Counted from the first letter of the stretch, positions 1 through 64,000 are shown. The stretch is 64,000 nucleotides of DNA from an uncultured Alphaproteobacteria bacterium (GCA_963724565.1 CAVRVK010000007.1:308160-372159); one strand, 5' to 3'. Made by a program: numbers and translations. The notes: generated from the letters alone by a model not told the origin.

Positions 1-907
1 CCCTGAGCGGCGGCGTCTGGGCGCGGCGCGTCGACAGCCGCCGCGAGTGGCGCGCCTTCCGCGAGTACTACACGGAGTACCTGCCGCGCGAGATGCCGCT
101 CGCCGCGCGCGCCCTCCGTGTGCGAGGGGCCCATCGCCTACAAGGGCCAGGCGCTGCTGGAGAAGGATCTCGCCACCTTCAAGGCCGCGCTGGCCGGCGC
201 CAATGTCACCGAGGCGTTCGTGCCGGCGATCGCGCCCGCCATGGTCGGCCGCGGCCAGAACCGCCACTACCCGACCGAGGAAGCCTACGTCTTCGCCCTG
301 GCCGAGGCGCTGCGCACCGAATACCGCGCCATCGTCGACGCCGGCTTCATCCTGCAGATCGACGATCCGGGCCTCGGCGAGACCTGGGACATGCTCAACC
401 CCGCGCCGCCGCTCGAGGACTACCGCAAGATGCAGGCGCGCAATATCGACGCGCTCAACCACGCCCTCGATGGCATCCCCGAGGACCGCGTGCGCTATCC
501 ACCTGTGCTGGGGCAGCTGGCAGGGCCCGCACGTCACCGATCTCAGCCTGCGCGACGTCGTCGACCTGGTGCTGCGCGTGAAGGCGCAGGCCTACTCGGT
601 GGAGGCCGCCACGCCGCGCCATTCGCACGAGTGGCGCCTGTGGGAGGACGTGAAGCTGCCCGACGGCAAGGTGCTGATCCCCGGCGTCATCGCCCACACC
701 ACCGCCGTCGTCGAGCACCCCGAGACCATCGCCGAGCGCATCATGAACTACGCCAAGGTCGTCGGCCGCGAGCGGGTGATGGCGGGCGCCGACTGCGGCT
801 TCGCGCAGGGCGCATTGTTCGAGCGCCAGCACCCGACCGTCATGTGGGCAAAGTTCGAGGCGCTGGTCGAGGGCGCGCGCCTCGCCTCCAAGCGCCTGTG
901 GCGGTGA
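1..907 (+). pseudogene. cobalamin-independent methionine synthase II family protein (MetE C-terminal-like); 5' end outside window, frame broken
   Basis: Collinear translation uses three registers: ...REWRAFREYYTEYLPR (nt 2-~100), CEGPIAYKGQ...FILQIDDPGLGETWDM...EDRVRY (ORF 118..), then HLCWGSWQGPHVTDL...ADCGFAQG...KRLWR (ORF 47..907). The switch near nt 499 looks like one extra c (tatCCacc). Confidence 0.7.
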
Positions 908-960
908 GGCATCCGCGCTTGAGGCAGGACAAACGCAAATGGTAGCTGTGCGGAGCTGCA

Positions 961-1875
961 ATGGGTGGGCGTGAGCTGAGCTACGTGCGGCCGGACGATC
1001 CACTCTGGAAGCGCTGGTTCATGGGCGCGATCGAGGACCTTTCCGGCCGCCGGCGGCTGCTGCCGCTCTACCGGCAATGGCGCGACGAGATTGTCGGCAA
1101 GAGCCCCCGCATGTGGAGCCAAGCGCTCGACATGATCGGCACGCGGCTCGACATCGACGCCCCAGCCGATTGGGCCGCCACCCTGCCGCAGGGCGCCGTG
1201 GTCGCCATCGGCAACCATCCCTTCGGCATCGCCGACGGCATCGCCATGCTGGCGCTGATGGAGCACACGGGGCGCCCGTGCCGCCTGCTGATCCACTCCG
1301 ATTTCATGCGCGTGCGCGAGGTCGAGCAGTCGGGGCTGCCGATCGACTTTTCCGAGACCAAGGAGGCGCTCGCCACCAATCTCGAGACCCGCGCCGAGGC
1401 GCGCAGGCTGCTCAAGGAAGGCGTCATCATCGCCATCTTCCCCGCCGGCGCGGTGGCAACGGCGGAAACACCCTTCGCCGCGGCGGAGGACCGGCCCTGG
1501 AAGCAGTTCGTGGCCCGGCTGATCCAGCAGTCGGGTGCCGCTGTGCTGCCCGTCTACTTCGAGGGCCAGAACTCGCCGCTGTTCCATTTCGTCAGCCGCT
1601 ACAGCCAGACCCTGCGGCTGTCGCTGCTCGTGTGCGAGTTCCGCCATCGCATCGGCTCGACGATGAGGGCGACCGTCGGCTCGCCGGTGGCCTGGCCGGC
1701 GATCAGCGAAGCGGGCAAGTCAGGAGAGCTGCTCGACGAGCTCTACCTGCTGGTGCATCGCCTGGCGCCGGGTGCCAGCGACCGCGATCGCGACGCGCTG
1801 CTGCCGCGGCCTGCCCATCTGCGCCGGCAGTTCCCCTGCGATGGGCCGCTCCAACCCGCACGGGCAAAACGCTGA
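961..1875 (+). CDS. lysophospholipid acyltransferase family protein (PlsC-like)
   Basis: Uninterrupted 304-aa ORF with ATG. Acyltransferase block GNHPFGIADG and later FPAG motif. Family-level call only. Confidence 0.65.
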   Translation: MGGRELSYVRPDDPLWKRWFMGAIEDLSGRRRLLPLYRQWRDEIVGKSPRMWSQALDMIGTRLDIDAPADWAATLPQGAVVAIGNHPFGIADGIAMLALMEHTGRPCRLLIHSDFMRVREVEQSGLPIDFSETKEALATNLETRAEARRLLKEGVIIAIFPAGAVATAETPFAAAEDRPWKQFVARLIQQSGAAVLPVYFEGQNSPLFHFVSRYSQTLRLSLLVCEFRHRIGSTMRATVGSPVAWPAISEAGKSGELLDELYLLVHRLAPGASDRDRDALLPRPAHLRRQFPCDGPLQPARAKR

Positions 1876-1885
1876 GCGGCGACGC

Positions 1886-2470
1886 TCAGTGCGCGACCGC
1901 GCCCGTGCTCGACATCGTCAGCGCCATCAGCACGAACAGCACTCCGATCCCGCCGACGCCCAAAGACCCCCACAACAGATAGACGACCCCCGTGATGAGA
2001 TAGGACGACGCCAGCACGATGGCGATCTGGAAGGCGGCCGAGCCGTACTCGTACTTGTGGTACTTGGCCATGGCGACATCGCGCTTCTTCTCCGCGTCGA
2101 TGGCGCGCACCATCAGCTCCTTGCGCCCCTCGCCCTTGCCGTCGGCCTTGGGCTCCGATTCATAGCGGGCCGCGCGCGTCACCCAACCCTCGATCCGCTT
2201 CTTCAGCAGCTCCTGCGTCGCCGACTCCTTCGCCAGCTTCAGGTCCACCTCCATCTGCTCGGCCGCCGTGTCGGTGAGCGTCTTGCGGATGGTCTTGGCC
2301 TGGAAGAACGCCCACAGGTTCGACGCCTCGACGTTGTAGCTCAGCGCATCGGTCTGCGCGCTTTTGCCGAGCGTCTCGGCGATGGCGAGGAACAGCGCCA
2401 GAATAGAAATGATAATGGCGATCTTCTTGTTCTCGCCCTCGACCAACCCGTGGCCGCCGTGACCCGACAT
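1886..2470 (-). CDS. DUF4337 domain-containing membrane protein
   Basis: Intact 194-aa ORF with a charged/coiled N-terminal two thirds and two C-terminal TM helices (FQIAIVLASSYLITGVVYLLW, IGVLFVLMALTM). Sequence pattern recalled as DUF4337. Confidence 0.75.
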   Translation of the reverse strand: MSGHGGHGLVEGENKKIAIIISILALFLAIAETLGKSAQTDALSYNVEASNLWAFFQAKTIRKTLTDTAAEQMEVDLKLAKESATQELLKKRIEGWVTRAARYESEPKADGKGEGRKELMVRAIDAEKKRDVAMAKYHKYEYGSAAFQIAIVLASSYLITGVVYLLWGSLGVGGIGVLFVLMALTMSSTGAVAH

Positions 2471-2624
2471 CCCTCAGTCTCCTCCCTTGACCTCGCGCGC
2501 AGCGCACGCCGGCATCGCGCCGATCCCCCGTCCGTCTACGCACGGAAGCGCCATTAAGCGCAATCCGATGACGGCGCCAAGATAAAAACGCAAATCTGCT
2601 GCCTGGGTATTGCGAGGGACCAGC

Positions 2625-3305
2625 CTAGACGACCGTCACCTCCAGGTCGCCGACGCCCTCGACATGGCCTTTCAGCCTGTCGCCCTTCTGGATGGCGCCC
2701 ACTCCCGCAGGGGTGCCGGTGAAGATCAGGTCGCCGGCCTTCAGCTCGAACAGCGTGGACAGGAACGCGATCTGGTTGGGGATGTCCCAGATCATCTGGG
2801 AGAGGTCGCCCGTCTGCTCGCGCGCTCCGTTGACCTCGAGCCAGATCGCCCCCTTGCTCGGGCTCTCGACATGCTGCGCCGGCACCAGCGCGGTACACGG
2901 CGCCGAACACTCGAAGGCCTTGGCGACTTCCCAGGGCCGCGCCAGCTTCTTGGCCGCGTCCTGCAGGTCGCGCCGGGTCATGTCGATGCCGACCGCATAG
3001 CCGAACACGTGGCGCATGGCATCGGCCGCGTCGATGTTTGTGCCGCCGGACTTCAGCCCCACCACCAGCTCGATCTCGAAGTGAACGTTCTTGGTCGCCG
3101 GCGGATAGGGAAACTTGCCGTCCACCACGACGTTGTCGGGGTTCTTTTGAAAGAAGAACGGCGGGTCCTTGGTGTCGCCGCCCATCTCCTTGGTGTGCTC
3201 TGCGTAGTTGCGGCCGACGCAATAGATGCGGTGGATGGGAAACAGCTTGTCGGAACCCTTGATCGGCAAAGTCGGCTGGGCAATTGGCGTGAACGCGTAG
3301 GTCAT
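2625..3305 (-). CDS. fumarylacetoacetate hydrolase (FAH) family protein
   Basis: Intact 226-aa ORF. FAH-fold signatures IYCVGRNYAEH, FFFQK, FEIELVVGL, DLIFTGTPAGVG. Confidence 0.85.
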   Translation of the reverse strand: MTYAFTPIAQPTLPIKGSDKLFPIHRIYCVGRNYAEHTKEMGGDTKDPPFFFQKNPDNVVVDGKFPYPPATKNVHFEIELVVGLKSGGTNIDAADAMRHVFGYAVGIDMTRRDLQDAAKKLARPWEVAKAFECSAPCTALVPAQHVESPSKGAIWLEVNGAREQTGDLSQMIWDIPNQIAFLSTLFELKAGDLIFTGTPAGVGAIQKGDRLKGHVEGVGDLEVTVV

Positions 3306-3430
3306 GGGCAGCGCCTCTTTCGGGTGGAGCTAACCCCTTTCTAGCAGAGAACCCTGCCGGCAGTCGCGCACATGTGAAGCCGGAAAATGATCGGCCGGCG
3401 CGTTGCACTGCCGGGAAACGGATGTGTCCC

Positions 3431-4039
3431 ATGATCACGCCCTATCGCATCGGCCACATTGTTCTGGCTGCAAGCCTTGCGCTTCTCGCCTTACCGCACG
3501 CGGCCAACGCCCGCGGTGGCCACGGTGGCCTGGGTAGCACGGGTGGCCGGACGGGAGCTGCGATGGCTCATCTGCCGGCGCCGCTGGCAATCCAGGCTCC
3601 GGGTGCAACTGCCCCCAAGCAAGCCGTTTCGCCGCAGGCGAGCTCGTCACCGACAACCGCGGCAGCAGCCAACGCCTCGCTCGCGGCTGCGGCCGCCGCT
3701 GCGCCGGCGTCTCCCCCGGCAGTGCCGATCAATACCCTGCCGCCTTCGGCCATTAGCACCCCGTTGCCGGAGATGGCGCCCCTAGCCCCGCTGTCGCCCG
3801 TGCCGGATTCAGCGGTCCTGTCCGGCGGTGGCCCGGTGATGCCGGCCAATACCAACCAATCGTCAGCAACGCCGACCAGCACCAGCCCCTTCGAGTCGGC
3901 GCCCAGCACGCCGGGTGGCGGCGCCGATACAATCGAGGCCTGCATGGGGTTCTGGGATGCACAGACGCACATGAGCAAGCGCGAGTGGCACACGGCCTGC
4001 CAGCGTATTCAGAACCGTTTCGCCGGGCTGAAGGGTTGA
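3431..4039 (+). CDS. secreted Ala/Pro/Ser-rich hypothetical protein with C-terminal C-x18-C module
   Basis: ORF 3374..4039; likely start ATG 3431 (MITPYRIGHIVLAASLALLALPHAANA, signal-like). Long low-complexity A/P/S centre. Conserved-looking tail CMGFWDAQTHMSKREWHTACQRIQNRF. Confidence 0.5.
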   Translation: MITPYRIGHIVLAASLALLALPHAANARGGHGGLGSTGGRTGAAMAHLPAPLAIQAPGATAPKQAVSPQASSSPTTAAAANASLAAAAAAAPASPPAVPINTLPPSAISTPLPEMAPLAPLSPVPDSAVLSGGGPVMPANTNQSSATPTSTSPFESAPSTPGGGADTIEACMGFWDAQTHMSKREWHTACQRIQNRFAGLKG

Positions 4040-4088
4040 GGCGTGCCAGGTTTTCCTGTCAATGCGGGCGCCGTGACCGGACCATTCC

Positions 4089-6210
4089 TCACCCGCGCGG
4101 CGCGGCGGCAGGCTCACGCGCACGCAAGCCCGCGAGCTGGGTGCCAATGACGGCGCCGCCGATGAGGAAGCCCAGAATGTCGGTCTCGATGCTGGGCGCC
4201 ACCAGGAGAATGCCCGCCGCGAGCAGCAAAGCACGCTGCCAGTGCGTCGCCGGCGCCAGGAGATAGCCGAACAGCCCGCCCGCAAACAGAATAATGCCGG
4301 CAACCGAGATGACGAAGCGCCACACGATGGTGGTCCAGTCGCCGATCATCAGCAGCGCCGGCTCGTAGACGAACATGAATGGCACAATGAAGCCCGCCGC
4401 GCCGACCTTCACCGCTGCCAATCCCGTCTTCCAGAGATCGGATTTTGCCAGCCCAGACGCGGCATAGACCGCCAGCGCCACGGGCGGCGTGATGGCCGAG
4501 AGGATGGCGAAGTAGAAGGCGAACATGTGCGCTGCCGGCGTGATGACGCCGAGCTTGATCAGCGCCGGCACCAGCAGCGACACCATGATGATGTAGGCCG
4601 GCGTCGTCGGCATGCCCATGCCGAGTACGATGCCGGCCGCCATGGTCAGCAGCAGGGCCAGCAGCATCGCGTTCTGCGACAGCCCCACCACCCATTGCGT
4701 GAAGGTGATGCCGAGGCCGGTGAGGATGACGATGCCGATGATGATGCCGGCGGCGGCGCAGGCGAGCGCTACGGGCAGCGTGTTGCGCGCGCCGTCGATC
4801 ATGGCGTCGACGATCGGCCTGATCTCGATCTTGAGCAGGATGATCTTGCCGCGCACCGCCCACAACCACAGCGATATCAGGCCCGTGAAGATCGCCGCCT
4901 CAAGTAGCGGGTGGATGCCGAACACGGCCGGAATGAGCGTCGGAAACCAGGGCAGTAGCAGCGGCAGCACGGTCAGCACCGGCAGCACGAACAGCACAAC
5001 CGGCCCGAACCAGGCAACCGGGAAGCACAGCAGCGTGCCGGTCAGCGCGGCTAGCGGCGCGCTGTAGCCCGAGTACATGACGAACAGGATCGACGTCACG
5101 GGAATGAACAGGTGCCCGCGCGAGCTCAGCGTCCGGCCAAGCGCCGGCAGCTCGGAGCGCGGCACGCCGAGCAGGCCCTGGCGCTTGGCCTCGAAGTGCA
5201 CCGCCGCGAAGCAGGCGACGTAGTAGAGCACCGCCGGGATCGCCGCCCAGATCACGACCTGCGCGTAGCTCACCCCCTGGAACTCGGCCATGACGAAGGC
5301 CGCCGCGCCCATGATCGGCGGCATGATCTGGCCGCCGGTGGAGGCCGTCGCCTCGACGGCGGCGGCGAAGTGCGGCTTGAAGCCGGTGCGCTTCATCAGC
5401 GGGATGGAGATCGGCCCGTCCACCATCACGTTGGCGACCGCCGAGCCCGAGATGGTGCCGAACAGCGAGGACGACACCACCGACACCTTGCCCGGGCCCG
5501 CCGGCGGTATGGCCGGTGATGCCCATGGCGAAGTCCATGAACAGCTGGCCCGTGCCGGTGCGCTCCATGAAGGCGCCGAACAGCACGAAGATCATCACGT
5601 AGGAGGCCGACACCGCCAGCGGCTGGCCGAAGATGCCCTCGGTCGAGAGGTAGAGCTGGTCGATGAAGCGGATCGGCTCGATGCGCGTGAAGAAATAGGC
5701 GTAGAGCATGAAGGCGATGCAGGTGAGCGGCAGCGCCGGTCCCAGCACGCGCCGCGTGCCCTCCAGCACCAGCAGGATCAGCGTGATGCTGCAGATGATG
5801 TCCGACCACGCCATGTCATCGACGTAGATGATGCGGTCGATGATGTAGTCGTAGTAGACGAAGATGTAGCCGACCGAGACGACGCTCGCCGCCACCAGCG
5901 CGAAGTCGAGCAGCGACGGCGACTTTGTCTTCTCCTCGAGCTCGGCGCGCGCCTCCGGCAGCAGCATCGCCAGCTCGTCGTCGGTGGGCGACTTGAGGCG
6001 GAAATAGAGAAACGTCAGAACCAGCGCGAACAGCAGGTGGATGCCGCGGAAGATGTAGTCGGTGGGCGGCCCGCGAAACACCTCGCGCAGCGAGGGCGAG
6101 ATGAAGTCCATCGGCGGGATGATGACATAGAGGTGGTAGGCGGCCATCGCCAGCGCGATGACGGCTGCGAGCTTGCGCAGCACGTCCAGCCGGACCGCCC
6201 TCGATGTCAT
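4089..6210 (-). pseudogene. TRAP transporter fused permease (TAXI-type 4TM/12TM fusion), one frame switch
   Basis: ORF 4900..6210 (N-terminal part) and ORF 4089..5486 (C-terminal part) join collinearly: ...GITGHTAGGPG | KVSVVSSSLFGTISGSAVANV...GMGMPTTPAYIIM... The switch is near nt 5500 in a g/c run. Lies immediately downstream of the TAXI receptor gene. Confidence 0.85.
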
Positions 6211-6282
6211 GTGATGCGTTTCCTGCCCGACGGCCGATGCGCTTGGGGCGGCTCCCAGCCGCCCCTGCGCCTATTGTCGTGG

Positions 6283-7239
6283 TTAGTTCACCGTAATCCC
6301 CTGCTCCTTGTACCACTTGGCGGCGCCGGGATGGAACGGCACGCCGATCTCCTGCGCCATCACCTGCGGCGTCAGCTTGCCCAGCTCCTTGTAGACAGAC
6401 GACATGCTCTCTTTGGCGGCCAGAGTCGCCGCCGTCATCTTGTAGACGGTGTCCTCTGGCAGCGAGCAGGCGGCGACGACGTGGGTGTAGTAGCCGATCA
6501 CCTGCACGTCCTTGTCCTGCTTGGGATAGGTGCCCTTCGGGATCGTCACCAGCTTGTAGGCCGGATTGATCTTGCGCATTTCCTCATAGATGCCGGCCAT
6601 GTCGATCAGTCTAATGTCGCGCGCGGACGCCAGGTCCATCAGCGAGCTCGCAGGAATGCCGGTGCCGAGCGCAAAGGCATGTGCATGCGGTTGTCCTTCA
6701 TCTGCTCGACACTGTCGGTGTAGCTGTTGGTGAAGCTCGCCTTGACGTCGTTGTAGGTCATGCCCGACACGCGCAGCACATGGCGCGCGATCAGCTCGCC
6801 GGTGTTGCCCTTCACCTGAGTGGCGAAGCCCTTGCCCTTGAGGTCCTTCAGCGAGTTGATGCCGGCAGTCGGCGTTCACCACCACCTGGAAATACTGCGG
6901 ATAGAGGGTGGCGACGTTGCACACCTTGGCGTGCTTCTTATCGAGCGGCGCTTCGCCGGTGCCGGCAACCGCATCGGCGGTGGTGATGGTGTTGCCGAAG
7001 CCGATCTCGGCCTTGCCTTCCTCGATGGCGCGCACGTTGGCGATGCCGGCGCCAGGCAGCGACTGCACCTTGAAGTCCGGGATCGACTTCTCCCAGACGT
7101 CCTTGAGCTGCCCGCCCAGCGGCACCCAGAAGCCGGCCTGCGGCCCCGTCATCAGCCGCACCTCGGCGGCACTGGCCACCACGGCCAGCCCCAGCATTGC
7201 CGCCGATGCCGCAACCGCGGCCAGCATGGCTTTTCGCAT
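6283..7239 (-). pseudogene. TAXI family TRAP transporter solute receptor, two compensating frame switches
   Basis: ORF 6283..7305; start ATG 7239 preceded by GGGAGGA; signal MRKAMLAAVAASAAMLGLAVVASA. Both ends are TAXI-like. The stretch from ~6685 to ~6872 only makes sense in the adjacent register (AGINSLKDLKGKGFATQVKGNTGELIARHVLRVSGMTYNDVKASFTNSYTDSVEQMKDNRMH). Confidence 0.85.
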
Positions 7240-7432
7240 GTAAATCCTCCCATGAAGCTCGTATGAGACTTTAGTCTTAGATCCGCAGACCAAGGGTAAA
7301 GTCATCGAAGCGAAATTGCTAGCGCCCGTGCGCTCAGCTCACCGGTCTCCGCCGGCTCGCGAGGCCGCGGACAAGGGAAAAGCGGAAGGCGCGCAGGCCC
7401 GCGATGCAGCGCATCGCTCGAGCGCGGTCGTC

Positions 7433-7753
7433 CTATTCGACGCGGACTCTGAGATCGGTGACGAGCTTGCCGCATCTCGCGCGAGCCCGCGCGAAATGGG
7501 TGTTGCGCCGCGGCTCGGCGCCGACGCGTTCGCGGTGCTGTTTTGCGATGCTAGCCGGCCGGAAGGCATCGGCAAGTTCGCCGAGCGGCTTATCACCGAC
7601 GTGGCTGGCATCGTCCTGCGCCATGGCGATGCCGGCGCTGGCGCCGATCAGGACCTGCAGACCGTTGATGTCGTAGGGCTCGCTGATGGCGCCAGACCCC
7701 GCGCAAAGATCCGCCTCATGGGTGGGAAGGCCCCTGATAGCCTCGGCCCCAGC
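7433..7753 (-). pseudogene. remnant of a GGDEF(-EAL) signalling protein (C-terminal third of GGDEF domain plus linker)
   Basis: Minus-strand reading ...ISEPYDINGLQVLIGASAGIAMAQDD...LGELADAF...AKQHRERV...ARARARCGKLVTDLRVRVE* is collinear with SEPYEIEGQQVDIGTSIGIAIGPGDG...LMRNADLALYRAKSEGRGAF...RNMERDLRAAL of the intact protein at 30495..33107. No GGDEF motif and no EAL domain; flanked by stops. Confidence 0.35.
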
Positions 7754-7895
7754 CTAAAGGTCCGGGGCCTCGGCTTCCGGGAACGCAGACGCAAAGGCTT
7801 TGCAACAGCATGCGCTCCTGACAAACAAGCCAGGAGGCGAACGGGCTCGCGACGTGCTCAAGCCCTTCTGTGGTGCCCTCTATCCAGCACGCCGG

Positions 7896-8955
7896 CTAGC
7901 GCAGGCGCACGTTGATCGCTTCCAGCGCCTTCGACCCGGGGCACAGCTCGGCCATCGGCAACGCGTTGAGCGGCCGCGCGTCGGTGGCCAGGATGTCGTG
8001 CATGTCCTGCTGGCTCTCGTCGATGTAGAGCAGGCCGGTCGCCACCGAGCCCTTGGCGGCGTTGGTGCGGATGGTCATCAGCGCGGCGTCCGCATCGCGC
8101 GGGTCGTGCTGGGCGTCGAGCTTGCTCAGGATCAGGCGCGAGCCGTCGTGCATCTCGATGTCGGCCGTGGTCCCCTCGGCGAAGTCGACCGTGATCTCCT
8201 CCTTGGGCTCGACGTAGTCGAGCGTGGTTCTCGGACGCCATGTTGTGGGCGCGCACGTAGTCGTAGCTCTTGGTCGACGTCGGGTGGTTGTTGAAGGTGA
8301 CGCACGGGCTGATGACGTCGAGGAAGGCGAAGCCGTTGTAGCTGATGGCGGCCTTGATCAGCGGGATCAGCTGGCGCTTGTCGCCGGAGAACGAGCGGGC
8401 GACGAAGCCGGCGCCGAGCTGGATCGCCATCTGGCACAGGTCGATGGCATCGAACGGGTTGGCCTCGCCCTTCTTGGACGGCGAGGTCTTGTCGTTGGTG
8501 GCGGAGAACTGGCCCTTGGTGAGGCCGTAGCAGCCGTTGTTCATGACGATGTAGGTCATGTTCACGCGCCGGCGCACGGCGTGGCAGAACTGGCCGAGCC
8601 CGATGGAGGCGGTGTCGCCGTCGCCGGAGACGCCGATGTAGACGAGGTCGCGGTTGGCCATCGCCGCGCCGGTGGTGATCGACGGCATGCGCCCGTGCAC
8701 GCTGTTGAAGCCGTGGCTGCGCGAGAGGAAGTAGGTCGGCGCCTTGGACGAGCAGCCGATGCCCGACACCTTGGCGATGCGGTGCGCCGGCAGGTCCATC
8801 TCGAAGCAGGCTTCGATCAGCGCCGCCGTGATCGAGTCGTGCCCGCAGCCGGCGCACAGGGTCGACATGGTGCCTTCGTAGTCGCGCCGCGTGAGCCCCA
8901 GCGCGTTCTTCGGCAGCGCCGGGTGGTGGGCGGAGGGCTTGGGGATGTAGCTCAT
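7896..8955 (-). pseudogene. korB: 2-oxoglutarate:ferredoxin oxidoreductase beta subunit, one frame switch
   Basis: ORF 7858..9012 (start ATG 8955, MSYIPKPS) plus ORF 7896..8153. TPP-subunit motifs CAGCGH, GIGCSS, GDGDTASIG, NNGCYGLTKGQ. The switch near nt 8228 looks like one extra base in a 2-nt run. Confidence 0.85.
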
Positions 8956-8965
8956 GATGCTGATC

Positions 8966-10795
8966 CTACTCGGCGGCCACCTGGGCGGGGCGCAGTTCCT
9001 TGAGCACGGCACCGCGCACGAAGGCGGCCGTCATCGGCATGCCGTCGTAGTTGAGCGCCGGGATCAGCTTGGTGCCGGGCACGTTGGCCTCGGTCATCAG
9101 CAGCGAGCGCATCTGCGCATCGCGGTTCTGCTCGACGACGAAGATGCGCTCGTGCATGGCGCAGAACGCCACCACCTCGCGCGTGAACGGGAAGGCCTTG
9201 AGCCGCAGCGCGTTGATCTTGATGCCCTCGCGCTCCAGCCCGTCGAGCGCCTCGTTGACCGCCGGCGTGTTGGCGCCGAAGTAGATGAGCCCGGTCTTGC
9301 CGGCCTTGTCGCGGATCGCTGATCTCGGGCTTCGGCACCAAGCGTCGCCGCCGTATCGAACTTGCGGCGGATGCGGTCGATGACGCGAGCGTGGATGCGG
9401 CCGTCCTCGGTGTAGCGGGCATTCTCGTCGTGCGAGGTGCCGCGCGTGAAGAAGGCGCCCTTGGTCGGATGCGTGCCGGGCAGCGTGCGGTAGGGGATGG
9501 CGTCGCCGTCGACGTCCTGATAGCGGCCCCAGTCCTTGCCCTTGATCTCCGGAACTTGTCGAGCGTCTCCGCGTCCAGCACCTTGCCGCGGTCGTGCACC
9601 TTGGCATCGTCCCAGGCGAACGGGTCGCGTCACCCATTCGTTCATGCCGATGTCGAGATCGGACATGACGATGACGGGCGTCTGCAGCCGCTCGGCGAGA
9701 TCGAAGGCCTCCGCGCCGAGCGAGAAGCACTCGGTGGGGTCCTTGGGGAACAGCAGCACGTGCTTGGTGTCGCCGTGCGAGGCGTAGGCGCAGGAGACGA
9801 TGTCGGACTGCTGGGTGCGCGTCGGCATGCCGGTGGAGGGGCCGCCGCGCTGGATGTTGAACAGCACCACCGGCACCTCGGCGAAGTAGGCCAGCCCCAG
9901 GAACTCGCTCATCAGCGAGATGCCGGGGCCTGAGGTGGCGGTGAACGACGCGCGCGCCGTTCCAGCCGCCGCCGATGGCGACGCCGATGGCGGCCAGCTC
10001 GTCCTCCGCCTGCACGATGCCGTAGAGGCGCCGGCCGTCCTTGGTCGACGCGCAGGCGCTTGGCGTACTGCTCGTAGGCCTCGGCCAGCGAGGTCGACGG
10101 CGTGATCGGATACCAGGCGCACACCGTGGCGCCGGCGTAGATGGCGCCGAGGCCTGCCGCATCGTTGCCCGACACCAGGATCTTGCCCTTGGCGCCCTGC
10201 GCGTGCCGCACGCGGATCGGCAGCGGGCATTCGAAGTCTGCGGCCGGCATACTCGCGGCCCAGCGCCACCGCCTCCATGTTGGCAGCGACGAGCTTCTCC
10301 TTGCCCTTGAGCTGGTCGGCCACCGTCGTCTTGCAGGACCTCCAGGTCGATGTCGAGCAGCGCGGTCAGCGCGCCGACGTACACCATGTTCTTGAACAGC
10401 TGGCGCTGGCGCGGGTCGCTCCACTTCTTGGCGCACATCTCGGCGATGGGAATGCCCAGCACCTTGATGTCGTCGCGCGGCCAAACGCGCGGCAGCGTGG
10501 AATCGTAGAGCAGCCAGCCGCCGGGGACGATCTCGGCCAGGTCCTCCTTGTAGGACTGCGGGTTCATGGCGACCATCAGGTCGATGCCGTCGCGCCGCGC
10601 CAGGTAGCCCGCCTCCGACACCCTGCACCTCGTACCAGGTCGGCAGGCCCTGGATGTTGGAGGGGAAGATGTTCTTCGGGCTGACCGGGAATGCCCATGC
10701 GGAACAGCGTCTTGGCGAAGATGCCGTTGGCGCGACGCCGAGCCCGAGCCGTTCACGGTGGCGAACTTCACCACGAAGTCGTTGATGCCGCTCAT
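8966..10795 (-). pseudogene. korA: 2-oxoglutarate:ferredoxin oxidoreductase alpha subunit, about 11 frame switches
   Basis: A collinear KorA sequence is read only by hopping among all three minus frames: MSGINDFVVKFATVNGSGSAS / IPVSPKNIFPSNIQGLPTWYEV / RVSEAGYLARRDGIDLMVAMNP... / DFECPLPIRV...GNDAAGLGAIYAGATVCAWYPITPSTSLAE / GPGISLMSEFLGLAYFAEVPVVLFNIQRGGPSTGMPTRTQQSD / IRDKAGKTGLIYFGANTPAVNEALDGL... Confidence 0.85.
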
Positions 10796-10813
10796 CGCAA
10801 GAAAAGCCTCTCG

Positions 10814-12662
10814 TCAGCGCAGATAGGCATTGTGGTGGGTCAGACAAGCCTGGGCGGCCTGCGCTTCCACGTACATGAACTTCTGCATGTCCCAGGCACC
10901 GGTCGGGCAGCGCTCGGCGCACAGCCCGCAGTGCAGGCACACGTCCTCGTCCTTGGCCATGATGCGGCCGGTCTTCGAGCACGTCGGAGACGTAGATGTC
11001 CTGCGTCTTGTCGCGGGCCGGCACGCGCAGCTGCTGGCGCAGCGCCGGCTCGTCGTCGTTGTCGGAGGAAGTTGATGCAGTCGACCGGGCAGATGTCCAT
11101 GCAGGCGTCGCACTCGATGCACAGCGGTGCCGAGAACACGGTCTGCACGTCGCAGTTGAGGCAGCGCTCGGCCTCCTTGGCGGCGAGCTTGTCGTCGAAG
11201 CCGAGCTCCACCTCGACCTTGAGGTTGCGCAGCGCCTGCGCCTTGTCGGCGTGCGGCATGGCCACCCGCTGCTGCGCCGCGTAGTCGTTCTTATACGACC
11301 ACTCGTGGATGCCCATCTTCTGGCTGATCAGGTTGGCGCCGGGCGCCGGCCGCTCGGTCAGCTGCTTGCCGTGGCAGTAGTGGTCGATGGAGATCGCCGC
11401 GTGGTGGCCGTGCGCCACCGCCCAGATGATGTTCTCCGGCCCCCAGGCCGCGTCGCCGCCGAAGAACACGCCGGGCCGGGTCGACATCATCGTCACCTCG
11501 TCGACCTTGGGCATGCCCCACTTGTCGAACTCGAGGCCGATGTTGCGCTCGATCCAGGGGAAGCTGTTCTCCTGGCCGATGGCCATCAGCACGTCGTCGC
11601 ACTCGAACACCACCTCCTCGCCGGAGGGCTCGAGCCGCGGCCGGCCGCTGGTGTCGATGCCGACCTCCGTCATCTTCTGGAAGCGCACGCCGACGAGCCG
11701 GCCCTTCTCGAGCACGAACTCCTTGGGCGCGTGGTTGTCGAAGATCGGGATGCCCTCGTGCTCGGCGTCCTCGATCTCCCAGGGCGAGGCCTTCATCACG
11801 CGCCGGGGCGAGCGCACCGTCACCTTCACCTCGGTGCCGCCGAGGCGCAGACTGGTGCGGCAGCAGTCCATGGCGGTGTTGCCGCCGCCGATCACGACCA
11901 CGCGCTTGCCGATCCGTGTGCACGTGCTCGAAGGCCACGGAGGTCAGCCAGTCGATGCCGATGTGGATGTTGGCGGCTGCTTCCTTGCGGCCGGGGATGT
12001 CGAGGTCCTTGCCCTTGGGCGCGCCGGTGCCGATGAAGACGGCGTCGAACTTCTTCTTCGAGCAGCGCCTCGAGGCTCTTGATCTCGTGGCCGAAGCGCT
12101 TCTCGACGCCGAAGTCGAGGATGCGTTCGATCTCCTCGTCCAGCACCGTCACCGGCAGCCGGAACGAGGGGATGTTGGTGCGCATCAGCCCGCCGCCCCT
12201 GGGGTCCTTCTCGAACAGCGTGCAGCTGTAGCCGAGCGGCAGCAGATCGCGCGCCACCGTGAGCGAGGCAGGGCCGGCGCCGATCAGCGCGATGCGCTTG
12301 CCGTTCTTCTGCTTGGGGATCTCCGGCATGAACGCATCGATCTCGCCCTTGTAGTCGGCGGCGACGCGCTTCAGGCGGCAGATGGCGACCGGCTTCTCCT
12401 CCACGCGGCCGCGCCGGCAGGCGGGCTCGCAGGGGCGGTCGCAGACGCGGCCCAGGATGGCGGGGAAGACGTTGCTCTCCCAGTTCAGCATGAAGGCCGC
12501 TGCATAGCGGCCTTGGGCGATCAGCCGGATGTATTCGGGAACGGGAGTATGGGTCGGACAGGCCCACTGGCAGTCGACGACCTTGTGGAAGTATTGCGGA
12601 TTGGAAGTGTTGGTCGGGGCCGTGCGGCCCCTGCGTCGTGCTTCGACTTGGCTGAGCGCCAT
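10814..12662 (-). pseudogene. NAD(P)/FAD-dependent oxidoreductase, GltD-like N-terminal part fused to a 2x[4Fe-4S] ferredoxin domain; at least 4 frame switches
   Basis: Start ATG 12662 (MALSQVEARRRG). Motifs CQWACPTHTPVPEYIRLI, IALIGAGPASLTVARDL, VVVIGGGNTAMDCCRTS, then CLNCDV...CIECDACMDICP and CLHCGLCAERCP. Switches at ~12055, ~11915, ~11065, ~10985. Sits directly upstream of korAB on the same strand. Confidence 0.75.
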
Positions 12663-13003
12663 TGCCTCCGTCCCTGGTTGTCTCGCTCCCAACCGCACAT
12701 CCTAACGGATGCAGGTGCGTTAGTCCCAATTCCTAGTATCGCTCCAGCGCGGGATTTGCAACGGGTGAGGTATGCCAGCCCTGTGCGAGGCGGGAAGCGT
12801 GCCCAAATCGCTACGTCAAACCTACGTTGTGCGCTGCAAAATTCCGTTGCCGGAGGCGAACCGGCGCGATCAATTGAGCTTGATGATGCCGCAGGCCGGG
12901 ATGCGGCGGCCAGGCTCTAGCACCTCGTCCTTCTTGAACGAGACGTGGTTGCACAACCCCTGTTCCACCGCAGGCCGCGCCGGCCGCCGCCAGCGCCGGC
13001 TCC

Positions 13004-13230
13004 GTGCAGGAATATGCGCGCTACGTTGCCCAGGCGCTCGCCAAAAGCAGGATCAGGCTGGTGATCTCGCCGAGCGGCAAGCTCACGTCCGTGGGGATCG
13101 TCACATCGAGCGGCAACAGGCGCCTGGACGAAATGGCCGTCGCGGCCGTGGAACAGGCCCGACTGCCGCCGCCGGCACCGGGCATGACGTCAGCCAGCTG
13201 ACCTACGAGGTTCCCTACCACTTCCGCTGA
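13004..13230 (+). pseudogene. TonB C-terminal-domain-like fragment
   Basis: ORF 13004..13201 plus an out-of-frame tail: ...GKLTSVGIVTSSGNRRLDEMAVAAVEQARLPPPAPGM / QLTYEVPYHFR*. This resembles the last ~60 residues of TonB C-terminal domains. No membrane anchor or Pro-rich spacer is encoded upstream. Confidence 0.3.
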
Positions 13231-13373
13231 GCCCGTACTCGCCTACACGAAACCATCTGCGCTTTTCCGGGTTATCCACCGCAGCGCGAGTTCGTGGGCG
13301 GATGGAATCTGTCCAACGGTGATGCGCGGCAGATAATTTGCAAATGATTCGTCTCTCCCGACGACCCGATCGA

Positions 13374-15034
13374 ATGCAGCGCCACTACGACGTGGTCGTG
13401 GTGGGGTCCGGTTATGGCGGCGGCGTCGCAGCCTCGCGGCTGGCCCGAGCCGGCAAGCGCGTGGCCGTCTTGGAGCGGGGCCGCGAGTTCCGAACCGGCG
13501 AATTTCCAAGCAAACTCTCGGACCTGCGCCAGCAGATGCAGGTGACGGGCAAGTCTTGGCGCATGGGATCGCCCACGGGCCTCTACGATGTGCGCCTGGG
13601 CAAGGACATGCATGTGCTGGTCGGCTGCGGGCTCGGCGGCGGGTCGCTGATCAACGCCGGGGTGGCGCTGCGGCCTGATCCTCGCGTCTATCGCGACGCC
13701 GCCTGGCCCGACGAGATTTCCCGCGACCGGCTGCTCGATGAAGGCTATGCGCGAGCGGCGCATTGGCTGCGGCCAGCCCGCGACCCGAAGGCAGCGCGTC
13801 GCACCAAGTACCAAGCGCTGCGACAACGCCAGCGGAGCGCTCGGCAAGGCGCCGGTTGCAGCTCCGGTGGTGGTGAGCTTCGAGGATACGGTCAATCCTG
13901 CGGGCGTCGCGCAACCGGCGTGCACGGGCTGCGGCGACTGCTGCGGTGGCTGCAACGTCGGCGCCAAGAACACCGTTGCCCTGACTTATCTTCCCGACGC
14001 CGCTCGCCACGGCGCCCAGATCTTTACACACGCCAAGGTGCACCACATCGCCAGAGACCAACTCGGCACCTGGCACGTGCATTTCGAGCGCCAGGACGCT
14101 CCGGGAGCGGGCCAAGGTGCCACGCAATCGTCGGTCACCGCCGACATTGTCGTCCTGGCGGCGGGCACGCTCGGCACCACCGAGATCCTGCTGCGCTCGC
14201 GCGAGCGAGGGCTTGCCCTGTCCGACCGGCTGGGCCACGGCTTCTCGGCCAACGGCGATATCATCGCCTTCGGCTACGGCGCGGCGAGGCCGGTGAACGC
14301 CATCGGCGTCGGCCACCCATCGCGCGTCGATGATCTCGACGTTGGTGCCGCCGTATCCGGTCAGATCGAGATGGTCGATGAGGATCTGGCAAAGAGCCTG
14401 ACGATCCAGGAGGGCGTGCTGCCTTCCGCGCTTGGCGCCCATCCTGCCGGTGCTGTTCATGCCCAACGGGCGCCTGTTGGGCGCACTTCAGAGCCTCGTA
14501 GCGGGCGTCTACAAGGGGCCGTTCGCCAGCCTGCAGACGTTCTTCGCCGTGTCGCACGACAGCGCCGCGGGTCGCCTCGTACTCGAGGACGACCGCATCA
14601 CCGTGCGCTGGCCGCAAGCCAGGGACGAGCCCGTCTACCAGCGGCTCGACGCGGCGTTGGAAGCGCTGGTCAAGCAGAGCGGCGGCCGCTACGTGAAGAA
14701 CCCGCTGGCCGGCACCATGGTGGGTGACCAGCCGGCAACCGCGCATCCGCTGGGCGGCTGCGGCATGGGCCGCGAGCGCGCCGACGGCGTCGTCAACCAC
14801 AAGTGCCAGGTGTTCGACGCGGCCCCCGGCGCAGGGTCGGCCGATGTCCACGATGGGCTCTACGTGGTCGACGGCTCGGTGATGCCGCGCTCGCTCGGCG
14901 TCAATCCACTGCTCACCATTACGGCGCTGGCCGAGCGCGCCATGATCCACCTCGCGCGCGACCACGGGCTGCGCCTCGAACCCGCGCGGCCGGAGCAATC
15001 GCGAGGACGCGGCGCCGAGCCCGCCGTCGCCTGA
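13374..15034 (+). pseudogene. GMC family oxidoreductase (cholesterol-oxidase-like), two frame switches
   Basis: Three collinear ORF pieces (13338.., 13738.., 14432..15034). Motifs DVVVVGSGYGGGVAASRLARAG, CTGCGDCCGGCNVGAKN, AAGTLGTTEILLRS, HPLGGCGMG, VVDGSVMPRSLGVNP. Switches at ~13822 and ~14438. Confidence 0.8.
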
Positions 15035-15049
15035 AGCAGACCAACCCGC

Positions 15050-15815
15050 TCAGGCGATCGTCACGCCGCCGTCGGCGACCACCACCGTGCCCGGTCATGA
15101 ACGACGCCGCCTTGGAGGCGAGGAAGGCGACGATGCCGCCGATCTCGTCGGGCTCGCCGATGCGGCGCAGCGGCGTGGTCTCCAGGCGCGGCTTCAGGTT
15201 CTTCTCGTCCTCCCACAGCGCGCGGGCGAAGTCGGTCTTCACCAGGCCCGGCGCGACGCAGTTGACGCGCACGTTCTTCGGCCCCCACTCGACCGCCAGA
15301 TTGCGCGCCAGCGCGAAGTCCGCCGCCTTGGAGATGCCGTAGGCGCCGAGCACGCCGGTGCCGCGCATGCCGCCGATCGACGATACGATGATGACGCTGC
15401 CGCCGCCCTTCTCGGCCATGCCGGGAATGGCCAGATTGCAGAGCCAGATGTTGCTCTTGACGTTCGAGCTCATGATCTTGTCGAACGCCTCGTCGGAGAG
15501 GCCGCCGAGCGGGCCGTAGTAGGGATTGACCGCCGCGTTGCAGACCAGCGTGTCGATCCTGCCCCACTGCTTGAGCGTGCCGCTGATCAGCGCCTCGACC
15601 TCGTTCTTGCGCCCGATGTTGCAGGGGATGACGATCGCCTCGCCGCCGGCCTTCTTGATCGCCGCGACCACCTCCTCGCAGGCATCCGCCTTGCGGCTGG
15701 AGACCACCACCTTGGCGCCGAGCGAGGCCATGATCTCGGCGGCGGAGCGGCCGATGCCGCGGCTCGAGCCGGTGATGACGGCGACCTGACCGGTCAGATC
15801 GAACGGGTTCTTCAT
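15050..15815 (-). pseudogene. SDR family oxidoreductase, one frame switch near the 3' end
   Basis: ORF 14919..15824 (ATG 15815 or 15824). Motifs TGSSRGIG, NAAV, YGISKAA. The expected C-terminus TVVVADGGVTIA* is in the adjacent register (extra g in ggg at ~15090), with its stop at 15050-15052. Confidence 0.85.
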
Positions 15816-15928
15816 GGCGCCCACACGGCCTCCTTGCCCTATACGTTAACTTTGTTGCCAAGGCCGCGATCCGCGCCTAGGTTCGCGCTCATCATAGAGA
15901 CCGGCCCGACAATCAGACAAGGACGGCG

Positions 15929-17614
15929 ATGGGAGAGGAACGCCCCTGGGAGAAGAGCTATCCGCCCGGCGTGCGCTGGGATGCGCCGATCGAGATGGCG
16001 CCGCTGCCGGACCTGTTCGACGCGTTCACCGCCAAGTGGGCGCCAAAGCCGGCCCTCGAGTATCGCGACCGCACGATCAGCTATGCCGAGCTGCGCGCGG
16101 CGGTCGAGGCGGTCGCCTCCGGGCTGATGGACCTCGGCGTCGGGCCCGGCACGGCGGTCGCGCTCTATCTGCCCAACACGCCCATACCACCCGATCTGCG
16201 TTCTTCGCCGCGCTCAAGTGCGGCGCGCGCGTCGTGCATCTCTCCCCGCTCGATGCCGAGCGGGAGCTGGCCTTCAAGCTGAAGGATTCGGGCGCGCGCA
16301 TCCTCGTCACCACCAACATCGGCTTCATGGCGCTGATGGCGCAGAAGTTCAAGGCCGACGGGCTGGTCGATCATCTGATCGTCGGCGACGACACCGCCTT
16401 CGGGCCTTCGGCGATCCCCACCACTCCCATCGCCGACGATGCGCCCGTCGTGCGCTTCGACACGCTGCGCGCCGACGGCGCCAGCAAGCTGCCGCGGCAA
16501 TGGCCCAAGGTGGGCGTCGAGGACATCGCGCTGCTGCAGTACACCGGCGGCACCACCGGCAAGCCCAAGGGGGCCATGCTGACGCACGGCAATCTCTGCG
16601 CCGCGTGCTCGATCTACAAGCTCTGGGGCGACCCGCAGCGCATCTCGGCGCCCGGCGAGGACAAGGTCATCTGCGTCCTGCCGCTGTTCCACATCTACGC
16701 GCTCACCTCGGTGATGCTGCGCGGCTTGCGCGAGGGCAACGAGCTGCTGCTGCGCGTGCGCTTCGACGTCGAGACGACGCTCAACGACATCGAGGTCAAG
16801 AAGGCGACCGTGTTTCCCGGCGTGCCGACCATGTGGATCGCGCTCGCCAACACGCCCGGCATCGACAAGCGCGATTTTTCCTCGCTGCGCTACGCCGCCT
16901 CGGGCGGCGCGGCGCTGCCCGGTCGAGGTGGCCGAGCGCTTCCAGAAGCTGACCGGCCAGCGCATCGGCGGCGGCTGGGGCATGACCGAGACCTCGCCGG
17001 CCGGCACCGCCATGCCGCGCGAGTGGTCCGGCAAGGCCGGCTCCGTCGGCATGCCGCTGCCCGGCATCATGCATGGACATCGTCGCCCTCGACGATCCGC
17101 GCCGGCGGCTGAAGCCCGGCGAGAAGGGCGAGATCCGCATCAAGGGCCCCAACGTCACCAAGGGCTACTGGAACGCACCGGAGGAGACGGCGGCCGCGTT
17201 CGTCGACGGCTATCTGCTCACCGGCGACATCGGCTACATGGACGAGGACGGCTATTTCTATCTCGTCGACCGCAAGAAGGACATGATCATCTCCGGCGGG
17301 TTCAACGTCTACCCGCGCACCATCGAGGAGGCGATCTACGAGCACCCGACCGTCGCCGAGGTCAGCGTGATCGGCGTGCCGGACAGCTATCGCGGCGAGG
17401 CCGCCAAGGCGTTCGTGCAGCTGAAGCCCGGCGCTGCGACCTTCACGCTCGAGGAGCTGCGCGCCTTCCTCGCCGACAAGCTCGGCAGGCACGAGATGCC
17501 GGCGCACCTGGAATTCCGCGACGCGCTGCCCAAGACCGCCGTCGGCAAGCTGTCGAAGAAGGAGCTGATCGAGGAGGAGCGGCAGAAGCTGAAGCCCAGG
17601 CTGCCGCCGAGTGA
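15929..17614 (+). pseudogene. long-chain fatty acid-CoA ligase (AMP-binding family), about 4 frame switches
   Basis: Motifs LQYTGGTTGKPKGAMLTH, GWGMTETSP, GDIGYMDEDGYFYLVDRKKDMIISGGFNVYP and PKTAVGKLSKKEL are spread over four ORF pieces. Switches at ~16185, ~16920, ~17070 and probably ~17590. Stop taken as TGA 17612-17614. Confidence 0.85.
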
Positions 17615-17704
17615 GTCATCCCGGGCCTTGTGCCCGGGATCCATCTTTCCGCTTGCTCCGGAGCCAGCTGACGGCTGGATCCCGGCGACAAGCACCGGGA
17701 TGAC
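17615..17704. repeat. REP-like nested inverted repeat (gtcatcccgggc...gcaccgggatgac family)
   Basis: Outer arms gtcatcccgg / ccgggatgac, inner palindrome cccgggc-cttgt-gcccggg, and gcccgggatcca / tggatcccggcg. Recalled as a common intergenic palindromic element in Bradyrhizobiaceae-type genomes. It is translated spuriously as SSRALCPGSIF...IPATSTGMT in ORF 17073..18104. Confidence 0.6.
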
Positions 17705-17726
17705 AAAGAAGGAAGAGGAACGCACC

Positions 17727-18910
<1,184 letters not shown>

Positions 18911-18923
18911 GGGAGAAAGACAA

Positions 18924-20136
18924 ATGGATCTTCGCTTCAGCCCCGAAGAGAACGCCTTCCGCCAGGAGCTGCGCTCGTTCTTCCGCTCCGCCGTGCCGGA
19001 GACCATCCGCAAGAAGGTGAGCGAGAACCGCCATCTCTGCAAGGAGGAGATGGTCACCTCGCACAAGGTCCTGCACGCCAAGGGCCTGACCGTGCCGCAT
19101 TGGCCCAAGGAGTGGGGCGGCTCGGATTGGACGCCGGTGCAGCACTACATCTACACCGAGGAGCTGCAGTACAACGGCGTGCCGCAGCCGCTGCCTTTCA
19201 ACGTGTCGATGTGCGGGCCGGTGGTGATCGCCTTCGGCACCGAGGAGCAGAAGAAGCGCTTCCTGCCGCGCATGGCGTCACTCGACGACTGGTGGTGCCA
19301 GGGCTTCTCCGAGCCGGGTGCCGGCTCCGATCTCGCCGGCCTCAAGACCACGGCGGTGCGCAAGGGCGACCACTACGTCGTCAACGGCCAGAAGACCTGG
19401 ACCACGCTGGCGCAGTACGCCGACTGGATCTTCTGCCTCTGCCGCACCGACCCCGCGGCCAAGAAGCAGCTCGGCATCTCCTTCCTGCTGATCGACATGA
19501 AGACGCCGGGCATCACCGTGCGCCCGATCCAGACCATGGACGGCGGGCACGAGGTGAACGAGGTGTTCTTCGACGAGGTCAAGGTGCCGGTCGAGAACCT
19601 GGTCGGCCAGGAGAACCGCGGCTGGGACTGCGCCAAGTTCCTGCTCGGCAACGAGCGCACCGGCATTGCCCGCGTCGGCTACTCCAAGCAGCGCGTGCAG
19701 CGCATCAAGGAGCTGGCGTCAGCAAGGTGATGGCCGGCGACAAGCCGCTGATCGAGGACGAGCGCTTCCGCGAGAAGGTGGCGGCCGTCGAGGTCGAGCT
19801 GAAGGCGCTGGAGATGACGCAGATGCGCGTGCTCGCCGAGGACCGCGCATCGCAAGAACAACCTGCCGAACCCCAAGTCGTCGATCCTCAAGATCAAGGG
19901 CAGCGAGATCCAGCAGGCGACCACGCATCTGCTGCTGGAGATCGCCGGGCCGCTGGCGTTGCCCTATCAAGCCGACGAGCGACGACAGCCAGTTCGGCTC
20001 CAACGAGCCCAACGACTATCTGGAGTGGGCAGCGCCTGCGGCGCCCGCCTACTTCAACTATCGCAAGACCACCATCTACGGCGGCTCCAACGAGATCCAG
20101 CGCAACATCCTGGCCAAGGCCGTGCTGGGCTTCTGA
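18924..20136 (+). pseudogene. acyl-CoA dehydrogenase family protein, about 3 frame switches
   Basis: Start ATG 18924 ([16 protein letters not shown]). Motifs WCQGFSEPGAGSDLAGL, VNGQKTWTT, C-terminal TIYGGSNEIQRNILAKAVLGF*. Switches at ~19720, ~19850, ~19975. Confidence 0.85.
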
Positions 20137-20142
20137 GAATGG

Positions 20143-20224
20143 GTGAGTGGTCAGTGGTGAGTGGAAGCGACGCGAGAGGCACCAGCCTGTACTTCCACTC
20201 ACCATCTCACGACTGACCACTCAC
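20143..20224. repeat. compound 25-bp-stem hairpin between the two acyl-CoA dehydrogenase genes
   Basis: gtgagtggtcagt (20143-20155) pairs perfectly with actgaccactcac (20212-20224). ggtgagtggaag (20156-20167) pairs perfectly with cttccactcacc (20192-20203). There is a 24-nt loop and an 8-nt bulge (20204-20211). The 5' arm carries a direct repeat of ggtgagtgg. Confidence 0.6.
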
Positions 20225-20265
20225 GATTTGTCGATCTGAACCATTCAACCGGACACGCGTCTCAC

Positions 20266-21414
20266 ATGGATTTCGATCTCAACGACGAGCAACGGCAGCT
20301 GAAGGACAGCGTCGACCGGCTGCTCGCCGACACCTACGGCGATCTCAATCAGCGCCTGGGCTACATGAAGGAGCCCAAGGGCTACAGCGCGGCGCAGTGG
20401 CAGCAGTACGCGGAGCTGGGGCTGCTTGCCGTTCCGTTCGCCGAGGAGCACGGCGGGCTCGGCCAGGGTCTCACCGAGACCATGATCATCGCCGAGGCCA
20501 TCGGCCGAGCGCTGGCGGTGGAGCCCTATCTGGCAACGGTGATCATGTGCGGCGGGGCGCTGCGGCACGCCGGCAATGCGGCGCTGCTCAAGGAGCTGGT
20601 GCCGGCAATCTCCGAGGGCAAGCTGACGCTGGCGCTGGCGCACCAGGAGAAGCAGGCACGCTTCGATCTCGCCGATACGGCAACGACGGCCCGCGCCGAC
20701 GGCAAGGGCGGCTATACGCTGGAAGGCGAGAAGGTGGTGGTGCTCGCCGGCGATCACGCCGACAAGCTGATCGTGACGGCGCGCGCCTCGGGCGCGCGCG
20801 CTGACCGTGGTGGCATCGGCCTGTTCCTGATCGACGCCAAGGCCAACGGCGTGACCCGGCGCGGCTATCCGACGCAAGACGGCATGCGCGCCGCCGACGT
20901 GACCCTGTCGGCCGTAAAGGTCGGGCCGGAGGCGGTGGTCGCTGGCCCCGACAAGGGCTTGCAGGTTCTGGAGCGGGCGATCGACGAGACCATCGCCGCC
21001 TTGGCGGCCGAGTCCGTCGGCGCCATGTCGGGCCTCACCGAGATCACCGTCGACTATTTGAAGACGCGCAAGCAGTTCGGCGTGCCGATCGGCTCCTTCC
21101 AGGTGCTGCAGCACAAGGCGGTCGACATGCTGACCGCGCTGGAGGAGGCGCGCAGCATGGCCTTCTACGCCACTATGATGGCGGCCGAGCCCGACGTGGG
21201 CGAGCGCCGCAAGGCCATGGCGGCGGCCAAGGTGCAGATCGGCAAGTCTGCTCGCTTCGTCGGCGAGACGGCGATCCAGCTGCACGGCGGCATCGGCATG
21301 ACCATGGAGTACAAGGCCGGCCACTACTTCAAGCGGCTCACCATGATCGACATGGCCTACGGCGACACCGACCACCACCTGCGCGAGCTGGCGAAGATGG
21401 GCGGGTTAATGTAG
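20266..21414 (+). CDS. acyl-CoA dehydrogenase family protein (second of an adjacent pair)
   Basis: Intact; start ATG 20266 (MDFDLNDEQRQLKDSV) within ORF 20161..21414. ACAD N/M/C layout with FQVLQHKAVDM and QLHGGIGMTMEYKAGHYFKRL. Lacks the IYEGT-type C-terminal motif. Confidence 0.85.
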   Translation: MDFDLNDEQRQLKDSVDRLLADTYGDLNQRLGYMKEPKGYSAAQWQQYAELGLLAVPFAEEHGGLGQGLTETMIIAEAIGRALAVEPYLATVIMCGGALRHAGNAALLKELVPAISEGKLTLALAHQEKQARFDLADTATTARADGKGGYTLEGEKVVVLAGDHADKLIVTARASGARADRGGIGLFLIDAKANGVTRRGYPTQDGMRAADVTLSAVKVGPEAVVAGPDKGLQVLERAIDETIAALAAESVGAMSGLTEITVDYLKTRKQFGVPIGSFQVLQHKAVDMLTALEEARSMAFYATMMAAEPDVGERRKAMAAAKVQIGKSARFVGETAIQLHGGIGMTMEYKAGHYFKRLTMIDMAYGDTDHHLRELAKMGGLM

Positions 21415-21417
21415 CCC

Positions 21418-21510
21418 ACGTAAGTTGGGTCAAGCGCCAGCGAAGACCCAACGCCCGCTCGCACAATCCGCCTTGTGTTGGGTCTTCGCTCTGCTCGACC
21501 CAACCTACGT
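21418..21510. repeat. REP-like long inverted repeat (acgtaagttgggtc...gacccaacctacgt family)
   Basis: Arms 21418-21452 (acgtaagttgggtcaagcgccagcgaagacccaac) and 21477-21510 (gttgggtcttcgctctgctcgacccaacctacgt) are near-perfect reverse complements with a 24-nt spacer. The motif is recalled as a Bradyrhizobiaceae-type intergenic repeat. Confidence 0.6.
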
Positions 21511-21531
21511 CCAGGTCTCGTGGAGCCAGCC

Positions 21532-22655
21532 ATGCTCACTCCGACACCAATTCACCCTCCACATCCCCGATGCGGACATCGCCGACCTGCAAGGCGCGGC
21601 TGGCGCGCACGCGCTGGCCCGACGAGCCGCCGCTCGAGCCGTGGTCGACGGGCACCAGCGTGGCCTACGCCAAGGCCATCACCGAATACTGGCGCACGGG
21701 CTTCGATTGGCGCGCCTGGGAGGCCAAGCTCAACGGCTTCAAGCAGTTCACGGTGCCGATCGGCGGCATCGACCTGCACTTCATTCACGAGCCCGCTCGC
21801 AAGCCGGGCGCCATGCCGCTGCTGATCTCGCACGGCTGGCCGGGCTCGGTGTTCGAGTTCCACAAGCTGATCCCGCTGCTCACCGAGCACTTCACGGTGA
21901 TCGCCCCGTCGCTGCCGGGCTACACGCTGTCGTTCAAGCCGGGGCAGCAGCGGTTCGGCGTGCAGGACATCGCCGCCGTCTATGCCGAGCTGATGACCGA
22001 CGTGCTCGGCTACCAGCGCTACGGCGTGCAGGGCGGCGACTGGGGCGGGTTCGTCGCCTCGGTGATGGGCCACCAATATTCCGGGCGCCTGACCGGCATC
22101 CATCTCAACCTGCTGGCTGTGCGGCGCCACCCGGCGATGCTGCAGAGCCCAACGGCGGAGGAGAAGAAGTATCTCGGCGAACTCAATCACTTCCTCAAGG
22201 AAGAGACGGGCTACCAGTGGATCCAGGGCACCAAGCCGCAGACGCTGGCCTTCGGCCTCACCGACTCGCCCGCCGGCCTTGCCGCCTGGATCCTCGAGAA
22301 GTTCCGCACCTGGACCGACTGCAACGGCACTCCCGAGAATGCCGTGAGCCGCGACGAGATGCTGGCCAACATCGCGCTCTACTGGTTCACCGGCGCGATC
22401 GGCTCCTCGTTCTGGCCCTACCATGCGCGCATGCACGGGCCTTGGCCGATCGGCGAGGGGCAGACGGTCGACGTGCCGATGGGATACGCCGAGTTCCCGA
22501 AGGAGATCCTGCGCCCGCCGCGCTCGGTCGCCGAGAAGACCTATACCGACATCAGGCGCTGGAGCGTGATGAAGAAGGGCGGGCACTTTGCGGCGCTGGA
22601 GCAGCCCGACGCGCTCGCCCGCGAGGTTGTCGAGTTCTTCACCGGGCTGGCCTGA
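21532..22655 (+). pseudogene. epoxide hydrolase (alpha/beta fold with EHN N-terminal domain), two frame switches in the first 65 nt
   Basis: Main ORF 21570..22655 has HGWPGS, GGDWGG and GGHFAALEQP. The N-terminus MLTPTP/FTLHIPDADIADLQ/ARLARTRWPDE needs two register changes that look like single inserted bases (aa at ~21549, gg at ~21593). Confidence 0.8.
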
Positions 22656-22659
22656 GGGC

Positions 22660-24009
22660 TCACGCCCGGCGAACGAGGCGCGCCACGTAGAAGCCATCGA
22701 GGCCGGAGAGCTCGGCCGGCTCGAGCGGCAGGTGGCAGGGGAGCGTCCTCAAGTCGCCCGCCGCGCTGATCCACGAGGGGTCGGCGCCGAGCTCGCGGGG
22801 CTCGATGGGCAGGCGGTGGAACGCCTCGTTGTCCGAGAGAAACGCCGCGATCTGCTGCTCGCCCTCCTCGGGCTCCAGCGAGCACGTGCTGTAGATCAGC
22901 CGGCCGCCAGGGCTCACGAGACGGGCGGCGTTAGCGAGCAGCGCGCGCTGGACCTCGGCCATACGCGCAATGTCCTGTGGCTGCCGCAGACGCAGAATGT
23001 CGGGATGCCGGCGGATGGTGCCGGTGGCGGTGCAGGGGGCGTCCAGGACAACGACGTCGAAGGCGCGGCTGGGCGCCCAGGTCGCGGCGTCGGCGGCGAC
23101 CACCTCGGCTTGCAGGCCCAGTCGCTGCAGATTGGTGGTGAGGCGTTCCAGGCGCTTGGGTGAAACTTCGACCGCGGTCACTGCCGCGCCGGCAGCCGCC
23201 AGCGCCGCTGTCTTGCCGCCGGGTGCCGCGCACAGATCGGCGACCGAGCGCCCGGCAACTTCGCCCGCCGCCCGCGTGACGAGAGCGGCGGCTGCGTCCT
23301 GCACCCACCATGCGCCCTCGGCATAGCCCGGCAGGTCCTCGACCCGCCCTGGCGCCGCAACCCGGATCGACCCGGTCGGCAGCAGGCGGCCGCCCAGCTT
23401 TTCTGCCCAGGCCGATACTTCGGTGGGCGCGGCGGTTTTCAGCGAAATATCGAGCGCCGCCTCCCTCAAGCTCGCTTCGCCGATGCGGCGGGCCATGTCT
23501 TGGCCGTAGGCCGTCTCCCAGCGCCTGAGCAGCCAGGCGGGGACATTGACCGCGACGGGATCGACATCCCGCAAAAGCTCCGCGCCCTTGTCGGCGACGC
23601 GTCGGAGCACGGCATTGACGAGACCGGCGAACTTCGCCCCGCCGCGCACATGGCGCACAGCCCCGACCGCCAGGTCGACAGCGGCGTGCGGCGGAGTGCC
23701 GAGGCAGACGAGCTGCGCCGCGCCGGTGAGCAGAATGGGCCGAACTGCGCTTTCCCGCGGAAGCGGCCGCTCGAGGAACGCGCCAAGCACGTGCTCCAGT
23801 TCCCCCTGCCGTCGCAACACAGTCGCGGCGAGGGCACGGGCGAAGGCGCGGTCACGCGCATCGAGTCCGGCGAACCTTGGGTCGCCCCCGAGGTCCGCCA
23901 GCACCTGTTCGAGAGGGCGCCCCTGCAGCAATACCCCGCCAACTAGCCGGTGCGCCAGATCGCGTGCTGCTACGCCTGCCGGCGCACCGCTGTTGGGTTG
24001 CGCGGACAC
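22660..24009 (-). CDS. rsmB: 16S rRNA (cytosine967-C5)-methyltransferase RsmB/Sun family
   Basis: Intact ORF 22660..24090. NusB-like N-terminal half, then DLCAAPGGKT, VLDAPCTATGTIRRHPD, YSTCSLEPEEGE. Start is uncertain; GTG 24009 avoids overlap with htpX. Confidence 0.8.
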   Translation of the reverse strand: MSAQPNSGAPAGVAARDLAHRLVGGVLLQGRPLEQVLADLGGDPRFAGLDARDRAFARALAATVLRRQGELEHVLGAFLERPLPRESAVRPILLTGAAQLVCLGTPPHAAVDLAVGAVRHVRGGAKFAGLVNAVLRRVADKGAELLRDVDPVAVNVPAWLLRRWETAYGQDMARRIGEASLREAALDISLKTAAPTEVSAWAEKLGGRLLPTGSIRVAAPGRVEDLPGYAEGAWWVQDAAAALVTRAAGEVAGRSVADLCAAPGGKTAALAAAGAAVTAVEVSPKRLERLTTNLQRLGLQAEVVAADAATWAPSRAFDVVVLDAPCTATGTIRRHPDILRLRQPQDIARMAEVQRALLANAARLVSPGGRLIYSTCSLEPEEGEQQIAAFLSDNEAFHRLPIEPRELGADPSWISAAGDLRTLPCHLPLEPAELSGLDGFYVARLVRRA

Positions 24010-24041
24010 GCGCTGCCCGTGCGCCGGCTTACCCTTGGGCC

Positions 24042-25013
24042 TCAGCCCCACGGACCGCGGCGCGGCCTCTCGGGCGCCCCTCCACCCCAAGGGCCGGAGG
24101 CGGCCGGAGGCGGGCCGGAGCGCGAAGCCTGCGGCACCCGCGAGGCGCCGGGCCCAAGCTCGGCCGCCAACTGCTCCAGCGCGGCGACGCGGTTTTCCGT
24201 GTTGGGATGGGTGGAGAACAGGTTGTCCATGCCCTGGCCGTTAAGGGGATTGATGATGAACAGGTGCGCGGTGCCGGGCGCGGCCTCCGCCTGCTCGTTG
24301 GGGATGCCGCGGGCGTAGTGCTCGATGTTGCGCAGCGCGGAGGCGAGCCACATCGGGTTGCCGCAGATCATGGCGCCCAGCCGGTCGGCCTGATACTCGC
24401 GCGAGCGGCTCACCGCCATCTGCACGAGCATCGCCGCCATCGGCGCCACGATCGCCGCGATCAGCGCGACGATCCAATGCCCGCCGCCCTGGTTGTCGCG
24501 ATGGCCGCCGAAGATGGCGCCGAACTGCATGTATTGCGCCAGCATCGACACGGCGCCACCGACGGTCGCCGCCACCGCCATGGTCAGCGTGTCGTAGTTT
24601 TTCACGTGCGCCAGCTCGTGCGCCATGACGCCTGACACCTCCTCCGGCGACAGCATCTCGAGCAGTCCCGTGGAGGCGCACACGGCGGCGTTCTGCGGAT
24701 TGCGGCCAGTTGCGAAAGCGTTGGGCTGCGGATTGTTCATGATGTAGACGCGCGGCATCGGCAGCTGCGCCCGCGCCACGAGGTCGCGCACGATTGAGTA
24801 GTATTGCCCGCCGCTGCTGGCATCGACCTCCTCGGCACCGTACATGCGCAGCACCAGCTTGTCGGACTGCCACAGGCTGAACATGTTCATCACCACGGCG
24901 ATGACAAAGGCAATGGCCATGCCGCCCGGCCCGGCGAACAGCCAGCCGAGGGCGACGAAGATACCCGTCAACACCGCCAACAGCAGGCCGGTCTTGGCGA
25001 AGTTCATCGGCAT
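24042..25013 (-). CDS. htpX: zinc metalloprotease HtpX (M48 family)
   Basis: Intact; start ATG 25013 ([17 protein letters not shown]). [10 protein letters not shown] zinc motif, [10 protein letters not shown], four TM segments, Gly/Pro-rich tail. Confidence 0.9.
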
Positions 25014-25259
25014 CGATCGATCCTTGGGATAGGGTGCTCCTCTGCCACCCGCGATAGGCGTGGGCAGCAATCACAATATGGTGTGGCGGGGTTTCGTCGG
25101 CCAGGGTCTGCAGGGCCCGCTTGCACAGTCATCGCATGCCCGGCGGCCGCGGCCGACGCAACGGCGCCACTGCAGGCTACGACGACCCGCGCGTGCTGGC
25201 TACGGCGGGAACTACGGGGTGTGCGTCAAAAGCCGTCCCCAGGGACCGGAAAGCCCCGC

Positions 25260-25291
25260 AAAAAAGAAATCGGCGCCCGCGGAGGGGCGCC
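25260..25291 (-). terminator. rho-independent terminator of small peptide gene 1
   Basis: Minus strand reads GGCGCCC-CTCCGC-GGGCGCC followed by GATTTCTTTTTT, 45 nt after the peptide stop codon. Confidence 0.7.
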
Positions 25292-25335
25292 AAGTTCATC
25301 TCACAGGGGAGGAGCTCGAAACTAAGCGAGTTTGT

Positions 25336-25458
25336 TCAGTTCATGTTGGTGTCGTGGTCGATCCAGTACTGCTGCGAGCCGAAGGTGGCGGCCTGGGCGG
25401 AACCCATTGCACCGGCCAGAACCGTGAGCACGACAAGGGCGGAGAGCAACTTCTGCAT
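25336..25458 (-). CDS. small secreted peptide precursor, 40 aa (paralog 1); not in the ORF track
   Basis: ATG 25458 preceded by AGGAGA at -7. MQKLLSALVVLTVLAGAMGSAQA|ATFGSQQYWIDHDTNMN*. Sec-type signal with AQA-A site; own terminator. A paralog at 26744..26869 has an identical C-terminal 15 residues. Confidence 0.65.
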   Translation of the reverse strand: MQKLLSALVVLTVLAGAMGSAQAATFGSQQYWIDHDTNMN

Positions 25459-25615
25459 GGTAATTCTCCTGTTTCTAGAGCGCTACCGGCTACCCACCGG
25501 CGGCTGATCAGAAGATGGCACCGCGCCGCCCGCGCCGCTGTGCTTTGCAGCACAGGTCAGCGCTGCAGGCGCGAAGCACCAGAAAAACAATGCCTCAGCT
25601 GCAATATTCGCCACC

Positions 25616-26278
25616 CTAGGCGGCCTTCAACATGTCTTCCTTGTCCAGCCCCTCCTGCACGATCCGCATCTCTGCCGCCGGGTACTCCCGCGCCAGCGCG
25701 AATGCCTCGTCGGGCGGCCCCCTGAGCCAGGTCTCGAACTCGTCCTCCCGTGTCAGCAGCACGGGCATGCGCTCGTGATTGACGGTGGCGATTAGCGAAT
25801 TGGGCGTCGTCGTCAGGAACGCGTAGGTCTCGATATCGACATTGGGCCCGTCCTTCTTCAGCGGTCCCCGGTAGCGGCGCCAGATGCCTGGAAAGGCAAA
25901 CAGCGGGCGCGAGCCTTCGCCTTTGATGGCGAACCAGTGCCACGTCGCGGGCTTCACACCGCCGTTCGGCTCGCAGAACGCGCCGGCCGGCACCAGGCAG
26001 CGCCGCATTTGGAAGCTCTCGCGCCAGAAGCCCGTGATCACCTTGTCGTCGCGCACGTTGGTCACGGGCTTCGGCGCGCGGCCCTGCTGCAGCAGCATGA
26101 AGCCCCAGCTCATCATCACCATCTCACGGTCGCCGTCGGCGGCCGAGCGCACCACTGGCGCCATGTAGCGGGGGAAGATGCCCGGCAGCGGATCGAAGGC
26201 GACGGCGCGGTTGTGCGAGACGCGGAAGAACCGCGCCACCACGTTTTGCTTCGGCGTCAGCGAATAGAGGTTGCACAC
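25616..26278 (-). CDS. SOS response-associated peptidase (SRAP/DUF159, YedK-like)
   Basis: Starts GTG-TGC ((M)CNLYS, the catalytic Cys2 position). Blocks PRYMAPVV, MSWGF, RCLVPAGAFCE, FAFPGIW, NHERMPVLL. Intact to the stop at 25616. Confidence 0.85.
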   Translation of the reverse strand: MCNLYSLTPKQNVVARFFRVSHNRAVAFDPLPGIFPRYMAPVVRSAADGDREMVMMSWGFMLLQQGRAPKPVTNVRDDKVITGFWRESFQMRRCLVPAGAFCEPNGGVKPATWHWFAIKGEGSRPLFAFPGIWRRYRGPLKKDGPNVDIETYAFLTTTPNSLIATVNHERMPVLLTREDEFETWLRGPPDEAFALAREYPAAEMRIVQEGLDKEDMLKAA

Positions 26279-26321
26279 CTGAGCGAGCTTCCCACACCGG
26301 CACTGGCCGTGCCTTGACGAT

Positions 26322-26336
26322 GTTCCTATTATGTTC
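26322..26336. promoter_or_regulatory. alphaproteobacterial-type LexA (SOS) box GTTC-N7-GTTC
   Basis: GTTCctattatGTTC sits within a 10-bp direct repeat (atgttcctat x2). It is 44 nt upstream of the SRAP GTG, and on the + strand lies between a TTGACG -35-like hexamer (26314-19) and a TATGTT -10-like hexamer (26338-43) that overlaps the ATG at 26339. Confidence 0.6.
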
Positions 26337-26338
26337 CT

Positions 26339-26584
26339 ATGTTGGATAGCATGCAGCAAGACAGGCTGGCCAGCTACCCCTTCCCGATTGTGCGCATCGC
26401 CTGCCGCTACTGCAGAAGGCGCGGCCAATACCCCCTCGAAAGCCTTGTGCGCAAGTACGGCGCCGACGCCAGCCTGTCGAACGTGTTGAGGAAGGTCTCC
26501 TCCGATTGCGCGCTGTCCGGCAACAGGACCAGCAAGCGCGGGTGTCTCGGCGCTTACCTGCCGGACGTGGAAAGAAAAAGGTAG
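26339..26584 (+). CDS. small basic Cys4 protein (CxxC...C-x11-C), hypothetical
   Basis: 81-aa ORF divergent from the SRAP gene: MLDSMQQDRLASYPFPIVRIACRYCRRRGQYPLESLVRKYGADASLSNVLRKVSSDCALSGNRTSKRGCLGAYLPDVERKR. Start ATG 26339 or 26351. I recall similar CxxCxRxG...L...DC...C mini-proteins in alphaproteobacteria, but no named family. Confidence 0.45.
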   Translation: MLDSMQQDRLASYPFPIVRIACRYCRRRGQYPLESLVRKYGADASLSNVLRKVSSDCALSGNRTSKRGCLGAYLPDVERKR

Positions 26585-26670
26585 CGCAACGGCCTATAGC
26601 AACGATGACATGGGCCGCGCGGCAAACCGCCAACACCGTGCCATGACGAGAAAAGCAGTCGACCCAACGC

Positions 26671-26702
26671 AAAAAAAAGAAATCGGCGCCCACAAGGGCG
26701 CC
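26671..26702 (-). terminator. rho-independent terminator of small peptide gene 2
   Basis: Minus strand reads GGCGCCC-TTGT-GGGCGCC followed by GATTTCTTTTTTTT, 42 nt after the peptide stop. Confidence 0.7.
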
Positions 26703-26743
26703 GGTTCCTTCAACAGACCTGTTCAGCTCAGTTACGAGCCTAC

Positions 26744-26869
26744 TCAGTTCATGTTGGTGTCGTGGTCGATCCAGTACTGCTGCGAACCGAAGGACGCGGC
26801 CTGCGCGGAGGTGGCGGCGACGCCGGCCAGAACCGACAGGGCAACCAAGGTCGAAAGGATGGTCTTCAT
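26744..26869 (-). CDS. small secreted peptide precursor, 41 aa (paralog 2); not in the ORF track
   Basis: ATG 26869 preceded by GGAGAA. MKTILSTLVALSVLAGVAATSAQA|ASFGSQQYWIDHDTNMN*. The last 47 nt are identical to paralog 1. The length difference between paralogs is exactly 3 nt. Confidence 0.65.
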   Translation of the reverse strand: MKTILSTLVALSVLAGVAATSAQAASFGSQQYWIDHDTNMN

Positions 26870-27038
26870 GATCATTCTCCAGCGTTTGAGTGTTGTTTGA
26901 CTTGCTCATCCGAGCCTTCCCGGCTCGTGAGTTGAAGATAGGTAGCTCTGCCCGAGCTGAAAGGCAGGTTCACCGACCTGTGATGAACAGTGATCAGGCG
27001 CTCGACCGGAATGCGCGATGGGTCGCTCTAAGACCTTG

Positions 27039-27068
27039 GAAAAAGGCAGTGCGCTTATCACGCGCACT
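27039..27068 (-). terminator. probable rho-independent terminator of the lipoprotein gene
   Basis: Minus strand reads AGTGCGC-GTGATAA-GCGCACT followed by GCCTTTTTCC, starting 3 nt after the TAG at 27071-27073. Confidence 0.55.
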
Positions 27069-27070
27069 CG

Positions 27071-28405
27071 CTACTGCGGGGCGACGTACACTGTTGGCGT
27101 GAGGGGAAGGGCGTTGCGCTTGGTGCTCAGGTTCACCAGCACATTGAGCAGCACGAACACTTGCTTGGTGTTGTTGGCTCCCTGGTTCGGCACGCAATAC
27201 AAGCCGCTGTCGTGCGCAGCGCGCGCGAAGCAGTCGCCGCGCATCCCTTTCTGGATCGTCAGCAGCGTGCTGTCTCCCGTCGGCAGCCGGATCGTTCTGG
27301 CATCGAACAGCTTGACCCGCTCGGCCGTTTCCGTTGCCAGCAGCCGACCGTAATACTGAAAGACGGCATAGGGCGACCGCATGACAGGCAGGACGCCCTT
27401 CACTTGCGGGCCGATCCCGCGGAAAATCGGATTGGTTGCAGAGAAGTGTCCCGAGCCGCACGCCAACGACGGGTGCACGATGCGGCCGTACTCCTGTGCC
27501 ACGGCCGGGTCGAAGCACATCACCACGCGCGACACCATCTTGGGCTGGGTCTTGTCGCCGCGCGCCAGGTGATTTGGCACCAGCTGCGGCTGCGTAGTCA
27601 TGCCGTATTCCAGGGCGGCACGTAGAAAATACAGGAACTTCTGATACACGCAGTCGCGCGCGTGCTGGCCCGACCACAAAGTGTTGGCGAAGGGCGAGCC
27701 GAAGGCGCCCCGTTGCGACAGCTGCTCGCACTGCCGGCGCTGCTCGGGGCCTTGCTGCCCCAGCCAGCCGTCGTTGGCGGGATCGTTCTGATATTCGAAT
27801 ACGGTTCCATCGGCCCGTACGACGCGAACACCCTTGACAATGGAATGCAGCACCAGCTCGCGGGATATGCCTGCATTGACCAGGAGATTGATGGTCTGAA
27901 TATCGAGCGGGCTGAGGAACTGGCCGTAGAAGTCCTGGTTCTCGAGCGGGGCGACGTCGAAGTTTGCCGATGTGTTCACTTTCGCGCTGGGGGTAACCAC
28001 GCCCCTGACCACGCTCGTGGTCGCCGTCACACCGCTTCCAACGGGGCCCTTGTTCAGGATGTCGTACATCAAGCCCTGGTTGCTGGTGACCTGCAGATTG
28101 CCCTCGACAATTCCGGAGGCGTTGTATTTCGACAGCGCCATGAAATTCATCGGCTCGAAGCGACTCGCGCGCACGATATTCAGCAGGATGCTGTCCTCGC
28201 GCAGATTGCCCGAGCCGATGTTGACTGCGGTGCCGCGATCGTTGAGCGTAGATTCAACTGCCGTGCAGGCCGTAAGGATGCAGGCGAAAAGAGCGCAGAG
28301 CGCCGGCAGCGCGCGCAAGCATGACGGACGGCGGCGCTGAACGCCAACAACGCGGCCGGCGCGAACTAGGCAAGCAGCGCCAAGCCCTACACCAACAGAA
28401 CGCAT
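27071..28405 (-). CDS. large lipoprotein of unknown function
   Basis: Intact 444-aa ORF. Lipobox ...ALFACILTAC|TAVEST; the start codon is uncertain because the N-extension is long. Lower G+C than neighbours (about 60-62% in hand-counted 60-mers). I cannot place any domain. Confidence 0.6.
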   Translation of the reverse strand: MRSVGVGLGAACLVRAGRVVGVQRRRPSCLRALPALCALFACILTACTAVESTLNDRGTAVNIGSGNLREDSILLNIVRASRFEPMNFMALSKYNASGIVEGNLQVTSNQGLMYDILNKGPVGSGVTATTSVVRGVVTPSAKVNTSANFDVAPLENQDFYGQFLSPLDIQTINLLVNAGISRELVLHSIVKGVRVVRADGTVFEYQNDPANDGWLGQQGPEQRRQCEQLSQRGAFGSPFANTLWSGQHARDCVYQKFLYFLRAALEYGMTTQPQLVPNHLARGDKTQPKMVSRVVMCFDPAVAQEYGRIVHPSLACGSGHFSATNPIFRGIGPQVKGVLPVMRSPYAVFQYYGRLLATETAERVKLFDARTIRLPTGDSTLLTIQKGMRGDCFARAAHDSGLYCVPNQGANNTKQVFVLLNVLVNLSTKRNALPLTPTVYVAPQ

Positions 28406-28679
28406 ACGCGACCCCGGAACTTCCTTTACAGATCAAGACTTGAGCATGCGCAGGAAGCCGCGTGAAGTTTCCAGGGCATCCGATGCGGAAAGTGGGAGAG
28501 CCGTTGTTGCGCAAATAGCACGCTCCGAGGACGTAGCGTTGTGCGACCCGCAATATTCACACCCCTGGGCTCGGCGCGGCTCCTGTTTGCAGCCTTGCCG
28601 GCCTAGCATCGCATCAACCATCGCAAAACCGTTGCAGACCCGCAGTTAAGGATGGGCGTCGCCTGCGCTGGAGGGAAGC

Positions 28680-30341
28680 ATGTGGCTGCTGCTCTTGCCG
28701 CTCAAGATGCGCTACGTCTTGCTGAGCACGGCCCTTGCAGGCTTTGCGGCCTCCGCCGTGCTCGTATGGCGCTATGACGACTACGCAACGCTATTCGCCA
28801 TTCCGCTTGTCTTCTTCGGCTTCTTCTCCCTGCTCGGCCTGCGCGACCTGTTCCAGCCGCGGCACGCCATCCTGCGCAACTACCCCATCACCGCCCACCT
28901 GCGCTTCCTGTTCGAGAAGATCCGGCCGGAGATGCGCCAGTACTTCTTCGAGGACGACAAGGACGGCCTGCCGTTCCCGCGCGACAAGCGCGCGATCGTC
29001 TACCAGCGCGCCAAGGGGGCGCTCGACAAGCGCCCCTTCGGCACCCAGTACGATGTCTACCAGATCGCACTACGAGTGGCTGCACCATTCGATTGCGCCC
29101 AAGGCGCCGCCGCGCGAGCCGTTCCGCATCAGCGATCGGCGGCCCCGACTGCACGCAGCCCTATTCGGCCTCCGTCTTCAACATCTCCGCCATGAGCTAC
29201 GGCTCGCTGTCGGCGAACGCCGTGCGCTCCCTCAACAAGGGGGCGAAGATGGGCGACTTCGCCCACGACACCGGCGAGGGCGGCTTCAGCCCCTACCACC
29301 GGAGCACGGCGGCGACATCATCTGGGAGATCGGCTCGGGCTATTTCGGCTGCCGCAACGGCGACGGCACGTTCGCGCCCGAGAAGTTTGCCGAGGTCGCC
29401 GCCAACCCGCAGATCAAGATGGTCGAGCTGAAATTGAGCCAGGGCGCCAAGCCGGGGCACGGCGGCGTGCTGCCCGCCGCCAAGGTGACGCGCGAGATCG
29501 CGCACATCCGCGGCGTGCCGCGCGGCGAGGACTGCATCTCGCCGGCCCGCCACTCGGCCTTCTCCACGCCAATCGAGCCTCGTGCGCTTCATCGCCGAGA
29601 TGCGGCGGCTCTCGGGCGGCAAGCCCGCCGGCTTCAAGCTGTGCATCGGCCATCCGTGGGAGTTCCTGGCCATCGTCAAGGCGATGCTGGAGACGGGCAT
29701 CACGCCGGATTTCATCGTCGTCGACGGCACCGAGGGCGGCACCGGCGCGGCCCCGCTCGAGTTCATGGACCATCTCGGCATGCCGCTGCGCGACGGACTG
29801 ACGTTCGTGCATTCGGCGCTGGTCGGCGCCAACCTGCGCGACCGCATCAAGCTCGGCGCCGCCGGCAAGATCACTTCCGGCTTCGACATGGCCCGCGTCA
29901 TGGCGCTGGGCGCCGACTGGTGCAACGCCGCGCGCGGCTTCATGTTCGCGGTCGGCTGCATCCAGGCGCAGCAATGCCACACCGGACACTGCCCGACCGG
30001 CGTCACCAGCCAGGACCGCTCGCGCCAGCGCGCCGTCGTCGTGTCCGACAAGTCGGTGCGGGTCGCCAACTTCCACAGGGAGACGGTGAAGGCGCTGGCC
30101 GAACTCGTCGGCGCCGCCGGCCTCGATCATCCTCGCGAGCTGCGCCCGCACCACTTCATGCGCCGGGTCGGCGCCAGACCGCGTGGTCACATTCGCCGAG
30201 GTGTACCGCTTCCTGGAGCCTGGCGAGCTCCTCCGCGGCACCACCGACCTTCGCTTCCGCGAGGCCTGGGCCATGGCTCGCGCCGACAGTTTCGCTCCCG
30301 CGGCAGCCCTGGTTTCGCCCATCGTTCAGGCCGCAGAATAG
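28680..30341 (+). pseudogene. FMN-binding glutamate synthase family protein (GltB domain-2-like, membrane-anchored), about 5 frame switches
   Basis: ATG 28680 after GGAGGGA. TM N-terminus, then RNYPITAHLRFLFE, ISAMSYGSLS, KLSQGAKPGHGGVLP, VVDGTEGGTGAAP, GADWCNAARGFMFAVGCIQAQQCHTGHCPTGV. Switches at ~29070, ~29135, ~29300, ~29580, ~30175. Stop TAG 30339-30341. Confidence 0.8.
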
Positions 30342-30494
30342 AAGTACACGACGGCGCTCTCTTTCCAGAGCAACCCGAACGCTTGCCCCACGCAACGCGA
30401 TGCCGACCCAACCCATGGCGTTGGGCCCTTCCTTTACCAATGCGGACTATTCTCGCGCGAGCAAGGAGGGAGAAGGCGTTTTCCGGCCGCTCTC

Positions 30495-33107
30495 GTGTAT
30501 TGCGTTGAGGCTGCAATGGCGCATTCACCCATCGTTGACGGGTCGGCGGGCAGCGTTGCCTGTCCTACCGAGGCGGGCGGCAAGCCACAGGTTGGCGGCG
30601 ATCCAGCACCATCGGCGCCGGTCTCTGCGCGTTTGCGCGAGACGCTTCACCATCAGGATGTGACCGGCGAAAGAGCGATCGCGATCGCGCAAGGGGTGAT
30701 CGCGCTGTTCGTCCTCGGGCTGCACTTGATGGCCCAGTTTCGCTCGGGGCTGCAGCTCGGCAACCCGTGGGTGGTGCTGACGCTGTCCGCGCTGGCCGCC
30801 AGCTCGATATTGCGCCTGCGTCTGACCCAGGCAAGAGAGCTTCCAGAGCGCGTGCTGGATGCGCTCAACGTCGTCGATATCGTGATCTTCCTCGGGCTGA
30901 TCTGGAGCTACCAGTTCGCCTATCAGCACCCGGCCGGTGGCGTGCTGAAAGCGCCGTCGCTCGCCCTGCTGTTCGTCTTGGTTGCCGCACGCGCTTTGCG
31001 ATTCCACCCTCGACCCGTATTGGTGGCCGGCGCGGCTGCCGTGCTTGGGTTGGCGGCCATCGTGGTGTCGGCCGCGGTTCAAGACGGCGCTTCTGCAATC
31101 ACCCGCAGCTACCTCGGCTATTTGACATCGCACCACATCCTGATTGGGGCCGAGGTCGAACGACTGACCGCGCTTGGCGCCCTCATCACGCTGCTCGCAT
31201 TGGCCACCTACAAGGCACGCGAGATCCTGTCCCATTCCGCGCACGCCTCGGACTATGCCGAAGCGCTCGACACCGCCCGCCGCCACCTCAGCGACGCGAC
31301 CCGCGCGCGTACGAGGGCGGAGGCCGCGCTGGTCGAGCTCGACCGGCGCAGGCAAGAGCGCGAACAGCTCAACGCGCAACTCGAGCAGCACAACCAGCTC
31401 CTCAAGCAGCAGGAGGCGCAGCGGCGCACGCAGAACCTGCAGTTGGATGCGGCGCTCAACAACATCGTACAAGGTCTGGCGATGTTCGATAGCGAGCACC
31501 GCCTCGTGCTTTGCAACAGCCGCTACCTCGAAATATACGGCCTGAGGCCGGAGCATGTGCAGCCTGGCACCACTCTGCGCCAGATCATCGAGCACCGCAT
31601 TGCCAACGGACTGAAGTCGGAGATGTCGGCCGACGCCATCGTCGACGGCATGCTGCGCCGTCGCAACGACAACCAGTTCGAGCTCTTCTACTCTCAGCTC
31701 GGCGACGGCCGCTGCATCGCCGTAACGGTACGGCCGATGGCGGACGGCGGTACAGTCACCACACATCAGGACATCACCGAGCAGCGCCGCTCCGAGGCCA
31801 AGATCGCTCATATGGCGCACCATGATGCGCTTACGGGCTTGCCCAACAGGGTCCTGCTCGGCCGGCAGCTCGACCTCGCCCTGGCGCGCGTCAAGCGTGG
31901 CGAAGTCGTTGCCGCGCATTTCCTCGATTTGGATCGCTTCAAGAACGTCAACGACAGTCTCGGCCACGCCGCAGGCGACAAGCTGCTGAAGTTGGTAGCG
32001 GAGCGTCTGCGCTCGCTCGTGCGCGACTCCGACACGATCGCCCGCATGGGCGGCGACGAGTTCGCCATTCTGCAAACCGGCGTGGCCCAGCCGGCCGACG
32101 CCGGCGCGATTGCCCAGCGTGTCATAGAGGTGGTGAGCGAGCCCTACGAGATCGAAGGCCAACAGGTCGATATCGGCACCAGCATCGGCATCGCCATCGG
32201 GCCCGGCGACGGGGCCGAGCCCGGCCAACTGATGCGCAACGCCGACCTGGCCCTCTACCGCGCAAAGAGCGAGGGTCGCGGGGCCTTCCGCTTCTTCGAG
32301 CCGGAGATGGATGCGCAGATGCAGGAGCGCCGCAACATGGAGCGCGATCTGCGCGCGGCGCTGCCTGCCGGCCAGTTCGAGCTGCACTACCAGCCCATAG
32401 TCAACCTGGAAACCAACACCATCAGCGCTTTCGAGGCGCTGATCCGCTGGCGTCATCCGGACAAGGGCCTCATCGCCCCAGGCCAGTTCATCGGACTGGC
32501 GGAGGAGATCGGCTTCATCGTGCCGCTCGGGGAGTGGGTGCTGCGCCGAGCGTGCGCAACGGCCGCGACCTGGCCCGGCGATCTGAAGGTTGCGGTCAAT
32601 CTGTCGCCCGCGCAGTTTCGCAGCCCCGGGCTCGTGCAGGTGGTGGTGAGCGCGCTCGCATCATCGGGCCTGCCAGCCAGTCGTCTGGAGCTCGAGATCA
32701 CCGAGACCATCCTGCTGCAGGACAACGAGACGACACTCGCGATGCTCTTCCAGCTGCGCGAGCTCGGCGTGCTCATTGCCATGGACGACTTCGGCACGGG
32801 CTACTCCTCCCTCAGCTATTTGCAGAGCTTCCCCTTCGATCGCATCAAGATCGATCGCTCGTTCATCAAGAACATCGGCGATGGCGCCGGCGCGATCAAC
32901 ATCGTGCGCGCCGTGGTGGCGATGGCCAAGGGCCTCGGCATGGCCACGACCGCGGAGGGCGTGGAGACGACCGAGCAGCGCGAGTCGGTGACGTTGGAGG
33001 GCTGCAGCGAGATGCAGGGCTTCCTGTTCAGCAAGCCGCTGCCGGCCGACGAGATCGCGGGCCTGTACTTGGCGCAGCGCGAGAACAAAGCGACGTCCGC
33101 GGCCTAG
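30495..33107 (+). CDS. membrane-anchored PAS-GGDEF-EAL protein (diguanylate cyclase/phosphodiesterase)
   Basis: Intact 870-aa ORF (alternative ATG 30516). About 5-6 TM helices, a coiled coil, a PAS-like block (LDAALNNIVQGLAMFD...), RMGGDEFAIL, EALIRW, DDFGTGYSSLSYL. Confidence 0.9.
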   Translation: MYCVEAAMAHSPIVDGSAGSVACPTEAGGKPQVGGDPAPSAPVSARLRETLHHQDVTGERAIAIAQGVIALFVLGLHLMAQFRSGLQLGNPWVVLTLSALAASSILRLRLTQARELPERVLDALNVVDIVIFLGLIWSYQFAYQHPAGGVLKAPSLALLFVLVAARALRFHPRPVLVAGAAAVLGLAAIVVSAAVQDGASAITRSYLGYLTSHHILIGAEVERLTALGALITLLALATYKAREILSHSAHASDYAEALDTARRHLSDATRARTRAEAALVELDRRRQEREQLNAQLEQHNQLLKQQEAQRRTQNLQLDAALNNIVQGLAMFDSEHRLVLCNSRYLEIYGLRPEHVQPGTTLRQIIEHRIANGLKSEMSADAIVDGMLRRRNDNQFELFYSQLGDGRCIAVTVRPMADGGTVTTHQDITEQRRSEAKIAHMAHHDALTGLPNRVLLGRQLDLALARVKRGEVVAAHFLDLDRFKNVNDSLGHAAGDKLLKLVAERLRSLVRDSDTIARMGGDEFAILQTGVAQPADAGAIAQRVIEVVSEPYEIEGQQVDIGTSIGIAIGPGDGAEPGQLMRNADLALYRAKSEGRGAFRFFEPEMDAQMQERRNMERDLRAALPAGQFELHYQPIVNLETNTISAFEALIRWRHPDKGLIAPGQFIGLAEEIGFIVPLGEWVLRRACATAATWPGDLKVAVNLSPAQFRSPGLVQVVVSALASSGLPASRLELEITETILLQDNETTLAMLFQLRELGVLIAMDDFGTGYSSLSYLQSFPFDRIKIDRSFIKNIGDGAGAINIVRAVVAMAKGLGMATTAEGVETTEQRESVTLEGCSEMQGFLFSKPLPADEIAGLYLAQRENKATSAA

Positions 33108-33234
33108 CGGCTTTGCCCCGTATCCCGCCGCACGCTGTTCGCTCTTTGTTACGGAAGTGCGCCGCGTACACTCCTGTGCAACAATTGCTGCGCATCGACA
33201 CCTGGCGCGGACACAAGGCGGGTAGACGGCAGCA

Positions 33235-34302
33235 ATGACACCGCAGAACTCTCGCGCCTCCCGCCAGGAGCACGGCCCCAACCAGAAGCCCGTCAATCTC
33301 GCGCTGCAAGGCGGAGGTGCGCACGGCGCCTTTGCCTGGGGCGTTCTCGACAGGCTTGCCGAAGACGGCCGGCTCTCGATCGCCGCGATCAGCGCCACCA
33401 GCGCCGGCGCCATGAACGGGGTGGTGTTCGCCTATGGGATTGCCGTTGGCGGCCCCGATGGCGCGCGCCAGAAGCTGCACGAATTCTGGCAGCAGGTATC
33501 GATAGCCGGCAACCTCTACAGCCCCGTGCGCTCTTTTCCATGGGAGCGGTGGCTGCAGGCGAACGGATTGGGGTCCGAGCTGTCACCGGCGTTCTTCGCC
33601 TTCCAGGCGATGACGCATCTGTTCTCGCCCTACCAACTCAATCCCTTCAACTTCAACCCGTTGAAGGATGTGCTGGCGCAAACGGTGGATTTCGAGCTGC
33701 TGCGCAACAGTGCCGCCGCACCGCGGCTGTTTCTCTCGGCCACCAACGTGCGCACCGGCAAGATCAAGGTGTTCGACAACGCCACGATCACGCCCGACGT
33801 CGTGCTGGCCTCCGCCTGCCTCCCCTATATCTTCCAGGCCGTGGAAATCGATGGCGAGCACTATTGGGACGGCGGCTTCATGGGAAATCCGGCGATCTTT
33901 CCGCTCATCTACGAAGGCGGCTCCAAGGACGTCATCATCGTCCACATCAACCCGATCGAGCGCAACAAACTTCCCACCACTGCCTCCGAGATCTTCGACC
34001 GCATGAACGAGATCAGCTTCAACTCCTCGCTGATGCGCGAGATGCGCGCCGTGGCCTTCGTCACCAGGCTGATCGACGACAACGCCCTGGACCCTGCCAA
34101 GTACAGCCGCATGCTGATCCACTCGATCAGTGACGACGCGGCTATGACCGCGCTAGGCGTGGCGACTAAGCTCAACCCCGACTGGGACTTCCTGTGCCGC
34201 TTGCGCGACGCCGGCCGCAGCAGGGCCAGCGAATGGCTGGAGCGCAACCTCGACAAGGTCGGCAACGCCTCCACGGTCGATCTCACGGAGGTATTCCTGT
34301 AG
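33235..34302 (+). CDS. patatin-like phospholipase family protein
   Basis: Intact 355 aa. Oxyanion loop LQGGGAHGAF, nucleophile elbow SATSAGA (Ala in place of the first Gly of GxSxG), catalytic Asp in YWDGGF. Confidence 0.85.
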   Translation: MTPQNSRASRQEHGPNQKPVNLALQGGGAHGAFAWGVLDRLAEDGRLSIAAISATSAGAMNGVVFAYGIAVGGPDGARQKLHEFWQQVSIAGNLYSPVRSFPWERWLQANGLGSELSPAFFAFQAMTHLFSPYQLNPFNFNPLKDVLAQTVDFELLRNSAAAPRLFLSATNVRTGKIKVFDNATITPDVVLASACLPYIFQAVEIDGEHYWDGGFMGNPAIFPLIYEGGSKDVIIVHINPIERNKLPTTASEIFDRMNEISFNSSLMREMRAVAFVTRLIDDNALDPAKYSRMLIHSISDDAAMTALGVATKLNPDWDFLCRLRDAGRSRASEWLERNLDKVGNASTVDLTEVFL

Positions 34303-34437
34303 CCGCGCGCCAAGCGTCTGCGACAGGGTTAAGCCGGTATTGAAGACGAAGGTCGGACTTTATGGGTCCCCTTCGCCGGGCATTGATCCCCCCGTGGCAT
34401 GCTGACTGCGGAGCTTGGGCAATCCCGGAGGGGGCGG

Positions 34438-34803
34438 ATGAGGCTCTACATTACAGTCGCAATCCTGACGTTCCTCGGCAGCCTCGGCGTCTACTCGGCG
34501 ACGCAAATGACCGGCGTCGCCAATGCGATCGGCGCCGGCGGCACGGGCAGCGGCGTGAGCTATGCGGCGCTGTTCAGGAACCTCAACCCGCTGACGCTGC
34601 TCCAGCGCGAGCGGGTGCTGGCAGCAGTCAGCTCAAGCGAAGGCATTCCTCGGATGGAGCCGTTTCGCTCAAACTTCGACGCTTCGACCGCCTGGCGCAG
34701 CATACAGCCGCCGAAGATCACCATCGACACGCGCGCCTTTACTCCCCCGCAGGTCAGGGTACCCCAAGTCTACACCCCGCCAGCCTACCGGCCCTACAGG
34801 TAG
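34438..34803 (+). CDS. small single-pass membrane protein, hypothetical
   Basis: ATG 34438 after GGAGGGGG. MRLYITVAILTFLGSLGVYSA TM helix and a Pro-rich tail (PPQVRVPQVYTPPAYRPYR). Lies 37 nt upstream of the M48 peptidase gene. Confidence 0.45.
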   Translation: MRLYITVAILTFLGSLGVYSATQMTGVANAIGAGGTGSGVSYAALFRNLNPLTLLQRERVLAAVSSSEGIPRMEPFRSNFDASTAWRSIQPPKITIDTRAFTPPQVRVPQVYTPPAYRPYR

Positions 34804-34840
34804 CAATCGCGGGCTCACATAGGACAGGGACGGGCGTACA

Positions 34841-35990
34841 ATGTTGCCAGCGTATGGACTGTACGGCCACATCCGCAACAACAACATCAAGTCGGCGGTG
34901 CTGCTGGCGACGTTCGCCGTCTACGTGGCGCTGCTCTGGTTCGTCCTGTGCCTCGTCTGGGTCGGCCTCAACGCCAAGTTCGAGCTCCATCATCTTCAAG
35001 CTGGCCCACAACCACCAGCCCACGTTCACCCAACTGCTGAACCTCGTGCTGTCGAGAAGCGTGGACTGGGCGCTATGTTACGCCTTCGTGCCTGTTGCCA
35101 TCGTCGCCACCTGGTTCGCCATCGCCTTCGCCTCGCACAAGGCGATGATCAGGGCTGGGACCGGCGCCAAGCCGATCGTGCGCAGCCTGGAGTTCGACCT
35201 TTACAACCTGGTCGAGAATCTCGCGATCTGCGCTGGTCTGCCCATGCCGGCGGTGGAGATCATCGAAACGGATGCGCTCAATGCCTACGCCAGCGGGCTC
35301 GGCACTACCGATGCCACGGTGGCGGTCACACGCGGGCTGCTCGAGACCCTCGCCAAGGACGAGCTCGAGGCGGTGCTGGCGCACGAGATCACCCACATCA
35401 AGAACCGCGACGTGCGGCTGATGGTGGTGGCGATCATCTTCGTCGGCATTCTGTCCTACTCGGCGCAGATTCTGCTGCGCGCGATCTGGAACAGGCGGCC
35501 GGGTCAGGGGCTTGGCCTACCGGAGCTTGCCCTCTTCGCGCTGGCGAGCGCGGTGGCAGGTCTTGCGTACCTGTTCGGCATGCTCACGCAGTTTGCGCTG
35601 TCGCGCACGCGCGAGTTCCTGGCGGACGCCGGCTCCGCACAGCTGACCAAGAAGCCAGAGGCCTTGATCTCGGCCCTGCGCGCCATTTCGGGGCGTGACG
35701 AGATTCCCGGTGTGCCGGAATCGCTGCGCGCCATGATGATCTCCTCACGCCTCGATGGCCTGTTCGCGACGCATCCCCCCGTTGAGGAGCGCATTGCCGC
35801 GCTCGAGCGCTACGCTGGCGCAGCGGTGGCCTCCACGGCACTGCCTCGCCGCCGCGGTACCGTCACTGCGCGGGCCGATGCATACTCGGGCGAACCGACA
35901 CATGCGCTCGGAATGTCGCCTTTGCAGGCGCCGGTGCAGTTCGGACGCCGCAAAGCGCGGCCCACCGCCCAGCTCACGCAAGCCACGTAG
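34841..35990 (+). pseudogene. M48 family metallopeptidase (HtpX-like paralog), one frame switch
   Basis: ORF 34841.. (MLPAYGLYGHIRNNNIKSAVLL...) joins ORF 34362..35990 near ~34990. AHEITHIKNRD zinc motif, REFLADAGSA, THPPVEERIAAL. Confidence 0.8.
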
Positions 35991-36035
35991 GCGGGCGTCG
36001 TTCATCCTTGGCCGCGCCAGCAGCGCTCTCTATAG

Positions 36036-36776
36036 ATGCCGCCCATGCCCAGGGTGGACATGGAGCGGCTGCTAAGACGTGCGCGTTGGCCGCGCGTGCT
36101 CCTGTTCGTCGCGGTCGCCGCCGGCACCGCGCTCGCCTTTCGCCAGGGCCTGGTCATGCCGGCCCTCAACCCGCTGCCGCCGATCGACTTGGCCCAACCG
36201 GGCCAATGGCTGATCGACTGGCGCCTCGCCAGCATCAGGCGTCACCCCGACGTCTGCGCGCGCACGCTGAAGGGGCCGCACATCGAGGCGCAGCAGATCC
36301 CCGACAGTCCCATAGTGGACGGCTGCGGCTGGACCAACGGTGTCCGCCTCGCCGCGGCAGGTGGCGTGCGCGCTGGCTTCGACAGGGTCACGTGCGAAAC
36401 TGCCGTCGCCTTGGCGCTGTGGCTCGAGCAAGAGGTGCAGCCCACCGCCCGGCAGCTGTTCGGCCAGCCCGTGCGCTCCATCCAGAGCTATGGCAGTTAC
36501 GCCTGCCGCAACATCATCGGCAACCCGCTGTGGGCCAAGGTGCGCAGCCAGCACGCCACCGCCAACGCGGTGGACATCGCCGGCTTCACCCTGGCGGACG
36601 GCCGGTCGATCAGCGTGCGTGCCCACTGGCACGCCGAAACCGACTTGGGACGGTTCCTACGCACCGTGCACAGCCGCGCCTGCCCCTATTTCCGCGTGGT
36701 GATTGGACCCAACTACAACGCCGCTCATCACAACCACTTCCACCTCGACCGCGGTCCACTTTCGCTCTGCAGGTAG
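36036..36776 (+). CDS. extensin-like C-terminal domain protein
   Basis: Intact 246 aa. N-terminal TM, then CRNIIGNPLWAKVRSQHATANAVDIAGF and NAAHHNHFHLD, as recalled for the bacterial extensin-like family. Confidence 0.7.
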   Translation: MPPMPRVDMERLLRRARWPRVLLFVAVAAGTALAFRQGLVMPALNPLPPIDLAQPGQWLIDWRLASIRRHPDVCARTLKGPHIEAQQIPDSPIVDGCGWTNGVRLAAAGGVRAGFDRVTCETAVALALWLEQEVQPTARQLFGQPVRSIQSYGSYACRNIIGNPLWAKVRSQHATANAVDIAGFTLADGRSISVRAHWHAETDLGRFLRTVHSRACPYFRVVIGPNYNAAHHNHFHLDRGPLSLCR

Positions 36777-36857
36777 GCGGGCCAGGCAGTCGTGCCCTAT
36801 CGCCCCAGTGCGCTATACTTGTCGGGCACGCGTAGCCTCCATCTAGGGAAGAGAACC

Positions 36858-37802
36858 GTGATCATCGAAAAGCAAGCAGACGTCACCAAGGCCGTGCTCG
36901 GCGAAATCGCGCGGGCCCCCAATGCCCGCTTCAGGGAGGTGATGAGCGCGTTCGTGCGCCACATGCACGACTTCGCCCGCGAGGTTCACCTCACCGAGGA
37001 GGAGCTGCGCACGGCGGCCAACTACGTGGTGGCGCTCGGCAAGCAGACCAGCGACACCCACAACGAGGCGATCCTGATGGCGGGCTCGCTCGGGCTTTCC
37101 TCGCTCGTCTGCCTCCTCAACAACGGCGACAACGGCCAGACCGAGACGGATGCAAGCCTGCTCGGGCCGTTCTGGCGCATGCATTCGCCGCGCACCGAAA
37201 ACGGCGGCACGATCGTGCGCTCGCCGACGCCGGGCGCTGTGCTGTTCGTCAAGGCGTGGTTCAAGGACAAGGCCGGACGGCCCATCGCGGGGGCCGAGGT
37301 CGACATCTGGCAGTCATCGACCGAAGGCTTCTACGAGAACCAGGACCCGGCTCAGGCCGACATGAACCTGCGCGGCAAGTTCTTCACCGACAGCGACGGC
37401 TACATGGCCTTTCGCAGCATCAAGCCCGCGGGCTATCCGATCCCCGTCGACGGCCCCGTCGGCGAGCTGCTGCGTGCGCAGGGCCGCCACAACATGCGGC
37501 CAGCGCACCTGCATTTCCTCGCCAGCAAGGACGGCTTCAAGACGCTGATCTCGCAGATTTACGTCAGCGACGACCCCAACCTCGACAGCGACGTGCAGTT
37601 CGGCGTCACGCGCCACCTGATCGGCAACTACGTGCGCCACGACAGCGGGGAGCCGCCGGCCCCGGATGTCAAAGGACCGTGGTACACGCTGGAGCACACC
37701 TTCGTCATGGAGGCCGGCCAATCCAAGCTGCCGCGCGCACCGATCCAGGGCAAAGCGTCCGGCGAGCGACCGGAACTGCCGGTGCTGCAGCGGCGGCCCT
37801 AG
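36858..37802 (+). CDS. intradiol ring-cleavage dioxygenase, hydroxyquinol 1,2-dioxygenase-like
   Basis: Intact; GTG 36858 within ORF 36792..37802. N-terminal helical domain (VRHMHDFAREVHLTEEE), LLGPFW, EVDIWQSSTEGFYENQ, GYPIP, RPAHLHF. Confidence 0.8.
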   Translation: MIIEKQADVTKAVLGEIARAPNARFREVMSAFVRHMHDFAREVHLTEEELRTAANYVVALGKQTSDTHNEAILMAGSLGLSSLVCLLNNGDNGQTETDASLLGPFWRMHSPRTENGGTIVRSPTPGAVLFVKAWFKDKAGRPIAGAEVDIWQSSTEGFYENQDPAQADMNLRGKFFTDSDGYMAFRSIKPAGYPIPVDGPVGELLRAQGRHNMRPAHLHFLASKDGFKTLISQIYVSDDPNLDSDVQFGVTRHLIGNYVRHDSGEPPAPDVKGPWYTLEHTFVMEAGQSKLPRAPIQGKASGERPELPVLQRRP

Positions 37803-37835
37803 TTCGAGCTGAGGTGGTCGAAGCGGGGGGCGGCG

Positions 37836-38402
37836 ATGGCCATGCTCAACAGGCAGGACGGCTATGGATCGCTGACCAAGGTGCTGCACTGGCTGGTGGT
37901 CGCCCTGTTCGCGTTCCAGTACACCGCCGCCAACATCATGCTGGGCATGGACGAAAAGGGCCTGGTGCTCGGATTGCGCCAGGACACCTATTACAACTGG
38001 CACAAGTCGATCGGATTGGTGGCGCTGCTGGTCGCCGCGCTGCGGGTGCTCGCGCGGCGCAGCGGGCGGCTGCCGGATTGGGCGCCGACGTTGAGCGAGG
38101 GCGAGCGCACATTCATCCATCGCGCCGAACAGGTGCTCTACACGGCCATGTTCGTGATGCCGACCAGCGGCTTTCTCTACGTCATGGCCGCCGGTTACGG
38201 GATCAATCTGTTCGGCGTCTGGAACCTGCCGAACCCGATCGGCGACTGGCCAGCTCTCGGCACAGTCGCCAAGTGGACGCACATCGTCGCCGCCTACGTG
38301 CTGGCGCTCACGCTCTCGGGCCATCTTGGGCTGGTGCTGTGGCACACGCTGGTGCTGCGGGATGGCCTGCTCCTGCGCATGCTGCCGCGGCGTGATGCCT
38401 AG
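37836..38402 (+). CDS. cytochrome b561 family protein
   Basis: Intact 188 aa. Four TM helices with conserved His positions (LHWLVVALF, NWHKSIG, WTHIVAAYV). Confidence 0.8.
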   Translation: MAMLNRQDGYGSLTKVLHWLVVALFAFQYTAANIMLGMDEKGLVLGLRQDTYYNWHKSIGLVALLVAALRVLARRSGRLPDWAPTLSEGERTFIHRAEQVLYTAMFVMPTSGFLYVMAAGYGINLFGVWNLPNPIGDWPALGTVAKWTHIVAAYVLALTLSGHLGLVLWHTLVLRDGLLLRMLPRRDA

Positions 38403-38437
38403 CACTGCCTCTGCCCGCCTGCGGGGAAGGGACAGCG

Positions 38438-38646
38438 TCACACCTTGTTCAGGATCGAGATGTCGCTATCGTCCCGATAGGCGTCGTCCTTCCAGCCGTC
38501 CTCGTCGTAGTCGGCCATGCACTGGTCGGCGAACGCCTCCATGGCCTTGAGATCGCCCGAGCCCTGCGCCTGGAACAGCGGGAACAGGCGTACCGGCTCG
38601 TGGCTGCCGGCGTAGTTCATCTCGTAGAACTCGTGGCGCGCGCCGA
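38438..38646 (-). pseudogene. 3'-terminal remnant (last 68 codons) of an HpaB-family oxygenase gene
   Basis: GARHEFYEMNYAGSHEPVRLFPLFQAQGSGDLKAMEAFADQCMADYDEDGWKDDAYRDDSDISILNKV* is about 90% identical at nucleotide level, by eye, to the 3' end of the intact gene at 40141..41700. Homology stops abruptly at 38646. Confidence 0.75.
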
Positions 38647-38702
38647 TCCAGGGCAAAGCGTCCGGCGAGCGACCGCAGCTCCCCATCCTGGAGCGGCGCT
38701 GA
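38643..38702 (+). pseudogene. 3'-terminal remnant (last 19 codons) of a hydroxyquinol-dioxygenase-like gene
   Basis: The 33-mer ccgatccagggcaaagcgtccggcgagcgaccg is identical to 37740..37772. It reads PIQGKASGERPQLPILERR*, compared with PIQGKASGERPELPVLQRRP* in the intact gene. Confidence 0.65.
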
Positions 38703-38730
38703 GGAGCGGCGCAGCCAGTCGCCGCCCCTC

Positions 38731-39816
38731 TCACGGAGAAATGAAGGGAATTTCCTTTCTGGGAGCGTCGCGACAGCAGGGCTCGGTGCGAAGCTTGCCG
38801 TAGGCCGTGAACAGTGTCGATCCGGCATCTCCGGAGCGCTCCATGTACTCCTCGAGCAGGGGGGCGCTGCACGCGCGCCAGGCCGCGACATCCTCTGCGG
38901 GCAGCTGGACGACGCGCATCCCCTGCTGCAAGGCAAACGCGAACGCCTGCGCCCTGATCGTTACAAAGCGCGCCCACATGTAGTCTTGCGCGTCTTTCGC
39001 CACCTCGAGGAAGATCTTCTGATGCTCGGGCGAGAGCCTTTGCCATGCGCTGTCGTTGATCACGACCATGAACAGACTCGGCGCGTACCGCAGATCGACA
39101 ATCGTCTTGGCGACGCGCCACAGGTCACGCTCCTTGACGTTCATGATGTCGGCTGCGGCTGCCTCGACTGATCCGTTCTGCAGCGCAGTGAAGAGCGAGG
39201 CCGGTGAAACAGGAGTTGGAGCGCCTCCGCAGACCCTTACCAGGTCTCGCATCTGCTTGTCGGGGGCGCCGATGATGCGAGTAGCGATCGCTGCCGGATT
39301 GGTGGCGATGATGTTCCTCGCCAAGAGCACACTGGAGCCGTAAGGCTGCCACCACAGGACCCGTGCGCCGGTCCGATTGAGGATCTCGCTGTCGATCAGC
39401 GCTCGAATCTCGCTTTCCTGGCTGGTTGCTGCTTGGACGAGGGCATCGAAGTTGAACAGAAAGGGCTGCAGGAAGGCTTCTGCAAGCGGAACGTCGCTGG
39501 CGAACTGATTGAGCGGGGTCGCACCCATCTCGATCGTTCCAGAAGCGACCGCAGACACCACTCCTCGCTCGTCGAAGCGTTCATTCTCGCCCTGGATCTC
39601 GATCCTGATCACATCACCCGTCAGCGCCGCGATTTGGCGCGCAAACTCGCGGATGTTCTGGCCGGTGGGACTGTCGGACGAGATCGGCAACCCCAGGTGC
39701 AACGTGGAGGTCTGCGCGAGCGCCCGAGGCACCTCGGCCGCGCACAGTACCGCGACAAGCAAACAGAGAACGGTGCTGCATCCGCACGGCGTGTCTCTTG
39801 GTTTCCGTGCTGTCAA
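38731..39816 (-). CDS. DctP-type TRAP transporter substrate-binding protein (orphan, no DctQM nearby)
   Basis: Intact 361-aa ORF (TTG start as drawn; start uncertain). Signal-like N-terminus and DctP-like periplasmic domain by overall similarity. About 57% G+C in a hand-counted 60-mer. Confidence 0.65.
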   Translation of the reverse strand: MTARKPRDTPCGCSTVLCLLVAVLCAAEVPRALAQTSTLHLGLPISSDSPTGQNIREFARQIAALTGDVIRIEIQGENERFDERGVVSAVASGTIEMGATPLNQFASDVPLAEAFLQPFLFNFDALVQAATSQESEIRALIDSEILNRTGARVLWWQPYGSSVLLARNIIATNPAAIATRIIGAPDKQMRDLVRVCGGAPTPVSPASLFTALQNGSVEAAAADIMNVKERDLWRVAKTIVDLRYAPSLFMVVINDSAWQRLSPEHQKIFLEVAKDAQDYMWARFVTIRAQAFAFALQQGMRVVQLPAEDVAAWRACSAPLLEEYMERSGDAGSTLFTAYGKLRTEPCCRDAPRKEIPFISP

Positions 39817-40140
39817 CGGAGCACTCTCAGGATACAGTCGCTATGGCAGCTGGTCGTCGGGGAAGCGCGGGCGGCTGCCCAGGTAGATGTGCAGTTCGGC
39901 AATTGCTCAACGCGTCCATATGGTCACGGTAATTCCGTGACGAGAACATTCAAGTGTGTCGAACTTGTGGATGTTGTGATGCGCGACAACCTCGGTCCGT
40001 GCACGCAACAAGGAGGTTGAAACGGCCAGCAAGACAATCCCGGGTAGTGGCCGAGAAAGGCGTCGTAGCTTTGATTATCAGCTAGCTGCTTGTTCCGAGT
40101 TTGGCACTCTTGCGCCGTCGGGGCGCGGCATCTTTGTCAG

Positions 40141-41700
40141 CTACAGCTTGCCCAGGATCGAGATGTCGCTGCCGTCCCGATAGGCGTCGTCCTTCCAGCC
40201 GTTCTCGTCGTAGTCGGCCATGCACTGCTCGGCCAACGCTTCCATGGCCTTGAGATCGCCCGAGCCCTGCGCCTGGAACAGCGGGAACAGGCGCACCAGC
40301 TCGTGGCTGCCGGCGTAGTTCATCTCGTAGAGCTCGTGGCGCGCGCCGAACTCGGTGCCGACCGCGTCCCATAGCAGCTTCATGATCTTGATGCGCTCTT
40401 TGTAGTCGATACCGTTGGAGCCGCGCACGTAGCGGGCGAGATACTTGTCGATGTCGGGGTTCTTGAAGTCGCGCGCGTGGCTCGGCAGATAGATGAGGCC
40501 GGAGGCGATCACCTTCTCGACGATGGAACGCACCGCCGGATACGCCTCGGTCATGAACAGGCGGTAGGCTGTGGAGGCGCGGATGTTGGGCAGCACCGCG
40601 CCGTCGACCCAGGGCTCGGGGTTGCAGGCCATGGCGTCGGAGAGCGACCAGAACAGATTGCGCCAGCCGATCACCTCGCCGATCTGCGCCTGCACGCCGC
40701 GGAACGCCTCCACGCCGGTGGCGCGCGCGGCCTTGTAGAGAAGCCCCGTGATGAAATCGAGCTTCACGGCGAGGCGCGTGGCGCCCTGCATGGTGAAGCC
40801 GTTGACGAAGCCGGAGCGCGGATAGAACTGCTTGAGGCGCTCGACGTCGCGGTGAATGATCACGTTCTCCCAGGGGATGAAGGCGTTGTCGCACACGAAG
40901 ATGGCGTCGTTCTCGTCGAAGCGGGAGGTGAGGGGATAGTCCCACGGCGAGCCGCTGGCGGCGGCCGCCAGCTCATAGGAGGGCCGGCAGATCAGCTTGA
41001 TGCCCGGCGTGTTCATCGGCGCGATGAACATCACCACCATGGCCGGATCGACGATTTCCTGGCCCATGTTCTGGCCGAGGAAGTTGTAGTGGGTGAGCGC
41101 GGAGTTGGTGGCCACCACCTTGGCGCCAGAGACGTAGATGCCGGCGTCGGTCTCCTTCTGGATGGTGATGTAGACGTCCTTCACCTGCTCGACTGGCTTG
41201 TTGCGGTCGATCGGCGGATTGACCAGCGCGTGGTTGAGGTAGAGCACGGCCTCCTGGCCGCGCTTGTGCCAGGCGCGCGCGTTGCCGGCGAATTTCCCGT
41301 AGAACTCGGAGTTGGCACCCAGCGTGTTGAGGAAGGCCGCCTTGTAGTCGGGGCTGCGGCCCATCCAGCCGTAGGTGATACGGGCCCAAGCCGCGATGGC
41401 ATCCCGCTGGGCGATCAGGTCCTCGCGCGAGCGCGCCGCCTTGAAGAACTTGTGCGTGTAGCCGCCGGAGCCCGTATCGGTCGGCGCCGTCAGCACATCC
41501 TTGGTTTTGGGCGCGTGCAGAGCCTCGTAGAGCTTGGCAACCGAGGCTGCCGCGTTGCGGAAAGCAGGGTGAGTCGTGACGTCCTTGACGCGCTCGCCGT
41601 AGACATACACCTCGCGGCCGTCGCGCAATGTTTCGAGATACTCGGCGCCGATGAAGGGGCGCTTCTTGCCGTCGAGAACGTCTTCGGGGTGTTGCGGCAT
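40141..41700 (-). CDS. 4-hydroxyphenylacetate 3-monooxygenase oxygenase-component family protein (HpaB-like two-component flavin monooxygenase)
   Basis: Intact from ATG 41700 (MPQHPEDVLDGKKRPFIGAEYLETLRDGREVYVYGERVKDVTTHPAF...). Full-length HpaB/TftD-type similarity; substrate is not inferable. Confidence 0.85.
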   Translation of the reverse strand: MPQHPEDVLDGKKRPFIGAEYLETLRDGREVYVYGERVKDVTTHPAFRNAAASVAKLYEALHAPKTKDVLTAPTDTGSGGYTHKFFKAARSREDLIAQRDAIAAWARITYGWMGRSPDYKAAFLNTLGANSEFYGKFAGNARAWHKRGQEAVLYLNHALVNPPIDRNKPVEQVKDVYITIQKETDAGIYVSGAKVVATNSALTHYNFLGQNMGQEIVDPAMVVMFIAPMNTPGIKLICRPSYELAAAASGSPWDYPLTSRFDENDAIFVCDNAFIPWENVIIHRDVERLKQFYPRSGFVNGFTMQGATRLAVKLDFITGLLYKAARATGVEAFRGVQAQIGEVIGWRNLFWSLSDAMACNPEPWVDGAVLPNIRASTAYRLFMTEAYPAVRSIVEKVIASGLIYLPSHARDFKNPDIDKYLARYVRGSNGIDYKERIKIMKLLWDAVGTEFGARHELYEMNYAGSHELVRLFPLFQAQGSGDLKAMEALAEQCMADYDENGWKDDAYRDGSDISILGKL

Positions 41701-42008
41701 GACCTGATCGCTTCCGATGGGGCGGTTGCGGCACGCGTTGCGCCTACGTGGGCCGATTGTGTTGTGCGTGCAGCGTTTTCGCAAGCTTCGCGCAAGCTCG
41801 GACGCAGCCCAAAACTCCTCGTTTTCGTCAAAATGCGGTCGCTGACTGGCCCCTCTGACGCCGCAATGAATTGGCATGTTGCGATCGTTGCCTCTCGGCC
41901 CGGTTCGCGGTGAGGCTTCGGAACACTCAGCCCCCCAGCCCCCCGGGGTCACGTCGCAGAACCGGGCCACCTGGCAAAAAACCGAAGGGGCACAACCTGA
42001 CACCTGTT

Positions 42009-42041
42009 ACGGCCGGCGCAAAGCCGGCCGTTATTTTGTTT
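42009..42041 (+). terminator. orphan plus-strand rho-independent terminator
   Basis: ACGGCCGGC-GCAAA-GCCGGCCGT followed by TATTTTGTTT. No annotated plus-strand gene ends here. Confidence 0.45.
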
Positions 42042-42101
42042 GGCGATCGATATTGTTTGAGGACTGATCGAAGCCTTCGGCCCGGGGGAGCCGAAAGCCA
42101 G

Positions 42102-42854
42102 CTACAGCTGCCGCATCAGCGCTGCGCCGATGATGGGCCCGGCCTGCCCCTGCTGCACGAGCACCGCGCACCGCTCGGCATCCTTCTGCATGAAGGTGTG
42201 CCGCTCCAGCTGAACGCTCGTGGCCTTGCCGCTCCACAAACCGATCGGGATCAGCTCGCGCACCACGTTGGAATACGTGATGGTCTTGCCCCTGTTCTCG
42301 CCGCGCGTGATCGGCACTTCCACAGCACTCGACATCACCGCCAGCCAAATGGTGGCTTCCTTCACAGAAGCACCAGGCGGGGCAGCACCGACATCGACGA
42401 CCAGCTTGTCGGCCGACATGGACATGCGTACGGGCACGTGCGCGACCGACTTGGCCATCTTTTCGAGCGCACGCTCCACCTTGGCCTCGTCGCTGCCGTT
42501 CACGTGGGCGAGGCCGTTGATCACCATTTGCGGGGTATAGACCATGCCGTCGCCGAGCACCTTGGCGTAGGCCTTCTGCCGCTCGGAGAATTTCGCCTGC
42601 GCCAGCGTGTCCTTCCAGCCGAGGTAGTCCCAGTAGTCCACGGAGAGCGAGATGGCGATCACGTCATCGCGCTTGGCCAGACGCGCGAGCAGCGCATCGG
42701 CTGCGGGACAGGAGGAGCAACCCTGGCTGGTGAACAGCTCCACCACGCCCGTGACGGCGGCGGAAACGGAGCTGGGCTGAGCCGCACTTTGGGCGTTTGC
42801 AGGCCCAAAGGCCGCAAGCCCGATCCCGAGCACAATAAGTGCCAACGTGCGCAT
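42102..42854 (-). CDS. DUF1223 domain-containing secreted protein (thioredoxin-like)
   Basis: ATG 42854 (MRTLALIVLGIGLAAFGPANA signal). FTSQGCSSCPAAD, DYWDYLGWKD, YTPQMVING. Confidence 0.8.
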   Translation of the reverse strand: MRTLALIVLGIGLAAFGPANAQSAAQPSSVSAAVTGVVELFTSQGCSSCPAADALLARLAKRDDVIAISLSVDYWDYLGWKDTLAQAKFSERQKAYAKVLGDGMVYTPQMVINGLAHVNGSDEAKVERALEKMAKSVAHVPVRMSMSADKLVVDVGAAPPGASVKEATIWLAVMSSAVEVPITRGENRGKTITYSNVVRELIPIGLWSGKATSVQLERHTFMQKDAERCAVLVQQGQAGPIIGAALMRQL

Positions 42855-43005
42855 CAGCTTGGCAATTCCTTCCATCGTGGCGGCAGCGGACGCACCGAAT
42901 ATCGGGATTCCACCGATCAAGTGCGAGTCACGAATGGGTGAGACACCGTGTCCTGACTTTTCGCACGACTGCAAGTCGGCCCGAGTGGCTAACGCGCAGA
43001 AGAGG

Positions 43006-45706
<2,701 letters not shown>

Positions 45707-45814
45707 GGGCGGCAATCTCCTTGATAACCCTCGCAACGTAGGCCCGCTGGCCTCGGGGCGAATCCAGGCCGTATATAATGCTTCTAGTATGTGCTTCGGG
45801 GGTGCGAAAGGCCC

Positions 45815-46424
<610 letters not shown>

Positions 46425-46429
46425 CCGAC

Positions 46430-47103
46430 ATGACAGCATTCTGGCAGCTGGTGCGCCGCGATCTGCTGATCGCCTGGAAGGAAGGCGGCACGCTCGGCGT
46501 CACGCTCGGGATTCTACCTCGTGGTGGTGACCATGCTGCCGCTGGGCCTCGGGCCCGATCTCAACCTGCTCTCGCGCATCGCGCCCGGCGTGCTGTGGGT
46601 GGCGCTGCTGCTGGCCGCGCTGCTGTCGCTCGGCCGCGCTGTTCGAGACCGACTACGAGGACGGCTCGCTCGAGGTGCTGGCACCGGGCCCTTGCCGCTG
46701 GAGGCGGTGGCCGCAGCCAAGAGCCTGGCGCACTGGCTGACCACCGGCGTGCCGCTGACCGTGCTGGCGCCGGTGCTGGGGCTGCTGCTGAACCTGCCGC
46801 TGGAGGGCTACGGCGTGCTGGTGGCAACCATGCTGGCCGGCACCCCGGCGGTGAGCTTCATCGGCGCGCATCGGCGCGGCGGTGACCTTGCGCGCGCGGC
46901 GCGGCGGGATGCTGCTGGCGCTGCTGATGCTGCCGCTGTTCGTGCCGACGCTGATTTTCGGCATCGAGGCGGTGGAAGCGCCGCTGCTGGCTGACAGCGA
47001 GGCTTCGCTGCCTCATTCCTGATTCTGTTGGCCGATTTCGCTGGCCTCGATCGTGCTGGCGCCCCTGGCAGCTGCAGCTGCGCTGCGGTTCCAGCTGCAG
47101 TAG
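46430..47103 (+). pseudogene. ccmB: heme exporter permease CcmB, about 5 frame switches
   Basis: MTAFWQLVRRDLLIAWKEGG..., LFETDYEDGSLEVL (out of register), PLPLEAVAAAKSLAHWLTTGVPL, ...LAPLAAAAALRFQLQ* (stop 47101-47103). Confidence 0.8.
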
Positions 47104-47148
47104 AGGGGAGCGTTTGCAGCAATGCGTGCGAAGGCCTAGATCAGTGCC

Positions 47149-47911
47149 ATGCAGACGACCCTGACCCAGCGGCTCGCCAACCCCACACGCTTCATGGCGC
47201 TGTCGGGCCGGCTGCTGCCGTGGATCGCGGCGCCGGCCGGCGTGCTGATCGCGTTGGGCTCTACATGGCGTTCTTCACGGCGCCGCCCGACTACCAGCAG
47301 GGCCACACCGCCAAGATCATGTACGTGCACGTGCCGGCGGCTTGGCTCGCCATGCTGGGCTACACACTGGTCGCCGCCTCGAGCTTCGGCCTGCTGGTGT
47401 TCCGCCACCCGCTGGCCGACGTCTCCGCCAAGGCCGCCGCGCTGATCGGCGCGGTGTTCACGTTTCTGTGCCTGGTCACGGGCTCGCTGTGGGGCAAGCC
47501 CATGTGGGGCGCTTTCTGGGCCTGGGACCCGCGGCTCACCTCCGTGCTCATTCTCTTCTTCCTCTATCTTGGGCTCATCGCGCTGCGCTCTTCCATCGAG
47601 GACGAGACGCTGGCGGCCAATCTGACCGCTGTCGTCAGCCTGGTCGGCATCGTCATCCTGCCGGTGATCAGGTTCTCGGTGGACTGGAACAGCATCCACC
47701 AGCAGCCGAGCGTGTCGCGGCTCGGCATGCCGACCATCCACCCCTCCCTGCTGTGGCCGCTGCTGGTGATGACAGCCGGGCATGGTGGCGCTGTTCGCCG
47801 CCCTGCACCTGAAGGCCATGCGCAACGAGATCCTGCGCCGCCGCGTGACGCGCGCTGCAGCTCTCCGAGGTGCAGTCGGCGGCGGCGGGCCTGGCACAGC
47901 CCGCGGAGTGA
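47149..47911 (+). pseudogene. ccmC: heme exporter protein CcmC, about 3 frame switches
   Basis: MQTTLTQRLANPTRFMAL..., IMYVHVPAAWL, the WGxxWxWD motif (LWGKPMWGAFWAWDPRL), FSVDWWN-like RFSVDWNSIHQ. Switches at ~47255, ~47775, ~47855. Confidence 0.85.
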
Positions 47912-47917
47912 CGCGCC

Positions 47918-48094
47918 ATGGACCTTGGACCGCACGCCGCTTTCATCTGGGCCTGCTACGCGGTGGTGGCGGTGGTGCTCGCTGTCCTCATGGCGTGGCT
48001 GGTGGTCGACGGCCGACGGCAGCAGCGACTGATCGACGCGCTGGAGGCGCGCGGCGTGCGCCGCCGCTCGAGCCGCGGCCAGGACGCGGGCTGA
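47918..48094 (+). CDS. ccmD: heme exporter protein CcmD
   Basis: 58-aa ORF (below the ORF-track cutoff): MDLGPHAAFIWACYAVVAVVLAVLMAWLVVDGRRQQRL.... Single TM. Position between ccmC and ccmG. Confidence 0.6.
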   Translation: MDLGPHAAFIWACYAVVAVVLAVLMAWLVVDGRRQQRLIDALEARGVRRRSSRGQDAG

Positions 48095-48100
48095 TCCTGC

Positions 48101-48702
48101 ATGACGGAGACGACCCCAACAACGGTCGAAGCACCCCCACAGCGCTCGCGCGTGCTGATCTGGCCGCTCGCCATCTTCGCGATTCTGGCGCTGCTGTTCG
48201 CCTTCGCGCTGACGCAGCGGCGATCCTTCCAGGCTGCCGTCGGCCCTAATCGGCCGGCCGGCGCCGGCCGTCGTGCTGCCGCCGCTCGAGGGCCTCAACG
48301 ACGGGATGCGGCCGATCGACGGCTTCGACACTGCCGATCTGGCCAAGGGCGAAGTGTCGGTCGTGAACTTCTGGGCATCCTGGTGCGTGCCGTGCGCGCA
48401 GGAGCATCCGCTGCTGGTGGCGCTGAGAGAACAGACACGGCGTCAAGCTCTACGGCGTCAACTACAAGGACCAGGCTGCGACTGCGCGGCGCTTCCTCGG
48501 CCGCTACGGCAATCCCTTCACCGCGGTGGGCGTCGACACCAACGGCCGCGCGGCCATCGAGTGGGGCGTCACCGGCATGCCCGAGACGTTCATCGTCAAC
48601 GGCAAGGGCGAGATCGTCTACAAGCACATCGGCCCGATCTCGCCGGAGACGCTGGAGAGCAAGATCATCCCCATGGTGCGCGCCGCGCAACAGTCGAGCT
48701 GA
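48101..48702 (+). pseudogene. ccmG: thiol:disulfide interchange protein CcmG/DsbE, two frame switches
   Basis: N-terminal anchor, then VNFWASWCVPCAQEHP (CxxC), YGVNYKD, GVTGMPETFIVNGKGEIVYKH. Pieces in ORFs 48101.., 48273.. and a third register. Confidence 0.8.
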
Positions 48703-48838
48703 CGCTGCCGCATCAATTCTCACAGGAGCGGCACCCTCCCTATATACCTGCCAGCTGCAGCACGGCGCTCAGCTCCAAGCATTGAGGATAGTCCCGCTGG
48801 CAGCGCGAGAAACCGCCCGGCAATACGAGGAGGATGCC

Positions 48839-49526
48839 ATGACCAATGTGAAACCAAGCGTAGTTCTCGTCCACGGCGGCTTTGTCGACGGCGCCGGTTG
48901 GGAGGATGTGTACGGCATCCTGAAGAAGGATGGCTACGACGTCAGCATCGTGCAGAACCCGACCCTGAGCCTCGCAGGCGACGTGGCCGCGACGCGGCAG
49001 GTCATCGCGCAGGCCAACGGGCCCGTGGTGCTGGTGGGCCATTCCTACGGCGGCGTCGTGATCACCGAGGCCGGCAATGATCCCAAGGTCTCGAAGCTCG
49101 TCTACATCGCGGCATTCGCGCCGGACAAGGGCGAGTCCGTCGCCTCCCTGATCAAGGACCCGGCGCCCAGGCGCTCCCGTGCCGCCGATCCTGCCGCCGC
49201 AGGACGGCTTCCTGTTCCTCGACAAGGCCAAGTTCGCCGCGTCGTTCGCCGCCGACGTCGAGCCCGGGAAAGCCGCGTTCATGGCCGACTCCCAGGTTCC
49301 CTGGGGCGTGGCTGCGCTCGAGGGCGCGGTAAGCGAGCCCGCGTGGAGGACGAAGCCGAGCTGGTACCTGGTCGCGACCGACGACCGGATGATCCCGCCC
49401 GCCGCTCAGCGCTTCATGTCGAAGCGCGCCGGCGCCAAGGTGGTCGAGAGCGCCGGCAGCCACGCCATCTACGTGTCGCGTCCGGAAGAGGTGGTCGCAA
49501 TCATCAAGAAGGCCGCGCAGGCGTGA
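48839..49526 (+). pseudogene. alpha/beta hydrolase, one frame switch
   Basis: MTNVKPSVVLVHGGF, nucleophile elbow VGHSYGG, C-terminal GSHAIYVSRPEEV. Switch at ~49165 between the ORF 48101.. register and ORF 49179..49526. Confidence 0.75.
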
Positions 49527-49611
49527 ACCCAACGACAGCCGCCGGCCTTTGTTGTGGGCCGGCGACTGTCCTGCGGCAGACCCGGAAGGTCCATGCCTAG
49601 TCAGCGAGGGG

Positions 49612-50403
49612 TTACTTCAGGACGGTCTGAAGAAATCCTTGCATCTCCGCCCAGGACTTCTTGTCGGCGTCCGCGTCGTAGGCGAGCGGCAGGTTGAATT
49701 TCTTGCCGTTCTCGGTTGCTGCGGGATTCGTGAAGGCGTGCACGGCGCCCGGGTAGTCGATGAACGTGAACGCGACCCCGGCGTCCTGCATCTCCTTCTT
49801 GAACGCAGCGATCTGCTCGGCCTTTATGAATGGATCGGCGGCACCATTCAGCACCAGCACCTTGCCTTTCACTGCCCCGGCCTTCGCCGGCGTTTGGGTT
49901 CCCAGGAAGCCGTGGAAGCTCACGGCGCCGGCGAGGTCGGCGCCGCGGCGGGCCATCTGGAGCACCACTCCGCCGCCGAAGCAGTAGCCGATGGCGGCGA
50001 TCCGCCCGGCATCCACGTCTGGCTGCTGGGCGAGCAACGCGCGCGCTGCCGCGAAGCGCTTCTCAGTGACGTCCAAATTCTTGCTGGCCTCGCCGGACAA
50101 CGCGCCCGCTTCCTTCGGGTTGTCGACCGTCTTGCCATCACCGTACAGATCGACTGCTAGCGCCACGTAGCCCAATCCCGCGACCTGATCCGCGCGCTTG
50201 CGCGAATAGTCGTTGTTGCCCCACCACTCGTGCACCACGAGCACGGCCGGGCGCTTGCCGCCGGCGCCGGTCGGACGCGAGATGTAGCCCTTCAGGGTCG
50301 TGCCGTCGGCGGAGTAGGTTATCTCCTCGCCCGCAACGGCGACGGACGTCGAGATCAGGGCAGCGATACCCGCGGCAAACAGGCAATAGGCGGTGCGTCT
50401 CAT
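49612..50403 (-). CDS. dienelactone hydrolase family protein (secreted)
   Basis: Intact 263 aa. Signal peptide, VVHEWWG, Cys nucleophile GYCFGG, C-terminal YPGAVHAF. Confidence 0.85.
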   Translation of the reverse strand: MRRTAYCLFAAGIAALISTSVAVAGEEITYSADGTTLKGYISRPTGAGGKRPAVLVVHEWWGNNDYSRKRADQVAGLGYVALAVDLYGDGKTVDNPKEAGALSGEASKNLDVTEKRFAAARALLAQQPDVDAGRIAAIGYCFGGGVVLQMARRGADLAGAVSFHGFLGTQTPAKAGAVKGKVLVLNGAADPFIKAEQIAAFKKEMQDAGVAFTFIDYPGAVHAFTNPAATENGKKFNLPLAYDADADKKSWAEMQGFLQTVLK

Positions 50404-50749
50404 GGTGGTCTCCTCTCGTGGCCGTTAGCTCTCGGCGGCCCGTGGCCCGGGCTCGTTCGAGGAGAAACATACGGCAAGACCTCTCGTGTGCCTATCCACC
50501 GTGCCCATGACCGCGTGCGCTGCACCCTTGGCGACAGCAAAGCACGCGCGCGTCACTAACCAGGGATACGGCATTGGCTGAGCACAGACATTCCGTTGTG
50601 GTCCAAGCGACGGACATGGGCGGCGATCCGTTCACCGTTGAGACTCCAGGTGCCCTGTGCCGTGGGCGCCACAGCACGGTGCGGACGCGACCCACTACGA
50701 CATTGCGCTCCGTTGACTTTCCTGGAGTGGCAAGTGCAGCTTGGCCGCC

Positions 50750-51136
50750 ATGGGTTCGGTGAGGCGACATCGCCGCCTGTTCGGCGTACTGGCGATCTTG
50801 GCCCTCGTTGCCAACGTGGTGGCGGGCGCGCTGTGCCATATGCCTGCCCGGACCGCGACAATCGTCGACGATATCCTGGGCCCGCTGTCCATCTGCACCT
50901 CGCACGGCGACGGCACGCTGCAGCACGACGGCAGCACGCCTGATCGCAAGTCCGAAGGCAGCTGCACGATCTGCACCCTGCTGAAGGCGTTCGCGGTCGC
51001 CGTCGCGCTGGCGTTCGGGACAATCGTCTTTCCCATCTTCGGCGCACCCGCCCCGCAGAGCCCGGGCGTCCGCACGCTGGCGCAGCACCTGAGCCTCGGC
51101 GCCATCCGCAGCAGGGCTCCGCCGCTTCCCGCCTGA
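50750..51136 (+). CDS. DUF2946 family protein
   Basis: ORF 50741.. (ATG 50750). TM helix, then ICTSHGDGTLQHDG...GSCTICTLL Cys/His pattern as recalled for DUF2946. Sits at the head of a copper-type cluster. Confidence 0.55.
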   Translation: MGSVRRHRRLFGVLAILALVANVVAGALCHMPARTATIVDDILGPLSICTSHGDGTLQHDGSTPDRKSEGSCTICTLLKAFAVAVALAFGTIVFPIFGAPAPQSPGVRTLAQHLSLGAIRSRAPPLPA

Positions 51137-51209
51137 CAGCCCCGCATCTCTCAGTAGCTCGCGAACGCCCTTCGCGAGTGCGTTTTGGCTTATCGGCGGA
51201 AATCCACAT

Positions 51210-52301
51210 ATGTCGCGTAAAAAAGCCCTCAGCGCGGGCGCAATGGCGCTGCTTCTCTCCTCTCCCGTTCTTGCCCATCACCCCTCGGGCGTCACCTCGA
51301 CAGGGGGCGCAGGACCCATCGCCACCATCTCGGCCACGACCCTCGAGCAGGGCCAGGGCGCCGCGGCGCTGTTCTTCGAGATGGTCAAGATCGACGCCTT
51401 CAGCGACGCGCAGCTGAAGACGTTTGCCGGCCAGCACATCCACGCGCACAGCCTCGACGCCATCCTGGCGCCGACGCTGGTCTACGCCTACGGCGTCACC
51501 AACGACCTCACCATCATCGGCCGCGCTGCCCGTCGTCATCCGCGAGGACATCCGCGAGGGCCATCACTCGCATGGCCCCGGCGGCAACAGCGTCGACGAG
51601 CGCGGCGACTCCGCCGGCATCGGCGATGTCACGCTGCTCGGCCAGTACCGCTTCTATCAACAACAGGGCGACCCAGACCGAGGCGGCGCTGCTGCTGGGC
51701 GTCAAGGCGCCGACCGGCCGCACCAAGCGTCACGACAGCGCTCGGCGAGCGCTTCGAGGCCGAGTTCCAGCCGGGCAGCGGCTCCTGGGACGGCCTGTTC
51801 GGGCTGGCCTCACGCAGCGCTTCGGGGCCTGGTCGTTCGACGCCAACGTGCTCTACCAGCTCGTCAACAAGGGCGCGCAGGACACCGATCTGGGCGACCG
51901 CTTCCTCTACAACGCGGCCGTCTCCTACCGGCTGACCGGCGAGCACCGCGGGCACCGTCGGGCCGCATGAACCCGGCGCGCTGCCGGAGCCGATGTATCA
52001 CGGCGGTCCCAAAGGCAGCCACCAGCACATCACGAGGAGCCGCCGGCGCCGCCGCCGCGGGCCCTGCGCTCGACCTGGTGCTCGAGCTCAACGGCGAGTG
52101 GCACGGCCACCAGGTCGATCGCCGGCGTGAAGGACGCGAACTCGGGCGGCAACGTCATCTATCTCTCGCCCGGGCGTGCGCATGTCGATGGACAAGTGGT
52201 CGGGCTTTGCCTCGGTCGGCTTTCCCGTCGTCAACCACGTCTATGGCATCCAGGCCGAGCCCGACTGGCGCCTTCTGACCGGCGTCGCCGTCAGCTTCTG
52301 A
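51210..52301 (+). pseudogene. outer-membrane beta-barrel 'transporter' family protein (MetA/phenol-degradation-like), about 7 frame switches
   Basis: Signal MSRKKALSAGAMALLLSSPVLA|HHPSG. Fragments TLVYAYGVTNDLT, GIGDVTLLGQYRF, EAALLLGVKAPTG, FQPGSGSWDGLFGLA, DRFLYNAAVSYRL, GGNVIYLSPG, terminal ...LLTGVAVSF*. Family call is tentative. Confidence 0.5.
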
Positions 52302-52393
52302 TCCCAACCTCGCGCGCGGCCAACAAGCCTTGCTTCGCGGCCGCGTCCTTCCATCAAGGTGCAAACACGTAGCCGGCATCAAGGAGGCGAAAT

Positions 52394-52759
52394 GTGAAGA
52401 AGAGTTTGAGCGCGTTGGGTGTAGCACTGGTCTTCGGCGCGTGGGTCGGCATTGCTCAGGCGCACACGCACCTGAAGAAGACCGTGCCGGCAGCCGGCTC
52501 CACGGTTGCGGTCGCATTGTCCGAAATAAGACTACAATTCGACGAGCCCATCGAAGCGCGACTTTCCAAAGTCAAAATCGAATCGAAAGCGGGGGTTGTG
52601 ACCACGGAACCGGTTGCGGGCGATCCGGCAGACAAGAACACTTTGATTGTGAAGCTGCCGCAGCCACTGGCGGCGGGAAGCTACAAGGTCAACTGGCAGG
52701 CGATCTCGGTGGACACGCACAAGGTCAAGGGCAGCTTCACCTTCCACGTGCGCCCTTAG
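52394..52759 (+). CDS. copC: copper resistance/homeostasis protein CopC
   Basis: GTG 52394, 6 nt after AAGGAGG. Signal ...GIAQA|HTHLKKTVPAAGS (mature N-terminal His). GSYKVNWQAISVDTHKVKGSFTF. Confidence 0.85.
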   Translation: MKKSLSALGVALVFGAWVGIAQAHTHLKKTVPAAGSTVAVALSEIRLQFDEPIEARLSKVKIESKAGVVTTEPVAGDPADKNTLIVKLPQPLAAGSYKVNWQAISVDTHKVKGSFTFHVRP

Positions 52760-52764
52760 CTCAA

Positions 52765-53661
52765 ATGGAGCTCGATTGGGCCACGGCCGTCGCGCGGTTT
52801 GTGCACGAGGCGGCATTGCTCCTTCTGTTCGGCAGCACCCTTTTCCTGTTCTATGGCGTGCAGGCGAAGGGACCGAGCGGCTTCGAGCGGGGAAGTATTG
52901 CGTTCCTGGCGTGGCTTTCACTCCTTTCTGCTCTTTGCTGGCTCGTTGCTTACGTCGCCGATGTAAGCGACGACCCTCGGTCGCTGCTGTCGGTGTCGAT
53001 CTGGCGCGACTTGCTTCTCGAGACGGAACTCGGAAAGGTCTGGTCCCTGAGGATCTGCGGGCTGGTCGCCCTCGCGGTCCTGGCAACTTCGCGACCCGCT
53101 ACGTTCTCTGCGCGACGGTCTACCTTGATTGCTGCGCTATCCGGCGCGCTGCTTGTCGGTCTTGCCTGGTTGGGACATTCCGCCTCGGCCGAAGGACCGC
53201 AGCGCACCGTCAGCATTGTCAGCTACGCCTGTCATGTGCTGGCCGCAGCGGCTTGGCTGGGGGGACTGACACCGTTGCTGCAATGCCTGGGTCGATCCAC
53301 ACATGACGTCGAGCGCGCACATGCGCAATTCGTCCTCGAGCGCTTTTCGCGCATGGGCATCGCCGCGGTCGCGACTATCGCCGCTTCCGGCATGGTCAAC
53401 GCTTATCTGCGATCGGTGACCCTCGACAGCTTGCTCGCCACAACCTACGGCAGAGTGCTTGCGCTGAAGATCTCGGCATTTGTCGTGCTCGTCGGCGTTG
53501 CCGCGTGCAACCGCTGGGTCTACCTGCGTCAATTGCAACGGGGTTACCCGGCTCCAGGCCCCATCGCCGCGCTCTCCCGCTCAGTGGTGCTGGAGCTGAT
53601 ATTGGGGGCGGTCGTAGTTGCGCTCGCCGTCATCCTCGCGCTCAGCTCGCCGACAGGATGA
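52765..53661 (+). CDS. copD: copper resistance protein CopD (inner-membrane)
   Basis: ATG 52765, intact. Eight predicted TM helices, with GHSAS and HVLAAAAWLGGL blocks typical of CopD. Confidence 0.8.
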   Translation: MELDWATAVARFVHEAALLLLFGSTLFLFYGVQAKGPSGFERGSIAFLAWLSLLSALCWLVAYVADVSDDPRSLLSVSIWRDLLLETELGKVWSLRICGLVALAVLATSRPATFSARRSTLIAALSGALLVGLAWLGHSASAEGPQRTVSIVSYACHVLAAAAWLGGLTPLLQCLGRSTHDVERAHAQFVLERFSRMGIAAVATIAASGMVNAYLRSVTLDSLLATTYGRVLALKISAFVVLVGVAACNRWVYLRQLQRGYPAPGPIAALSRSVVLELILGAVVVALAVILALSSPTG

Positions 53662-53775
53662 CTGCCCTGCTGCGACCCGCAATTTGCGCCAGCCTGAACT
53701 GTGACGAAAAGCACAGCGCGCACCTGCTCGATGGCCGACACTGCGCCAGCCAAGGCGATCAAATCGAGCAGGTAC

Positions 53776-54054
53776 ATGCCACTTGCCCTCAAGTCGCGAG
53801 CCGTCAGCTTCGCATTCGGCGTCGGCTCGTTCTTCCTGTCGGACGGCAGCACCATCGTCCGCGTCGATGTCAGCAACGATCTGTTGGCGCGGCTCGCCGG
53901 CTCCGAGCCCCCGTCGAGGGCGGGCCTCATGGACCAGCTGGTTCGGCACAGGGCGCAGCTGACGCAGATCGCGGCTGCCAAGTACGACGAGGGAGAATAT
54001 CGTCCCGAGGTCAATGTGCTGGTCGTGCGCATCGACCCGCACGATGTGCTCTGA
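53776..54054 (+). CDS. DUF1488 family protein
   Basis: Within ORF 53701..54054; likely ATG 53776. VSFAFGVGS...IVRVDVSNDLLARL...KYDEGEY pattern recalled as DUF1488. Confidence 0.55.
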   Translation: MPLALKSRAVSFAFGVGSFFLSDGSTIVRVDVSNDLLARLAGSEPPSRAGLMDQLVRHRAQLTQIAAAKYDEGEYRPEVNVLVVRIDPHDVL

Positions 54055-54061
54055 GGCCGGC

Positions 54062-54724
54062 CTATCCCAGAACGATGTCGAACGTGCCGGCGAGACTGCC
54101 GGGCTCGATGGCTTCCGCCGGGTCCAGGCGCACGATCACGCTGTCGCGCTGGCGGCGATCGCCAATGCCGTTGAGCACGCCGTCGCGCGCGTTCTGCGGC
54201 TCGCCGAACACGTACATCTGCGTGACGAGCGGGCTCTTGGCCGGCGCCAGAACCTTGAAATGGATATGCGGCGTGCGCCCGGGATAGGGCACAGGGCGGA
54301 TGGTGCGGAAGCTGTAGCGGCCACCGCTGTCGCTCGTGGTTCTGCCACGGCCCTGAAAGGCAGCGTCGTGGCGCCGCGCGCCGCGCTCGTCCTGCGGATG
54401 GCGATAGATGCCGCGGGCATCGCATTGCCAGATTTCGACCACCGCGCCCGAGATCGGCTGGCCGGCAAGATCGAGGACGCGGCCCTGTACATGCGTGACG
54501 AGACCCATGGCCTTGGCTTGCTCGCCCTGCACCATGACCAGGTCGTTGTCGGCATCGCCCGACCAGTCGGTGGGATAAAACGGTCCCTCCGTCTGGCGGG
54601 GGGTACGGGGCAGGCGCTCTTGCGCCAGGGTCGACAGCGGCGATGCGAGCAACAGCCCCGCCGAGGCGGACGCGCCGACGATGAGCGCGCGGCGTCCGAT
54701 CCATGGTGTGCGAACGAGGGCCAT
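54062..54724 (-). CDS. intradiol ring-cleavage dioxygenase (protocatechuate 3,4-dioxygenase beta-like) with Tat-type signal
   Basis: Intact 220 aa. RRALIVGASASAGLLLA, TEGPFYP, VVEIWQCDARGIY, YPGRTPHIHF. Confidence 0.8.
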   Translation of the reverse strand: MALVRTPWIGRRALIVGASASAGLLLASPLSTLAQERLPRTPRQTEGPFYPTDWSGDADNDLVMVQGEQAKAMGLVTHVQGRVLDLAGQPISGAVVEIWQCDARGIYRHPQDERGARRHDAAFQGRGRTTSDSGGRYSFRTIRPVPYPGRTPHIHFKVLAPAKSPLVTQMYVFGEPQNARDGVLNGIGDRRQRDSVIVRLDPAEAIEPGSLAGTFDIVLG

Positions 54725-54864
54725 TGGTCTCTGCGTGGCTAAAGGTTGGCTTGTTGCAACCTAGCCAGCGTCCGGCCCGAAATGATGGCTGGGGGAACTG
54801 GACTTGGATGAACTCCTCGTGACCGCGCCATGCGCTGGCCACCGGATCGCTCAGGGGTACACGA

Positions 54865-54951
54865 TGGTGCGGACGGCGGGACTCGAACCCGCACGGGGTC
54901 GCCCCCTCAGGATTTTAAGTCCTGTGCGTCTACCAGTTTCGCCACGTCCGC
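54865..54951 (-). tRNA. tRNA-Leu (anticodon UAA), CCA encoded
   Basis: 87 nt: GCGGACG-TG-GCGAAACTGGTAGACGC-A-CAGGA-CTTAAAA-TCCTG-AGGGGGCGACCCCGTG-CGGGTTCGAGTCCCG-CCGTCCGC-ACCA. Cloverleaf with a long variable arm and anticodon loop CT-TAA-AA. Confidence 0.9.
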
Positions 54952-55202
54952 CAATCGGCCTGAGATGATCAGCTACAAGATCGATCTCCGACTTTGCCGA
55001 TTGCTTTCTACTTCTACTCAATGTCGAGGCGGTGCGCGAACTCCGGGATGACCATGATTCGCGCGGGACGCGAATCACAAGGCGCCGAGTTAGGACGGTA
55101 TTAACACTACCTCTGGTATTTGTGAGGGGCTTTCAGACTGGCCCCACCGGCATCGATGCGGCCGTAGTCTGTTGTATCGGTAAGTAATGGGGTAACGCGC
55201 AC

Positions 55203-56139
55203 ATGAGTAGCATCAATACCAACGTCGCAGCGATGACTGCGCTGCAGACGCTGACGCAGACCAACAAGTCGCTGACCGAGGTCCAGGGCCGCATCTCCAC
55301 GGGCTACCGGGTCTCCGACGCATCCGACAACGCCGCCTACTGGTCGATCGCCACGACCATGCGCTCCGACAACGCGGCGATGTCCACGGTGCAGGACGCT
55401 CTCGGCCTCGGCGCCGCGACCGTCGATGTCGCCTACACCGGCATCAACAGCGCCATCAAAGTGGTCGACCAGATCAAGAGCAAGCTGGTGGCAGCCCGCC
55501 AGCCCAGCGTCGACCGCGGCAAGATCCAGAGCGAAATCACGGAGCTGCAGGCGCAGCTGCGCGGCATCGCCGACTCCGCCACCTTCTCGGGTGAGAACTG
55601 GCTGTCGGTGGACTCCGGCGCTGCCACCTACAACGCCACCAAGAGCATCGTGTCCTCGTTCTCCCGTACTGCAGGCGCGGTTTCCATCGGAACCATCAAC
55701 ATCGACGTCGACGGCGCCAAGCTGTTCGATGCCGCCGACCAGTCGGGCATCCTGGACACTGCCAGCACAACCACCAACGGCGGCACCAGCTACTCTGTTG
55801 CCGGCTCCACCGACGCCCTCGACATCTCGGCCCTGACCGACAGCGACAACGACCTGGCGGACCTGGACGAGATCATCAGCACCGTGGACGGCGCGATTTC
55901 GTCCATGACCGACTCGGCCACCGCCATGGGCGCGGCCAAGGCGCGCATCGGCATCCAGCAGGACTTCGTCAAGAGCCTGATGGATGCGGTCAGCCGCGGC
56001 GTCGGCCAGCTGGTCGATGCGGACATGAACGAGGAGTTCGACCAAGCTGCAGGCCCTGCAGGTCAAGCAGCAGCTGGGCATTCAGTCGCTCAGCATCGCC
56101 AACACTTCGAGCCAGACGATCCTCTCGCTCTTCCGCTAA
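55203..56139 (+). pseudogene. flagellin, one frame switch near the 3' end
   Basis: MSSINTNVAAMTALQTLTQTNKSLTEVQGRISTGYRVSDASDNAAYWSIATTMRSD. C-terminal D0 ...[31 protein letters not shown] is reached after removing one t at ~56039. Confidence 0.85.
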
Positions 56140-56223
56140 GAAGCGCGGGCTCACGCAATACCCAGGCCGCGTCCCTCAGGGGCGCGGCCGTTTGCTTCTT
56201 GGCGGCGCCTATGACCGGCGCAG

Positions 56224-56445
56224 CTAGCGGCCGGACGTGGTGGCGCGACGCAACTGCTCCTTGAGCGCTTCAGAGGTCTGCTTCAGAGAGGCCGTCTGAT
56301 CGGCCTGCAGCTTCTGCGCCGTCTGCAGGTCCGGGAACGGCCCGTGAATGTTGACCGAGCGGGCTTCGATCTCCGTCCGCACGAAATAGCTGCCGCCGTC
56401 GTTGAAGGTGTCGACGTTGGTCTGGATCGTCGTCTTGTCGGTCAT
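56224..56445 (-). CDS. hypothetical small protein (73 aa)
   Basis: ATG 56445 within ORF 56224..56640: MTDKTTIQTNVDTFNDGGSYFVRTEIEARSVNIHGPFPDLQTAQKLQADQTASLKQTSEALKEQLRR.... The composition looks protein-like; no family recognised. Confidence 0.35.
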   Translation of the reverse strand: MTDKTTIQTNVDTFNDGGSYFVRTEIEARSVNIHGPFPDLQTAQKLQADQTASLKQTSEALKEQLRRATTSGR

Positions 56446-56554
56446 GCCACGTCCCCTACATCCCCTGCCTCGCAAGCGGGCAAGAGGCCACCAGAGGATT
56501 TTGCCGCAATCATGGCCGAGGCGCGTTCGAACCGCTTCGCGGTAGCCGCACACC

Positions 56555-57847
56555 TCACCCGGCGGGCTCGACGCGACGCATCCGGCCCGCCACGGCGCGC
56601 ACCTTGCGTGGCGCGGCTTGCCATATCGCCAGAATTGCAACCAGGCTCGCCGCTACGCCGATCCAAAAGGCCAGCGTGTAGCTGCCCCACGCGTCGAACA
56701 GAGCGCCGGTCGCCCACGGGCCCAGCGCGCCGCCGCAGATGGCAGCCAGCATCACCGTGCCGAAGATGGTGCCGTAGTGCTTGCCCTGGAAGATCTCGGC
56801 AACGATGGCGCCGAACACCGAGGTGACGCCATAGCCGAGCGCGCCCTGCGCGGCGACCATCAGGTAGAGCAGGCCGATGCTCGGAAAGTCCTCCAACAGC
56901 AGCAGCGTGAGGTAGCAGACGGCGAACCCGATCATGGCAACTGTCCACACCCACTCCCGGCCAATGCGGTCCGAGATGTGGCCGAGCGCGATCTGGCCCG
57001 GAATGCCGAGCAGGCTGACGAGGCCCAGCGCCCAGGCCGCAACGGTGGCGCTGAAACCGATCTCGATCAGATACTTGGTCTGATGCACCTGGACGGCGTA
57101 CCAGGCGTAGAGGCCGCAGAAGTAGCCGAGCGCGACCCACCAGAAGCGCCCCGTGCGCAGCGCGCGGCCGAGCGTCCAGTCCACCGCGGCCCAGGCGGGG
57201 TCCACCACGTTCGATGCTTGGGCGGCCGTCACGGGGCCGGTGTGCGCATCGCCGTCGGGCTGTAGCCCCATGTCCTCGGGGCGCTTGCGCAGAAGCAGAT
57301 TGATCGGTGCCAGCACGATCAGCACCAGCAGGCCCATGGACCAGCAGGCCGTCCGCCACCCGGCGCTCTCGATGACAAGCTGCAAGGCGGGCAGCAGCAG
57401 GATGGAGCCGACCCCAACGCCGGCAAAGGCGATGCCAGTAGCGAGGCCGCGGCGGCGCACGAACCAATTGGGCAGGAACAGCGATTGACCCGAGTAGCCG
57501 AGGCACACGCTGCCCGCGCCGACCAGCACGCCGAGCGTGGCATAGAGATGCCAGGGCTGGGTGGTGAGCGGCGCCAGCAGCAAGCCTGCGGCCATCAGCA
57601 CCACGCCCAGCTCCATGACGGCACGCGGGCCGACCCGGTCCATCATGCGGCCGAGCAGCGGGCTCATCACGGCGGAGACGAGGAAGCCGAACGAGAAGGC
57701 GCCGGCGGTTGTTGCCCGCTCCCAGCGGAACTCACCGAGGATCGGCGGGAACAATAGCGAGAAGGCCGTGCGTGCGTTGACGCCGATGCCCATCGACACG
57801 AAGACGACGGCAACGATCAGCCAGCCGTAGTAGAAGCGCAGGCGCAT
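56555..57847 (-). CDS. MFS transporter
   Basis: Intact from ATG 57847 (MRLRFYYGWLIVAVVFVSMG). 12 TM segments with a central loop. LGRMMDRVGPR motif-A-like. Confidence 0.8.
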   Translation of the reverse strand: MRLRFYYGWLIVAVVFVSMGIGVNARTAFSLLFPPILGEFRWERATTAGAFSFGFLVSAVMSPLLGRMMDRVGPRAVMELGVVLMAAGLLLAPLTTQPWHLYATLGVLVGAGSVCLGYSGQSLFLPNWFVRRRGLATGIAFAGVGVGSILLLPALQLVIESAGWRTACWSMGLLVLIVLAPINLLLRKRPEDMGLQPDGDAHTGPVTAAQASNVVDPAWAAVDWTLGRALRTGRFWWVALGYFCGLYAWYAVQVHQTKYLIEIGFSATVAAWALGLVSLLGIPGQIALGHISDRIGREWVWTVAMIGFAVCYLTLLLLEDFPSIGLLYLMVAAQGALGYGVTSVFGAIVAEIFQGKHYGTIFGTVMLAAICGGALGPWATGALFDAWGSYTLAFWIGVAASLVAILAIWQAAPRKVRAVAGRMRRVEPAG

Positions 57848-57900
57848 GGGGGGACAGACTTGGGTGAGAGACGATGCAGCGGTTGAGGGGATGTCGCGAG

Positions 57901-58503
57901 CTATAGCCCCTTCCCCTTCAGCCATCCATTACCTCGCGCGTAAAGCGCTTGCACCTCGGGGCCCTTGAGGCCCGGCATGTCGGTCTTCACCTTGAGTCCG
58001 ACCTGGGTCTGCAGGTAAGCCAGATGGCGGTAGCCTTCGGGGAAGCGCGCCAGCAATGCTGCGTCCAGGGAAAGCTTGGCCGAGGGGTCGACGGGATCCA
58101 TGCGATCCTTTTCGTAGATCGGCTGGCGCAGCACGATGCCCCAACGCCCGTCGCGCTTCTCCAGAAAATCGTAGAATCGGCCCGTACAGACGACGTCGAC
58201 AGAGCACGTCGTGGATGGTGGCGCGTTGCGCAATGGTCATCTTGGTCTGCGAGATGGCGCGGTTGCCCGCCAGGTCGGCCGAGTGGCCACCCAGGAAATG
58301 CAGGAAGCTCGACGCCTCTGTCGAATGCCTCCCGGCTCATCTTGATGAACTCGTCGGCGGTGCCCTGGAACCAGGTCGCCATCATGCGCCCGTCGTCGTG
58401 CCACACGGTGCGAAAGCGCTCCCAGTCGCCGGCATCGCGCCACACCACCCAGTTCTCGACGAGCGACGCGGATCGCCAGGCGATCCAACAGTTCCTGGTC
58501 CAT
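57901..58503 (-). pseudogene. nuclear transport factor 2 / SnoaL-like family protein, about 3 frame switches
   Basis: MDQELLDRLAI / ASLVENWVVWRDAGDWERFRTVWHDDGRMMATWFQGTADEFI / SFLHFLGGHSADLAGNRAISQTKMTI / VDVVCTGRFYDFLEKRDGRWGIVLRQPIYEKDRMDPV... Switches at ~58470, ~58315, ~58205. Confidence 0.55.
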
Positions 58504-58635
58504 GAGCCTTTCCTTGCCTGACGATGGGCTGCGAGGATAGTGCCCCGCTCTTGCTATCGCCAGCAGCGCAAAAACGAATGCCCCGGCCGCGGCCGGGGCA
58601 TCGTTGAATTTCTCGGGTCCGCCTCCAGGGCGGCG

Positions 58636-58891
58636 TCAGTGCACGCTGGCAATCTCCAGCTCGTCGCCCATCGCGTGGCCAACCGCTGCCTGGCGGCTGT
58701 CGGTCAGGACCAGCGGGGTGCCGTCGGCGGCATGCAGGGCGTAGAGGTCGATGCCGGTCGGGCAGACCTTCCACGGCCGGGAACAGCTCCTTTGCCTCGT
58801 CGTGGCTCATCACCTTGATGTAGGCGACCTTGCCGCCGCCGAGCTTGGCCAGATCGCTCATGCTCATGACAGGTGGGACTGGCGTCTCCAT
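58636..58891 (-). pseudogene. DUF1150 family protein, one frame switch
   Basis: METPVPPVMSMSDLAKLGGGKVAYIKVMSHDEAKELFPAVEGLP, then out of register ...GIDLYALHAADGTPLVLTDSRQAAVGHAMGDELEIASVH*. Lies downstream of hsp20, as is usual for DUF1150. Confidence 0.65.
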
Positions 58892-59078
58892 GCTGCCGCG
58901 CTTGGCGGCATTCCTGCTGCTCTTTTCCACGACGCTCACTCCTTCTCGATCGGGGAATTGCACTGCTTCCCCTTGGCTAGGCCGGCGCTGCACTGCACCA
59001 ACCCTGCAACTCCAGCTCAGGCTCCACTTCCCGCATCATCTTCCCGCGATTCGGCTTGCAAGACTGTGGCCGGAAGAC

Positions 59079-59527
59079 TCAGCCCTTCGACTTGCCGATC
59101 TCGATCTTGCGCACCGACCGCTCCGGCTCGCGCCGCGCCAGGTCGATGGACAGCAATCCGTCGCTGAGATCGGCCGATTTCACCTCGATGCCGTCGGCCA
59201 ACACGAACGTCCGGCTGAACTGGCGCGCGGCGATGCCGCGGTGGATGTACTGCCGGGACCTGTCGTCCTCCTGGCGGCCGCGGATGCTGAGCTGGTTGTC
59301 CTCGACCGTGATCTCGATCTGGTCGCGCTTGAAGCCGGCGACCGCCAGCGTGATGCGCAGCAGCTCGGCAGTGCCGGGCTGCCGTTCCGTTGCGCCTCGG
59401 CGCCGATGCGCTCGATGTTGTAGGGGGGATAGCCGTCGCCGCCGCCCTTGCCGACGCGGTCGATCAGCCGTTCCATGTCCTCAAAGCCCAGCAGCAGCGG
59501 GCTCGACAGCAGTGACATGCGCGTCAT
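59079..59527 (-). pseudogene. Hsp20/alpha-crystallin family small heat-shock protein, one frame switch
   Basis: MTRMSLLSSPLLLGFEDMERLIDRV...YPPYNIERIG, then after a register change ...LRITLAVAGFKRDQIEITVEDNQLSIRGRQEDD...YIHRGIAARQFSRTFVLADGIEV...LLSIDLAR... Confidence 0.8.
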
Positions 59528-59697
59528 CTGCAAAGCCCTCCTCGAAGCGGCCTTGGCCTGAACACCCTCGGCTGCTGCGGACCCGGCGTGGCCTCCGCCG
59601 CCCCAGCCCTGTAGCAGGCGCTGGTTGTGTTCGCCGCCAAGATATGGTGTTGAGCGGGGCAACTTCAAGGAACGGGCCAGGAACAGCGCGGGCGCGC

Positions 59698-60455
59698 ATG
59701 GCCGCACAGGCTGGCGACTGGGCGACGCTGGCCCTGATTCTGGCTGGCGCGCTGGCGGGCGGCTTCGTCAACGGCCTGACGGGCTTCGGCACGGCGCTGA
59801 CCGGGCCTGCCGCTGTGGCTGCAGGCGGTGGAGCCGCTGGTTGCGGCCCAGCTGGCCTCGGCCTGCTCCGTTGCTCGGCCACCTGACGACGCTGCCGACG
59901 ATCTGGCGGGCGGTCGACTGGCGCCGGCTGGCGCCCATGCTGGTTGCCGGCCTGCATCGGCGTGCCCGATCGGCACGTGGCTGCTGCCGCTGATCAGCCT
60001 GGCGCACGTTCAAGCTGGCCGTCGGCATGGTGCTGATCGTCTACTGCTCGTTCATGCTGTTCGCCGCCGGCCGCGTGCGGGCTGGCCGCCGGCGGGCGCG
60101 GCGCCGGAAGCCGTGGTGGGCTTCGGCGGCGGCATCCTCGGCGGCATTGCCGGTCTCTCCGGGCATGCTGCCGACCATCTATGCCGCGCTCAAGGGCTGG
60201 CCCAAGGACGAGCGGCGCGTCGTTCTTCCAGGCCTTCAACACGATGATCCTGACGGCCATGCTGGTGGCGAGCCTGGTGCAGGGCCTGGTGGGGATGGAC
60301 TTGCTGCTGGCGCTGGTCGTTGCCGTGCCCGGCACGCTGCTCGGCGCGTGGCTGGGGCTGGTCGTCTATCGCCGGCTCGACGACCGGCGCTTCGACCGCA
60401 TCGTGCTCTCGTGCTGCTGCTGTCGGGGCTCGGCCTGGTCTGGTCGAGCCGCTGA
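59698..60455 (+). pseudogene. sulfite exporter TauE/SafE (TSUP) family protein, about 8 frame switches
   Basis: MAAQAGDWATLALILAGALAGGFVNGLTGFGTALTG / EPLVAAQLASACSV / LGHLTTLPTIWRAVDWRRLAPMLVAGL / IGTWLLPLISLA / MVLIVYCSFMLFAAG / VVGFGGGILGGIAGLSG / MLPTIYAALKGW / FQAFNTMILTAMLV...VYRRLDDRRFDRIVL / LLLSGLGLVWSSR*. Confidence 0.75.
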
Positions 60456-60528
60456 GATGGCGTCATACTTCCGGTCGCCTTCGCCGGCAACAAGACCGGC
60501 CGATGCGAGTCAGGGCAGTGCAGCGCGT

Positions 60529-61197
60529 ATGTGCGAAGGACGTTCTGGTGCTCGTGGGCGACGCATTGCCGTGTCTGAGCTTGCAGTGCCCTCGCCCTGT
60601 TGCCCGCGACCGCGCCGGCGCAAGAGACCGAAGGACAGCCGGCCAGCGCGCCGGAGACCGAGGCAGGAGAAGAAGGAGCGCGAGGGCCGAAGGCAGTGCG
60701 CGGTCGCGCTCTGCTCCACCCTGCACAACAAGAAGCCCGCCGACGGCGAGGTGACCTGCAACGTGCAGAAGACCTGGCGCAAGGAGGCGCTGACCAAGAT
60801 CCTGTCGCGCGGCAAGGTGTCCTGGCCGTGGGGCGATGCCCGCTGCGCGACCGACCTCAAGTTCGACCGCGCCACTCTGGTCAAGGCGATGCAGGAGCCC
60901 GACTTCGAGGCGCAGTTCGACACCTACGACATCCGCTGCCAGATCGAGAACGACAAGGACAAGTACGACGTCACGACCCAGATCCGCCCCAAAGTCACCT
61001 TCAAGCAGGGAAAGGCGGTGAAGGCCAACCTGAACTGGGGCAAGATAGAAGCGCCGACGCTGGCCAAGAGCGCGCTGTGGTCGATCACGGCGGCCGACAA
61101 CACGTTCGGCCTGCTGCAGAGCATCGCCGTCGAGGACATCAACGAGTTCATCGCGACCAAGTGCATGGAGGTCAAGGACGAGTGGCAGGGCAAGTAG
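60529..61197 (+). pseudogene. hypothetical secreted protein, probably two compensating frame switches in the signal/linker region
   Basis: The C-terminal 165 aa are clean (CAVALCSTLHNKKPADGEVTCNVQKTWRKE...NEFIATKCMEVKDEWQGK*). The best signal/linker reading (ALALLPATAPAQETEGQPASAPETEAGEEGARGPK) lies in another register between ~60575 and ~60690. Start is uncertain (ATG 60503 or 60529). Confidence 0.4.
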
Positions 61198-61300
61198 CAT
61201 CGTCGTGCGCCGGCCCTTGCCCTGCAGGAAGCGCTCGGCAGGGCCACCGCGGGGTCGCGTTGCCGCTCTCGAGCATCGTGGAAGCCGAGGGGCGGGCGCC

Positions 61301-62348
61301 ATGAGCACGACGATGCTGCTGCTGCTCAGCGGCGTCCTGATCGGTGCCGGCGTCAGCCTGATCTGGCGCGACGTCCACAAGCGCCAGCGCGGCGACGTTC
61401 GTCGTTGCAGCGCGATCCGCAAGGCGGGATCGGAGGCGGAGCCCGAGGTCGAGATCACCGTCTCCCGCCGCGCCGAGCCCGCACTGAAGCGCCGCCGAGG
61501 CGCGCCGGCGGCGCGCAAGCCGCGCAACGTCGGCGCCGGCAGGCACGATGCCGACGCACCGCGACGCGCTGCCGCGCCCGATCGGCCGCCATCGCTCGCG
61601 CAGCAATGGGCCGCGCTGCAGCCCGCGATCGGCGCGGCGGTCGAGCAGGTCAACGCCGTGCTTGCCGGCGCCGGCGTCGCGATCGGGTCGCCGGGCGAGC
61701 CGTCCTGGAGCATCGAACAAGGCCTACGGCGCGCCATCGGCGCATTCTGATCGGCGGCGAGAGCGTCGGCTGGCTGCGCCTGCGAGTGCACCGCCGACGG
61801 CACGCTCAACGCGGCGGTCAAGGCCCACAAGGACGATCTGGCCGAGATCAACGCAGAGGCGAGCGCGCCGGCCGCGGGCGTGAGCACCGTGCGTGCCAGC
61901 GATCTGCTCTCCGAGTGCCTCAAACCATGCGCCGCCTACGCCATGCAGACGGGCGGCGGCGACGCCGAGCAGCGGGCGAGCGAACGCGCCTGGAAGGCCG
62001 TCGACGTCGTTGGTGATCGGCGCGCTGAAGGCGGGCAACGGCGCGCTCGCGCAGGCCGGCGCCCGCCTGTTGCCGCTGACGACGCCGGCATGGGACCCGG
62101 AGCTGCGGCATCACCGCATGACGGTGGCGGTGGAGGTGTTCGGCGACGACGTGGCGCGCATGCACATCGACCGGCTGGCAGAGGAGATGGAGGTGGCGGT
62201 CGGCGTGCCCGATGCGCATCTCGCCGATCTCGGCCGCCGCCGCCGGATAGCGGTGGAGGGCATGACCACGCATGCGCTGGCCGAGCTGATCGCCAGCTGC
62301 GCCTGGCCCTCGATCGAGCACCACCGTGAGATACGCCGGCCGGCGTGA
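61301..62348 (+). pseudogene. hypothetical membrane-anchored protein, about 3 frame switches
   Basis: ATG 61301 (MSTTMLLLLSGVLIGAGVSLIW, a TM helix). Later pieces GWLRLECTADGTLNAAVKAHKDDLAEINAEAS... and VIGALKAGNGALAQAGARLLPL...MTVAVEVFGDDVARMHIDRLAEEMEVAV...IEHHREIRRPA* are in different registers. No family recognised. Confidence 0.35.
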
Positions 62349-62360
62349 GGCGGCCGACGT

Positions 62361-63567
62361 TCAGCGCATGCGCCCTACGGCTTCGTGTGCGCCGAGCAGG
62401 GACGCATAAGACGCCCTGAGCGCCTGCTTCACGTGCGCCTCGGTGTAGCCCTGCAGCACCCGCAAGCGCGCCGCCTCGCCCAGCCGCTGCCGCAGGTCGG
62501 CATCGCGCGCCAGGCTCTCCAGCGCCTCGGCCAGAGCCGCCGCGTCGCCGCGCGGCACCACCAGACCTTCGACACCGTCGCGCACGAAGCTGCCGCCGCC
62601 GGCGCCCTCCGTGACGATCAGCGCGCGCCCGCTGGCGGCGGCTTCGAGCAGCGTGCGCGGGGTGCCCTGCCGGCCGATGGCCGGCAGCACGCAGAATCTC
62701 GGCGCGGCGCCAAACCTCGCGCACGTCGGCCGCCGGGCCAAGCAGGTGCACGCCCGGGCGCAGGCCCCACAGCGTCAGCTGCTCGGGCGAGATGGCGCCA
62801 GGGCCACCGCCTGCGCTCCCTTCCACCAGCTCGAGCCGGAGCCGCACGCCGCGCGCCCACACCCGGTCGAAGGCACGCATCAGGACTTCGACACCGCTGG
62901 AAGCCGTCAGCGCGCCGACGAAGGCGGCGACGGGCATCTCGCCCGAAGAGGGAGGCAGGACGGGGTAGGTGTCGGGATCGATGCCGCAGCCGCCGAGCAC
63001 GGAGAAGCGGGCGCCGGGGTCGACGCCCTGTGCACGCAGAGCCGTGAGATCGTCGGCGCTTTCCACCAGCAGGAACGCGGAAGGCCTGCCCGCCGTCGCG
63101 GCGATGAGCTTGTGCGCTGCCCGCCGATAGAGCCAGCCCCGCGCCCCGCGAGCCGAGGCCAGCGGGTCGATGTCCGGCAAGTGAACCACGGCGTGCTCGA
63201 CGGAGACGAGCTGCAAGGCGAGGCAGCCGAGCGCCGCCGCGCCGGCGCCGACGCAATGCACCACATCGGCGGCCTCGGCTTCGAGGATGCGGGCGAGGCT
63301 CCACGCCGCGCGCAGGTCCTCGACCGGATTGCGCCAGCGGGCGCTGGCATCGAAGTCGATGACCCTGACGCCCAGCGCCTCGACCTCGCCGAGCCGGCCC
63401 GTGGAACGGGCCATGACCACCACCTCGCGGCCGACCTCGCCGAGCACGCCGAGAAGAATGCGGCAATGGGAGAGAACGAAGCCGTCCTCGCCGGCGACCA
63501 GCACGACTTTGCGCACCTTTTGCGAGAAGGGCTCGCCGCGCGCTGCAAGGCCGGCCATGACGTTCAT
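62361..63567 (-). pseudogene. glycosyltransferase family 4 protein, one frame switch
   Basis: ORF 61936..63567 (N-terminal Rossmann half) joins ORF 62361..62741 near ~62700. C-terminal GT-B block PAIGRQGTPRTLLEAAASGRALIVTE...GLVVP. Confidence 0.75.
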
Positions 63568-64000
63568 CCCGGCGTCGCCCTATGCTTCGTGCGCCCGGTC
63601 GCGCCGACCCGAGAGCTAAGCAGATTCTCGTCGTTTGGCCCAACGCAAGCACGCCAGCAAAGGCTGTTATGCCCCGGAACTTGACGGGCGCACAGCGGAG
63701 GAAGTGTGCCGATTTTGTTCTCTAATTCCGGGATGGGCGTCAAGCTCTCCGCGATCATCCTTGCCGGGTCCACGGTTCTCTCCGCGGTAGGGGCAAGCCC
63801 TCCGCATGATGGCATAGGCTGACGCTGGCGGATCAATGTTGCAGACGCAGTACCCAAATCGAGCCTTGCGAAAAATCGGACGATCTCGCCACCGCCATCG
63901 TCCCGGCAGGGACATCTGACCCGCTCCTTGTGCGGGAACTCGGCTGCACTCCTCTGTTTAGGCAGCGGCCTTGTCGGCCGACCACTGGAAGTCGGTTCCA

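Follow-up and report, generated by a model that had tools for sequence, protein, structure and literature searches.

Secreted proteins of very small size are routinely overlooked or stay 'hypothetical', and for few of them is a role known in Gram-negative bacteria. The entericidins EcnA and EcnB of Escherichia coli are specified by tandem paralogous genes as pre-lipoproteins of 41 and 48 aa, which carry a lipobox Cys and become lipid-anchored after cleavage by signal peptidase II. In Firmicutes, the genes for Phr, PapR and NprX adjoin those of their receptors (Rap, PlcR and NprR), and the peptides are re-imported in these Gram-positive cells. MgrB, AcrZ and MgtS are uncleaved, single-copy small membrane-protein regulators, and gene superfamilies of the conotoxin type are defined by a conserved signal sequence. 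On the regulatory side, CenKR is an essential or near-essential regulator of the envelope and of cell division. Little is known of the genes that it controls in Hyphomicrobiales, srlA being the sole experimentally established target named (PMC9561847, PMC11328730, PMC9275681). CenR of S. meliloti binds AGTCAC-N6-GTGACT beside the -35 of srlA, as established by gel shifts and mutagenesis, with TCA as the critical triplet and the box centred near -42 (PMC9561847, PMC11328730). In R. sphaeroides, the 31 CenR sites defined by ChIP resemble T[CG]AC-N6-GTGA, 28 of them stand directly upstream of a -35 and are oriented with transcription, and most of the genes that follow code for proteins of the envelope or with a signal peptide (PMC9275681).

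The two small genes considered here, P1 and P2, lie in a 64-kb stretch of DNA (the window) and can be set beside each of these systems. EcnA and EcnB resemble them in being adjacent paralogues of ~40-50 codons, in comprising little beyond an export signal and a mature peptide (~20-25 residues) sent to the envelope, and in an expression that responds to stress and to an envelope two-component system of the OmpR family, a link that for P2 is predicted; they differ in showing no sequence similarity to P1 and P2, which have an A-x-A signal-peptidase-I site and belong to a family with arrays of up to five copies. Phr, PapR and NprX are likewise made as ~40-aa precursors with a Sec signal and a short polar C-terminal part (the active peptide in those cases), whereas the present family has no recurrent partner gene and its hosts are Gram-negative Alphaproteobacteria. 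With MgrB, AcrZ and MgtS the family shares its size, a single hydrophobic helix and, as a prediction, an envelope-related two-component control, but the cleavage motif and the tail motifs are conserved in its members, which also occur in tandem arrays. As in conotoxins and other animal toxin or antimicrobial-peptide superfamilies, the signal is more conserved than the mature peptide across paralogues, yet those families are eukaryotic and Cys-rich and have pro-regions, and the likeness is one of evolutionary pattern only. The CenKR regulon (srlA and the R. sphaeroides signal-peptide proteins) resembles P2 in a box upstream of a weak -35 (a predicted one at P2), oriented with transcription, and in a product with a signal peptide, likewise predicted for P2; the products are unrelated, the P2 box has an extra TCAC half-site, and SrlA is a thioredoxin-fold protein much larger than P1 or P2 (PMC9561847, PMC11328730). 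The anatomy of the family is unusually clear: the signal is nearly invariant, the products are short and carry motifs, the genes can form polycistronic arrays, and the promoter block is rigid.

Two paralogous small genes

P2 (26744..26869, minus strand) would encode a 41-aa pre-peptide composed of the signal MKTILSTLVALSVLAGVAATSAQA (26798..26869) and the predicted mature 17-mer ASFGSQQYWIDHDTNMN (26747..26797), followed by the stop codon (26744..26746), and P1 (25336..25458, minus strand) a 40-aa pre-peptide, MQKLLSALVVLTVLAGAMGSAQA followed by ATFGSQQYWIDHDTNMN. The coordinates, strand and translations of both ORFs given in an earlier reading of this DNA (hereafter the sequence-only reading) were reproduced, as were the length difference of 3 nt between the genes and the identity of their 15 C-terminal residues. 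That reading had placed a GGAGA Shine-Dalgarno sequence 6-7 nt before each ATG; it is present in both genes, at 26880..26876 for P2 and 25469..25465 for P1 (minus strand), exactly 6 nt 5' of the ATG in each, and the start context GGAGA(A/T)TGATCATG of P2 is recurrent throughout the peptide family. A second in-frame ATG at 26875 gives a 43-aa form of P2 ('MIMKT...') that is called by some pipelines, but the 41-aa start is the likelier one, since this ATG abuts the Shine-Dalgarno sequence. The description of the genes as unannotated is right for the ORF track then used and wrong for public NCBI/ENA predicted-protein sets, which hold the exact 41-aa protein (P0001). Both genes are called, in the same order, on ENA metagenome contigs, P1 appears as a 40-aa gene on the ENA contigs L001 and L002, and an orthologue of P1 is present in the related MAG locus L004. 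The 64-kb window contains no third copy.

The view that P1 and P2 are real, translated, paralogous genes is supported by the frame-specific substitution pattern in their relatives, and the sequence-only reading stands in this respect. Among 14 relatives of the same length, variable sites fall on the three codon positions as 15/11/32, and pN/pS of the signal part is 0.17 in the gene frame vs 1.8 and 3.4 in the other sense frames; across 110 unique sequences it is 0.22 vs at least 0.45 in all five other frames, antisense included. The mature part, for which the alignment was anchored on the motif because tail lengths differ and anchoring at the C-terminus is invalid, has a pN/pS of 0.5-0.8, that is, net purifying selection. 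Its motif positions stay fixed while their codons change, with pN 0 and pS 0.95 in the Asp column and pN 0 and pS 0.81 in the Phe column. Frame-breaking changes or conservation of the opposite strand in homologues had been named as what would speak against the genes; it is the gene frame that is constrained, and the antisense frames are not, beyond the usual complementary-phase effect.

The identical 3' ends call for another explanation than the one first given. The run of identity had been put at 47 nt and counted among the signs of selection, but it measures 42 nt (14 codons including the stop) and is broken by the preceding Gly codon, GGC in one gene and GGT in the other. The signal part clusters by orthologue, with 0-2 differences to the L004 orthologue vs 16 between P1 and P2, and the mature part clusters by genome, with 3 differences between P1 and P2 and 8 to each orthologue. 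This opposed grouping indicates recent gene conversion of the 3' part in this lineage, which would account for the 42-nt identity, and selection is not the cause to be read from it. Identity at the ends of paralogues can thus come from gene conversion and be misread as selection, a methodological caution of wider use.

The peptide family and its setting

When the 41-aa peptide alone was used as query, 47 proteins of 39-71 aa were found, the closest 40 at E <= 6e-5, and a profile search extended these to 2879 clusters at 90% identity, or 477 clusters at 50% identity. The picture of two paralogous genes is therefore right as far as it goes but incomplete, as both belong to a very large family whose genes often form tandem arrays. 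Judged by these searches, it is a large, previously undescribed family of very small predicted genes, in which all members are tiny and none forms part of a larger protein as a domain; the longer matches examined are read-through products or have extensions upstream. All family matches in genomes come from uncultured alphaproteobacterial MAGs, and the family has so far turned up only in uncultured soil Alphaproteobacteria. A tblastn search of 72,556 plasmids with two family peptides gave no match, and a full-text literature search for the peptide strings found nothing.

Conservation is much higher in the signal, with the consensus MKTI[LV]SAL[VL]ALSVLAG, than in the mature part of 13-20 residues, where fixed motif positions are interspersed with free ones. 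By inspection, P1 and P2 have the features of a pre-protein for Sec and signal peptidase I (Lys 2, an uncharged core of ~16 residues and an AQA-A site). The Sec-type signal and AQA-A site proposed in the sequence-only reading are borne out across the family: small residues at -3/-1 are kept in nearly all of 106 distinct peptides while the c-region, often with Pro and frequently so at -4/-5, varies in sequence (AQA, ASA, AKA, VAA, VSA and ANA at the cleavage site). Cys is absent from P1, P2 and the 45 relatives fully listed. Subfamilies with dissimilar tails (FGS..YW, FDAK.FYEQQDR, ..EGRGGH and ..GQSSPL) share the hydrophobic segment, along which small residues (S, T, A, G) recur. Two ideas on the mature part were dropped: an EF-hand-like or lanthanide-tag-like D-x-D-x-N-x-N, as most relatives have E-R-D-x-N-x-N and the FDAK subtype is without the pattern, and Tyr sulfation at D-Y, because Phe replaces Tyr in several members.

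Family genes occur singly or in polycistronic arrays, with 2-5 copies in 25 of 57 complete loci and a median spacer of 47 nt (typically 31-50 nt). Terminator-like hairpins follow the last array gene in 32 of 63 cases vs 3 of 60 internal spacers. The arrays of 2-5 copies in relatives suggest a need for high output. Array content differs between close relatives, and the copies in L006 and L007 sit in mobile-element contexts. When neighbours were clustered across loci, no recurrent partner gene was found outside orthologous loci, in agreement with the earlier statement that no maturation, transport or immunity gene is adjacent to P1 and P2; the acyl-CoA-synthetase-like gene and the convergent DUF6352 gene that flank the P0075 arrays, for example, represent orthologous synteny only.

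Nor does the family belong to a named one, as the sequence-only reading had held: Pfam-A and NCBIfam gave nothing near any cut-off for P1, P2 and three distant relatives, the best matches being to the signal peptide only (E = 0.007-0.2). A very recent model is possible, since the read-through fusion P0050 carries a precomputed PF28279.1, absent from the Pfam copy searched. The JGI label 'Ni/Co efflux regulator RcnB' on several relatives appears automatic, as RcnB/YohN gives no match even at E <= 10 and is a domain protein of ~110 aa vs 38-43 aa for the family peptides. RiPP precursors (PqqA, MftA, methanobactin, lasso) were set aside on the Sec-type N-terminus, the lack of a recurrent neighbour and of any family model match, and an entericidin-type lipoprotein on the missing lipobox Cys and the lack of a Pfam entericidin match.

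The promoter block of P2 and the region upstream of P1

Upstream of P2 lies a conserved operator, TCACTGTTCA-TCACAGGTCGGTGA (26970..26993, minus strand), whose 3' 14-mer (26983..26970) is a TCAC-N6-GTGA box with an additional TCAC 10 bp upstream of it. The predicted core promoter follows (26935..26963, minus strand), with a -35-like CTTTCA (26963..26958), a 17-nt spacer and a -10-like TATCTT (26940..26935). P2 and the first genes of most arrays have this rigid promoter block in common, and the block is new here. The operator has a single match in the window (0.02 expected). Of 27 loci, 16 contain it, once each, and wherever its position was checked it precedes the first peptide gene; box and -10 are 29 nt apart in 55 of 59 family promoters.

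The 14-mer TCACAGGTCGGTGA conforms to the TCA/TGA-N8-TGA box of the CenKR regulon and agrees with the S. meliloti CenR consensus AgTCAC--C--cGTgAct in either arm. A matrix derived only from the 31 R. sphaeroides sites places the P2 box 5th among 127,972 positions in the window (13th when read with transcription). The highest scores lie in four non-coding stretches, which precede a secreted DUF1223 CxxC protein (42102..42863; rank 1), a secreted low-complexity ORF (2), P2 (5) and htpX (6). The DUF1223 gene was considered as an srlA orthologue, but this domain is named nowhere in the main text of PMC9561847, PMC11328730 or PMC9275681, nor in the supplements of one of them. The bare T[CG]AC-N6-GTGA, a motif that carries little information, is not enriched in the window (4 matches vs 3.1 expected). 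Between the P2 box and the -35-like CTTTCA lie 6 nt, so that the box stands ~7 bp upstream of the position it has at srlA, on a different helical face. Because the motif matches sites experimentally defined in other genera, we infer that the P2 box is best explained as a site for CenR or for a regulator of the same specificity.

This match was reached after comparison by eye with several other regulator motifs. For an RpoH (sigma-32) promoter the -10 fits (TATCTT; CATATC in most relatives), but the -35, CTT[TC][TC]C, is without the TTG, and TTG substitutions lower RpoHI activity by at least 80% (PMC3441632). Neither of the published ChvI motifs, TTGC-N3-GCAA and GCC-N8-GCC, agrees with the box. 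Among other motifs, the alphaproteobacterial LexA box GTTC-N7-GTTC would need a second GTTC that is not conserved here, the Pho box has a period of 11 bp vs 10 at the P2 operator, the outer T/A of the PpsR/CrtJ site TGTCA-N8-TGACA are not conserved, and boxes of the CRP/FNR type have their half-sites in the opposite order. A literature keyword search for GTCAC/GTGAC returned irrelevant results.

In other metagenome contigs, the same promoter block also drives unrelated, non-secreted small proteins, for which Pfam and NCBIfam gave nothing, and the regulon is therefore not purely one of the envelope. If the box is a CenR site, the peptide genes and the other small proteins sharing the block would be new members of the regulon, and would offer a set of compact, testable promoters and products.

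P1 is without a CenR-like box. The region upstream of it (25512..25553, minus strand) has a dyad, GTGCTGCAAAGCAC(AGC) at 25553..25537, and a -10-like CATCTT at 25517..25512, and ~100 nt upstream of P1 are conserved with L004 despite a different upstream gene. The same dyad precedes family genes in L006 and L007; in L016 it lies ~170 nt ahead of a long ORF with a family-like signal peptide. Given this different dyad, the input of P1 probably differs from that of P2.

Probable export, possible roles and rival explanations

The reading that we favour, with little more than even confidence, is that P1 and P2 are Sec-exported periplasmic peptides cleaved by signal peptidase I, with P2 in an envelope-stress regulon of the CenR type. 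A pre-peptide of ~40 residues would be made from each gene, its N-terminal 23-24 residues would serve as a Sec-type signal peptide, and signal peptidase I would cut after the small-x-small site, AQA-A in P1 and P2; export and cleavage are here inferred from sequence rules. Released to the periplasm would be a hydrophilic, slightly acidic 17-mer with the motif F-G-S-x-x-Y/F-W-x-E/D-H/R-D-x-N-x-N. Transcription of P2 would start at a promoter of the sigma-70 type whose -35 is weak and which depends on the upstream TCAC-N6-GTGA box as bound by CenR (an OmpR-family cell-envelope regulator) or by a regulator of the same specificity; the P2 mRNA would carry a stem-loop near its 5' end, bind ribosomes at a strong site and finish at a terminator of its own. 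Our guess is that the peptide has a sequence-specific partner, perhaps a protein of the periplasm or membrane that it binds as a ligand or modulates by feedback, and that it serves envelope homeostasis in this way. A bolder version, which we regard as quite unlikely, takes the family as a bacterial superfamily defined by its signal peptide: a nearly invariant export signal would bring interchangeable motif peptides of 13-20 residues to the periplasm, where, as sequence-specific ligands, they would monitor an envelope sensor such as CenK or exert feedback on it. Secreted SrlA, which represses its own CenR-dependent promoter, offers a parallel, and such feedback, if true, would place peptides among the controls of an envelope system that is essential in Alphaproteobacteria.

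The peptides could instead remain uncleaved as single-pass inner-membrane proteins (N-in, tail periplasmic) in which the helix does the work by binding a larger membrane protein and modulating it, as do MgrB, AcrZ and MgtS. The hydrophobic segment is indeed the most constrained part (pN/pS 0.17-0.22 vs 0.5-0.8 for the tail), its conservation in subfamilies with dissimilar tails and its recurrent small residues suit such a helix, the uncharged N-terminal stretch reaches 21-26 residues, and AlphaFold2 on the family alignment returned one continuous helix (pLDDT 77), an uninformative model and so weak evidence. However, a constant small-x-small at -3/-1 amid variable neighbours, together with the frequent Pro at -4/-5, typifies signal-peptidase-I substrates and is needless in an anchor, the strictly conserved motif positions imply that the tails are functional too, and tandem near-identical copies are unusual for stoichiometric regulators, so that we rate a membrane anchor as rather improbable. 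It is more doubtful still that the peptides leave the cell to act between cells, as a pheromone-like signal or a bacteriocin-like antagonist. Such a role would suit the pairing of a conserved signal with a mature part that changes fast, a pattern known from animal families of toxins and antimicrobial peptides, as well as multi-copy arrays that vary between close relatives, the mobile-element contexts in L006 and L007, and the homogenised 3' mature-coding part of P1 and P2 in this lineage. Against it stand a Gram-negative Sec signal, which delivers only to the periplasm, the anionic and hydrophilic character of the peptides, unlike that of membrane-active bacteriocins, and a mature part that, at pN/pS 0.5-0.8, is under net purifying and no clear diversifying selection; moreover, the genes beside the family loci include no recurrent one for immunity, an outer-membrane exporter, a receptor or processing.

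Type I toxins, small hydrophobic peptides silenced by an antisense RNA like the tandem ldr and ibs of E. coli, share with the family a length of ~40 aa, a hydrophobic helix and chromosomal tandem copies, and genes for SOS-response-associated peptidases sit between P1 and P2 and near a family copy in L006. We hold this to be very improbable nonetheless, as the strong Shine-Dalgarno sequence is at optimal spacing, spacers of typically 31-50 nt (median 47 nt) leave no room for antisense genes in the arrays, no antisense promoter or constraint on an antisense frame was found, no Rfam family matches, and conservation extends to both the cleavage motif and the polar motif of the tail. That the ORFs are untranslated and the conserved DNA is a small RNA or a repeat is scarcely credible: apart from their small size and a hairpin at either end, nothing speaks for it, and it is contradicted by the frame-specific substitutions, which keep the same residues through many synonymous changes, by the conserved Shine-Dalgarno sequence and start context, and by the Rfam scan of 24000..28500, in which E <= 1 yielded one chance match to MicX, far below threshold.

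Each gene had been credited with its own terminator ~45 nt past the stop, and predicted intrinsic terminators are present for both, beginning 41-43 nt after it. That of P2 (26674..26703, minus strand) has an 8-bp all-GC stem (26703..26684) and a U tract, and that of P1 (25260..25293, minus strand) a 9-bp stem (25293..25270) and a U tract, with its 3' half, GGGCGCCGATTTCTTTTTT, identical in the P2 terminator; the terminator regions fold at -32 kcal/mol (z = -3.8) for P2 and -25 kcal/mol (z = -2.7) for P1. Near the predicted 5' end of the P2 mRNA is the stem-loop CGAGCC-GGGAA-GGCUCG (26905..26931, minus strand; -14.6 kcal/mol, z = -2.4), followed by a CA-rich unstructured leader. An equivalent leader hairpin with other stem sequences occurs at most of the 59 family promoters, with compensating changes in the stem, and 56 of the 59 leaders fold better than shuffled sequences.

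Translation and history of P1 and P2

On the sequence evidence the finding of P1 and P2 is real, with support for translated genes in a large, array-forming family, for a conserved promoter block and for 3' gene conversion, and the interpretation of the sequence-only reading is essentially right. When the minus strand of 25100..27100 is read directly, both open reading frames lie where they had been placed: P2 (26744..26869, minus strand) encodes MKTILSTLVALSVLAGVAATSAQAASFGSQQYWIDHDTNMN and P1 (25336..25458, minus strand) encodes MQKLLSALVVLTVLAGAMGSAQAATFGSQQYWIDHDTNMN. The Shine-Dalgarno sequence GGAGA stands 6 nt ahead of the ATG in both genes, where 6-7 nt had been reported, and the separate terminators, earlier put about 45 nt past the stops, are found as a GC-rich hairpin and T run 41-43 nt past the stop codons of P2 and P1 (terminator-region folding -32 kcal/mol, z = -3.8, for P2; -25 kcal/mol, z = -2.7, for P1). 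The locus alignment shows similarity from ~90 nt upstream of the ATG through the end of the terminator, and no third family copy occurs in the 64-kb window.

Substitution patterns support P1 and P2 as translated genes, the reading originally given. Among 14 same-length relatives, variable sites number 15, 11 and 32 at the three codon positions, and the signal-part pN/pS is 0.17 in the annotated frame, against 1.8 and 3.4 in the two other sense frames. Across 110 unique sequences, pN/pS of the first 16 codons is 0.22 in the annotated frame and 0.45 to 10 in the five other frames, antisense included. In the mature core, motif-anchored pN/pS is 0.49 for the FDAK type and 0.75 for the FGS type. 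The fixed residues of the mature part survive many synonymous changes (Asp, pN 0 and pS 0.95; Phe, pN 0 and pS 0.81) and adjoin freely varying positions. The sequence-picking pattern already included some of these fixed columns; conservation extends to columns outside it, namely Q, D and R for the FDAK type and the terminal N for the FGS type.

The identical 3' nucleotides had been counted as 47 and taken as a sign of selection. The identity exists and closes at the stop codon, with a length of 42 nt. In a mosaic test against L004, a related MAG locus that shares 88-94% identity with the window in its flanks, P1 shows 0 differences from its L004 counterpart in the signal part (48 nt) and 8 in the mature part (54 nt), and P2 shows 2 and 8; P1 and P2 differ from each other at 16 and 3 sites in the window and at 16 and 7 in L004. 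These counts are most simply explained by gene conversion that homogenised the 3' halves of the window's paralogues, and the synonymous-site identity would reflect that event instead of selection.

An undescribed family, its arrays and its neighbours

With P2 as the only query, 47 proteins were recovered, which measure 39-56 aa with a single exception; one of the 47, from NCBI/ENA sets, is identical to P2. The wider homologue search that the sequence-only reading had pointed to revealed a large family, with 2879 clusters at 90% identity from a profile of diverse members and 477 clusters at 50% identity when 1.84 billion representatives were scanned exhaustively with HMMER. Every member is tiny, and the longer hits inspected either result from read-through between adjacent copies or carry extra sequence ahead of the family ATG. 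Several 90-98-aa "proteins" (L013 3686..3958, L014 and the public predictions P0048-P0053) are two tandem peptide genes fused by loss of the first stop codon; one of these fusions, P0050, comes with a Pfam accession computed beforehand (PF28279.1) that is missing from the Pfam copy used here, and the predicted protein P0282 holds two mature motifs inside one peptide. No member is named beyond "hypothetical" apart from a few automatic JGI labels (RcnB, YxeA), which lack Pfam support. The family belongs to none of the described families that were tested, and is itself undescribed. Its signal peptide, MKTI[LV]S[AT]L[VL]ALSVLAG, is nearly invariant, and the small residues at -3/-1 are retained. 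Its mature part is 13-20 residues long in most members and occurs as FGSxx[YF]W[IV]E[RH]DxNxN, the type of P1 and P2, as the commonest type FDAKxF[YW]EQxDRxx[YN], and as ..EQLDKEGRGGH.. and ..GQSSPL.

In species-representative genomes, all 17 confirmed loci lie in uncultured alphaproteobacterial MAGs (Microflora Danica bins, Hyphomicrobiaceae and one Hyphomonadaceae), and in a single MAG at least 8 copies are spread over four loci. Among 57 loci complete in their contig, 32 hold one copy and 25 hold 2-5, with a median array spacer of 47 nt and a GGAGA for every copy. Of 63 last genes, 32 are followed by a terminator-like hairpin, which appears in 3 of 60 internal spacers, so the arrays are probably polycistronic. 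Clustering of all flanking ORFs across loci yielded no neighbour common to non-orthologous loci. Two copies (L006, L007) sit amid recombinase, transposase and integrase genes.

On ENA metagenome contigs both P2 and P1 are called, with products of 41 and 40 aa, in the order of the window: a 415-aa protein, P2, an 81-aa opposite-strand ORF, SRAP peptidase, P1, HtpX and RsmB. The product of the gene upstream of P2 (27071..28405, minus strand) has 444 aa, an N-terminus resembling that of a lipoprotein (..LFACILTAC) and no Pfam family. The 81-aa Cys-rich ORF (26339..26584, plus strand), likewise called on the ENA contigs, has a sigma-70-like promoter at 26314..26343 and no family assignment; the ~300-nt segment holding it is missing from L004. 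It lies between P2 and the SRAP (SOS-response-associated peptidase) gene at 25616..26272 (minus strand), itself between P2 and P1. A second SRAP gene (L006 2281..2988) lies within ~1 kb of another, independent copy of the family in mobile-element surroundings (recombinase, exonuclease, integrase), and the repeated association may be coincidence.

The promoter block and its candidate regulator

P2, like the first gene of most arrays, is preceded by a rigid block composed of TCAC-N6-TCAC-N6-G[TC]GA, 6 nt, a -35-like CTT[TC][TC]C, 17 nt, a -10-like [CT]AT[ACT]T[CT], about 8 nt, a stem-loop with compensating changes in its variable stem, and a CA-rich leader before GGAGA. In 55/59 promoters 29 nt separate the box from the -10, and 56/59 leaders fold better than shuffles. 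The 24-nt operator pattern has a single match in the window (26993..26970; expected 0.02) and occurs exactly once per locus in 16/27 loci, upstream of the first peptide gene where inspected. P2 must have its own promoter, because a terminator-like hairpin (27068..27048) ends the 444-codon gene before it. A metagenome scan gave at least 120 stretches; among the matches listed, about 60 hold the full block, and the genes downstream of it include this peptide family and its variants.

The same block, in the form TCACTGTTCGTCAC-N6-GTGACGG ... CTATAT, also precedes an unrelated non-secreted ~87-aa family (M..AWTVKD.KGELLP.F.AGS..EVGRK...RYDAFRL.VS.SYRE.FDRD...LELKLN) on contigs of about 60% GC (L040, L095, L100, L125, L126, L127, L133, L135). 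Additional products lie behind it at L069, L079, L042, L065, L072, L102, L130 and L145. Among these are a ~89-aa protein (RRR..AWLL..DD.RLL.FGL.PEDI) that recalls DUF1127 without a Pfam match, secreted peptides in which ..EQLDKEGRGGH.. occurs once or twice, and one secreted protein with F..L.DTAPRS repeats; the ~87-aa and ~89-aa proteins have no Pfam or NCBIfam family. Subtype-B promoters (L012, L061, L098, L146) carry between -35 and -10 a dyad such as TTTTGCACCGCAAAA, less perfect in L021-L027, which fits TTGC-N3-GCAA, the proposed ChvI consensus of Caulobacter (PMC9731502); the P2 promoter of the window has AGCTC-N5-GAGCT at that place instead. P1 is without a CenR-like box; P1-type promoters instead have the dyad GTGC-N6-GCAC(AGC), at 25553..25537 (minus strand) for P1 and at 3904..3920 in L006 and L007, ~20 nt before a CATC[TC]TC -10-like element. 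The same dyad at 85..101 in L016 precedes the Met of a long ORF by ~170 nt; counted from this Met, the product is ~390 aa, with a HEIGH zinc-protease motif and a signal peptide resembling that of the family.

In S. meliloti, CenR, an OmpR-family cell-envelope regulator with partner CenK, binds the inverted repeat AGTCAC-N6-GTGACT beside the srlA -35, as established by gel shifts and promoter mutations, the critical triplet being TCA (PMC9561847; PMC11328730). In R. sphaeroides, 31 ChIP-supported CenR sites resemble T[CG]AC-N6-GTGA, 28 of them directly upstream of -35 and oriented with transcription, and the genes under this control mostly code for signal-peptide or envelope proteins (PMC9275681). 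A weight matrix built from those 31 sites only was run over both window strands (127,972 positions). Its first rank is 42927..42941 (minus strand), upstream of a DUF1223 gene, its second 3364..3378 (plus strand), upstream of a secreted low-complexity ORF, its fifth the P2 operator (13th when read with transcription) and its sixth 25071..25085, upstream of htpX. These four best places are all non-coding and upstream of genes for predicted exported or membrane proteins, an outcome that would be hard to get by chance because most bacterial DNA is coding; the bare CenR-type pattern is without enrichment in the window. Ranks 7 and 8, inside the start of a heat-shock-like ORF, look like chance.

The rank-1 site is TCACCCATTCGTGAC, and another TGA half-site follows 11 nt downstream; the DUF1223 protein (42102..42863; Pfam E = 1e-68), directly downstream, is secreted and has CxxC, and by description could be a counterpart of S. 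meliloti SrlA, an established CenR target with a thioredoxin fold, CxxC and a signal peptide. The rank-2 site, TCGCGCACATGTGAA, lies in a divergent intergenic region ~55 nt before ORF 3431..4039 (202 aa, Ala/Pro/Ser-rich, signal peptide, Cys-containing C-terminal motif CMGFWDAQTHMSKREWHTACQR, no Pfam family). Ranks 6 and 10, TCACAATATGGTGTG and ACACCATATTGTGAT (25070..25085), fall in the gap that separates the P1 terminator from htpX, an M48 protease gene (24042..25016, minus strand), and lie 55-70 nt upstream of the latter. The heat-shock-like ORF (59180..59527, minus strand) begins like a small heat-shock protein (..LLLGFEDMERL..GYPPYNIE..) and continues as low-complexity sequence without a Pfam match, which suggests a frameshift or sequencing error.

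The CenR site does fit the P2 box, a proposed link that is new and testable; in this family 6 nt separate the box from the -35-like hexamer, which places it ~7 bp farther upstream than the srlA site. A paralogue of CenR with similar specificity, e.g. Brucella EssR (PMC10746171), would fit equally well. RpoH was rejected: the -10 fits and the -35 does not, since the promoters have CTT[TC] without the TTG that RpoH requires (PMC3441632). The published ChvI motifs do not fit the box either (PMC9731502).

Possible role and rival explanations

By sequence rules, Sec export followed by signal-peptidase-I cleavage would yield a 17-residue periplasmic peptide. The motif match suggests that P2 may be activated by CenR or a like regulator, which would place it among envelope-stress genes; as a guess, the peptide might act via a sequence-specific envelope partner. 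The arrays, strong Shine-Dalgarno sequence, 5' hairpin and terminator speak for high output, and the fixed positions of the motif speak against a bulk role.

The likeliest of four rivals to this cleaved peptide is an uncleaved small membrane protein with the conserved helix as its active part. An extracellular signal or antagonist comes next in likelihood, followed by a type I toxin. The flanking-ORF clustering gave no candidate maturase, transporter, receptor or immunity gene at any locus, which extends the earlier statement that none is adjacent. A non-coding element is the least likely of the four; next to the codon-position excess and low pN/pS of the annotated frame, the P1/P2 region has no Rfam family. 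To return to the exported peptide, the closest known case in anatomy is the entericidin pair of E. coli, although entericidins are lipoproteins with a lipobox Cys, which is missing from the P1/P2 family; in evolutionary pattern the family recalls toxin and antimicrobial-peptide gene families with a conserved signal and variable mature parts, and in regulation the closest are srlA and the genes of the R. sphaeroides CenKR regulon.
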